In this document: positions 1 to 64,000 of the stretch, piece after piece | Numbering within the stretch: position 1 is the first letter of the stretch | How the letters are laid out: every line of letters begins with the position of its first letter | NCBI GenBank assembly: GCA_951406725.2 | Contig: OX597816.1 | Location: 94,054,001-94,118,000, forward strand | Length of the DNA: 64,000 bases | Direction: 5' to 3' | From: Octopus vulgaris | Lineage: Eukaryota | Notes under the pieces: generated by a model | The model's database searches: none | Told to the model about the DNA's origin: nothing | Seen by the model: only the letters and a program-made list of their open reading frames with translations | Made by a program: the position numbers and the translations under genes

Positions 1-219
1 GCTTGACAACCGATGCTTGTGTGTTTACGTCCCCGTCACTTAGCGGTTCGGCAAAAGAGACCGGTAGAATAAGTACTGGGCTTACAAAGAGTAAGTCCCG
101 GGGTCGACTTGCTCGACTAAAGGTGGTGCTCCAGCATGGCCGCAGTCAAATGACTGAAACAAGTAAAAGAAAAAAAAGAAAAAGAAGAATATATATATAT
201 ATATATATATGGTTGGGAA

Positions 220-251
<32 letters not shown>

Positions 252-367
252 TTCCCAACCACATGGTTCCGGGTTCAGTCCCACTGCGTGGCACCTTAAG
301 CAAGTGTCTTGGGCCGTCCCAAGCCTTGAGAGAGGATTTGGTAGACAGAAACTGAAAGAAGCTTGTC

Positions 368-454
<87 letters not shown>

Positions 455-640
455 TGTGTTTACCACTCCACTCCCGCCATCGCATGACATCGATGCTGGT
501 GAGTTTGTGTCCCTGTAACTTGGCGGTTCGGCGAAGTTACCGATAGAATAAGTTCTGGGTTTGATTTCTTTGACTAAAATCCTTTAAGACGGTGCTCCAG
601 CATGGCTGCAGTCAAATGACTGAAGAAAGTAAACGAATAA
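1..640 (+). mobile_element. Two adjacent copies of the same SINE family
   Basis: 3' half at 1-170 and a near-complete copy at 251-640, separated by (TA)n. Confidence 0.8.
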
Positions 641-2199
641 AATTGAATGTATGTATGTATGTATGTATGTATGTATACGCACACGCACACTGTTAACAGG
701 AAGCTATAGTAAGACGACATTTGTCCATTGAATTTCAAACGAAGCGATCTCCTCAGTTACACACCAAATTCTCTTACATTTTTATTCTGTATATTTACTT
801 GACACTTTCTTGTTCTTTAATTTACTGTATAATAAAATGTGCGTATTATATATGAACGAATATTTTTCGGTCAAAATAAAGTACGCGCGCGCGCGCGCGT
901 GCGTGTGTGTGTGTGAAAGAGAGAGAGAGGTGTAACGTGTCTGTATTTGAAATATATGGATGTGTACATGTGAGCATAATTCGATTTGACTTTACCAGTT
1001 ACTGTCATTTCAGTGTTGAGAAATTGTTTTGTGTTCGTCTGTAGCAACAGGGCTCGTATATCTTCAATCGTAAGTTTCTTTGTTTGCATATGTCTGGGGC
1101 ACAAATTTATATTCGACAATTTCAAGTATCCCATCAACCAAGACTAAATTTTCTATTATCTCTTTAGACACTTTGGCGGCTATTATAAGACACCCCTAAT
1201 GTTTCAGTGTTTTCTCGAGAGAAATCCGATAGTGACGGGCAAGCATATAAAACTGAAGAAACGCCAGCTTTCTGTCAGTCATGGGACGGCTGCTTAGCAG
1301 TATATACAGTGTCCAGTTCAGTGGAGTTGTACAACTTATTTGCCCGTCGACTTGTCAACTTCCGACCTATCTTCAATCCTTATTCGGCCCGACTAGACGA
1401 TGCCCACAGAGTATATATAAAAGGCGTTGAAGCGAATAATACGTTCACGCTGGCTTCATTGAACAAACAAGCAAATTGATATCTTGTCTATCCCGGCAGT
1501 TTAATCAATTTTGTTTCGAAATTTAGAGCCTCGCGCCAAACTTAAGGTCGATCGGCTGCTACATTAAAAATAGTGGAGCCAGTCTTCACATACCAAAGTT
1601 TAGCTGTGTTCTATATTTCAGTTGTAATGATTCCAAATAATATGACAATTTGATTAGCAATTTTTTTTTAATATCCTGACACAGTAACTCACAAGATTTT
1701 ATAGCTTTCATAAAAATGAAATTATTATTCGCTGTTCTCTGAGGTCGGTAGAGAGCTAGAACTGTTAGTGCGTTGGACAAAATGCTGTGCAATAAGTATT
1801 TTTACGTTCTGAGTTCGTATTCCACCGAGGTCTACTTTGCTTTACATTCTTTCGAAGTTGAAAAAAAGAGTACCTGTCAAATTCGGAGATCAGTATATGG
1901 GACAAATCTATCGCCCATACTTCAGGTTACGAACAGTTATTTACAATTCTTACACTAAACAACTCTAAGGGTATTTTAGTCTCAACCCTCAGCGGTTAGT
2001 GTTCAAAGCCCAATATAAAGATCGTGTAACGACCTTAGTGTGAGTGTCTTCTCTCTTGTACTTTCGGGGTACAAGAAAGCAATCACTAGCCGTTGCTTTA
2101 ATAATCCAGAATTCTACCAGTCAGAAACAACAAGACGCAGACGTAAATAATATATATACTACTTTATTCTCTAATGTGGTAACAGTAACAATAAGTGGT

Positions 2200-2650
2200 T
2201 ATCTGGTATCCCTTTGGTTCTGGGCGCGCAAGGCTGAAAGTTAATCGATTGTAATATTTACAATGTTCAGCCGCTAAAAACAGAACGGGTTAAAGATGGC
2301 GTCCGGAGGAAGAAGATGATGTTGGTCTGCAACAATTTGGTTAAAGGCCTGTTGGTAAGGTGCTGCTAGAAACAAGTCCGGACGGAGAGAAAATATGCGT
2401 GACCGTCGCCTTCAGTCGCTGCTGTCTCAAGTCGCTGGCTGCTGCTGCTAGCGGTCAAACGTTCTACGACCCCCTTGCCCTGGCTAACTACCACGTAGGC
2501 AAAAGGGTCGTGCTTCCGGTGGTTCGCGAATGCGCGAGAGGGCCCTTCCTTTCTGTGCCTTGGTGAAGGCACTAACACTCGCACGCGCGAAATAGAAAAT
2601 GGACGGTGCGCGCGCGCGCACCGTTATAGGATCACTACAATCGTTTTGTA
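2200..2650. promoter_or_regulatory. CpG-rich island-like segment, candidate promoter
   Basis: GC/CpG-rich relative to the window; YY1-like AAGATGGCG near 2293; perfect 22-bp palindrome at 2603-2624; about 2.7 kb upstream of the first identified chordin-like exon. Confidence 0.4.
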
Positions 2651-3698
2651 CTTCGTTTCTCTAGCGAATCAATAATATATATCAACTAAAGCTCTCCTCT
2701 ATAACAAATTGAGTTTGTGATTGTTCTCAAAACAGAAGTAGAAGAATCGATAATGCATCGAATCAAATACTTTGCAGTATTTAAGTACATTCTTTTACGT
2801 TCTGGTAATCATGTAAGTCAATGCTATGTTTATGGTCGGGCCATTCGTAAATAAACCGGTATCCACAAGCCAGTCGCTGTGACGACTATAGAATCAATAA
2901 GTCGCGGCCTGTCCTTGCCCACCCTCCGTAGTTATGGGTCACCAAGAGAGTGTTATTCAATAGCTGCAAAAACTATTACTGCTTAAATCCTTTACAAGCT
3001 GATCTATGATATAACGTATGTCGACTGTATACAATATCGATATCCGTTCGGGCTACCAAATATGGTGGCTGGTATTTCCCACGCAGAATAGTAGCGAAAG
3101 CTTCCCCAGGATACAAGAAATGATGCTTTTATCAACACAATGGAATATTAAAATGGTGTTTGACAGAAGAGAAGCATATAACTCGTGACATTTTAGCTGG
3201 TAAAATACACCATCGACGTAGTTGTTCCCTGTAAAACCAGACTGCAAGAGTACGACAAAATTGCATATGCTCATTTGAAGTGTTAACACAACAGAACAGA
3301 AATGCATATACAGGAATTATGTTTCCGGGGTTTTTAATTACTACCTCTTACGTTTTGAGTTCAAATCTAGCTGGAATATTTTCTTTTCTCCATAGCGGTG
3401 TGATTAAGAGGTTTACATCATAGCAGCGTTGCTTAGAGGTCTAATCCAGTACGTGCCACCTTGCGTAGGTATTTTCTACTAACAAAATGGCTTTGTTTAT
3501 GTTATGTATCGCTATGTCCCATAACTTACCAGTTTGATAACTAAAAATGGATAAAGTAAGTATTAGATTGAAACAAATACTGTGGTTGATATTATCAAAC
3601 TAATCGCTTACGAACAGAGACTTAGTATGGCAGACGTTGAAATCCTTTACAATTCAACTCTTTTCATCCACTCTCTCTCTATTAATTTGATTCCTCTA

Positions 3699-4769
3699 GG
3701 GGAGACCGGGTCTAGTTGTTACACGGGTAAGTTGTTACAAGCCCATTGTTTCCAACTTCAATAAATAGGTGGCACTCGGGTCTCTACCTCGTGAAGGCCA
3801 ACTCCATAGCATCATGACTGCACATGTGTATTGCACTGGCAGGCTGTCACGATTTTTTACTCCAAAAGTGAAATTTTGCCACAAAGTTATTTTCTTAACT
3901 ACTAAAGCACAAGTGGTGTTACTGAAGTAGTTTGTGGCTCATTAGGAAGTGGTGGAAGTTGCCTTCGATACATGAAGGTGTGTCCTGGATGTCATGCATT
4001 GCTAGTGCTGTGTACGAGATAATCCCCAGAAATCCATGGTCGGGGCTAATTGTTACAGTGCATCAACTTACCCCAGACATGTAACAACTTACCCCATCTA
4101 TTTCAGTTTAACACACCTTGCCTAGAAATTACAAAAGGAAGACTACAAGGGGGGGATACCCCTCCTGATGTCATGGAAAGAGACGCTAGAAAAGTTGTGG
4201 GTGAAAAGAAATTAATACGGGATGTTGCCGTAAAACAGCGCATAGTGGATGAAATAAACGAACGGAAATCCAAACCAAAGGAGGCAACTGGTACAGAAAG
4301 GGCAACAAAGGGGAAGGGAAAGTCAACCAAAACAGGTAAAGGGAAAGGAAAGCAGCCTCGCAGCAAGCAAGTCGCCGATTGGAAATGCCTTGTCTGCTCA
4401 GATTAATATTCCAACTTCCTTCTAGGTGAAGAATAGGTGCAATGCATGATCTGTAAAGACTGGGCACACACTGACTGTACCGATGGACGACAGGACTTTC
4501 TGTGTGATCTGTGTGGTGAGAAGTTAATGGAGGACGATTCCGACTAGATGGCACATGTAACAATGGGGAAATTGGCTGATGAGGACACTCAGTATCACAG
4601 TTAGGATATGAAGTGGTTCAAAGTACAGTTAATTAATTAAAATTACACTTCCTAGATGCAAGAAGCAGGCGACGTATTCATTTTAAACTTGTTTGTTAAC
4701 ATAACTCCAAGTTATCGACAGTTGTAACAAAGTACCCCAGTAAGTGTCACAACGTACCCCGCATTTCTC
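3699..4769 (+). mobile_element. Pogo-like DNA transposon relic with C-terminal PHD finger
   Basis: Imperfect TIRs and repeated gggt(a)agttgttaca / tgtaacaa..tacccc motifs; Lys-rich stretch then WKCLVC...VQCMICKDWAHTDC...FLCDLC with two in-frame stops. Confidence 0.7.
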
Positions 4770-4779
4770 AAAAATTCAG

Positions 4780-5190
4780 GCTGCCGGAGCACTAATTCTA
4801 CAGAGAAAGCTATCATCTTCGTTGCCCACTTTAGATCCAACTTCTCACTGCGTGCACTTGGCATATCTCCTCCCGAATCTATCCCCTGCTAATCTATTAG
4901 GTACTCCACACATGACAAGTCCGAAAATTCCACCGATTGCTTCAGACCGAGGACACCTGCTCTGACAATGTCTCTTTCATTACCCTCAAATATTGTGCCC
5001 CACCAGCTAGTACAACTTATAGAACCAGACCCACTGGTAACCTATTCTCCAAAGTTACCATGCTGTGGGCTCCCGCCTTAGAGAAATTTGATGAAAGTAG
5101 TATTGTCACCCTCAACATTAGCAAAGCTTTTGACTGTGTTTAGCATACGAATCTCCAATCAAAACTTCCTTCTTATAGGCTCTATCCATT
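4780..5190 (+). mobile_element. Old LINE reverse-transcriptase fragment (CR1/Jockey group)
   Basis: RPTGNL...VTLNISKAFDCV*H...SKLPSY corresponds to LDISKAFDRVWH. Confidence 0.65.
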
Positions 5191-5306
5191 TATCGTGTGT
5201 GTGTGTGTGTGTGTTTGCGCGTGAGTGTGTGTTTGCGCGTGTGTGTGTGCGCGCGCACTCGTGTACGCAATATGTGTACTTTTAACGATGTCTGTTTTCT
5301 TTTTAG

Positions 5307-5416
5307 TTCCAGAAGTGTGTACATTGAATGATCAACAATACCCAATAGGAGCCACTTGGCACCCCGTACTTGCGCCCTTTGGAACCATGCCCTGTGCCAA
5401 CTGTACCTGTTTACCG
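5307..5416 (+). CDS. CHRDL: Chordin-like protein, first identified coding exon (VWC1 N-half)
   Basis: ttttag|TTCCAGAAG...TTACCG|gtaagt; phase 1->0; PEVCTLNDQQYPIGATWHPVLAPFGTMPCANCTCLP matches the chordin-type VWC motif C-x-WHP-x4-G-x3-C-x2-CxC. An upstream exon is required. Confidence 0.9.
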
Positions 5417-6946
5417 GTAAGTAGATTATTTTTTTCTTAACTTGCGTTGTGTCGTTCAACCAGCTGCCCGCATTCAACCTATGTTCATGCAGAATTCCAA
5501 TTTAGAGCTACCAGTTACAAATAAAGTCGCTGTCGTTTTCAGTTATCAAAAATAGAGGCGAACCTAACAAATATCTTTCACAATGGAACAGTTTGACTCA
5601 AAACTTGAGTAATTGATATGAGTAATACATTACAGTACAAATTCTAAACCCACTATATTAACTAGCTCCAGTAAACTAGTCCCATGGGCATGATTGAATA
5701 GAGTTTAAAGATAATGAAGAAATCAGTATTTAATCAATTTGAACCAATCTCTTAATAAAATTAATTTTAAAAGTATTACAAATAGAGAAATCTACTAGAA
5801 GAATCCTTTTTTCAGTTGAAGATCATTGCCATTCAACAGATAATTACGGAAACTAAATTTCAAGTATATCCTCTAAGAGTTCCGCCTTGTGTAACCCTTT
5901 CAAGAGTTTTAGGGTCCAATCAGTATAGCTCCCTAAGTCATAAAGGTATGCAAACTCATTCTCTACGATAAGATACCAATCTCCAGAGATAAGCTTGCAG
6001 TACTCGTAGCTGGTCGATTCAAACTAAATTTAAAAGTCGTACTTATTTTATCGACTCAGAATAACAGAAAGGATCAATTGTCTTTGATAAGATATCGACA
6101 TTGGGGTATGGTGCGTCCAACAAGAAATACAGTCCAGCACTCTGACCTCTTCGTCACCGCCACTGCTCTCTTGTATAGAAATATGATCCCAAACGGAGCA
6201 TTAGAAAGAAAATGAGAGGATTAAGCAAGAAATTAATATATTCCAGGGTAACATATTACCATGCAACACACTTATTAACCAACACATCAAATCACCATAA
6301 TGCAATTTATCTAACAACACCTGTTTAATCGGGCGTTGATAGATAAATCAATGAGAATAAACTGTGTAGTTAAGAAACTGTTAACCGGAATTCGCCTCCA
6401 CTTGCACGCCATCTTAAACAAGAGTCTACTACCATAGTTTCGGTTGACCAATACTTTGTGAGTGGAATTTGGAAAACGAAAACTGTGTTAGCCTGTTCGC
6501 TGTATGTGTGTGTGTGTGTGTGTGTGTGCGTGTGGCGGGTGGGGGTGGAGATGGGGGACGCAGACTTTCGGTAAAAGAACGATGTCTTTCGAAATGCAAT
6601 GAATCAGACGATTACTTCGCCGATTACAAGTGTCCGTTAGACTCTTGAATTCGACGATGATTTTGTTTCAAATAACGATATAAAATAAAATTAAATGCAT
6701 TTATCATTTGCCAACCAATTGCAGTATTTCATAGACTCTAAGAGTTGTTAATGTTCAGATGATTTTGATAATCGATAGAACAGTGATGTAGTAAGCAAAT
6801 AGTGTAAAGATTTTGTCTTGATAATATCGTAACGAAATTTACTGCCAATTCTGTGTAATGAAAATTTGATAGTGTGATGCTTACGCATCATCCTTTTCAG
6901 CATCATTTATTATTCATTTTACCTCTATATGTGTTGCACCCAACAG

Positions 6947-7046
6947 AAAGCAATTGTCCATTGCGTCCATTTGACATTGGACTGCCCTCAACCGAAGTGT
7001 GTTGCTCCTAAAATATTACCAAACCGCTGCTGTCCTGAATGTGAAG
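6947..7046 (+). CDS. CHRDL: Chordin-like exon (VWC1 C-half)
   Basis: caacag|AAAGCA...GAAG|gtaggt; phase 0->1; KAIVHCVHLTLDCPQPKCVAPKILPNRCCPECE ends in the CCPxC motif. Confidence 0.9.
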
Positions 7047-8746
7047 GTAGGTTTTCCGTTATTTCAAATTACCTTCTTCGTAATCATTAGTTCAATATCT
7101 TGGAGAATTTAGTGATAAGACAATGTCCACGACAAGGTCAACTAATAATTGATCTTACTTAATCGACTGATAACTTGTTTTGTAAAAACAAACTTATAGA
7201 ATTTAGAATATCATCATTTCATAGTCGTATTTCTTACGGCATGATATTCATTCAAGCTTTTTGCAGACGTTCTTTTAAGTAAATCGATATATAAAACTTC
7301 TGAGGAGTTATGACTAGATCAAGAGTTACTGCAAGTGTTTCATTGTGTTTCAAAATAGAACACTTAATTCTATTTGTCTTCTCAGAAATATCGGCAATAG
7401 AAACCGGATTTTTTGGAGTAAGATAAAAAACGACAATTATTTAATATGGACACCTCTTACTGTACTTGTTTTCGTTATGAATAATGACTCAACTTTTCCC
7501 TGTATTAAGATAAATTGTGATATTTGTTAACTCGGGAATTTGTGTGAATATCTAGCTTTTATTTCTGATAAATGACAATTTCCATAAAGGTGACTACGTA
7601 TTCTTGCACGATCTTAGTTACTAGAAGAAAGATTGCCTACATACATGCAAATTGTAAGCTGATTATTTTCTTTTAAAGAAAACTTTCAAGATTTAAATCC
7701 CATGAAGAAACGTATATTTGTTCGTGTACCACTGACTAATTGTTTTAATTAGTGCAATAAGGCGATACTCTATATTTCAGGCATTTCAAGGTCAGAGTTA
7801 GCTACCAATGGCGTATGATCTTTAAGTGATTTCGCTCATTTGGAATGTCGTTGCGAAAAATTAAGTTTCACCAAAGTCTTATTAACAGTAAATTTAAGAT
7901 TTTGTGCTTAATTTTTTTTGTAATCATGTCAAATGTCATTGTTTTTCTTTAATTATAATACCAATGAACTTGAAAAGGCATGGGCCACTCATCTCTAAAC
8001 ATTCCTGTAGTTCATTTCAGAACCAAGCGCTTGTTTGGCTTTGTGCAGTGTTTTGTTATATGTATTTTCCCTCCAATTGCATCGAGAGTACTCAATGTAT
8101 TATGTAAACAGTAACTAGTGATCCTATTATTTTTTTAAGTCCTGGGGTTTGAGCAATATATTTCTTTAAATCTCTCATTTTTAAGGCACTTATTTATAGA
8201 AAACTACATTATGAATCAGAATGGGTTTGTTATTTCTTTATCAGACTATATCTATAGCTGATTCTATACTCTCGTTCATAGTAATCCATATTCTATCTAT
8301 ATTCCTCGCCTAAAACATTTGATTTCTTAAACTATTGATTCTGTATAGATTTCTATATAGCATAATCTTGTTAAAATTTGTAAGGATTGAAGACAAGCTT
8401 TGTATACAGAAGTGTTACTGCTCTTCGTAACGACTTTGCTTTCATTATTATTTTTTATTTATTTATTTTTGTAATTTACAGGCCATCTCTTTGTTTTTAC
8501 GCTCTCCCATTTAAGACAATTCCAACTCTAACATGCACCTATTGACTTTGGCATATAGTTGGGAGAGGATACGTGCTTTTCAGAGATAACTCGGGGATCT
8601 ATCGGGTTCCTTGATTGGCTTAGGGTGACTGTCTTCCTATTAGGACGCCTTATTTTGTTCCTTTTGTAAATTGTTTCTCATGTCAGTTTTCCACATTTGT
8701 TTTTTTTACTGTAATTTTCCCGCACCCCTGTTGAAAAAAAAGAAAA

Positions 8747-8797
<51 letters not shown>

Positions 8798-9023
8798 GTC
8801 ATCATAACCATCATCATCATCATTCTTCAAATTTTACAGTTCAGCTCTTGAAAAATCTTTTTGACTATAAATATAATTACATACATACAGATACACATAC
8901 ATATAAATATATATCTAATACTTATATAAAGTTAATCCAAACATGAAGACACAAATAGAAAACACAAGAACGCGAGGACGTGGAACAAGTATAGCATTAC
9001 TGGACGCTAAGGAAAGAAGGAGG

Positions 9024-9058
9024 GTTTAACGTTTCGAGCGGAGCTCTTCGTCAGAAAC
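9024..9058 (-). ncRNA. Minimal hammerhead motif in a Penelope-like terminal repeat fragment
   Basis: - strand GTTT-CTGACGA-A-GAGC(tcc)GCTC-GAAA-CG-TT^AAAC; loopless palindromic stem III (AACGTT). Confidence 0.6.
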
Positions 9059-9444
9059 ATAGGAAAAGGAAAGATCCAAAGAAGGGAAGACGGAGGTAAA
9101 AAAAATCGCCACACGCGGTCACATACTTATATACATATATACATGCGTGCATAGGTGTACATACATGACAAGAACGCGTTTTAAACGGCCTATCAATCGC
9201 TGTAAATCTTACAAAAATTACTTCGTTGTACTGCTTAAGTAGTGCGGGCGGGAAAAAACGGTCAACACGTTTCGTGTGTGTTTTATTTATCCTCAAAGAC
9301 ATTTTGCGAAAAATATACAAGAAACACAAGGAAGATGTGAAAATAGAAATAAAAAACAGTAAGAAGCATGGCTTTCAACATCAATTATCAGCTGAAGGGA
9401 ATATTCAGCATAGTATGTTTTAATATCAGTGTATATTTAAGCAT

Positions 9445-9827
9445 GTGAAGGCGCAATGGCCCAGTGATTAGGGCGGCGGACTCGCGGTCTTATGATCGTG
9501 GTTTCGATTCCCAAACCGGGCGTTGTGAGCGTTTATTGAGCGAAAACACCTAAAGCTCCACGAGGCTCCGGCAGGAGCTGGTGGTGAACCCTGCTGTACT
9601 CTTTCACCACAACTTTCTCTTAGTCTTTCTTCCTTTTTCTGTTGTACCTGTATTTCAAAAGGCCAGCCTTGTCACACTCTATGTTATGCTGAATCTCCTT
9701 GAGAACTACGTTAAGGGTACACGTGTCTGTGGAGTGCTCAGCCACTTGCATGTTAATTTCACGAGCAGGCTGTTCCGTTGATCGGATCAACTGCAACCCT
9801 CGTTGTCATAACCGACGAAGTGCCAAC
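9445..9827 (+). mobile_element. tRNA-derived SINE with 12-bp target-site duplication
   Basis: TSD atatttaagcat at 9433-9444 and 9828-9839; head gtgaaggcgcaatggcccagtgattagg...ggtttcgattccc. Confidence 0.85.
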
Positions 9828-10358
9828 ATATTTAAGCATACTATGATAGGCTATAACGAAGTTAATGTTTTCATAACAAGTCGAACCAATGATGACTGAT
9901 CTTCTATGTGCTAGAAACTGCAACAAATCTCCCTCAGTATCGCTAATATTGAAAACAATAAAGGTGGGGAGTGACATTGGATGATGGCTCAAACGCCATT
10001 GATCATAAGTCTGCTATATTAAGGGTTGCCTATGACTTAGCAAAAATAAGTATTGAACATGTGTAAAGGACAGTCGACTTATACACCAAATATATATCTG
10101 ACACGTATAATTCGTTTCCCAGTTTAACATCACAGTCTGGGTGTTGTGTGCCTTTAAGAGTTCCGCTCTGTGGCCAGATTTTGAACCAGGTTTCTGGCCA
10201 GGGAAATAATTCGCTTTTTTAGTTCACCAGTCCCAGGGATCCAGAATAAAGGTTAAGAGCACTGCCCTTCCTCTTTTGTAAAGTTAAAAATAGTTAACTT
10301 TATTTTTAAAACATGTTGTCAGTAGACTATTAAAAATGCGTAATAGTCATGTTTGAGA

Positions 10359-10391
<33 letters not shown>

Positions 10392-10869
10392 ACTCATACA
10401 CACATACACTCACTCACACACACATACACTCACACACGCACACACTCTCAGTTTCTCACTCCCTCTCTCTCTCCCTCTCTCTTTCTCACTCTCACTCACA
10501 CACGCACTCTCTCTCTCTATCTATCTATCTTTATATCTATCCATGATAGATGTACGCACACATAGGTGTACACATGCATAGGTGTACTCACACACACACA
10601 CACACACACACACGCAAACCCACCCACACAAATACGCACATGCACACACACACACACACACACACACACGCAATTCCATGCTCTTTTCTCCCTGTCACTG
10701 TACACGCCTTTATCTAGCGATGAAATGTCTCATTATTAATATTTTTCCCCAAAAAATGTGTTGCTTGTTTGCTTTGCATGTGCCCTGTTCGGGTGAAATC
10801 TCTGTCTACTCGTGTGGTGACACAGGCGCACTATTATTTACGTAGATTTTGACAACATTCCTCCTACAG

Positions 10870-11015
10870 TGCGGTCGGAGGGGGAGACGGAATCAAACAA
10901 GAAGACAGGATGTACGTTTTCTGGCCGGAACTATGAACATGGTGATATCTTTGCTTCCAACAAGACTGCACTGAAACCAACCAGAGAGAATCAATGTGTG
11001 ATGTGCATCTGTTCC
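10870..11015 (+). CDS. CHRDL: Chordin-like exon (VWC2 N-half)
   Basis: ctacag|TGCGG...TGTTCC|gtaagt; phase 1->0; GCTFSGRNYEHGDIFASNKTALKPTRENQCVMCICS resembles the second repeat of vertebrate CHRDL1/2 (YxHGxxF...NQCxxCxC). Confidence 0.9.
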
Positions 11016-11081
11016 GTAAGTAACTAATTAGTTTCTTTTTATAATCACTTTCTCCAACCCTGATCTGTGTATACTCTTTTA

Positions 11082-11297
11082 CCCTTTTACTTCTTTCAGT
11101 CATTTGACTGCGGCCATGCTGGAGCACCGCCTTTTAGTCGAGCAAATCGACCCCAGGACTTATTCTTTGTAAGCCTAGTACTTATTCTATCGGTCTCTTT
11201 TGCCGAACCGCTAAGTAACGGGGACGTAAACATACCAGCATCGGTTGTCAAGTGTTGTTGGGGGGACAAACACAAACACACAAACACGCACACACAT

Positions 11298-11367
<70 letters not shown>

Positions 11368-11530
11368 GACAGGCTTCTTTCAGTTTCCGTCTACCAAATT
11401 CACTCACAAGGCTTTGGTCGGTCCGAGGCTATAGTAGAAGACACATGCCCAAGGTACCACGCAGTGGGACTGAACCCGGAACCGTGTGGTTGGTAAGCAA
11501 GCTACTTACCACACAGCCACTCCTGCGCCT
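11082..11530 (-). mobile_element. Full-length tRNA-derived SINE with internal (TA)n/(TG)n
   Basis: Head ggcgcaggagtggctgtgtggtaag...ggttcagtccc (A/B-box-like). Same family at 1-170, 251-640, 28190-28580, 56900-57048 and 58740-58950. Confidence 0.85.
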
Positions 11531-11578
11531 ATGTATGTGTAAAAGTTCTTAAGTTTAAAACTATATAATGCATAAACC

Positions 11579-11621
<43 letters not shown>

Positions 11622-12076
11622 GAGTATGTGAGAATGCAGGTGCTAAATTGTAAATTCATTTGCTTTAAACTGTCAATTATTCCATGCACTCAGCGCAAAT
11701 GTCCATACGTGGATTCAGACCTCTCAGAAAGCCATACAATGGTTTTAATTCTGCCCAAAGAGTCTTAAGACGCTTAGCATTTGTTTCGTTTAAAGAAAAA
11801 TTTTAAGAGTCTTGAGAAAATCTTAGCATAAAAGGAATCAGACTTAGTGTATGAGAGAATTGACTCTGTTGGTAGGGAAATGGGTAAAAAACTGTGAAAG
11901 AATAAAGACCAAGAAAAGCAGAGGCAGAAATGGTAAAAGCTGATCTCAAGATGTTGAAGTTCACAAAGGAAATGGCAGACGAAAAAAAAACAGAAATAGA
12001 AGAAACAAATGAAGAGGCATTATCTAATTGATGAAAGCATGTGAAAGCAGATGTAGAAATGATGACGACGATTGGA

Positions 12077-12656
12077 GGATGAAAGGCAAAGTCAACCTTG
12101 GTGGAATTTAAACTCAGAATGTAGCAGCAGACAAAATACCGCTAAGCATTACACCTGACATACTAACGATTCTGCTTGCTCACTACTTTAGGTAATAAAA
12201 ATAATAATCCTTTCTACTATAGGCACAAGGCCTGGATTCTGTGGAGAGAGGGACAGTCGATCACACTGACCCCAGTACTCTACTGCTACTTAATTTATCG
12301 ATCCCCAAAAGGATGAAAGGTAAACTCAACCTCGGCAGAATTTAAACTCAGAACATAGCACCAGGCTAAATACTGCTAAGCATTTTGCCCAGCATGCTAA
12401 TGATTCTGCCAACTCACCACTTTAGGTAATAATAATAATAATCCTTTCTGCTATTGACCCAAGGCCTGAAATTTTAGGGGTGGAAACTAGTCAACCACAT
12501 CAACCCCAGCACTTGACTGGTACTCAATTTATTGACCCTAAAAAGATAAAAGGCAACGTCAACCTTGGCAGAATTTGAACTCAGAGCATAGTGGTAGACG
12601 CAATACCACTAAGTATTTCACCCAGTATGCTAACAATTCTACCAGCTCATTGCCTT
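12077..12656 (-). mobile_element. Three head-to-tail copies of a ~215-bp SINE with (ATT)n tail
   Basis: gatgaaaggcaaagtcaacct..gaatttgaactcaga..ctaagcatt..gattctgccagctc recurs three times; family also at ~34160-34350, 43573-43786, 44173-44392, 56470-56650 and 61615-61810. Confidence 0.85.
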
Positions 12657-13111
12657 AGGTAATATAATAATAATAATTCAAATTGTAATAATAGTAATGA
12701 TACTCTTTGATTAATGACAAAAGAAATTGTCAGTACGTTAAAAAATATATATATGCTGCTACTCTAAGATGCAATCTTTAATTGCCCTTATTCTTTTTGT
12801 TTATATTTTAACATCGTCTTTATGGTAATTAAATTAAATGATGTTGAGTGCTTCCTCGTTTATAATTATATTATTTCATGCATGTAGATTTCCTGCTTAC
12901 TTTTATATTATATTTTCAATGTTCAATAATTTATGTCATAGTCCCACATCTTGAAGAAATATATTATGCATAACTTCATGATCCTGAATGGTGGAACTTC
13001 GTAAGATAAGGTAAATAAAATATAATGATGCTATTAATAGTATGATGCTTGCTCAATAATATCTCTAAAAAAATGGTAAACTTAAAATACTCTTCTCTTT
13101 TTCTATTGTAG

Positions 13112-13205
13112 AAAGGAAGAATCTTGTGTCATTTGAAGACCTGCGAAGCAATCAAATGTAAGAAGACGCTAAACCTTAGTGATGAATGTTGTCCAATTTG
13201 TCCAG
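13112..13205 (+). CDS. CHRDL: Chordin-like exon (VWC2 C-half)
   Basis: ttgtag|AAAGGA...CCAG|gtaagg; phase 0->1; KGRILCHLKTCEAIKCKKTLNLSDECCPICP. Confidence 0.9.
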
Positions 13206-14772
13206 GTAAGGCAATGAGCTGCCTACCTTTTGATTGGACGCAAGAAGCCATGCTGGAATGTCATCCTGCTCATATATCATCACATGCGCAGCAGATTAAG
13301 GGGCAGCATTTAGAGTAGAACATCTAGTGTATGGCTACACCTAGAGTTGGGAATTCCTAGAAAGTGTTCCCTCTATTCAAGGGATTTTTTGCTGGGAACA
13401 CTTTTCACTATCAGTGTAGGGTTACGTCTACTGAAAAAATACTTCAGGGTAAGCTTATTTTTGTGTAGGTTTACCTTCTTTCTAGGAATATTTCTTGGAC
13501 AATATTAATTTTGCTTTGGGTTACCACTATTAAATTATTATATTTCTCAGGTGTAGTTATTTTTAAGCAATACACTAGAATTTTTGTATGGTGGGGGGAA
13601 ATAATGTACAAATACATCTACTTTAGAAGTATAACTAAAGAAGGATTATTTTAATATAAAAATTCAAGATTTGATTTGAATACAGGGTTGTTTCTAAAAG
13701 TTGGGTAAAATCTCAGTTGGGACTATTTTTTAATGTTAAGTAGATAAGCCAATAGGTGAAGGTCATTGACACTAGGAAAGGTAGAGTTAGACTTTCTAAT
13801 TAGAAATCATATTATCATTCATTCATTCATTCATTCATCCATTCATTTTTTTATTTACTTTCATATGAGAAAAGTTAATCTCAGTACTGCAGGCCACAAA
13901 TTACCAATTAGAACCCCAATCACTGAGTCAATTTTGTGTCTTTCTTACTCAGTATTTATGCATATGGAACAAAATTATTTAAAGTTTCAATCAGTATAGA
14001 CTACACTACCTTGCTTGTTTCCTTTACAACCCTCAAAATATTATTAGAAGGCTGTTGTTTAGTTCCTTAATTCCTTTATGACTGGCTTGAAATAAGTCCA
14101 TTCCCATCTAGATAGAACATAAACCTGATGGAAATAAGATTACTTAGTGACTGCTATCTCCAATATTTTGGTAAACAAAGATGCTTAGAAACAAATGTCT
14201 TATTAAGTTGTAAGCTCAAACAAAACACTTGCATGGGACTATACAACCACATGATTTCATAGTTTACAATCTCACCTACTCACTCACATACTGTCAGCAC
14301 TATTGAGAGGATTAAAACCAATATTTTAGCTAAGTTGATGCCTTGCGCACTGAGCTTTCATAACAATTGAAAGACAGTACTAACCAGTCAACCAACATAG
14401 CTCAGAGCCTTTTAGAATTTTTGAATATATCAAATTAATATGTAATTTAAATTTATAAATCTATATTAATAGAATTTAACTGCATGCAGATCTCTGTGTA
14501 TACCTGGTTATGTCCACAGTTATACATTCATAGTCACTACATGAAGACTATGTTGCTCCTGAGCAAATGTGTTAATTTCTATGCAATTACTCGACATGCT
14601 AGAAATAGCAACCAAATCTACCATTTGACATACCCTATCATCTTAAAAAAAGAAGAACACATTTGGCAATATAATCATAGAAACACTACTTCTGGAAGAG
14701 ATAAGATAGTCAAGGAGGAAACTGAACACTTAGAATTATGCATTCATTAGCATCGTTTCCTTTATCCCTCTA

Positions 14773-14830
<58 letters not shown>

Positions 14831-14844
14831 ATACACACACACAA

Positions 14845-14875
<31 letters not shown>

Positions 14876-16918
14876 GTGATTTACTGGTACAAAAGGTGAA
14901 ATATAAATCACTATATAAAAGCCAAGCATATAAAATTCTTTTATATAACTGCAGAGCTTGTATAACTTAATAGCTAAATAACGTGTGTGTGTGTACGTAT
15001 ATTAATGTACACACACGTACACATATATACAAAATGCATTTGCTAGAGAGTGATAGAGAGGCGGGGTATGAATCAGTATATATGTGAAACTAATGAATAA
15101 AACACAAGATTGCTCAATAGTATCATCAATGGATACGTCTCAAAAAGACAGTCAACACTAAAGCTATTGTATTTACATTTTCTGCTATTGTCAACAGAAA
15201 CCTACTTTTGGTAGTTTCAATTTCTTTACTGGTCATATGCTGCTATTAACCTCACTGCAGGCTGCTGGGTTGGTAGAAACAACAGTAGACTAGATTAAAT
15301 GACCTGTATTGGGTTTTCCCTAGTAAATTCTAAATTCAAATGCTGCCAGTAAGGTTAACTTAGCATATCATATCTGCAGAGTCATACACTAAGATTGATT
15401 CAATTGACTGTATTCTTCTCCTGTAAATAACAATAATAATAACTGAGAATGGAAAAATATTTAATTCATAATTGTTAGTCTGATACGATCCCCCAGCAAC
15501 TAATCTTCCCTACTAAGAAACTTTTGCTCCTTAGTTCCCGATGAGCCATAGGTGAAATAGAATATATATTTTGTCAAACTAACAATTATGGATTAAATAT
15601 TTTTTGCTCTGAGACTTAATTTGAGCTTTTTATTCCAAATGGCCAGACATAGCTTCTTTTTGAACTTGTCATCCTCTGGTATAAAAATAGTAACTGTTTA
15701 TTATGGTTTAGGAAAATACACAAAACTCTGTTTTGGAGAAGTGGGGAAATAGAACTGTGATATTCATTACTTTACCAGTTTTCACAAGAAATCACAAGGA
15801 CTCAACTCACTAGTAGCTTATAACAAGAGACGCACTATGTAGCCATTCAGCCTGCAAGAAATAACAACCAAATCTCCCTCGACTAGCGCCCTGCCAACCA
15901 AAAGAGAAAAAGAAGAGGGCATATAGTTCTAGACAGCAATAAAAAGATGGAATAGTCATGGTTGGAATGCATTTGATCATATGTTTGCTCAAATGATGTT
16001 ACCTTGTTTCTAAATACAACTGATATATTGATGACTCAACAGCAGTAACAGTTTATCTTTGTCTGTCTTCTTATCATCAGCATCACATAGGTGACACATT
16101 AACAAGAGCTGTAGAAACATCAGGTTTTCTTAACATACACTTGTTGACTGGTTTATTTTAACCAAACCTAATGCCTTTTATTCACTCTAGAAGAGTAATA
16201 CAATGTTGTAATATTTATTTCTTTTCCAAATGCATTAGTGGCATAAGTGAAACTGGAATCAAAACACACACATTTCACTGGAATCTTATCAGTACAGGAC
16301 AGGATAGCTTGGCTTCTTATCATTCATTTAAAACTAGATATCATATTGAAATTCTATATCCTAAAATTACCTAATTCTGGTGAATGTGCTCTGAAAGAAT
16401 AAGCATTTGACACAACAACCTTTTCTTGGTCATCTGCTTTTTCTATTGTACTCATCAGCCATACACAAGTAAAATAAACATTAATAAATCTTCATCAGTT
16501 TTCATAATGTGTTTAATTCTTTTGAACAACTGAACTCGCTGCTCATGGAATTGATATTCCACAGGCAAGTATCCTTAAGATAACCCTCCAGCACACTTAG
16601 CATGTCACTGTGACAAAGCTTGACCTTTTAATTACAAGTACAATTCATCTAATGAGCTTTCATACAGCCTTTATTCAATTTCACTCATAAGGATTGAGTA
16701 AACTCAAGATTATGATAAAAGATAATTGCCCAAGGTACCATATTGTGGGGAGAAACCCAGGACCCCTTCTTTGTGAAATAAACTTCTTAACCTTATGATT
16801 ACATTGTATCTATTTATGCACATACACACACACACACACATATACATAAAAACATACACACATGCATGCATGCATGCATGCATACATACATACATACATA
16901 CATACATACATACATACA

Positions 16919-16949
<31 letters not shown>

Positions 16950-18710
16950 GTTATGTGAATGCATCTGACAAATGTCCCCTCAACTCCTGAAAGCCAATGC
17001 CTACTTCCACTTTCACAACATGAAGAAAATAAGAGATAGATTTCCCCTTGAAGAGGGCACTACTCTACAAAGGTAACTCTAGCAGATTGTGCTGCACATA
17101 TTACAGATGGACAAACTGAGGTAACATTGACTAAAAGGAGGGCATAGCTTTCTATTAATTATTGTGAACATTTCTCTTGAATTCATATTGAAACTAATGA
17201 CTGGAATTGTAATAGAAGGAGGTGGAAATGGAGCGCAGCTGCCACCACAGTCTATATTTAATTAAGCAAGATGTTATTACTATTGATAATTCTGACTATT
17301 CTAAATAAGTCATTAAGTTCAACGAGCAACTATTTTTCTTCACCATTTTTCATTACACACTGGAAGTTTCATTGCTTCTGTCAGAGAGTACAAATGTCTT
17401 GAACGAAATTGAGTTCACAAACTGATTTTGATTTTCATTAAATATATTACCCTTTATCTACATCATTAGTACCATCAGAAAATATACATGAACATTACAT
17501 TATTACTGTAATTCACTACACCCAAATAAAAAATGATAATAATAATAAACATTATTTTCAAAGGATGTATTGAGTAGAGATATAATTGTAAAATCTCAGT
17601 CTGATGAAACGAAACAGGGTTTGTTTTCAATTTGAAGCATTTCACTTATTTAATACCCCCTGAGTAAAGCATGTGTGCTGCACATTCTCATTAACTCTCC
17701 ATTTTAAGTCTATGTAAAAAAAAAAAATTTAATTAAAAAAATAAAAACTTTTATTGTTAGGAAGTAAGTGTCTTAAAATAGAAATTTGGTCCTAGCATGA
17801 CCATCCTCTGCAATTCAGCTTTCAAATTACAGAACAAGCCATTTCACTCGACTTAAACAGTTAGTATTCTGGAGTAAATTATGAAGATAACAGCAATCCA
17901 TTCTTCTAAATATTGAGCTTTTGTTCCTAGTCAAATATAACAATATATAAATATGGTGTGAAAACTTTATATGTGAGAAAAATAATTCTGTTTTAATTTC
18001 TGTAATTCAGTGGTATCTCATACTGCTTTTGGTGTGTTGAATGAATGAGAAACAAATTTCTCTTTGGTTAGACCATCAGTCTGTGATAGCTAACTCTCCC
18101 CCGACTGAATGTCATGCTTCAGATCAATTGAATATTCATTAAGTTTACAGTGCTACAACAGCTGTTGCTGCTAAACTGCACCACTTTGTGGTCCCTGCTT
18201 ACAGTCAAATTCACTGAACTGATTATAGCAAAAGGACCAGTGTGTACACAGCTCAGCATGGTTGAGAGCACAAAAACTGGTGATATATGAACAATGTGGG
18301 CTTCAGTTTTGGCCATTTCTGTAACTTTCAGATAATTTATCTGTCATATACATGTATGCATGCATACACACATACATACAAACATACATACATGTCTATG
18401 TACACACACACACATGTATATTGCTGCTGAAAATGATATTTCTCTCTGATTTCTCTTTATGAACAAAACATCAAGCAGAGTTATTTTTCACAGTTCAGTT
18501 TAATGAGAATAACATATAAATCATTGTCTGAAAGAAGTTATGTTACTTCTTGTTTGATAGAAAATAAGAATGAAATTACATAGCATATTTAGAACCTATT
18601 TTGATTTTTTCCTTTTCTCAAGGAAAATCATCCGTTTATTCAGTAACAATAAATTCTCAAGAATTTCTTTTAAAATGTTTTCATGTGAATGTTTCATTAT
18701 TTATTTGCAG

Positions 18711-18773
18711 ATGACCAAGAAGGTGGTATTGAGTCAATTGATTATCCATCCAGGCCACATTCGCCAGAATCAG
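18711..18773 (+). CDS. CHRDL: Chordin-like linker exon (63 nt)
   Basis: ttgcag|ATGACC...TCAG|gtaatt; phase 1->1, open: DDQEGGIESIDYPSRPHSPES. Supported by splice signals and frame only. Confidence 0.7.
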
Positions 18774-19861
18774 GTAATTTCAAGATGTAGAATCCCATTA
18801 TGGTATCTAGTTTTAGATGTATGGTAAGATGCCAAACTATCTTGTACTAAGTATGCTTATTTCCTGATGTGACTTATGCAGGAATAAATAGTATCCTTTG
18901 TGTGTCTGCAGAGAGTTGATTTCTCACAGTTTCTCCAGAGCAGTATGGAACTTCAGAAAATGTAACAAGACTTGTGTTGTTAAGATCATTGTCAATATAA
19001 ATAAAGTCAAAGAGATGCAACTAGCAATAAAAGGCATGTTTTCAACTTGAGATGTTTGGGAAATTGTGAAAGCACATGGCATAGGAGTTAAGAAATTGAG
19101 CTCACAATCATAATTTTTGATTCAGTGTACCCTTCAATCCAGGATGCAATTTCTGTACCAGAGGGCATATTGTGTTCTTTTCAAGGCTTATTTCATTTCA
19201 CATTGCTCCAGTCAACTCAGCTGAAATGAGTCTCTTTTCATCTGTTACACTATTTACATTCTACATAAGTACTTAAAACAATTAGAGAAAACATGACACT
19301 CACTACCAAATTGAGTAACAGCTGTAGATTCTTCTGGAAATTATAACCTATTCTCCATCACTCTCTGGGATACTATAATCTACATCACTGGCCCTTTGAG
19401 AGGTTATCCTCTACTCTACATTGCCCTTTCTCTGGAAGCTCTCTCACAATTGTCTAGTATAAGTGATTGTCTTCAATTGACACTGGTATTACATTCCTTG
19501 TCAGTGAGCATACATTATTGACAGAGATTTGTATTGCAAGAAACTTACTCCTATGTTTACTGAAACTCACTGAGATATTATAAAACATAAGAGAATTGAA
19601 AATAGCAAAGCTATTAAAGTATTTTTATATATTATATTAGCACCTTCCCTCTTATGAGCTTAAATTGTGGTATGCATCAACTCTTTTACTGGGTAATGAA
19701 CAATACTCCCTTTTCTATAAAACTTACATGAGTGTCCTATTCAAAAGATATCAATAGTTTGATAAATGCCTAATGTTAGAAATATGATTTTCCACAGGGA
19801 TAAAAATTAAGAGCTATATTAAAAGACACCAATTATTTACTTTGTTTTCATCTCTTTTCAG

Positions 19862-19921
19862 ATGTCAAAAAGAATAATGGGAATAATGCATCACTTCCTC
19901 TTAATAATTCTTCTGAATCTG
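19862..19921 (+). CDS. CHRDL: Chordin-like linker exon (60 nt)
   Basis: Long pyrimidine tract, tttcag|ATGTCA...TCTG|gtaagg; phase 1->1, open: DVKKNNGNNASLPLNNSSES with N-glycosylation sequons. Confidence 0.75.
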
Positions 19922-20971
19922 GTAAGGGTCTTGCAGTTTAAAATACATACGTACATGTGACACTAGTATCAGTTTCATTTTTTATACTGAAAACATAGGT
20001 CTTTCATTTCATGGAAGGGAGAAATCTTGTGACTTTTAATGTCTTTCCAATGAAATTAGCAGCATAAGACAAGTGAATTTGTATAAAATATGCACTAGTA
20101 TTTTTTTTCAATCTCCTGTGCTCTACAAAGTCAAATAATTCAGATCAGTGTGGTAGACTGAGTGCAAAACGTTAACGATGCAAAGTCTGCTATTTTCTGC
20201 TATTGTTACGATTAGTTATTGATAGATTTGAAGCTCAGGCATGACTGACATAATCTATGATAAATATAAACACATGATTGCTATTACATATGTTGGAAAC
20301 TCTGGTCTAAATATAGTTAGACTAAAATAATTTTTTTATGCAGCCATTTAAAACATTCTTTGAACAGTAAAAATTAATATGATAATTATTTTTGTAATTA
20401 TTTAATTTGGAAGGTGGCAGAATGCTAGACTAGTTTTTCTTTGGGTTTTGAGCTCAAATTCAGCTACATTTGATTTTGCCTTTCACTTACTAGTGTCCAT
20501 AAAATTAGTATCAACATCTAATCTATTTATATTCTTTCATTACAAATATAAGGGTTCGTCAACATCTGAAGTAGTTTTGATATTAAGTCATATACTTGTA
20601 AAGCACAGCGTTACCAAAGCAGAGTATAATGGATTGAATCCCTGCACCTAATAAGTGTATGTTTCTTAGTGTCTCAATTCTAGAAGAATGAAATTCAAAG
20701 TCAACCCCTGTGGGGTTTTCACTCTGAATATAAAAGTGGATGCTTTAAAGTTTTACTGTTTCTGTCAACTCATTGCTCTAACATTTAATGAACAATATTG
20801 ATTCTTAATATTAGAAATATTTGAAAATATGTCTCTTTACAAGACAGAATTTTGTGCTGTTTGAATCTAAGTTCATCAAGTCTTTACCAAATTTAGGCAT
20901 TGTGTTAAAAGTTGTTTTCTATTAATTACAAGTAATTAACATGATTGTTGCTGGTATACTTGTTCTTTTAG

Positions 20972-21075
20972 ATTATGCAAATAGTTGCACAGATGGAGCA
21001 CACAAAAATGGCAGCACATGGCATCCAGTTCTTACTCCTTTTGGGCCACATCCTTGCATTCTGTGTTCTTGTATA
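20972..21075 (+). CDS. CHRDL: Chordin-like exon (VWC3 N-half)
   Basis: ttttag|ATTATG...TGTATA|gtaagt; phase 1->0; YANSCTDGAHKNGSTWHPVLTPFGPHPCILCSCI. Confidence 0.9.
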
Positions 21076-21928
21076 GTAAGTAATTTTCTCTTTATATCAT
21101 TGTATATTTTACTGTATTTTCACATCTAGTGTTTAGTAACTATGCGACATAAAATTTAAAATCCTTATTTGCATTGTGAACAGCAAACTCCGAAACAAAT
21201 AATTTGCACATTTATTCTTAAAACATTCTGCCAGATGTAAACACAAATATGCTAATTACTGTTTTGTATGTCACAGAAAAACAACTTCTCCCTTTTATGA
21301 CAACAACGTATTCATAACTCACTTAACTCATTGGTGCAAGGGATTTATCATAACATACAATTTTTTCTTATATAACTGCTTCACATATTTGCTGTCCAAG
21401 TAATTTGTCAACAGATCAGTGCCCTCCTAAAAGAAACAACACTATTGTTGGTGACCTCATAACCATCTTCATTTTCACATTTACCAACTGTTTATGTTAC
21501 TGGTGTATATTGTTATTATCCAATGAAGATAAATTTGTGGCTCAACAGAAAGAAAAACAGATTTAACTTATGAGTAAATCTCTGGACAAAATGTTTCATG
21601 ACATTTCTTCGAGCTTTATGTTCTGAGTTTAAATTCTGCTGAGTTGACTTTGCCTTTCACCCTTTTGGAGTCACTGAAATCAATACCAGTTGGGCACTGA
21701 AGCTGATGTAATTGGCTAGCCTCCTCCCCTAAAATCTCAGGCCTTGTGCCTATTATAGAAAAGGAAGGCAGCAAAATGGCAGAACTGTTATGCTGTTGAT
21801 GTCAAATTTGTCGTTTGTCCTTTCAGGGTCGATGAAATAACTATCAGTCAAGCACTGGAGTGCCCCTGCAACTACTAGGATAACAGTTACTTCTCTCATT
21901 GCCCATATTCTTGCAATTTTGTCTTATA

Positions 21929-21961
<33 letters not shown>

Positions 21962-22510
21962 GAGTGAGAGAGCAGTGCATGCCATCAAAGTGACACTGGG
22001 GTAAAATATACGAAGCCCAATATACCCATCATGACTACCCGTCTGATAAGGGTACACCAGGCACATGCATCACAACCATATGTTCGCGATATGGTGATCT
22101 CATATCAAGATAAACAGCACATGACCTTGCAGGTGGGGCCCAGTTAGAATTTTCTTCAGGTTGAGTAGCCCATTCCGCTCAAAAGGTCCCCGAATAAGGG
22201 TTGTTTAAGGATGTTGAAAGAACCACCCATGTTTCCAGAGGTGAATTATTCAAACCCCAAAGAATCCCTCTCAACACATGGCTATGATGCTCCCCCACTA
22301 CTTCTGCTCGTGATCAGAGATGCACATATCGTCAGCCACAAAGGGACATGCTCAACTGGTTAAGGTCAAACAACTGACAAGCAAATCTGTGGTATTGAGC
22401 AGAATATTTGCTGTAGCCCATCTTTTATACCAAGACAAAACAATGTACATGATAACACTTCCAATCAGTTAAGATCAGAAGCCATGAGAGCCACTGCCTG
22501 GTACTGCATC
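21962..22510 (-). mobile_element. ~550-bp non-autonomous retroposon in (ATT)n, copy 1
   Basis: Near-identical to 24466-25019; bounded by (ATT)n on both sides; no ORF. Strand is inferred. Confidence 0.75.
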
Positions 22511-22555
22511 TATTATTATTATGATTATTATTATTATTATTATTATTACTATTAC

Positions 22556-22600
<45 letters not shown>

Positions 22601-22617
22601 TATTATTATTATTATTC

Positions 22618-24160
22618 AGTAGTTTTATTTTTATAGCATGCTTTCACTTCACTACCGAGCGCAGCTCTGTGTGCCTTGGGTATGTGCTGTGATTTGTTGT
22701 GATGCTCTGATGGTTATTGTATGGAAAGTGTTCTGCGTAGGATGTGTGCAGTGCCTAGTATTGCAATTTTCTGTATTTATATGTGTTTGTAAGTCCTGGT
22801 GTTTTTGTTATGTATTTGTCTGAATATTTTTTTATCATGCCTAATGCACCTACTATGATAGGAATTGTTTCTGTATTCAGATTCCACATTCTGGTTACCT
22901 CTATTTCCAGGTCTTTGTATTTTGAGAGTTTCTCCATTTCTTTTAGAGACACATTGTCATCTGCCGGTATTGATACATCAATTAGAAAGCATTTTTTTTC
23001 TTCATGATCTCTGACAACTATATCTGGCCTATTGGCCTTAATTTCTCTATCTGTGTGTATCGGCATATCCCAGAGTATGGTTGCTTTCTCGTTTTCTGTG
23101 ACCTTTTCTGGTGTGTGCCTATACCATCTTTTCTCTGTTGTTATTCCATAATGTTGGCATAGCTTCCAATGTATGTAGGTTCCAACTCTGTCATGTCTGT
23201 GAATATATTCCTTCTTAGCCAGGACTGGGCAGCTAGAGATAATATGATTTATTGTTTCTTGTCCATCTCCACATATTCTGCACTTACTTGTTATATTTCT
23301 TTTCATTACATGCTTTTGGTAATTTCTGTTGGGGAGGCTTTGGTCTTGTGCCGCAATTAAAAATCCCTCTGCTTCTGCTTTGAGTCCTGAGCTTCTCAAC
23401 CATTGCTGGGATTTTTCTTTGTCTATTTCTTTTGTGTTTAGTTTAGTCCAGTATTTACCATGAAGGGGCTTTTCTTGCCATCGTTTTATCATGGTTCGTT
23501 GCTGTTCTATTTTTAGTTTGGATTTCATTTGTTTTATAGCTTTTGTTGTTTCTTCATCTTCTTCTTCTTCTTCTTCTTCATATTTATTAGGTGGTATGAT
23601 TTCTTGTTTGTATTTGTCAGCTTCCTTAAATACTGAGAACAGTTTTTTGTTTTGCTCGTGTTTTGCCGCTATTTGTATCAGTTTTCCTTCCTTCTGAAGT
23701 AGATATTTTTGCAGTCCTATGGTGGTTATTTTATAGTAGTTTTCCAGTTGTATAAGGCCTCTACCACCTTCTATACGTTGTATATATAGTCTTTCTATGT
23801 CAGATTTTGGGTGATGCATCCTAGATCCTGTCATTATTTTTCTTGTTTTCCTATCTATTTTGGTCAGTTCATTTCGTGTCCAGTTAAGGATATTGTAGCT
23901 GTAACTTATAACTGGGACAGCTAAAGTGTTAATACCTATTATCTTGTTTTTAGCATTGAGCTCTGTTTTTAGCATTGATCTAACTCGTCTATAATATTCT
24001 TTTTTTATTTTCTCTTTCATTTGTGTGTGTTGTGTCTTATCTAGTTCATGGATTCCTAAGTATTTGTAAGTTTGGCTTTGGTCTAATTCTTTTATTTCAT
24101 TGGTTTTATCTAGTGTGATGTTGCTACTCTTAACTAGTTTTCCTCTTTTCATGGTTACTT
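22618..24160 (-). mobile_element. 5'-truncated R4/Dong-type non-LTR retrotransposon (RT C-terminus, CCHC knuckle, restriction-like endonuclease)
   Basis: 465-aa ORF 22755-24152 with YKYLGI, GGRGL, CRICG...ETINHIISSC, RHD, NRPDIVV...LIDVSIP...KE.EKLSKY; embedded in (ATT)n on both sides, as expected for TAA-targeting Dong elements. Confidence 0.9.
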
Positions 24161-24181
24161 ATTATTATTATTCATGGTTAC

Positions 24182-24230
<49 letters not shown>

Positions 24231-24465
24231 GATCTTCTTTCGAATATGTTTCCATTTCTTGCCAAGTGTTTTCTTTACACCTAGAACAGAGAAATGTACT
24301 GTATACATCGGTAGACCATTAAAATAAACACATCAGATTGTTCATTTACAAAGTCATGTAATAGACAAAAAGAGGAAGAAAGACAGAGAGAAAGGAAAAA
24401 ATAAAAGATTAAAAAGTCAGCAAATATAATAAAGGGGGATTATTATTATTATTATTATTATTATT

Positions 24466-25019
24466 GAGTGAGCGAGCAGAGCATGCCATCAAAGTGACAC
24501 TAGAGTAAAATATACGAAGCCCAGTATACCCATCATGACTACCCGTCTGATAAGGGTACACCAGGCACATGCATCACAACAATATGTGTGCGACATCGTG
24601 ATCTCATATCAAGATAAACGGCACATGACCTTGCAGGTGGGGCCCAGTTAGAATTTTCTTCAGATCGAGTAACCCATCCCGCTCAAAAGGTCCCTGAATA
24701 AGGGTTGTTTAAGGACGTTGAACAAAACACCCATGTTTCCAGAGGTGAATTATTCAAACCCCAAAGAATCCTTCTCAACACATGGCTATGATGCTCCCCC
24801 ACTACTTCTGCTCGTGATCAGAGATGCACATATCGTCAGCCACTAAGGGACATGCTCAACTGGTTAAGGTCAAACAACTGACAAGCAAATCTGTGGTATT
24901 GAGCAGAATATTTGCTGTAGCCCATCTTTTATACCAAGACAAAACAATGTACATGATAACACTTCCAATCAGTTAAGATCAGAAGCCATGAGAGCCACTG
25001 CCTGGTACTGCATCAGGGC
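24466..25019 (-). mobile_element. ~550-bp non-autonomous retroposon in (ATT)n, copy 2
   Basis: Direct repeat of 21962-22510 with scattered substitutions; bounded by (ATT)n arrays. Confidence 0.75.
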
Positions 25020-25082
<63 letters not shown>

Positions 25083-25128
25083 TATTATCATCATCGTCAT
25101 CATCATCATTATTATCATTATTATTATT

Positions 25129-25199
<71 letters not shown>

Positions 25200-25427
25200 A
25201 TTTTCAAAAAGTTCATTCAATTTCTGCTGCATCACCTGGTGTAAACCAGGTGTACCTTTACCCCTATACTCCTGGAGTTTTCACCACATTGCCTTTTAGG
25301 AATGCAGAATTGTATTTGTGTCAGTTTGGTTTTGATGTGAAGTTTGTTTAACATCTTTGTGCTTGTTGATATCGTTTTCATTGCATTGGATCTGCTAAAT
25401 AAATGCTTCCTTTTCATTTTCTTCAAG

Positions 25428-25536
25428 AATGGACAGACCCAGTGCAGTAAAATTGATTGTCCTAAAGTCTCATGTTCAAGACCCAGAAAGGTTGATGGCA
25501 AATGTTGCCCTGTCTGTAAAAAAAGAAGATGCAAAG
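25428..25536 (+). CDS. CHRDL: Chordin-like exon (VWC3 C-half)
   Basis: ttcaag|AATGGA...AAAG|gtagga; phase 0->1; NGQTQCSKIDCPKVSCSRPRKVDGKCCPVCKKRRCK. Confidence 0.9.
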
Positions 25537-26953
25537 GTAGGATGTCAATATTTCTCGTATAAGCTGATGATCCATAATTTAATTGAATTTGTTCTTAATT
25601 TCCAATTCTACCTTTGTAAAATTTTTAATAAACACACCATATCTTCCAGCATACAAATGAACATAGCATATATAGTGTAAGCATTCAAATATTGTCTGTC
25701 TTTCTAAATCCTGCTGTATTTTTCACATAGAATTTTTGGTCCTCCAAAGTCATCTCAGTGTGTAAGTCAACTTACAGATTTTGGCTGTAAATCTTAGTTT
25801 GTAGAATTCAACTTGTATGCCAGAAAATATGGCATACCAAATAACACTGTATCTGAAAAAGAAGACAGACATTCAGTAGAGTCACATTAATTCTAAGAGA
25901 CAATGGTTTAGCGCCTATCAAAGACACTTAACCCTTTAAAAGGTTTAATTCACTTAACTATAAACACGATCCATGCTGAAGAAAGTTTACCCCTGCAAAC
26001 AGTGAGAGGCAATGTAATTAACAAATTGACAAATGTTTTGTTAGCTTGTATAACATAAAGCCAATCCTGCTATAGGCTTGGGAAAATGTACAGAAAATCA
26101 ATCCAATCAATTATGTCCAAGAATATCCTGCCTTGTCAGTAGAATTGTTAAAAGTTGGCTTCTCAATGGTGCATGCAAACCTATACATAGCTATTTAGCA
26201 TCTTAAACAAACACACACACACACACACACAAACATACACACGTGTGCATGCACGCACACACACACACACACACACACAAACATATGCTTGCACACACAC
26301 ATGCACACAAACACACAAATATACAAATTCACGCACATACATACAAACATATATGTATGTGTGTACATGCATGTATGTGTGTGTGTGTGTGTGCATGCAT
26401 GTATGTATGTACATATGTATATGCATGCACATGTGTGTATTTATGCTTTTGTTTACATTTATGCTTTTCTGAAAATCTCAAGCTACAGTGTCATTGTTAC
26501 CATTTCTCCAGTCAATGAATAAATACACTGGCTTCACCTCAAAGACATGTAAAATAAGAGAACTCTTACTTGAAAAACAGGTAATGGTTATTAACAGAAA
26601 ATGCACCAGCAGTACAAAACATGATACCTCAACAGTATATATATATATGTATAATCCAATCTATCATGAGATAATTGATATAAAAAGAAGCATATGTTTA
26701 CATATGTACAAATGTTAGGGAACCCTTAGGAAGTACTCTTTCTGCTAAATATTTTATGTTCTAAATATGTTTGAGTATAAATGTTTCACGTCAAATCTCT
26801 TTCAAGGAAACACTCAGGATTATCACATCTTTCAATGATAATGGCCAAAAGTCTTCATGTTTTATTGACGATTAGTTTTGTGCAAGACGTTTGGAATCTA
26901 CTTCTGTGTGCATATCCTACCAGAAGACAGCAGGAGAAATCTTCAGAGGAAGT

Positions 26954-27256
26954 GTTTGTAGAATTCAACTTGTATGTCAGAAAATATGGCACACCAAATA
27001 ACACTGTATCTGAAAGGGAAGATATTCAGTAGAGTTTGTTCGACTAAAGGTGGTGCTCCAGCATCGCCAGAGTCAAATAACTGAAACAAGTAAAAGAATA
27101 ACCTAATGGTTTTGATTCCCAGACCAATCATTGCACTGTCTTCTTGAGAAAAACATTTCATTTCACACTGCTCTGTGGTCATTTGAGCATCTGTCGTGTG
27201 GCCCACTTGTGCAGCTGTAAAGGCAATGTTGATTTGATAGCTTATATGAACACAAA
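26954..27256 (+). repeat. Composite local duplication
   Basis: 26954-27035 copies 25797-25882; 27036-27256 copies 28521-28739. Confidence 0.88.
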
Positions 27257-27446
27257 GGGAGCCAGGCCCACCCAAGTCTTGATTCCATGGTGCCTTCCTT
27301 CTATTTCTGAAGTGCCACTTTTAGTAGAGATTCAGCTGAGAACCTTTGGGTGATCTTATTTTATAGCGAGTGAGACATACTGACCATTTTCTCATAAATT
27401 TTCCCTTGCATTGTGAGGTTGATAATTAACTCAGCTGACCATTTCA

Positions 27447-27501
<55 letters not shown>

Positions 27502-27641
27502 TCCTCTCCCCCCTCTCTCCTTCTCTCTCTACACATGCATACACATACATAGCAAGAGAAATTCATTATTGAATAATACATACCAGAAGAGTTTTACTAC
27601 TTACAAAATTCAATCATTTTCTTTCACTTTCTCTTTCTCAG

Positions 27642-27872
27642 GTAGAAAATGCCGAAAAAGAAATCGAATTAATACAACTCCTTCTACTGGATTATCACAT
27701 AGACCTGGTTCTACCACAACAGACCCTACTCAGATTTTCCACAATCTATGTATGCCCAAAGGTACAGATCGCCTAGTGTATATGTCAAATGGAACTGATT
27801 CTCTCATGCTTGCTTTCCACCATATCAAAAAGTCAAAAGTAGATGTACTGCGATGGGATATACCTAAAAAGG
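27642..27872 (+). CDS. CHRDL: Chordin-like exon (start of C-terminal domain)
   Basis: tctcag|GTAGAA...AAGG|gtaagt; 231 nt, phase 1->1, open: GRKCRKRNRINTTPST...NLCMPKGTDRLVYM...VLRWDIPKK. Confidence 0.85.
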
Positions 27873-27962
27873 GTAAGTTAGTTCTAAATTGTAAAGAACG
27901 GAATCATACTAGTTACTGAGTTTCTTTTAGCATCATTCTCATTTTGGGCTTTTCCATTTCAG

Positions 27963-28055
27963 GTCGACTTGTTCATTTCAGAAAAGAAACAATGAATGCA
28001 GAAGATTTTCGTTCAAGAACAAAATCTACAAATATTTTAGGTGCTACAAACAAAA
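27963..28055 (+). CDS. CHRDL: Chordin-like exon (C-terminal domain)
   Basis: tttcag|GTCGAC...AAAA|gtaagt after a 90-nt intron; 93 nt, phase 1->1: GRLVHFRKETMNAEDFRSRTKSTNILGATNK. Confidence 0.85.
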
Positions 28056-28189
28056 GTAAGTCTTTTAGTATTTGAAATGTTTACATATTGTATTCGGAGA
28101 TTTCATATTTTGTGAGAAAAATTAATTCTTCTGACAGTCATTCCTTTTCAAGAGTATTAGAATTAAAAATGAAGTGGATATATACAATA

Positions 28190-28580
28190 GGCGCAAGATG
28201 GCTGTGTTGTAAGAAGCATTCTTCCTAACCACATGGTTATGAGTTCAGTCCTACTGCATGGCACCTTGGGCCAGTGCCTTTTGCTATGGCCTCAAGCTGA
28301 CTAAAGTCTTATGAGTGGATTTGGTAGATGGAAACTGAAAGAAGCCCGTCATATATATACATAGGTGCATGTGTTTGTGTGTGAGTGTGTGCCTATGTTT
28401 GTCTCCCCAACATCGCTTGACATCAAATGCTGGTGTTTACATCCCCATAACTTAGTAATTCAGCAAAAGAGACCGATAGAATAAGTACTAGGCTTACAAA
28501 GAATAAGTCCTGGATTCGATTTGTTCAACTAAAAGTGGTGCTCCAGCATGGCCAGAGTCAAATAACTGAAACAAGTAAAA
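28190..28580 (+). mobile_element. tRNA-derived SINE (same family as 11082-11530)
   Basis: Collinear with the reverse complement of 11082-11530. Confidence 0.85.
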
Positions 28581-29181
28581 CAATAACCTAATGGTTTTGA
28601 TTCCCAGACCAATCATTGCATTGTCTTCTTGAAAAAAACATTTCATTTCACACTGCTCTGTGGTCATTTGAGCATGTCGTGTGGCCTACTTGTGCAGCTG
28701 TAGAGGCAATGTTGATTTGATAGCTTATATGAACACAAAAATTTTATCACTATAAACAAATATTCAGCAGGAAATTTCACAACTATAATTTTCATTTTAT
28801 TTTCATTTTAATGTTGATATTTATACGCACACACACGTATGTATATATACATACACACACAAACACACATACATGCACATATACAACAGAATTCTTCCAA
28901 GTTTCCATCTACCATATCCACTCACAAGGCTTTGATTGGCCCTTGCCCAAAGTACCATGCTGTCAGACTAAACCCAGAACTACAAGGTTTGGAAGCAAGC
29001 TCTTTAATCGTACAACCACACCCTGCACCTACAGATAACACTAAAACTAATATTTTAACATGATATTAGCATGAAAATAATTAACTGCAAAATTCTTGTT
29101 TATGTCTTATATATAACTTGCTTGTTTATCATAAGATTATCTTAAAGACTTTTCTGACTTATCAAATTCATTCATTTACAG

Positions 29182-29324
29182 AACGCTATGTAAATCGGTT
29201 CTCCAGGAAACTTAAAAAGCAAATTAATCGATGCAAGAAAACATGCCGGCAAAAGCGTGTGATGCGATTATTAAAACAGCTGAAACTGAAGAAAGTACGT
29301 TTCACAGAAATCTGCAAAAATTGA
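29182..29324 (+). CDS. CHRDL: Chordin-like last coding exon
   Basis: ttacag|AACGC...AATTGA; KRYVNRFSRKLKKQINRCKKTCRQKRVMRLLKQLKLKKVRFTEICKN*. The 11 exons sum to 1253 nt, in frame. Confidence 0.85.
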
Positions 29325-29449
29325 CAAACACAAAAAAATGAGCTGACATCAACCAAAAAAGCTTTGCAATCAAACTTTGCCTCATAGCATGTATGTTTCA
29401 GTGAAGGTGTGCAAAATGCATGTATTAGTTTGAAGCTGTCTTTTTCCAA

Positions 29450-29653
29450 GTATATATATATACATATATATATATATAAATATATATATATGTATGTATA
29501 TATATATATATATATATATATACATACGCACACATACACATATATATACACATATACATACATATACACATATATGTGCATGTGTTTGTATATACATACA
29601 TTATGCATATACACACATGTACACACACAGATGTATATAGATTTATAGATATA

Positions 29654-29706
<53 letters not shown>

Positions 29707-29870
29707 TCATATATGTATGTGTGAGAGTGTGTGTATTTCTTCATGTGTGTGTGTGTGTGTGTATAAATATATATATACATATATATAAATATATATGTAT
29801 GTATATAAGAGAATATGTAACATATGAAGTTACAAATATATATTTATATATATTTGTATGCGAATGATAA

Positions 29871-29913
<43 letters not shown>

Positions 29914-30435
29914 GTGAATGTGTATGCACATCATGTGTGTGTGAGAATGAGTATGCTTATGAATATGTGTGAGTGTAATACATTTCTGTGTATGCATACA
30001 CTTTTGAACATACAGACATATAACGCAAGTAACGATGCTGTAGCTGAGAGTCATGCATATTCTGTGACAGAAAAATACTTTACATATGTTTAGTATGGCA
30101 ACATTAACGATGGACACTAAGAAGACCGCCACTTCCTTCATTGACCCACTGAACAAGCCAACAAACAGTCATACAGACAGCCAGGCAAACAGACAAACAT
30201 GCAGGTACATATTCATACAACAAAGTAATTTATGCACACCCAAAGATATATATTTTCATATATATATATATATATATACATACATATATATATATACTTA
30301 TATATATATACATATATATATATACTTTTATATATATACATATATATATATATATATACTTATATATATATACATATATATACATATATATATACATATA
30401 TATATATACATATATATATACATATATATATATAC

Positions 30436-30466
<31 letters not shown>

Positions 30467-30467
30467 A

Positions 30468-30515
<48 letters not shown>

Positions 30516-30545
30516 GCATACATACATACATACATGCATGCATAT
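29450..30545. repeat. Compound (TA)n/(CA)n/(TG)n microsatellite field downstream of the chordin-like stop
   Basis: Direct reading; similar fields at 33120-33480 and 58950-59270. Confidence 0.95.
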
Positions 30546-33215
30546 AAAAGCAAACAAACATATGTACCTGTGCAAATTTACAGACTCCAAAAGGAACACA
30601 CTAACATATGTGTGAAGGCATAGACATATACATATGAAAGTCAATGTTCAGCAGTATACAAATGTATAATAAGAAACATTAAAACAGTGAATGGAACCTT
30701 TAAAAAAATATTACAACACTATATATGTATATGCACTCATTGTGTGTGAAAATATTTGTAAGTAAGACAGAGTGTACTTTCAAATTTAAATTTCAGATGA
30801 TTAATTCATCAGAGACACAAGTAACTGTGGACATAATCGCCAAAAGATTTTAAAAGAAATTATTAATGTAGATATGTCGCTGTTTGGTATCACAAATGAA
30901 ATGTAACAAATTGAAGAAAAAAAAAACATGAAATAGAGAATGGAATCAAATATTACTTTGTAAATATATTTCTCCTTCATTGCATTATAAGATGAAAATT
31001 GATTGACTATTTCAAAGACAGTATTATTAACAAAATTTAGAATGGTTCAGAATATGTTGCTTAGAAAAACCACACAGTAATATTTGATCTGATAATGAAA
31101 ACAAATAATTATGCTATATGAATTGATACAATAATATATACAAGTGAAACAATCAGAAGGTAAGGGCTATTGATTTAGTACCTGTTAAGAAATCATGAGA
31201 TAGAAATATATAGATGATATATATATAGATGATATATATATATATGAGCCATAGATTACATACAAGCATATATGCATACATATATACAAATATATATATA
31301 TATCTGTATGTGTGTATGTATGTGTATATATGTTTGCATGTGTATTTACTATATAATGAATATGACAGTATTATTTATATTCAGGCTACTACTAGTTTCA
31401 TGTAAGATGCAAACACTATGCAGTTCTGTGAATATTTTACATTCATCAGGTTCGTTTGAGTAACCTACCTACTTTCTCACTTCTTGTATGTGGTGAGAAT
31501 ACATGAGAAAATATGAGACTATAATCAATTCATTTGATTATTGCTTTCAATATTTTAGATTTATATTATTCTCCATCGTTGTTGCTTATTTTTGTTTCTT
31601 TTAAATTTATTAGCATTCATAGTGAGAGTCATGCTATATAATTTTTAATGTTCCTGGGCCCCTGGGCCTTACATGTTTTGCATCACAACTTTTCACAGAC
31701 TTTCTCATCTCAGATATATCAAAGAGTAGCAATCCTGAATAACTCATCTGATATTTAGACAAATCTGTTAATTGTAGAATATTTCTGACAGGCATGGTGT
31801 TTGCTACTTACATAAATCTAGTGGTAACCTGTAAATGAAAAATTGTTCTATACTAATTATAAAAGAATATAATTCACTCTTCATTCAAAACTGAGTTCTC
31901 TCAATGTCTGGTGACATACAAAATACAATATATATGTATGTACATGTGTTTGTAGTGTATGTATATCAATGTGTGTTTTCATGTATAGTTACATATAAAA
32001 AGTGTTAAAAATGAACTAGAAGGTTATGCAGTACATTTAAGAATCACAAATATTTTACTTTTAGATGGATAATGTTGACAAACTTCTCAGTTGCCTTCTT
32101 CACATGGAAAATATTTTTTGGCTTACCAATCATTTTTATATCTTTTTTGCTTCATCTTGTGGATGGGGCATTATTTCACTTCTTTTTTCTGCTCTCATTT
32201 TTAAAATATCCTCAAGAATGTTTCCTTACATGTCATAAATACAAACTTTTGAACCATACTTACTTCCCAACTACTCTGCTCCCACACATGATGAACACAA
32301 AAATATATAAAACCTGGAAAATCAAAATCACTTTATAGTCAAATGGAAACACTGAGCCAAAAATTCGATGTCGACATTTTTCTTTGTAGAAAATGTATGC
32401 GTGTGTATGTATGTGTATGTATGTGTGTGCGTGTGTATGTAAATATATATGTGTGTGTTGGTTGGAAAATATATACATTTGCATATGTGAATATTAGTAG
32501 GTTTGTGTATGGATAACACAGATGCATGTGTGTGTGTGTGTATGTGTGTGCATGTGTGTGCGTGTATGCATGAATACATATACACACACACAACAATCAT
32601 ATTTATGACTGTCAAAATGCTAAATTTTGTTAAGTTGTATATTTTTTCATAGAAAATCAAACTATAGATACATCTTGTGAAAGGATAAATGTTAGCACCA
32701 AATTTTTAGCCTTTGCATCATTATCAACCTATTTACACGATGTGATCATTTGATCTTATATACAAAACAATCCTTCTCATGCATATATATATATATATAT
32801 ATGTATATATAAATTGTTTGTAGGGGCACCATATTTAATTTGCAACCATAGTATACTACCAAATATATTATAGGTTTATTAGTTAATATGTGTCCTACTT
32901 TTGTATTAGCAGTGTGTTATTTTCATTCTTTAGTTTATCTCTACAGATTTTCTAAAGAATTTAGAGCTAGGACAGAAAGTTATATGTCATGTACAAATAC
33001 ATTTGTGTAAATAATGCCATCTATTTTTCTATCTTTGATCACATTGTTTACAAAGATGTATTTGTATATGAAACATTATAACTTTTAATGCTGGTTCTAA
33101 ATTCTGTAAAGAATCTGTAGAGATGAACTTAAATATATATATAAATTCATGTAGGTGGATAAATATATATACATATGCATATGTGTATGAATATATGTGG
33201 GTATGTGCATGTGTA

Positions 33216-33266
<51 letters not shown>

Positions 33267-34399
33267 CACATATATATATACATGTATGTTATATATATGT
33301 GTGTGTATGTATATATATATATATACATACATATATATACATGTATGTATATTATATATATGTGTATGTATATATATATACATATATACATGCACGTTTT
33401 ATATATATATATATACACACACATATATATACATATATATATGCTCTGTGTGTGTGTGTGCATATATATATATATGTACATACTGTGTATGATGTGGCAA
33501 TCATTCAAGCTCAAATAACATTGCTATTCTATGAGGAAAATCAGGAAAAAAAAACAAATTACAAGAAAAAATTAGAAGAAAACCTTAAGAGAAATGTGAG
33601 GGTAAAGATTATTTCCCTTTAACCATTCAAATGAAACATCATTTATATTGAGTGCTACATCTAAAAAAAGAACTATGCCTAGTGAGGTAGTCAAATGTAG
33701 GACAGGCTAAAATGTGTTAAACTGTGTGTTATATCTTGTGATTGAGAGGTATCCTCCAGTGCAGTAACAGAAACTTGTTGAGATGCATACATTTTGTAAA
33801 AAGCTTCGATCTCAAATTTCGAATGTTGATGCAGTTCTTCTATCTGATGAGGACATGTTTTCCTTTTTGACCCAATAATGTATAACCTAGGTCTTTCTTT
33901 CTATAATACTCCATTTAATGGTGTGTAGTATGTTGCTGTTCTTTCAGTTCCATTTGTGGCTTGCTAGATGTGTTCTTTTCTTTTTGCCTACATGCTAAAA
34001 AGAAGACTGGTGGCTGGCACATCTCTTTTTGAAATCACTTTTGTACAGTCCAATATATTTTTTCTTTCAGTTCCCTTATATGACAGAAGATAAAAACCCT
34101 CATCTTTAGTAAGGGTTTAGCTTGTGTAATGAAATCTCAACAAGACAAACTGTTTGATATATCGGTTTCAACATTTGGTCAGCAAGTTTGGGGGCGGGAT
34201 GTAATGATTATGTTAACCCCAGTTCTCAATTGGTATTTATTTTATCGACCCTTGAAGGATAAAAGGTCAAGTTAACCTCAGCAGAATTTGAACTCAGAAT
34301 GTTAAGATGGACGAAATGCCACTAAGCATTTTGTCCAGTGAGCTAATGATTCTGCAAGCTCACTGCCTTTAAGCTGTTTGATATATTGATAGGTTCAAA

Positions 34400-35480
34400 T
34401 GACAGATCCAGCATATGTAATTTAGCAATGCTTTTTATACAAAATATCCTAAAAACTGAGTTTCCTTCCAACAATATGGATTGGGAACATCCCACAGCTG
34501 TGATATTCATACACAGGATACCTTTAGGTAAAAAAAAATCTATTTATCTTTAGTATAAATCACATTGTCACAGTAACTACAAACCTCACTAAAGTTGACT
34601 TCTCAGGTACCTCCTTGGACCTAGATTTAAACATTTACAAGTCCTACCATAAACTAAATGGAAAACTTAGTTATATACACTAACAGCTTTGCTACTCCAA
34701 TTATCTTTGGAAACTTTATAACATCAGTAATAGGGTCTCTAACTTCTCTGTTTCTAAAGAAATTTTCAATAAAACATCCTCCTTCTATTATAATATTCTG
34801 ACAGGAACTTTAAAGGGAACATATTATTCATTATGAACCAAACAATAAAGAAGCCTAAAAATAACATAGGGCAAGTTATATGGTTCACTCTCTATTTCTC
34901 CTTAGGATTAATGTTGGCAAAAAAACCAAAAAAACAATCATTCATAGATAAACATCTCCCTCATAGCCATAGATATAAGAAAATATATAGACATTCTGTG
35001 AAAGTTTCTGACAGCTGTAGCCCTAATAAAAAAAACATTATTTCATGTAACCAACCAAGATGACCACTCCAAATTTCAAATTCAAGAACCCAAATATTTG
35101 CTCTCTAGACAGGCACGCATGGTTAGCTCAAGTCACTTCTGTTCCACCAAATAAGGGGATTGAAAGATGAAAACAGATTAGAATGTGGAAAAGTGAGAAA
35201 GAGATTCAAAATGAGATATGCTAACCACAGGTCTTCTTTCAAGAATGTAGACAAAAAGAAAAGCAAAAAGCTAGCAAGCCATGTATGAGAGCTGAAGAAT
35301 ATCACACACTAAGTGTATTTTCATAAGGAGATCTCAATAGTATATATATCAAAAGAAGTGCAAATTCTGATTAACTGAAAGAACATATATCTTTATTACA
35401 TCCAAGAACTGCACTGATCTTCTAAACACAAGATAAAAAATTTTTACAAGATGTATGCATCTCAACAAGCTTGTTATTAT
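34400..35480 (+). mobile_element. Degenerate Penelope-like element (RT thumb and GIY-YIG remnants)
   Basis: Fragments VDFSGTSLDL..IYKSYHK, VIWF..YF, KVSDSCSPN, RFKMRYANHRSSFKN..LASHV*ELK across several frames. Confidence 0.6.
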
Positions 35481-35844
35481 AGATTATCAGACATATAGTT
35501 TAACAAACTTTAACCTGTCTTCCATTCGACCATCACCAGACTGTTTAAGTGTTTTTACATGTAAAACACATTAATGATATATTTTAATTAATGGATTAAT
35601 AGGCTATAACCTTTATTCTTTTTTCCCTGTAACAATTTCTGGTCTTTCTCTGTCACATTTCCTCACAAAGTAGCCAGCCCATCCTATTACGGCACTCTCC
35701 AAGCTCAAAACTTGAAGTAGCTCATATAAAACTATTTCTGCATTTATCAAATGCATTAATTGTATGTATGTATATGTATTTATATATGTATGTGTGTGTG
35801 TGTGTATATGTATGTAGAGTATTTCATGTGATGTACAGATATTG

Positions 35845-36022
35845 TATATTGAGAAAAAGGAAGCAGTCAGAATTTTGGATAATTTTTTATTAGTGCTTTC
35901 ATTCATTTATTGAACTCACCAAGACAAAATCATTTTGATTTTGTTTTGATGAGTTTGATAAATGAATGAAAGCACTAATAAAGAATTATCCAAAATTCTG
36001 ACTGCCTCTTTTTCTCAATATA
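35845..36022. repeat. ~180-bp foldback (palindromic MITE-like) element
   Basis: Arms 35845-35931 and 35937-36022 are near-perfect reverse complements around a 5-nt spacer. Confidence 0.9.
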
Positions 36023-36093
36023 TATATATATATATATATAGATATAGATATAATACACACACGCACTCAGATACATACATATATGTGTTGTTG

Positions 36094-36132
<39 letters not shown>

Positions 36133-36232
36133 CAAATGTTTTTCCATAAATGTTTAAATGTGTGTATTATATGTGTATATATACTACATATAACGTTTTT
36201 GTTATTTAACATCCATGTTCTATGCTTATATA

Positions 36233-36265
<33 letters not shown>

Positions 36266-37259
36266 ATAGATAGATAGATTGATAGATCAATAGATAGATG
36301 TATATGTACATTCACACACGTTGATATAGATGTATGTATATGTACGTATTTACATATACGCATGGATGTGCATATGTATATGTGTGTGTGAGAGAGAGAG
36401 AGAGAGAATACATAAGCATATTATATATACATATATACACATGTATGTACATATATATGTATGCATGTTTTTATGTAAGTATACAGATAAATAGATAGAT
36501 ATACAAACACATACACACATACATGAACACACACACACAAAATTTTAGAATGAATGAATAGCAAATTACCTTTGGTTTCTTTCACATAGATAAAAAAACA
36601 CAAAAGCTTACAGAATATTTAAAAAGTTGCATTTAATCCAACAATTGAATTATACCATTGTTGAATTCTATCATGTTCTTATTGTCTTATTTATAACTGA
36701 AATCTCTCTCCCCCAGAAATCCACTTTATTTATTAAACATGAAAGAAAAATCATAATTATATTGATAAATATAATGAGATTTAATTACTGTGTTGTTCAA
36801 TTTGCTTATTCTTATTTATTAATTTTTAATGTTGTTATTGCATTGTTTTTATAATATTTCTAAAATATTTCAAAGAATTAGCAGATAGAGTGCCAGATTT
36901 TTCTTTTGAAGCAATCTAATGGTGGACATTTTTATGATCAGATGTATCTATTTATTGGCTTATCAGCCTATATATACATATATATAAAAGAAAATTGACA
37001 AAGAAATCTTCATTGTTGTCTATTAAATCTGGCCACAGTTACCTTTTAATAGATGCAGCAGTGCAGTGTCTAACCAAGTCATAGATTTACAATTAAATCT
37101 TTGGACACTTTATAGTATATAATACAATTACAAAGTAAAAATAAAAGTTAATAATAATGATATATGTGTGTTTTAAATGACTATAATGATTCTGTTAAGA
37201 AGCACATTTTTCGGTTTTAATATGTTGTTTCATCTCACAATGCATGACAAATAGTTAAC

Positions 37260-37311
<52 letters not shown>

Positions 37312-37312
<1 letters not shown>

Positions 37313-37510
37313 CAGGGGGCACTGCAAAGTTCCTGGCTTTAAGGGTATCACAAAAAGGCCTGGTTGGAGACCCAGCCTTCCAAGTTCTCTTACAGGGCTT
37401 AGAAAAACTGAAAGACCACTACATTGTGTGAATCTGAGAGGGGAATATATTAAATAAAATCATAATTAACTGATCCTCCTGTATTCTCTTTTGCCCAAAG
37501 CCAGGAACTT
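37312..37510 (+). mobile_element. Short mariner-derived MITE
   Basis: aagttcctggctt ... aagccaggaactt inverted termini; internal remnant of a mariner C-terminus (CVNLRGEYIK). Confidence 0.65.
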
Positions 37511-38393
37511 ATGTACACACACACACATATATGTATTCTTTATAACAAAATATATTAAATATGTTCTGGACCAATTTTGTTCCATTTATAAAATGAATCA
37601 TCAGCAAATAATAAATGAATTAAAATTATTCATTGTATGAAATTCTGCAATTTATAAAACTTGAAACTTTTCAGACTCGAAGAAGATACAATTTCATGAA
37701 TGTACAAGCCAATGTAATCATTGAATGTAGTGTTTCCTTCACAAGGAAATGTTTGTGAATTAAGCATAATCTTGTATAGCCTTAGGATTGCATTATATAA
37801 AGCAATAACTTTGTATCGATACACAATCAGTGGATGTGGGTATCATTTCAAGGTAATTGCATAAGAGAGAACTGAAATTTAAATTAGAGTGTACGAAATA
37901 ATGTATGTATATAATACATTGAAATACAGAAACAGGTTAGGGGTTTCAATATGATTAGGTAGACTACTTGAAATTTTCTGCATTAAAAAAGACATAAAAT
38001 ATATCTTGGACCAATTTAGTTATATGTTTAAAAGGAATCATCAGTGGTTACTAAAATGGTAAACATAGATATAGGGAAAATTCCAGAGAGAGAGAGAGAG
38101 AGGGGGGGTTACTTCAAAAAGAGGTAATGCAATGCTCAAAGCAACAACAGTGTAAAATATCTGTTATAATTACTGTTATGGCTATTGTTTCTTCTTTATG
38201 TATTGAGTGCTTTCTTTGTCAATGTTTATAAATATATGTATCTACCCTTCAGTCCTACTCAATATCTATAATTGTTGCCCATCTCCCCTCTCTTCTCCCA
38301 ATCCTCCATCTCTTACCCCCACTATACACTCTTGCAACTATTCATACACCAACACTCCTAGTTCCTTCTTGTAAAAATCAAGAACATTATATA

Positions 38394-39277
38394 CGAGGTG
38401 ATATCAAAAAGTTCCTAGACTAGTTCAGTAGTGTGCCAACAGATGACAGCACACAGTTGCATGTGCAATGAGAGCTAGCAATGACCTTCATGACGTAGTA
38501 TGCCAAGTGACATTGCTGTGTTTACTTTGCAAGTTGTGAAATTTGTGTTTTTGTGATCGGGTGTATGCTGTAGTCTGTGATTTTTGTCATGGAAAAGAAG
38601 TTGGAACAAAAAGCCAGGAAATTTTGCATTAAACTTGGGAAGTCTGTTACAGAGACTTTGAGCATGTTTAGGCAAACTTATGGCAATGAGGCAATGGGTA
38701 ATACACAATGTTTCAGGTGCTTCAAAAGTAGAAGAATGTCCCTGGAAGACAATGAGCAATCTGGAAGACTGACCATGAGCATCACCTCCAGAAATGTAGA
38801 GAAAATTCATCAGCTTATGCATAAAGATCGTTGGAAGACAATCAACTACATTGCTGATGCTGTTGGTCTGTTGTATGCGAGCAATCCTAACATGAAGATT
38901 TTTCACAATGGCAATGCACCCTGTCACTGAGCTCTCTTCACTCATGAGTTTTTTGCCAAAAACATGGTATCACTTTCACACTCGTACTATATGTCAGATT
39001 TAGCACCTGCAGACTTCCATCTCTTCCCCAAGATGAAAATGCAGCTCAAAGGTTGCTATCTTAATACCATTGTCAAGATCAAGAGTGAATCACAGAAGGT
39101 CACTGACTCACTTATGGAAAACGACTTCCAGGCTGGATTCCAAAAGTAGCAGGAACACTGGGACCAGTGTATTGCTAAGCAAAGTGAGTATTTCAAAGGA
39201 GATGATGTTAAAACTTAGGTAAATAAGTTATTTTTTTATTAAACATAATGGGTCAGGAACTCTTTGACCCCACCTCG
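38394..39277 (+). mobile_element. Mariner transposon, internally deleted pseudogene
   Basis: TA-flanked TIRs cgaggtg..tcaaaaagttc / gaactctttga..cacctcg; decayed KFCIKLGKS, DNEQSGR, HNGNAPCH and SDLAPADFHLFPKMK motifs. Confidence 0.9.
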
Positions 39278-39662
39278 TATCAAAAGTGTTTTGTTAGATT
39301 ACAGTATCATTGTTCAATATATTTTTTCAGCCTTTTACAGGAAAATAGTATTAATGACCTGCTCAAAGTATTGATATACTGTTTGTAAATATACAGAAAG
39401 ATTAAAACAGCTATCGATAACTTCTAAACTGACTTCTACATATGCTGAAAATCAAACATAACAAAGCAGATTAGCAAACAATAAATAACAAACATAGCTT
39501 TTTTTTTTTTTTACTGAAATTTTAACCATCGATTTATTTCACCATAATAGATAATTAAATAAACAAATTAAAATGGTAAACAGTTTGAGTCAATGTAATA
39601 AATTGTCACTCATCACAGATCCACTTCCAAAACATTTTAAATAAACATTGTTTGGAATGAAT

Positions 39663-39766
39663 TTTATTGTAACATGTAAGAAGTGTTTTCAACCCAGTGA
39701 GGTTAAGAAAGAAACAAAAATGCTCAAAATGAGTTTGCATGGATTTCCTCATTAAAGTCTTTTATT
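39663..39766 (-). terminator. Candidate COG3 polyadenylation signals
   Basis: AATAAA on the - strand at 39761-39766 and 39663-39668, about 80 and 180 nt after the stop. AT-rich background weakens this. Confidence 0.4.
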
Positions 39767-39847
39767 ACAAGATTAAATTCAGGTCCCTCATATTAAAAGA
39801 AAATTATTTGCTGCAGAGCCAGTCTGAGTCCCATTGAAGAGCAATTA

Positions 39848-39877
39848 TTATTTGCTAGAAGATAGTAATAAATTTAT
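39848..39877 (-). CDS. COG3: COG3 last coding exon
   Basis: Strong acceptor (T-run, attgcag|) then INLLLSSSK*, similar in length and character to the recalled vertebrate C-terminus LSLLLLVSK. Confidence 0.8.
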   Translation of the reverse strand: MNLLLSSSK

Positions 39878-41641
39878 CTGCAATAAAAAAAAAAAGAAAA
39901 TATCAATGTTGGCATAAGCACATGGAAAAGTTTATTTTGGCACAAAAGTAATCAATACACAACAACAGAGCCAATGAAAGAATCACTATATAGTTGCTCA
40001 ATAAACTAGAGATAGCAGCCAAATCTCTCTCAAATTCCAGACTATCATCTACACTCATCAATGTAGTCCCAGGTATATATAAAAGCTTGAGAGAGTCATG
40101 GCTGGAATGCTTTTCAACATAGGTCTGCTTGATACAAGCTAACTCTGGAGCTAAACAATAAGACAATAGCAATAAAAACAAATTAAATTGCTGTTGGGAA
40201 GGGAATCCAGCCATAGAAACCATGCCAGAGACAATTGGGGTCTGGACAGTTCCCCAACTGGCCCGCTCCATGTCAAACAGTCCAACCCATGCCAGCAGGG
40301 AAAACTGATGTTAAATGATGATGATGACAATAAGTAAGTCTTGTAACTTTCCAATAATGGCTTTTTTTCAAAAGTACAATGATATAACATATTAAAAGAA
40401 AAGGTGTACAGAAAGACAAAGAGCTTACCGATAGTTTTTACAATCACAGGTGGAATAATGCTTTATGACTAAATAAAAACTTGGTACATAGAAACTATGC
40501 AAAAGTATATAACATCATCATCAACATTTAAATCTATGTTTCATGCTGGCATGGGTTGGATGGTTTGACAGGACCCAACAGGTCTGAAGACTGCATCATG
40601 CTTCAGTGTCTGGATACCCTTCTAAATACCAATTACTTCACAACATTTCTGAGTGCTTTGTTTGAGTCAGGTCACCATGCAGCCAGTAAAACTAAAATAC
40701 TTTTCGACAGAGTAGACTACAGTAGAGAGGAAGACAGCTTTATGCTCTTGGTTGAAGGGTTAAAGTGTGAAAGAAGGGTTCACTACTGAAGGAGTTTCTT
40801 GCTGCAGGTAAGCTTCAGAGCTACTCACATTATAGAAGAGAGAGGAAGAGTGGTTGGGGTGGAACAGAAAAGTGATAAAAATAGTGGAGATTAGATATAT
40901 GAGTGGATCCTCAATATATGGGGTGAGTAGCAGAGAGAGAGGGGGGAGAGAGAGGAGAGAGAGAGAGAGAGATTCAGCCAGGCAGGCAGACAGGTAGATA
41001 GGTAGATAGAGATAGAGATATATACATACACTACATACACGTACATACACACACAATGTGGTGAAGAAATTTGCTTCCCAACCATGTGGTCTTGGGTTTA
41101 GTCCCATTGTGTGATCAGCGCAGGCTTTTACAATATAGCCAGGACTGACCAAAGCCTTGTGAATGGATTTGCTAAACAAAAACTGAAGGATGTGTGTGTG
41201 TGTGTGTGTATGTATGTGTCTCTATCTTGATAATGATCATCATCACCATTTAACGTCTTCCTTTCATGCTGGCATGGGTTGGACTTGATATCGTATGATA
41301 ATTGTAGATGAATGTCACCATCATACAAACAGAGCCATTCATTTCTATTCTTCGGCGAAAACATGTCTAAGTCATGGGGAAATGTTATCTTGCTTGGAAG
41401 CAAGTGAGAACTAGCAACAGTCAAAGCATCTGGCCATAGAAAATTTACATCAACACATTCAATCTGACCCACACAAACATGGGAAAGAAGATATCAAAAT
41501 GGTGTTGTTGTTGTTGTTGATGATGATGATGATTATGCAAATTTATTACCCAGTATTCATTTCATAATTCAACTTCCTATTGGAAATTAAAGATAAACTT
41601 TCGATGTTAAAAAGTTTATTTACTGAAGAAAGAAGTTGTAC

Positions 41642-41740
41642 CTGTTCTATAGAAGGGCACGCCACAATTTGTTTGTCTTCTTCTGTATATTCCGAGTTCA
41701 GAAGCTGAGCAAGTTGCTGGTAAGTCTGCTGTACACTCAC
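41642..41740 (-). CDS. COG3: COG3 penultimate coding exon
   Basis: ttatag|GTGAGT...GAACAG|gtacaa; VSVQQTYQQLAQLLNSEYTEEDKQIVACPSIEQ (ACPSxEQ motif). Confidence 0.9.
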
Positions 41741-43326
41741 CTATAAAAAAGAAATTATTACTTCAACAACTAAATCCTATCAAACAAGACAATAATCTTG
41801 TGTCAGTTGAATCAGCTTTGAGAGACATGTTTTTGCTCTATTTAAATTACTACGTCTTCATGTATATGACTACAAATAAATCTGATCAAGAACATGTATA
41901 ATATATCATATTGCTTTCATAATACATTTATTACCAAATATAATGAATGGTTTCGAGTTGAACACTTTTCATTACAAATCAGTTCAATCAGAGCTGGCCT
42001 AACTAAACAAGAACAAATTTGTATCATTACAATGTAAAGCAAAACCAAATTATCCCTAGCATGACCTGAAATGAAAACAGTTTGTCAACAATCTATCAGT
42101 TAGTAGTTTCTAGTTTTAACTCTAATTATTCTAATGCATAGCTGGATTGATCTGCCAAATAGTCTCTCTTTCCAGAATTGATATGAGAATGTGTTTACAG
42201 TATAACAACCACTTCAACATGGGAAACCAAATCTTCTTCAAAACTAATGTCACTGTTTATAAAGCAAGGATTAGATTTTTGAAATCTTAAATCTTAGGAG
42301 AGAAAACTGCTACAAGAAGTAAAGGTTAATTTTAAGTAGAAGGGCGATCTATCACAAGTCCTCTTCCTATGCAAGTAAAATTTAATGTAGTCATTTAATA
42401 AATTCATGACGTTCCACGTCACGAAATATAAGGGGGATAACTAGCTAAATATTTTTATGTTTTTGGCCAGCAAATATCTTCAATGATTAGCCAAAGGTAA
42501 ATGGTTTAAACTCAAAGGGCAAATATTTCAGAGCTGGATACCCTTTCTTAATACCAAATCATTCAACTCTGAAGTAAAAGAAGGTACATATTTTAAACAA
42601 ATAAGGCTGAAGCAATGGAAAATGGTATACCATACCTAAAGACGTAATGCCATGTCAACAACAAGATTCTAATTTAGTGACCATATCACTTCATGCTAGT
42701 ACTTAACTGGTTATGTTCATTTACAAAATCGTTGCAGCTTCCAATCGATTCTATCTTGAAGGGTAACTCACTGCCTTCCTTTGGAAAGGAGGAGTATGTT
42801 ATCTTCCTCTACTTGGTGGTCATTGTGAAGGAAGTTGTGTGTGGACGCAACAGTTCATAGGTTATACGTGTGTGTGTATGTGTATGTGTATGTGTGAGGG
42901 AGGGGCTATGGTAGAAGAGACATGCCCCAGAAGCTGAGCAATGGAACTACACTCTGAGATCCATGGTAGCAAAGTGAACGTCTCAACTACGCAGCTGTAA
43001 ATGAACCTATTTGGGTGGAACTTATTTTATCAAACCCTGAACTATGACAAAACACAGCTGTCCCTGGCAGAAATTGAACATAGATCTTTAAGGGACATAA
43101 CTAAATTCTAAAAATACTTTGTCCAACATCAGGGATAAACAATAATGACCATGCAGTCAGAATGCATGCTATGCTACAGAATATGTTACATAACTAATGT
43201 CTTATAGTTGATACAATTCAAAAAGCACCTTATGTATGTGTCCCAATGTGTGTTTTGTGTCCTATATTATGTATTTGTAAGCATAAAGTGGTATAAGAAG
43301 GTTCCTAGGCCAAATTTTCAACTCAC

Positions 43327-43533
43327 CTTGACTGGTTTGAATAAAATGTATTCAGTATCCTTATTGGCCAGATAGAGGGACATGCTTCTCTGTACAAGAG
43401 GTAGTCGAGATTTTAAATTTTTGTAACTCTCTGCTACAGTATCGTGTAGTTTTTCCGGAATAGCAAATGGCTGATTGCGCAAAGATACTTTCTGCACCCC
43501 TTCTTCTTTCTTCATGTCAGTAATAACAGTAGC
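43327..43533 (-). CDS. COG3: COG3 exon
   Basis: ttgtag|GCTACT...AAG|gtgagt; 69 codons ending RSMSLYLANKDTEYILFKPVK, a conserved COG3 motif. Confidence 0.95.
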
Positions 43534-43809
43534 CTACAATAAAACACAATAAAAAAAAATAAACAACAATAATTCTTTCTACTGTAGGCACAAGGTCTGA
43601 AATTTTGGAGGAGGTGGTAAGTTGACCACATCGACCCAGTACTTGGCTGGTACTTAATTTATCAACCCCAAAAGGATGAAAGGCAAAGTCGACCTTGGCA
43701 AAATTTGAACTCAGAATGTGAAGACAGATGAAATACCACTAAGCATTTTTCCCAGCATGCTAATGATTCTGCCAGCTCGCTCCCTTAATAATAATAAAAA
43801 TACAACATA

Positions 43810-44172
43810 GCATGTCTTGGCGACAACAAGATCAAAGAGAAAGAAGAAAACTGAAAAACTATGATGATGTGAAGTGGAAAATATGCAGGCTGTGGGGAAT
43901 AAAGAGAGTGGATGTGATAGCAGTAGTAATTGGTGAGCTTAGAAGCATCAGCACTCAACTACCAACATGGCTCAAAATGGTTAGTACAAATGTCAAGATA
44001 GAATACCTACAAAAATCATCACTGCTTGAAATTGCAAGAGTTCTCTGCAGAGTTCTTTAAGCATGATCAGTAATCCTTGGTTTACTGGCTGTGAACAGCT
44101 GACATTTTCCAGCATACCCAGCAAAATAAGCTGAGAGTTTTCATAAAATAATAATAATAATAATAATAATAA
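43810..44172 (+). mobile_element. 3' fragment of a second R4/Dong-type RLE LINE family
   Basis: RKLKNYDDVKWKICRLW...VIAVVIGELRSI...LQKSSLLEIARVLCRVL* resembles an RLE C-terminus; short 3' UTR then (AAT)n tail. Confidence 0.7.
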
Positions 44173-45018
44173 TCCTTCGTACTATAGGTACAAGGCCTGG
44201 GTCTTTTGTGGGGAGAGAGAGAGACAATCGATCATATTGAACCCAATATTCAACTGGTAATTAATTTATCGACCCTAAAAGAATGAAAGGTAAAGTCGAG
44301 ACTGGCAGCATTTGAACTCAGAATGTAAAGATTGATGAAATGCTGCCAAGTATTTTGTCTAGTGTGCTACCAATTCTGCTAGCTCACCACCTTAATATTA
44401 AGAATGACAACAGCATCAGCCACCACTGAAGCTGATGCCAATGCTACATTAACATTTTAACTTCTATTTTTCCAAGGTTGCATAGGTTAGACAAGACAAT
44501 GCAAAAAAAGAATTTCCTATGCTCCTCTCCTACTGTCTATTAAACAACATACAGTCTAGATGTGCTTTTGCAGTTGATTGCAGATAAACAACACCGTTTG
44601 TATGAACAGCAAGGCTCTTATTTACAACCAGCATGCATATATGCATGCATATGAACAGGAAACATAAACTCACTCACATGCACATACACACACACACATA
44701 ATGTCATCACTATTATCATCGCACTTTAACATTCATATTCCAGGCTGGCATGGTTTGGACAGCCTGACAGGATCTGAAGAGTTGTAGAACTGTCATATCT
44801 ATTTTGGCATGATTTCTATAGATGGATGCCCTTCTTAATACCAACCACTTTACACAAAGTACAGGATGCATAGTTCTAGCAAACTAGTTTTGGAACAAGT
44901 TTATATCAAAGGCTTCTTCCTACAGAAATCTTTTCCCCAATCCATAATGCTTGCACAAAGATGCCAATACATATAAAAGACAATTTCATTGCTGAGATAA
45001 ATTAAAAAGATAGTTTAC

Positions 45019-45153
45019 CTTTGATAAAAATGATTTTAATGGTTCAGTGAAATACTCTGAGATATGATGTATGAACTCTTCACAATTCTTCTTCAGTTCA
45101 CTATCTACATCTTTCTTAGAATCAACAAAGTGTTCTGTTACTTGTGGTGTTCC
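45019..45153 (-). CDS. COG3: COG3 exon
   Basis: atatag|GGAACA...AAG|gtaaac; 45 codons, GTPQVTEHFVDSKKDVDSELKKNCEEFIHHISEYFTEPLKSFLSK (DSKKDVD motif). Confidence 0.93.
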
Positions 45154-46650
45154 CTATATTTTAAGACACAGAAGAAAAAAATAACCACAAAGAGACAAAG
45201 AGAGTTACAGTAAAAGAAAGTTTTAAAAAATAGCACTTAAGTAAAAATAATTTTGTATAATATTCAGATACTTGTGCCTGAATTAAAAATAGGAAGGTCA
45301 TAGCCGCTACAATTTTGATCCTGGGACTTCTTGATCAGGACTAACTAAATAAATTTGGATAAATTTAGGCACTTCATATTGACTGCAATTTGTATTGGTT
45401 GGTTTTTAGCTGGAACCCATTAACAAGTAGCTCTACCAGAAAAATGTCTTTCCAAATATAATGAAAAGCTTTTCTATTTTTAAGGACAACTTCTTTCTTT
45501 ACATTTGAAGAATTATAAGAAAATGGACTACTAAATTTGAAGCAAAGTTACATGTAATATATTGCGAGTTGTTAACTAGGCGCACAGCATAATTGTGGTC
45601 AAGAAGTTTGCTTTGCAATGGCTCAGGTTTTGATTCCACCACATGTTACTTATGTATGTGTCTTCTACTACAGCCTAGGGTCAACCAAAACCATGTGAGT
45701 GAAACTGGGAGGATGAGAATCTAGAGAACTCTATCAGATGAACAGTACCTACTTTGGGATGGGAAACCCAACCTGATATCTGGTTCAAAAGCAGTGTTTG
45801 AACCAGCTCTCCAAACTTAATGCATAAAGATCTAGCTCCTTTTCTTCTACCAGTCTCATAGGTCCTGCAAAAAGATTATGGGCACTACCTTTCCACCTCT
45901 AATCATAATTTTTAGTTTTTAATTCCATAATATATCTAAGTAAAATATATGACAGGTGTTGATAAAGTAAAATATTTGAATCTATAAAAATACCTACAAC
46001 AAATATTTGTACAAAGAGATAAATCTGAAAACTCTATAAAGCCAATGAACAAAATATCTTCTGATTATAAAGAAAACATGTATGACAAAACTCTAAAGCA
46101 GCACTGTCACTGTACAGAGAGAAAAAAAGTAGTTATTATTGAAGATTTCTTAGATGCAATGGATAACCATGTATTCTGCAATAGTACATATATTTTTAAA
46201 AGTTGACATTTTTATACCATATCTATGATAATAGTCAAGCAATCAGATAATGATTATTTCAATTTGGTCCACCTCTATAGGTTTTGTATATTACTGCTAA
46301 GTGTTGTAGGCTCAGTTATTCTTATTTTGTTTAGTCCACTTGTCAATGAGATTTACCAAAGCATATTCTCTAATTCAAACAGATCCTAGAATACAGAAAA
46401 CTGTACATTACGTGAAGAATAATGGTTCAGATCACCTACATGATAATTGTTTATAGAGAGGACCTATCTGTCTCGTGAGTTAAACAAATCCTAACACACA
46501 CACACACGATTCATATCAAAGAATATATTCCCACCTCAGTTCAAGATATTTTGGCGTGAAATGTAAAGTCTTAAAAATTATCAAATGACAATCCTAAAAT
46601 CATATATACATTTATTAGAAGGCTAAATATGATGGAAATATGTACTTTAC

Positions 46651-46733
46651 CTCTAAAATAAACTGGAGCAAAGCATTGTTACTGTTTAAAACAAAGAGCT
46701 GAGATTTCTTTGAAAATAAGCCATAGGCAGCAT
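46651..46733 (-). CDS. COG3: COG3 exon
   Basis: tttcag|ATGCTG...GAG|gtaaag; phase 1->0; xAAYGLFSKKSQLFVLNSNNALLQFILE matches the COG3 LNSNNAL motif. Confidence 0.92.
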
Positions 46734-47099
46734 CTGAAAGTCAAAAACAATGTGTGCAATTAATTTAAACCTCAGTCTGTAAACATGTTTCAGAAAGTAT
46801 ACCATAATTATATCTCATCAGTATTTTCTCAATATCTAACAGAAGCTTTTGTTTCAAACCAAGTTAAATTAGTCTAATACTACATTACATTAAACCACAA
46901 TGAAAATAATAGAGGGCATCACAATGTACACTGTAATAAATGTAATTAGTGTCAGAAAGAACTTTGGATATTAAACACCAAACTCAAAAACAATTCACAA
47001 ACAACCAATAACTAAAGGACTACAATCTCAGTTCTTAACACCATCAACAGTTTCAATACCATTAAGTTAGTTTACTTTTCCATCCAGGTATAAACAACT

Positions 47100-47472
47100 C
47101 ATGGAATCTTATCTGATAAGATAATCATATTCCACTGCACGCATCCGTCAGCATAAATGATGGAGTACAAATGAGCTGAAAGAAAAGCTGGGTACAAGGG
47201 AAATAGGCTGTTCCATGCAAGACAGAAAGACATGATGCATCTGGAGGATGGCAATTGGGTAAAGTAGTGACATGCAATCCAAGTGGAGGCAACCTGCAAA
47301 AACGGAAGATCAAGAAGGATATGAGAAATGATGAGGGCTGATTTCACAATGTGAAGCCTCACAAAGGAAATGACAAGGAACTACACCAAAAGGAAAATTG
47401 TTGCATTAGTGAAGACTCATCTTACACATGCAAGCATGGAGAAAATTCCTGTAGAATGATAATAATGATGAC
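47100..47472 (+). mobile_element. Degenerate RTE LINE 3' remnant
   Basis: Decayed MHLEDGNWVK..HAIQVEATCKNGRSRR motifs and a GAT-like tail; a similar remnant lies at ~11870-12070. Confidence 0.55.
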
Positions 47473-47922
47473 AAATATAGCAACAAAAGACAGACAATAA
47501 AAAACTGGCAAAAATTAAACAAAATGTAATAACAGAATAAGAGAATGTGAACACATCTCATAAATGCATTCGTGTTTGCTCATTTATAGTCACCAAGACT
47601 GAAACTTTTACATAGGGAATGTATGTTTAATAGAAGTCAGAAGACATATATATGTAACTGTGAAGTGCATCTATGGAACTAAAGTTGTAATAAACTGTAT
47701 ATGTAATTAAATCATCTGCAAGCAACATTCACTGCAATATATATATATTCAGGACATTAGGGAAAAGGTTGTTGCTCAAATGTGCAACACCTTTTTCCAA
47801 AATAACCCCAAAATATAGAGATACAAGATAAAATTGCAACTTGGTTTTGTTTTCTTTTCCTTTTGTAGTTTACTTTATACCTTCTCTTATTATTCTGGCC
47901 TTACATAACAAATCTCTTTAAA

Positions 47923-47962
<40 letters not shown>

Positions 47963-48292
47963 CACATGCACACACACATAAATATATGATGAACTCTCCC
48001 ACTGAAGACGACATATGAGCCTTCAGCTTTTGTTGATTCATTTATAGTGATCAAATGTTTGTGCCACACATTATCTCACTCTCTTCATCAAATCAATATT
48101 GTCTGAATAGGGGCAAAAGTGATCACAGAGCAACGTGAGATGAAGTGCTTTACACAAAAACAAAATGCACCAGCCAGTTTAGGAACTGAAACCACATTCT
48201 CACGATTGTGCAATACCCTAACCACTAGGCCATATATACATATGGTACTCTTGTATGGTCATAGCCTTACAGTAAGAACATGTAAAAGAATA

Positions 48293-48334
<42 letters not shown>

Positions 48335-48846
48335 CGGATATGTACTTGCATAGCAAGTGACCTGATCAGAGATCCTGTGCTGTATATATGAAGTTTGGAG
48401 CCTGGTGCAGCCATCTGGTTCGCCAGTCCTCAGTCAAACCGTCCAACCCATGCCAGCATGGAAAGCGGACATTAAACGATGGTGATGATGATGATGATGA
48501 AGCTATATCCCTTAATTTGCTGATTTTCTTTACATGAACGGAGAAGTTACATTGCCGAACTGTTATTTTAATGAGTTATATATATTTACCACCCAAAAAG
48601 ACACATCTGTACTGTGAACCAGTTGTTAAGCATCCTACCCATGAGGGATCAATGCTAGATGGGTCAAAAAAATTGTAGTGATTAATAAAAATTCTCACAT
48701 CTTCCATCTCTCATTAACCAAATATATATATATATATTTAAATACACATACCTACATACATATATACACACACATACACACACACACACACATATATATA
48801 AAGCATATAGTATTTTGCATTTGGAATCAGTTCTCATCTCTAGCTG

Positions 48847-48905
48847 GTGATTGTCACATGCTGATGATGGGTTACTACTCAGAAACCCGGGTCCGTGTGT
48901 ATCAC
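48847..48905 (+). ncRNA. Type I minimal hammerhead ribozyme (Penelope-type)
   Basis: CACATG-CTGATGA-TGGGT(tact)ACTCA-GAAA-CCCGGG-TC^CGTGTG; stem I extends via GTGAT/ATCAC; palindromic stem III; GUC triplet ends at 48893. Confidence 0.75.
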
Positions 48906-49111
48906 ATAAGGCTAGAGATGGGAACAATGATTCCCCTTCACAAATACTGATTGGATACAGACAGTGTGTCATTAGCCAACTGGAGGAGATGTCTTCCTAG
49001 GGCTATAAACAACAGTAGCATCATCCCATATGGGTCAGCCACATATAGGTGGCAAATATACTTCACAATGTCATGCTGCTACTGTTTACATCTCGATCAG
49101 AGACTTTTTAT

Positions 49112-49148
<37 letters not shown>

Positions 49149-49580
49149 AACACATACACACACACACACACACACTCGACTTATCCTACACCAAAATGAT
49201 ATTCACTCAGACTTTATTTGTAACATTAATTTTTAGAAGTCTACTATTTCTGTGTATCATTTTCTTGATCACAAATCAAAGCTCCATATCATATGTATTA
49301 TCTGTTTAGCTTATAACAGCTATATTGATTTATCAGCCAGTAGAGAATGTAAATATACTGCTGTTAAATGTTATTTTTCAGTTTTCTTTAACATGGACTG
49401 AATTTGTAATTCCTCTGTGGTACTAAATAAGTTCATAGCTAATATTGTAATTCAAATTTAAAATAAGTATATTGATTTAAAATTGTATATTGATTCAGAA
49501 TATAAAAAAAAATCAAACATAGAAATTTTAAGTTTATATTTCAAGCTCAAATGTCAATAAATACTACAACCAATGAGAGA

Positions 49581-49616
<36 letters not shown>

Positions 49617-49662
49617 TAGAGAGAGACAGAGACAGAGAGAGAGAGGGGGAAAGAGAGAGAGG

Positions 49663-49750
<88 letters not shown>

Positions 49751-50759
49751 TGTTTAGATTTCAATAGCAAACTACTCATAAATCAGATTATAAAAACCAC
49801 CGAACAAGCTGTTTTAAAATTTAAAGAAATACTTCAAAAACATACAAGATTTTATAAAAATAAAATAATACAATAAGTAATGACTTTTTAGATAGTAAAT
49901 AGTAAAATATTACAAGATATGTCCATCCGTTGATGTTTGTAAACATTAATGAAATGTTGAAATATTGTTGAATAATCACAACAGAAATTATTAAAAAGAA
50001 AAATTCATAGAGATATCATGATAATCATCATCATCCTCATTTAACAAGCATCTTCCATGCTGGCATGGGTTAGACAGTTAGACAACAGCTGGCAAGCCAG
50101 AGGACTGCACCAAGCTCCACTGTCTCTTTTGGCATGGATTTTACAGCTGGTGCTCTTCTTAATGCCAGTCACTTTACTGAGTGGACTGAGAGCAGTTTAC
50201 TTAGCACCAGCACTAGCAAGGTTTGGTTTGGCATGGTTTTCACAGATGGATGCCCTTTCTAATGCCAACCACTTAACAGAGTGAACTGGATGCTTTTAAC
50301 ATGGCATCAGCCCTAACAAAGGTCTGTTTGGCATGTTTTTACAGCAAGATGCCCTTCCTAATGCCAACCACTTCACTGAATGGACTGATGCTTTTATGAG
50401 AAAATGTATTTTTAGAAAATGCATAAGGATATTTTTGAAAAAATACGCCTAAAAGCGTATGAAAATAGAAATAATAATGTCATGACTTCTGAGATTAATG
50501 TCACTTACAAGTTTGAACAATTTTAGGTAAAAAAAAAAAACAGGCAAAATATGAGCAAGGAGGAAAACCTAGAGTTGCAGTTCTGGGAAAGAATGATTTG
50601 GAGATATTTTTCATTTTTTTAATGTGAAATTAAAAAAAAAAAAAAAAAAGAGAGAGAGAGAGAGAGAGAACATAGCCATGGAAAAGGCACACCTCTGCCA
50701 ATCATTTGAACATATCTATAGTTACATATATGTTAACAGTTTTCCAATATGAATCTTAC

Positions 50760-51180
50760 TTGATTTTTGAAGACAGTCAACAACTGATCTGGCTAAAGTG
50801 TTTTTAGATCCCGAAGAAGAACACAAGTCTTTGAAATGCACATTTCTTACTGTTACATATGTGAGTTGGCCATGAAAGATCATCAGAGATTAAAAGGTCA
50901 TGCACTTGTAATAGATCTGAGGTCTTTGTGAGTTGTTTCCAAGTAAGGAGACAGATGTGTAAGACTAGTTCCTTGATATATAGTGACTGTGTGTCTTGTT
51001 AGAAGAAACAATATGAAGATATATACCATACAGAAGCAAGAATGCAGGATAAAATAAATCTTGAGATATACTGGAACTGATAGTGTAGATCTGTGAATGT
51101 TCTGACAGAGTCTGCTGCAATGAAGTGGTCTGACAAGACACTTCTGATTCAAGAGATGCAAGATAGATGCAACAATAGGT
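50760..51180 (-). mobile_element. Very degenerate LINE RT remnant
   Basis: THKDL and LISDDLSWPTHI...AFQRL recall the KDLG...DLSWxxHI region of L2/CR1-type RTs. Confidence 0.4.
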
Positions 51181-51185
51181 GAGTA

Positions 51186-51705
51186 CCATAAATCCATGAG
51201 TATAATCCACCCTTGAGTATAATACGCAGGGGATTTTTAGGGGTTGTACCTCTGAAAAACCTAAACCTTGTGTATAATACGCACCCCTTCTCTAACTTGA
51301 GTCATGCATAATTAAGCCAGCAGCACCTAGTCGAACAAACACTTCCGCGCATGCGCAATACAATAATGGTGATGTTCTTAACTGTTATATGGGAATGTAA
51401 ATATGTTTGCAAATTGTTTTGTTATATGTTATTTTGTGTTCTGAATACTTTTATTTTAATAAATGTTGCTTACCACAAGTTATGGATGATTCTTTTATGA
51501 CTTCATTGCTTTCATTCTTAGCTTAAGGTATTTTCGTGCCCAGCATCACAAAATACGTCTGAATAAACATTGCCAGACCGCAAATAGAGACACGGACATT
51601 GCTTAGAAGATATTTTTCATTTTTAACCTCGTATATAGTACGCACAAGGTATTTTGAACTTTAAATTTTGGGGAAAAAATGCAGATTATACTCAAGGATT
51701 TATGG
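51186..51705. mobile_element. Tc1/mariner-pogo superfamily MITE
   Basis: TIRs ccataaatccatgagtataatc / gattatactcaaggatttatgg (1 mismatch), TA on both sides, repeated subterminal gtataatacgca motifs. Confidence 0.85.
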
Positions 51706-52723
51706 TAGTTGAGTTAATAGGTTATTATCAAAGACAGAGTCTTTTTTTTATGACAAAGGTAATGATATTGTTATAGAATAAATTCTCAAGTGTAAAAAAC
51801 CACTTGAGTGTAATATTAGTAAAAAAAATCTCTGGTACATTTATCAGATATCTGTTGGCATCCTGCTTGAAAGGCTGAGCATGGATGAGCCAAGGAAGCA
51901 TTAGTCCAAATGTGCAGAAGAAAAGTTGCTCTAGAAAAGGCAAATTATTTGAATGGATGATGAATGTTGGGGGAAAAGGGCTAAGTGCTGCCAGTGGTCA
52001 CTATGCATGGAAGAAGAAGACTGAGGAAAGTATGGGGAGCAATATACCCACATGGCAGAACTATCCAACCAAAGCCAGCATGAAAAAAACATGATGTTAA
52101 ATATTGATGAAGATAACAAGTACAAAACCAAACTGATTTAAACCTACTGCACTATTGTTATCAATTTTATCAATCCCAAGGAGGATGAAAGGTGACTAAA
52201 TACCATACAGCAATTGTCATATTTGACACGTGCTCCTCTATAATCAGTGTATTAAAACTGTTTTCATAAAAAATATATTTCCACAGACATATCAGCAAGA
52301 AGGGAAATTGCTTAGCATAGAAAATTCAATCATTGCATAATTAATCATATTATTTGCATTACAAACAATGAACTCCTCCTCCTCCTCCTCTTTCTGATCA
52401 TCTCCACCACTGCAATCACCACCACCACTGCCACCACTACTACCACCACCACTGCTACCACCACCATCATCATCATCATTAAGAAAACATAAATAAACTC
52501 TGCAATAAAAATAATACCTCAAAGGAACTGAAGTAGCTTATACAATAGTATAAGAAACATAGCTGAAATAAAATGACCAGAAATCAAAGTCAGTTCAGGG
52601 CTCAGCTGAACTGACAGAAGCTTAACTAAGAAATGAATATCAAAGCTGAATCCACATAACAACAGTATAAAAAAAAAATTGTCACATGACATCAATGAAA
52701 AAAGAAGATTCATTAACATAGTA

Positions 52724-53710
52724 CAGTAATGCCTCACTTTACAAGGACCTGCTTTACAAGACCCCAGGTTTATGAGTTTTATTTTTCAAGCAAAAGATCC
52801 AAATTCTGAAAGAAGTCCAAAAGTTTCTACTACCATAATAAATGCTTCTGCATGTTACTGAAACATTTATAAAGAGCGAAAAAAGGCTTCTTCTAAGCAA
52901 ACAACTCTAGACTTGTTTTTTAAAAAGAAATCTACAAGTCCATCTATGAGTACTTGTGAATCGGCAATCATGTCTACAAGTGATGGTGTGTGAAAGAGTG
53001 AGTGAAGGTGATTTAGAAAGTGATTATAGTAATAATATTCCGCATGGTTCTTGGTCTCAAGAATTTGTCTTATGAAGAAAGGCTGAAGACGCTCGACCTT
53101 TATTCTCTAGAAAAACGACGACGCCGTGGTGATCTCATTCTTGCTCACAACATCATAAGCGGAAGGTGTAACCTCTCGAAAGAGCTGTTCTTCACTCCTG
53201 CTCCAGAGCATCGGCTGCGGGGTCATTCCAAAAAGCTCTATCTGCAACGATTTCATCTCAATTGAAGGAGAGGGGCTTTCTCCGTCCGGGTTGCGGATCC
53301 ATGGAATAAGCAGCCAGACGAGATGGTGAAGATGCCAACAACCGCTCGGTTCAAAGTCTCCCTTGACCACAAGTGACCTGAACTCTTTACATGAACACCA
53401 CTCTGTACATAACTCCATGTCCCACTACATGGCCTTGCTTTTTGCTTTTTGAGCCAAAAAATTAACTAACTAACTAACTAAATGATCTTTGACATTCCTT
53501 TTACTTTACATAAAATACTCTTTGCATTCTACTGTTGTTTTATTACCATTTATTTAAAAGTATTATAAATTCTATAGGTGAAATATTTTTCTGGGAACTA
53601 ATTACAACTTAAAACATTGCTACTATGAGAAATTATTGCTCTGCTTTACAAGTCTTCGCTTTATGAGTAGCTTCCGGGAACAAATTAACTTGTATATCAA
53701 GATATTATTG
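52724..53710 (+). mobile_element. Tigger/pogo-like DNA transposon relic
   Basis: TA-flanked imperfect TIRs (cagtaatgcctcactttacaag ... cttgtatatcaagatattattg); KQTTLDLFF transposase-tail motif near 52895. Confidence 0.6.
53040..53481 (+). mobile_element. CR1-clade LINE 3' fragment nested in a Tigger-like relic
   Basis: LSYEERLKTLDLYSLEKRRRRGDLI...LRGHSKKL...FSVRV..PWN are CR1 ORF2 end motifs; (AACT)n tail. Confidence 0.85.
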
Positions 53711-55343
53711 TATATCTAAGGAGCTCATTTCTCTTCAAGAAAGAAATTCTGGAATCAAATACACATTATAAAACATAGGACAATGGAAGAGAGCTCTTGA
53801 TGTGATTTGTTAAAAATAGCAGCCAAATGTCCTCAAATCACATTATCATCTTTTAAAAAATGATTAATTGGATAATGTATTCCTTAGTGAATAAGATGAG
53901 ATGATCGAAGCTGGAACACCTTTGATAATCATAATTCTGCTTGAATAGAGCTGAATTGGAGCTAAAAAAACAACATTACAACAGTACCTTCAATGTTTAC
54001 TGGGGTCTCCTTTTGAGTACCTAATTATAATTTAGTAACCTAAGCTATTAAAAGTTAAGTGAATTTAACAAGAATCCAGCACAGCATCAATGACAAAATA
54101 TATAGAGTTGCATATTTATTGAATCAATAAGTTGTAATTTTCCAAAACACCTAAAATTGATCCTCTACTTCAATAAATGATTGCTAAAATCTAATATAAA
54201 TCATATGACTGTAATAATATACTTTCATTACTCATAAAACAGAATAGGAAGAGACACATGGGATGGAGAGTTGCTGAAGAGGTCACAGGATGTGTGACAA
54301 AAGATTTTAGACAAAAGACATAAAATAAGATTAATAATAAAGCTGAAGTGAAGACCAAGTATATAGTGCATGTGGTTAATTGGTAAAAGTATGACCATCA
54401 CCAAACATAACAATACAAGATAATTCTATTTCAGATTTAGAGTAGTACTGTTACATATGTATGAAACTTATTGAGTGAAATAAAAGAAAGTGTGAACTAT
54501 AAAGTATAGCTTAATTGCAGAAAGCTAAAATTGGATGAACTGGGATGGTACTCATCTTCAGTCAAGCTATCAATACTTCACGTAATTACAGTTTTACCCC
54601 ACTGACCAAATATACTGAACTCCTATTACTAGCCCAAATAGTAATAAGTAAATACTGTCCAGAAGTTATGTTCAAGACCTTAAGAAGAGGATCAAGTATA
54701 TCATAGATAAAAGTATTGTTAGTTTGCTCAATTATGCTTTAATCTTCTGATAAAATAGTAAAAGAAATCACAGATGTACCAACCCCTGGAGCTAACATCC
54801 AACTGTAGACACAGTTGATCACTTTCGCATAAATAAATAAAGCACAAACTGACTGACCCTCAATATTAAATGAGTAAAATGAACTGAGGTGCTCATTCAT
54901 AAGAAACATTATTATTAGAACAAACACTTTGATTTCATCATCATCGTCATCATTTAATGTCTGCCTTCCATGCTGGCATGGGCTGGATGGTTTGACAAGA
55001 GCTAGCCAGGCAGAAAACTGCACCAGACTTCTGTGTCTATTTTGGCACGGTTTTTATGGCTGGATGCCTTTCCTAGCACCAGCTACCCAGCAGAGTAGAT
55101 TGTGCTTTTTATGTGGCATGAGCACAGGTGAGGTCAGGTTTAGCATAGTTTTTACAGCTGGATGCTCTTCCAAACGTCAACCACTTTACAGTGTGGACTA
55201 GGTGCTTATAATTATTTACTTTCCATAAAATAACCTGGAAGACTAATTTCAAGTTGATTTTCATGGAACCAGAGATTCATAATGTCATTACTTCAAAAAT
55301 TAAAAACAGATTTACTAATTAAAAACATTATCTGCTACACTGA

Positions 55344-55439
55344 CATGCATAAAAGATTCTAAGATATTCATTAAAGTCATGCACATGGGATTCTGGAATT
55401 ATTTCATGGCCATGCATATTATTATTTATATCTCATGCA
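55344..55439 (-). promoter_or_regulatory. Cluster of four UGCAUG (Rbfox) intronic splicing elements
   Basis: CATGCA on + at 55344-55349, 55378-55383, 55411-55416 and 55434-55439, i.e. UGCAUG in the COG3 pre-mRNA; not within a microsatellite. Confidence 0.55.
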
Positions 55440-55474
55440 GTTATTTCTGTGTGTATATGAGGTCAAAGACTTAC

Positions 55475-55492
55475 CTACATGAAATTTAAATA
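55475..55492 (-). CDS. COG3: Candidate COG3 18-nt microexon
   Basis: U-rich tract ...tcttttgaag|TATTTAAATTTCATGTAG|gtaagt; phase 1->1, xFKFHV, consensus donor, four downstream TGCATG. Confidence 0.5.
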   Translation of the reverse strand, partial: YLNFM

Positions 55493-55743
55493 CTTCAAAA
55501 GATTTGTTATAACAAAAATAACAAAACGAAGAATCAATAGAACTAATGAGTGCAGCCTAAGCATTTTCCAGCAACTAATCCTTTAGAGCAGTGATGTACT
55601 AGCTCTATTACAATGTCTAGGATCATGCTTGATCTAGAACTAAGAGTAAAGTGAAAGTACATGGTATAGTGAAAGAAAAAGCAATATAAAAGCAGACATC
55701 ACTTAAACAAAAGAAAAACCATAACCATTGAAAAAAAACATAC

Positions 55744-55788
55744 CCCAAAGCAATCCCAGAACTGCATTTGGATTTGTACCTGTGAGGA
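55744..55788 (-). CDS. COG3: Candidate COG3 cassette exon (45 nt, or 36 nt from the acceptor at 55779)
   Basis: ttcttttatttctcactcag|TCCTCACAG|GTACAAATCC...CTTTGGG|gtatgt; both forms are phase 1->1 and stop-free (FLTGTNPNAVLGLLW or CTNPNAVLGLLW). Confidence 0.5.
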
Positions 55789-57361
55789 CTGAGTGAGAAA
55801 TAAAAGAATTAGATATTGCAAGAAAACCAATCAGTAATTATAGACAACACTATTTTTTGAGTTTACAGTTTACAGGTTGACAGTACTAAACTTGAAACCT
55901 TTGAAATGAGATATGTACTGGACTACTTCATATTTCAGAAAGACCAATGATTAGATAGTAGAGTCATAAATATAAGAAGTTCCAGCACTATTAGTGTCAA
56001 AATAAATCTGAAGATTTTTTTTTGAGAAGCTTGTGTAATAAGAAAGTAAACAAGTTTATTTAATGCCCATCAGTAAACCTGTTTTCAACTGCAGTTTTTG
56101 TTGTTGCTTAGCCTCACATTCACCCTGACTGAGCTGATCTGTGAACAAAGGTATTTCAACCATGAGCTGGATTGGCTTTGTTTATAAAGTACACAATCCA
56201 ATGTGTTTTTCCTGTTTTTTTTTCTTTTTTCAAGAAAGGAAAATGATTTGAAAGAGATTTGGTTGCTTTTTCTAGCAGGTCAGATAATCACATAGAGGCC
56301 CTTTTGATAGTTCAGTCATCTTCAGTTAACTGAGCTTTTTAATGACACAAAACAAGATAAAAGAGAATTAGGATTAGACAAATACCTGGAGTGGGGGCAG
56401 GTGAATGATAAGGAGGCTGTAGGCTAGAGTAATATTAAGTTAGTGATAGCTAATATTAGATATATTGGTTTCAAATTTTGGCACAAAGCCAGCAAGTTCG
56501 GGGGAGGGGGTAAGTTGATTACATCAACCTCAGTGCTCAACTGGTACTTATTTTATCAATGCCAAAAGGATGAAAGGCAAAGTCAACCCTGGCAGAATTT
56601 GAACTCAGAATATAGAGACAAACTAAATCCATACCAAGCATTTTGCCCAGATATATTATGAACACAAATTATATTCCATGACGAAAACTTTTACATTTGA
56701 CAGTTTCAAGATTCAGAATTGTCAACCTATATATTATAAATTATTGTCTTAAACAACCAAAAAATGAACTGCTACTTCATTAAAACACAAAATGTACGTA
56801 ACTGTTGTACATCATACAATAACATTTATATGGCTATGATATGTTTATAACACACTATATAAATATATATACTTGTGGTAATCATAAATCAGTTAATATT
56901 CTTTTATTCTTTTACTTGTTTCAGTTTCAGTCATATGACTGCAGCTATGCTGAAGCACCACCTTTAGCCACACAAATCGTCCCCAGGAATTGTTCTTTGT
57001 AAGCCTAGTAATTATTCTATCGGTCTCTTTTGCTGAACTGCTAAGTTATATTCATCAGACATTATAACATTCCTCTTTTCAAGAGAAGAATACCAGTCTT
57101 CGCTTGAATAAAGGAGTCGGACCTACAGTAATAACTTCATCTGACTATTCACTAGTTGCTTACCTATGATTTTATGCATATATCACCTGTCTATTATGGT
57201 TATTATGTATCTCTTGGCTTCCTGAAAGAACTTTTGAGATAAAGCATTACATAATTTCAATATCTATTGTTTTCTTTATTTTTATTCTGTATTTTTGTAC
57301 TTCATGTAAATGTATGTATCAAGCCTAATTGTTTCTCAACCTTACAACACATACATAATTT

Positions 57362-57397
<36 letters not shown>

Positions 57398-57398
57398 A

Positions 57399-57961
57399 TG
57401 AGGTCTCAAAAAGTATCAGGACTGTTGCTATAGTAACAGAGCTGAAGTACACAGAGTGAATGAAGTCACTTGGCACAGATTGACCTTGAGCTCTGTCATA
57501 CATGCACATTAAGTTATGATGTTCTTGCTTACTTTCATTATTTACAGCAGTGCTTGGAAGTAAAAGTGTACAGAGTGTTGTCATCTCAAAAACAAGATCA
57601 GATTTCAGCAGTGCAGGATCTCTTTGACTGTATCAAAGAAGACGAAAACGTTTTGAAAATGGTCATAATAGGTAATAAATCATGGGTCTATGACTAAGAC
57701 CCTAAAACAAAGGCTCACTCTTCACAGTGGAAGACCCCAAATATATCTCAAAACATCAAGGAAATTCAAGAGATTGCAACAAGGCAGCTGCTTGCTATCC
57801 CAAAAAAGGCATTCCAGAAATGCTTCCATCAATGGAAACAAAACTCAATATAGTGTGTGGTTCAGAAGGGGACTACTTTGAAGGAGATTAAATGCCAAAT
57901 TGCTATGGGTTGTAGTTTTTGGTATATAGCAGCATTCCTGATATTTTTTGATCAGATCTCA
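57399..57961 (+). mobile_element. Degenerate mariner relic
   Basis: Imperfect TIRs tgaggtctcaaaaagtatcagga / tcctgatattttttgatcagatctca; IIGNKSWVY (cf. ITGDESWVY). Confidence 0.7.
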
Positions 57962-58041
57962 CATACACTTTATGTCTATATGTATCTTTCTCTCTATCGC
58001 TCTCTCTCATATATAGATTCATTATATACACACACACACAC

Positions 58042-58710
58042 ATCATCATCATCATCATCGTCGTTTAACGTCCGTTCTCCATGCTAGCATGGGTTGGACG
58101 GTTCGACCGGGGTTCTGGGAAGCCAGAAGGCTGCACCAGGCTCCAGTCTAATCTGGCAATGTTTCTACAGCTGGATGCCCTTCCTAACGCCAACCACTCC
58201 GTGAGTGTAGTGGGTGCTTTTTACGTGCCACCTGCACAGGTGCCAGGTGGGGCTGGCAACGGCCACGGTCAGATTGGTGTATTTTATGTGCCACCGGCAC
58301 GGAAGCCAGTCGAGGCGGTGCTGGCATCGGCCGCGAGTCGGATAGTGCTTTTTACGTACCACCAGACCAGGGATCCTGGCTGGTTCAATTCGATTTCGAT
58401 TTCGCTTGTCCCAACATGTCTTCACAAGCAAAGGGGTTGGCAGGTGCCTGTCGTACGGTCGCATTGAGTTTTACGTGCCACGGCCACGAGTCGGATAGTG
58501 CTTTACGTACCACCAGACCAGGGATCCTGGCTGGTTCAATTCGATTTCGATTTCGCTTGCCCCAACATGTCTTCACAAGCAAAGGGGGTTGGCATGGGTG
58601 CCTGTCGTACGGTCGCATTGGAGTATTTTACGTGCCACGGCCACGAGTCGGATAGTGCTTTTTACGTACCACCAGGCCAGGGATCCTGGCTGGTTCAATT
58701 CGGTTTCGAT
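58042..58710 (-). mobile_element. RTE-related 3' UTR fragment with ~155-bp internal repeats
   Basis: Shares the (GAT)n tail and ~170-bp terminus with 62102-62275; gagtcggatagtgc...ggttcaattcg recurs near 58336, 58488 and 58646. Confidence 0.8.
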
Positions 58711-58733
58711 ATGTATACTTGTATGTATGTATG

Positions 58734-58800
<67 letters not shown>

Positions 58801-58963
58801 GACGAGCTTCTGTCAAATCCACTCACAAGGATTTAGTTGACCCAAGGCTATAAAAAAAGACACTTGCCCAAGGTGCCATTCAGTGGGACTGAACCCAGAA
58901 CCATGTGGTTGGGAAGTAAGCTTCTTACCATATAGCCATGCCTGCACCTATATATATATATGT

Positions 58964-59026
<63 letters not shown>

Positions 59027-59210
59027 TTTATCCACAGATGATATGAACAGTAGTGACATCTGATTTCAAATCTCAGTGTTTGAAAGTTTTGCGTATATAT
59101 ATATATATATGTATATATTTATATTATCATTATTAGTATTATTATTATTATTAATTATTTATATATATAACTATATATATATATATACTCATACTTATAT
59201 GTTGTGTGTG

Positions 59211-59249
<39 letters not shown>

Positions 59250-59808
59250 TCATCATCATCATCATCATTTGATGTACTTGTCTGTGCTTTTTTTTTGTGC
59301 CACAGGTACTCGTGAGGTTATGAGGTAACTTGCAAGAGAGAAAAAGAACAGGGGAGAAAAAGGAAAAAGAAAAAAACATCTGCTCCTAAGTGGAGGTGGG
59401 GCATTTAAGAGTGGGAGGTGGTTTTATGCCAGGCATTGAGAGGCTAAATATGATAGAGGGACAAGAATAGATGTCTGGCTATAGAGGAGATATGTGGCTA
59501 CGTAGCGTTATACAGGGGTGGGTGGGAGTTGTTGGGGGGGGAGGAGATAATGAGGGATATGATTGAGTGTCAGAGCAAGCTCTCAAGGCATAAGAAAGTG
59601 AGCGTAAGAGAGGATATGGACAGTGGACGAGGAGCGTTATTAATCCAATTAGCATGCATGTTATTAACCCTCATCTGTTTTTCAAGTAAGAGATCTCTTA
59701 TTTCACATATCTTCAAAGACCTAAAACCAGCAGATGATTTGTTGGCATCAGACATGACAGCAACAGTTAGATATAGCATTTGTTCAGTATTCCAACTCTA
59801 GGGTCTTA

Positions 59809-60154
59809 AAAGTTAAAGACTCCCTTTGGTCATGAATGACCATGGGATTGCACCTAGAAAGTTACCTTCCAAGGCACAAGTCTGGGCAAGGTTGTTTATG
59901 GAAGACCAGCATTTGACCATGCATACCAGCCTCCCCTCCCCTCTCCATGCCACCGATGTTATCCAAGGAAAGAGCAAAGGCCAATATAGTTTGGCACAAG
60001 TGATATCACAACTCATTTCTACAGCTGAATGAACTGGAGCAACGTGAAGTAAAGTGTTTTGCTCAAGAACACAACACACAGCCCAGTCCAGGAATCAAAC
60101 ACACTACCTCGTGATTGGGAGCTCAATGCTCTAACCATTAAGCCATGAGCCTTC
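59809..60154 (-). mobile_element. tRNA-derived SINE with 14-bp target-site duplication
   Basis: actctagggtctta (59795-59808) / actctaggatctta (60155-60168); tRNA-like head and CORE-like gtgttcttgagcaaaacactt. Confidence 0.8.
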
Positions 60155-61219
60155 ACTCTAGGATCTTATTATCCTAAAATTCAAGTCTAAAATTATCAGT
60201 CTATATTTTAAGAGATTGTTATAATAGACTCAGCTGTTACATTGAGCAGATCGCATATAAACAAATAAATCTATCTATTACATATATTTAACATTATAAT
60301 GTCACTGTTGGTTGTAGTTTTCCAGCAAGTCAATCACTAGTTCACTGCATTTATAATGGAAAGAGTGACAAAAGAATATTAGCAACTCTGCATTGCTGGG
60401 GTCACAAGCGAGTTGTTAACCTATTATTTCCACTAGTACTCAACTCTCACTTGTGGCCCCAGCAACGTAGAGGTAGGTGTTGACAGAAGCGTGCATACAG
60501 GCAAACATAAATATATGCATTACAAACATGCAAGTACTCCCTTGATCTGCAAGAACTAGCAGTTAAATATCTTCAATCCACATCTTACCATTTAAGAAAA
60601 GAGTAAATAAGAAAATGTAGTCCTAGATTCATAATGCTTAAATAAAAGATGGAAAGCCTTTGGAGCTGAACATAACAGCATACAGAAGTTAGATTTGTAT
60701 ATTCAGGGAATTCTTTGTATTTGAATAACTCTCTCTCTCTCTCTCTGCATGTGTGTGTGTGAGAGAGAGAGAGAGAGAAAGATAAAGAGAGACTGTATTT
60801 ATATTGGCAGCTCGTAAGTATCAGTTTTCTTTTTATGATTAAGTAAAATGATTAATTATGATGAAAATACATTTCAGATTATTTTTTAAAATAAAGAGTC
60901 AACTAAATGACTTTTCAATGTATATTGTTTGTCACCAACACTTTAATCAAATGCTAACACAATGAATTAATTGAGAGTGAGCCAATAAGGGAGCCTCCAA
61001 TTGGTTAGTTGATCTGCTTGAAATAGCAGCTAAATTTCTTTCAAGTCACACCCTGTCACTGAAAAATATGAACCTGAGTTCCTTGCACATAAGAAAAACA
61101 TATATATAACAGTTGGAACACTTTTGGTCAAAATCTGCTCCATCAGGGCTGGTCTGAAGTCAAACAACAACTGAGAATATTAATGATAGTTAAAAACAAA
61201 AAATTCAATAGCAACTCAC

Positions 61220-61340
61220 ATTTCATTTTGCTAAAATCCAATGATGTTTCTCTAATACTAAAATCAGCCTGGAATGGTGCAATCTGTTCTCGTAGAATCA
61301 GTAAATGTTTTATCATAAACATCTGACCATCTAGTAAGGT
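61220..61340 (-). CDS. COG3: Conserved oligomeric Golgi complex subunit 3, internal exon
   Basis: ttaaag|ACC...AAAT|gtgagt; [40 protein letters not shown] contains the COG3/Sec34 hallmark [14 protein letters not shown]; phase 0->1. Confidence 0.95.
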
Positions 61341-62053
61341 CTTTAAAAAAACAAAGAAAAGCAATGTTGTTGAATTAGTTTTGACATGTTTCACTTTTAA
61401 AGAGTTATAAAAGAAATAGACAAATCAGTAGACTAGTTTATTGATGTAATTTGCATTCAATTCTTCTTAGTTCTCTAAACCACCAAAGTAATTATCAATA
61501 AGATCAATGCTTTATAAAACCATTTTCTCTTTATTCTAACCAGCTTTATTGTCAGTTAAGAAGAGTCACATATCTTCATTTTGTCTTTACAACACAATAA
61601 TGGAAATATAATTTTTTCTACTATAGGCACAAGGCCTGAAATTTTATTTTGGGGAGAGGGGCAAGTTGATTATATCAACTCTAGTGCTGAACTGGTACTT
61701 ATTTCACTGACCTCCAAAAGATGAAAAGCAAAGTCACCCTCAACTGAATTTGAGCTCAGAGGGACGAAATGCTGTTAAGCATTTTGTCCTGTATGTTAAC
61801 AATTCTGCCAGACACAGGTAACCTCACCAAAAATACACACACACATACATATACAAATATAAATATATATGATTGATTGCTAAATCCACAAGATTTTTTT
61901 ATTTTCTCTGTGTTTATTTCCTCATATTCCTTTCTGTTGAAGAGTGTAGGCTCAAAACATAAAACACTTTCTCACTTTCCCGAGTGTCAAACTAATACAC
62001 CTGCTTGTTGTTCATACACCTGTCGTCATCTTTTGCTTTTCTGTAAATTTCAA

Positions 62054-62101
<48 letters not shown>

Positions 62102-62103
<2 letters not shown>

Positions 62104-64000
62104 TCATCATCATCATCATCGTTTAACGTCCGCTTTCCATGCTAGCATGGGTTGGACGGTTCAACTGGGGTCTGGGAAGCCCGAAGGCTGCACCAGGCCA
62201 GTCAGATGTGGCAGTGTTTCTACAGCTGGATGCCCTTCCTAACGCCAACCACTCCGAGAGTGTAGTGGGTGATTTTATGTGCCACCGACACAGGTGCCAG
62301 ACGAGGCTGGCAGACGGCCACGCTCGGATGGTGTTTTTTATGTGCCACCGACACAGGTGCCAGACGAGGCTGGCAGACGGCCACGCTCGGATGGTGTTTT
62401 TTATGTGCCACCGACACAGGTGCCAGACGAGGCTGGCAGACGGCCACGCTCGGATGGTGTTTTCTTATGTGTCACCGACACAGGTGCCAGACGAGGCTGG
62501 CGGACAGCCACGCTCGGATGGTGTTTGTTACGTGCCCTCAGCACGGAGGCCAGTCATTGCGGTACTGGCTACGGTCACGTTCGGATGGTTTTCTTATGTG
62601 CCACCGGCACTGGTACCACAAGGATACAAATTCCATTGATGTTCATCTATTTTGATTTGGTTCGATTTGATTTGATACGATTCGATTCTCACTTGCCTCA
62701 ACAGGTCTTCACAAGTGTCACAAGAAGGAAGGTATGCACAGGTGGACTGACTACGTCCCAGGTAGGGGCCACGGATTATGGCTTCACTAGTCTTGCCTGG
62801 TCTTCTCACGCACAGCATACTTCCATAGGTCTCGGTCTCTAGTCATTTCCATGGTGAGACCTAACGTCCGAAGGTCGTGCTTCACCACCTCGTCCCAGGT
62901 TTTCCTGGGTCTACCTCTTCCACGGGTTCCCTCAACTGCTAGGGATTGGCACTTTCTCACACACCTATCTTCATCCATTCTCGCCACATGACCATACCAG
63001 CGCAATCGTCTCTCTTGCACACAACAACTGATGCTTCTTAGGTACAACATTTCTCTCAAGGTACTAACGCTCTGTCGAGTAAGTACACTGACATTACACA
63101 TCCATCGGAGCATACTGGCTTCGTTCCTCACGAGCTTACGCATGTCCTCAGCAGTCACGGCCCATGTTTCACTGCCATGTAGCATAGCTGTTCGTACACA
63201 TGCATCATACAGTCTGCCTTTTACTCTGAGCGAGAGGCCTTTAGTCACCAGCAGAGGTAAGAGCTCCCTAAACTTTGCCCAGGCTATTCTTATTCTAGCA
63301 GTTACACTTTCAGCGCACCCACCCCCACTACTGACTTGGTCACCTAGATAGCGGAAACTATCAACTACTTCTAGTTTTTCCCCCGGAAAGTGACAGAAGT
63401 TGTTTTCTGCAGATTTTCGGAGGTCAATGCTCCAGAGCACCTGCCACATACAAAAACTATCTTCCCAGTTAGCCTACCTTTGACATTGCTGCACCTCTTA
63501 TGTGTCCATAGCTTACACTGGGTACATCTTATAGAGTTTCTACCTACACCTTTTCTACAGATCGAGCAGGGCCATCTTCCTGATGATATTTGTGGGTTTT
63601 CTACCTTTCTACTTATTAGTACTTTGGTTTTAGCTAGGTTGACTCTAAGGCCCCTCGATTCTAAACCCTCCTTCCACACCTGGAACTTCTCCTCCAGTTC
63701 TGATAGTGACTCAGCGATTAGAGCGAGGTCGTCAGCATAGAGGAGCTCCCAGGGGCAACCTGTCTTGAATTCCTCCGTTATTGCCTGGAGGACTATGATA
63801 AATAGGAGGGGGCTGAGTACTGAACCCTGGTGGACCCCAACCTCTACTTTGAATTCTTCTGTGTACATGTTGCCAACTCTAACCTTACTTACGGCATCTC
63901 TGTACATGGCTTGCACAGCCCTCACCAGCCATTCATCTATCCCTAGTTTCCTCATTGACCACCAGATGAGGGATCGGGGGACCCTATCAAAGGCTTTCTC
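62102..64000 (-). mobile_element. RTE-clade LINE, 3' part (continues beyond the window)
   Basis: GVHQGSVLSPLLF, LLYADDLAL, FRYLG, RRLRWYGHVARM, GRGRPRKTW; one frameshift in the G-run near 63380-63384; 3' UTR with tandem repeats and (GAT)n tail. Confidence 0.92.
62276..62528. repeat. ~63-bp tandem repeat x4 in the RTE 3' UTR
   Basis: tatgtgccaccgacacaggtgccagacgaggctggcagacggccacgctcggatggtgttt recurs near 62276, 62339, 62402 and 62467. Confidence 0.9.

What the first reader, a model, noticed from the sequence alone, without database searches (positions are those of the whole stretch)
55344..55492. 18-nt candidate microexon in COG3 followed by four Rbfox UGCAUG motifs
Seen: on the - strand, inside the 14.5-kb phase-1 intron, a U-rich tract and AAG acceptor precede TATTTAAATTTCATGTAG, then a consensus GTAAGT donor. 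The 18 nt are phase 1->1 and stop-free (L/V-FKFHV). Four UGCAUG hexamers lie within ~35-130 nt downstream in non-repetitive sequence. Known: downstream UGCAUG clusters mark Rbfox-activated neural/muscle cassette exons. Inference: a tissue-regulated microexon remodels a Golgi tethering subunit that I know only as a constitutive housekeeping gene. Alternative: the TAG|GTAAGT junction is a zero-length recursive splice site.
Basis: partly seen in the sequence, partly recalled or inferred. Interest (0 to 1): 0.72.

Follow-up and report, generated by a model that had tools for sequence, protein, structure and literature searches.

The report
Second mini-exon beside mollusc COG3 switch
An octopus gene for the Golgi-tethering protein COG3 splices an optional 45-base exon with counterparts across molluscs, and 250 bases further on lies a likely second, 18-base optional exon with predicted tissue-specific splicing signals, which none of the transcripts checked contained.

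Summary
In detail: AAG | 18 nt (55492-55475, minus strand) | GTAAGT, in frame, then four TGCATG at +36 to +131, inside a 14,486-nt COG3 intron of an Octopus genome. It is the only non-microsatellite four-motif cluster in 528 kb of strand scanned. A is in Octopus gene models, in unnamed squid-like transcript proteins, and is joined to the next exon in two RNA runs, while a third run skips it. Chiton, snails and bivalves carry 6-16-residue inserts at the same point. The 18-mer (exon B) was in 0 of 15 cephalopod proteins and 0 of 3 informative runs, all of unknown tissue. Best reading (0.5): B is a second, Rbfox-activated microexon of restricted use. Main rival (0.28): the motifs enhance A and B is unused. 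Recursive splicing is unlikely (0.07). New member of a known kind.

The parts
61220..61340 (-). Upstream COG3 exon (121 nt); ends in T, so skipping gives Tyr where other molluscs have Asp; donor AAT|GTGAGT, 6 of 9 matches to the U1 consensus
55789..55847 (-). Acceptor region of exon A: 59-nt AG-free zone, TGC at -32, CTAAT branch-like motif at -24, CU-rich tract
   Evidence: sequence; function inferred
55744..55788 (-).
   Evidence: Octopus isoform X1 models and unnamed transcript proteins; RNA contigs of runs X1 and X4
55780..55788 (-). 9-nt short form of exon A through an internal donor CAG|GTACAA (3 residues)
   Evidence: Octopus bimaculoides and O. sinensis isoform X2 models; not seen in the runs laid
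55624..55629 (-). Single AGCATG, 115 nt downstream of the exon A donor and upstream of exon B
55493..55542 (-). Acceptor region of candidate exon B: 48-nt AG-free zone, 59% T, weak AAG acceptor, no TGC near the splice site, no CTAAY
55475..55492 (-). Candidate exon B: 18 nt, phase 1 to 1, stop-free (LFKFHV); predicted, not seen in transcripts
   Evidence: negative
55469..55474 (-). Donor TAG|GTAAGT, 8 of 9 matches to the U1 consensus, the best of the five donors scored around it; the only AG|GTAAGT in the window on either strand
55344..55439 (-). Four TGCATG (55439-55434, 55416-55411, 55383-55378, 55349-55344) in non-repetitive sequence; predicted Rbfox enhancer
   Evidence: all four kept in organism D
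46651..46733 (-). Downstream COG3 exon (83 nt)

Best explanation
This octopus COG3 intron holds a spliced optional exon (A, 45 or 9 bases) and, 251 bases downstream, a likely second optional exon (B, 18 bases) whose inclusion would be switched on by Rbfox bound to the four UGCAUG motifs just behind its donor. Shown: A is included in some samples and skipped in others, and joins the next exon without B. Inferred: B has a weak acceptor and is skipped by default; where Rbfox is abundant (muscle, heart or some neurons, by analogy with other animals) binding at +36 to +131 would promote use of the strong donor and define the 18-nt exon, adding LFKFHV to a predicted loop-and-helix cap between two strands in the C-terminal domain of COG3. 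The same motifs may also help A from 305-400 nt away. B would be an alternative to A at the same protein site (either one, or both in tandem, keeps the frame).
For: Cluster, strong donor, in-frame acceptor and 48-nt AG-free zone coincide far beyond background. The motifs sit at the usual activating position for B's donor, 36-131 nt, and 305-400 nt from A's (downstream TGCATG marks alternatively spliced micro-exons, PMC4317164, passages; downstream binding activates, PMC11874969, passages). This protein position tolerates 3-16-residue inserts in 47 of 336 scored proteins, every named one a mollusc, including 18-nt inserts in oysters and 24-nt inserts in clams and mussels. B's peptide resembles the clam insert ELKFHNLV (local score reached by 0.9% of 4000 intron-derived peptides against the 7 short inserts). 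An organism D DNA contig keeps acceptor, exon, donor and all four motifs over 55210-55518 with one change, which makes the donor CAG|GTAAGT (depth 3.5, may be an error). A fox-1 homolog is reported by BLAST in an O. vulgaris transcriptome (PMC5736919, one passage).
Against: B is in 0 of 15 cephalopod or cephalopod-like proteins, although 5 hold A-45 and 2 hold A-9, and in 0 of 362 proteins overall. 0 of 3 runs covering the downstream exon join B to it; X1 and X4 join A, X3 skips. An X1 contig reads unspliced from A through B to 55452. A already explains an enhancer in this intron. The peptide resemblance is post hoc and fades in global alignment (5-24%). The one change in organism D alters B's last residue (Val to Ala). 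Conservation was testable only in genomes about 99% alike. No genome-wide enrichment of TGCATG behind AG|GTAAGT was shown (78 vs 52).
Confidence: 0.5

Rival explanations
1. The UGCAUG cluster is a distal Rbfox enhancer of exon A, and the 18-mer is an unused look-alike exon that happens to lie between A and the enhancer.
For: A is the only exon shown spliced here and the position is alternatively spliced across molluscs. All protein and contig evidence lacks B. Rbfox maps are drawn to 500 nt from the exon and distal GCAUG clusters are described (PMC11874969, passages). U-rich sequence behind A makes acceptor-like tracts cheap.
Against: A near-perfect donor with an in-frame acceptor directly in front of the cluster has a background chance of about 0.0007-0.012. 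A has its own neural-type acceptor features and a nearer GCATG.
Confidence: 0.28
2. Only B's donor is used: as a distal 5' splice site that extends exon A to 314 nt (frameshift and early stop, so decay of the message), or as a decoy site that delays removal of the intron.
For: The donor is the strongest scored. The extended exon is out of frame and has a stop after 28 codons, which would hide it from protein databases. X1 has intronic contig cover downstream of A but none at 55810-56159.
Against: Needs no acceptor, yet an in-frame one with a long AG-free zone is present (7 of 127 GTAAGT donors have one). The X1 intronic contig runs 23 nt past the donor without a loose end. Switching off a core Golgi tether in Rbfox-rich cells is unattractive (own knowledge).
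Confidence: 0.1
3. TAG|GTAAGT at 55475/55474 is a recursive splice site (ratchet point) that splits the 14.5-kb intron.
For: Juxtaposed AG|GT with a consensus donor; the change in organism D keeps YAG; a possible cryptic-exon donor CAT|GTCAGT lies 130 nt downstream, overlapping the fourth motif.
Against: As an acceptor the site is poor: another AG 16 nt upstream and 54% pyrimidine, against 48 nt and 70% for the 55492 acceptor. It does not explain the UGCAUG cluster or the in-frame length.
Confidence: 0.07
4. The whole arrangement, cluster included, is chance sequence without a role in splicing.
For: TGCATG is common in this genome (86 in the window); the loose pattern is not clearly enriched genome-wide.
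Against: Cluster P about 0.001 in the intron, unique outside microsatellites in 528 kb, and next to a proven cassette exon.
Confidence: 0.05

Closest known systems
RefSeq/GenBank Octopus COG3 isoforms (XP_029633683.1, XP_029633684.1, XP_029633685.1; XP_014774963.1, XP_014774964.1, XP_014774965.1; CAI9719671.1)
   Same: Same gene and same intron; they encode exon A (45 nt), its 9-nt form, and the skip form.
   Different: None contains the 18-nt exon B; they are automatic models with no tissue or regulatory information seen here.
Mollusc COG3 inserts at the same position (chiton, gastropods, scallops, oysters, mussels, clams)
   Same: In-frame inserts of 6-16 residues at the identical protein position, with matched insert and no-insert isoforms in many species.
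   Different: One insert type per species in the records fetched; no species showed two separate cassettes here. Genomic exon borders of these species were not available, so cassette status is inferred from paired isoforms.
RBFOX-regulated micro-exons (Li et al. 2015, PMC4317164; passages seen)
   Same: Exon of 51 nt or less, frame-preserving, TGCATG in the downstream intron.
   Different: Described in human and mouse with RNA and CLIP support; here inclusion of B and Rbfox binding are untested.
eMIC/Srrm234-dependent neural microexons (Torres-Mendez et al. 2022, PMC8797185; passages seen)
   Same: Long AG-free zone and weak acceptor (A and B); UGC, CUAAY branch motif and CU-rich tract (A).
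   Different: B lacks a UGC near the acceptor and a CUAAY motif, so B looks Rbfox-type and A looks eMIC-type; neither dependence was tested.
Drosophila intronic ratchet points / RS-exons (Joseph et al. 2021, PMC8605326; passages seen)
   Same: AG|GT junction with a consensus donor inside a long intron.
   Different: Weak acceptor context with a competing AG 16 nt upstream; no intermediate seen.

Membership tests
COG3 (Sec34) gene | Exons encode a COG3 orthologue | tested here: met
   Exon 61340-61220 finds named COG3 proteins with PF20671/PF04136; window exons match O. vulgaris record CAI9719671.1; 14 further exon hits lie upstream; model matches Exo70-type helical rods
Rbfox-activated cassette microexon (exon B) | 51 nt or less, AG/GT ends, frame-preserving, stop-free | tested here: met
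Rbfox-activated cassette microexon (exon B) | UGCAUG in the proximal downstream intron, beyond chance | tested here: met
   four at +36 to +131; P about 0.001
Rbfox-activated cassette microexon (exon B) | Included in mature mRNA | tested here: inconclusive
   0 of 3 informative runs, 0 of 15 cephalopod proteins; contigs drop minor isoforms and tissues are unknown
Rbfox-activated cassette microexon (exon B) | Exon, splice sites and motifs conserved in related species | tested here: inconclusive
   kept in organism D with 1 change in 309 nt, but background there is only 5 in 334 nt; no distant genome available
Rbfox-activated cassette microexon (exon B) | Inclusion depends on Rbfox and is neural or muscle specific | not testable with these tools
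   no tissue labels, no knock-down or CLIP data
Alternatively spliced micro-exon (exon A) | 51 nt or less and seen both included and skipped | tested here: met
   45 nt; included in X1 and X4, skipped in X3; three annotated isoforms
eMIC/Srrm234 neural microexon | Long AG exclusion zone | tested here: met
   A 59 nt, B 48 nt; 7% of intron AGs reach 50; constitutive neighbours have 35-80, so it is not discriminating
eMIC/Srrm234 neural microexon | UGC close to the acceptor and CUAAY branch motif (exon B) | tested here: not met
   nearest TGC at -62, no CTAAY
eMIC/Srrm234 neural microexon | UGC close to the acceptor and CUAAY branch motif (exon A) | tested here: inconclusive
   TGC at -32, CTAAT at -24, but the constitutive upstream exon has both too
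eMIC/Srrm234 neural microexon | Dependence on the eMIC domain | not testable with these tools
   needs perturbation data
Recursive splice site (ratchet point) | Juxtaposed acceptor AG and consensus donor | tested here: met
   TAG|GTAAGT
Recursive splice site (ratchet point) | Strong acceptor context | tested here: not met
   AG 16 nt upstream, pyrimidine 0.54
Recursive splice site (ratchet point) | Downstream cryptic RS-exon donor | tested here: inconclusive
   CAT|GTCAGT at 55344 would give 130 nt; read by eye only
Recursive splice site (ratchet point) | Splicing intermediates or sawtooth coverage | not testable with these tools
   only assembled contigs were available

The most novel reading that the evidence does not exclude
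Octopus COG3 carries a two-way tissue switch at one surface loop: exon A, an eMIC-type neural exon inherited from a cassette that has stayed at this position since chitons, snails, bivalves and cephalopods split, and exon B, an unannotated Rbfox-driven (muscle-type) 18-nt alternative used instead of A, so that three cell types run three versions of a Golgi tether thought to be invariant.
Probability: 0.2. Interest if true: 0.62.

Novelty: new member of a known kind. Interest (0 to 1): 0.42.

Why it matters
COG3 is a core subunit of the Golgi tethering complex and is usually treated as a single housekeeping protein (own knowledge). An optional insert kept at one position across molluscs while its sequence and length drift from 3 to 16 residues points to old, lineage-wide regulation of Golgi traffic by splicing, and gives a small, testable site. 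If B is real it is an unannotated exon and a clean Rbfox target in a cephalopod, where the paper searches found no such target described. If B is not real, the finding reduces to an enhancer for an already annotated exon.

Tried and rejected
Tandem duplication of A's 3' part as the origin of B: an in-register DNA alignment looked suggestive but was reached by 7.5% of 6320 window pieces, 31% of shuffles, and 6% of constrained shuffles; not supported. RNA structure linking A and B: z = -0.78; none. Three proteins matched looser B-like motifs but at unrelated positions. No listed run was on record as RNA and none had a tissue label; run X15 did not cover the exons. A high-copy repeat at about 56460-56630 swamped and hid 158 difference rows, so for organism C only four substitutions (55615, 55853, 55869, 55870) of 7, and none of 24 gap letters, could be placed with certainty. 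No relatives of this genome are held; a degenerate pattern for exon A found 0 metagenome contigs. PF12414 found nothing in the genome and rang in no control genome either: uninformative on Rbfox. No solved COG3 structure by sequence. The long-read annotation in the supplement of PMC9699675 could not be read as text. A look at a paper on COG3 RNA editing failed on a search term and was not repeated.

Full report
Observation. On the minus strand the window has a U-rich tract and AAG, 18 nt at 55492-55475, GTAAGT, and four TGCATG at 55439, 55416, 55383 and 55349. The flanking exons 61340-61220 and 46733-46651 bound a 14,486-nt phase-1 intron and encode COG3: the upstream exon finds named COG3 proteins and the window's exons match the Octopus vulgaris record best, so the source is taken to be an Octopus (inference). 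Inclusion of the 18 nt is in frame and stop-free. The stretch is single-copy.

Chance. In 500 dinucleotide shuffles of the intron none had four motifs in 100 nt, and uniform placement of the 15 real motifs gives P = 0.0014. In 528 kb of strand, the window plus 20 adjoining 10-kb stretches, this is the only four-motif cluster outside (TGCA)n microsatellites (1 of 3 clusters), and only 7 of 127 GTAAGT donors have an in-frame acceptor within 30 nt with an AG-free zone of 30 or more and 60% pyrimidines. The chance of such a site just before a given cluster is about 0.0007, of a bare GTAAGT 0.012; these criteria were set after seeing the site. Against: genome-wide, AG|GTAAGT followed by two TGCATG matched 78 times and the reverse-complement control 52 times, mostly in simple repeats.

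Cluster listings showed three Octopus isoforms, of 845, 833 and 830 residues, in both O. bimaculoides and O. sinensis, differing at exactly this junction. The insert maps to 55788-55744, a 45-nt exon (A) with an internal donor giving a 9-nt form, 251 nt upstream of the 18-mer (B). Of 15 cephalopod or cephalopod-like proteins (7 named Octopus, Sepia, Argonauta, 6 unnamed transcript-derived), 5 have A-45, 2 have A-9, 8 skip, 0 have B. Of 362 proteins fetched, 336 could be scored at this site (26 were fragments or read-throughs); 47 have an insert, every named one a mollusc: chiton 12 residues, gastropods 15-16, scallops 12, freshwater mussel 10, clams and mussels 8, oysters 6; 289 have none, among them the arthropod proteins and the one named annelid. 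None holds B's peptide. In cephalopods the upstream exon ends in T, so skipping gives Tyr where other molluscs have Asp, and any inclusion form restores Asp.

RNA. Twenty runs were guessed to be RNA, none labelled by tissue; I laid four on the downstream exons. Three covered them and showed the next intron spliced out, so they hold spliced RNA. In X1 and X4 (organism A, two studies) the letters beyond 46733 are the 3' end of exon A; in X3 (organism B) they are the upstream exon. Depth arithmetic shows a single contig per run over that exon, and in X1 a second contig of depth about 149 covering exactly 55744-55788. So A is included in two samples and skipped in one, and joins the next exon without B. 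One X1 contig (depth 3.1) reads unspliced from A through B to 55452. Contigs drop minor isoforms, so this is weak evidence against B in these samples and says nothing of other tissues.

Conservation. DNA contigs of two other organisms were laid on 55210-56700. Organism D covers 55210-55518 with one change and no gap: 55477, turning TAG|GTAAGT into CAG|GTAAGT and Val into Ala (depth 3.5). Neighbouring intron differs at 5 of 334 bases, so the test has little power. Organism C spans the region, but a repeat swamped the tables and its differences could be placed only in part. No distant cephalopod genome was reachable.

Anatomy. B's donor matches the U1 consensus at 8 of 9 places, against 6 of 9 for both donors of A and both flanking exons. 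B's acceptor is a weak AAG behind a 48-nt AG-free, U-rich zone without a nearby TGC or CTAAY; A's has TGC at -32 and CTAAT at -24, as does the constitutive upstream exon. The motifs lie 36-131 nt from B's donor and 305-400 nt from A's; a single AGCATG lies 115 nt behind A. TGCATG is the one motif over-represented downstream of alternatively spliced human micro-exons (PMC4317164, passages); downstream Rbfox binding activates, with maps drawn to 500 nt (PMC11874969, passages); eMIC exons have long AG-free zones, UGC and CUAAY (PMC8797185, passages). B's peptide shares KFH and a final V with the clam insert ELKFHNLV; local scores are reached by 0.9-5.7% of intron-derived peptides, global ones by 5-24%: suggestive only. 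A duplication of A into B was not supported. As a recursive site (defined in PMC8605326, passages) the TAG has a competing AG 16 nt upstream and 54% pyrimidines.

Protein. An AlphaFold2 model of the A-containing isoform (44-sequence alignment, mean pLDDT 77, pTM 0.56) gives a helical rod that matches Exo70 structures. The insert, residues 647-661, falls among short helices between two predicted strands (634-641, 693-700), where pLDDT is only about 43-53. That it lies in a protruding cap that could change a binding surface is a low-confidence inference.

Mechanism and odds. Shown: A is a cassette exon; the position is variable across molluscs. Inferred: B is a second cassette, skipped by default and included where Rbfox binds the cluster (0.5). 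Rivals: enhancer of A with B unused (0.28); B's donor alone used for a 314-nt stop-containing extension of A or as a decoy (0.10); recursive site (0.07); chance (0.05). The odds are my judgement: sequence statistics favour a working splice unit, and the absence from four annotations and three runs pulls it down.

Known or new. Exon A is already in automatic gene models. Searches for COG3 with microexon (2 papers), with alternative splicing and Rbfox (3 papers) and with isoform and cassette exon (2 papers) returned listings whose titles and abstract openings do not concern it; I did not read them. Searches for microexon with octopus and Rbfox with octopus gave no paper on an octopus Rbfox target by listing. 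Two relevant papers had no COG3 in the main text: bioRxiv 10.64898/2026.09.05.749416 (passages; supplements closed) and PMC9699675 (passages; data file unreadable). Their supplements, and splicing databases not held here, may list A or B. Verdict: real feature, new member of a known kind, interest moderate.

Noticed in passing
window 55780-55779 (- strand): The internal CAG|GT of exon A could also act as a second acceptor, giving a 36-nt exon that begins with GT (RS-exon-like); no record fetched shows it.
   Followed up: no
P0148, P0158 (Mytilus galloprovincialis isoforms X1, X3); corresponds to intron 46650-45154: A second 6-residue insert (KYRRLK) one exon further downstream in mussel COG3; in octopus runs X1, X3, X4 that intron is spliced without an insert.
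   Followed up: partly
window 48428-48499 with 58041-58112 and 54935-54996: Inverted copies of a dispersed repeat (88-89% complementary) flank exons A and B; pairing could loop them out or form editing substrates.
   Followed up: no
window 56460-56630: Very high-copy short repeat; tens of thousands of contigs in each DNA run match it.
   Followed up: no
window 47380-47363 (- strand): Another AG-18 nt-GTGAGG stretch in the same intron with two TGCATG within 150 nt; weaker donor.
   Followed up: no
window 64000-62800 and about 24158-22760 (- strand); 38574-38930 (+): Open frames that read like LINE reverse-transcriptase fragments, and one like a mariner-type transposase fragment (labels recalled, not searched).
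   Followed up: no
L041, minus strand offset 2594: AG-9 nt-GTAAGT with a 98-nt AG-free zone and one TGCATG behind it: a microexon-like site in neighbouring DNA outside COG3.
   Followed up: no
P0169 (Gigantopelta aegis isoform X3): A model in which the insert shifts frame and truncates COG3 at 709 residues.
   Followed up: no
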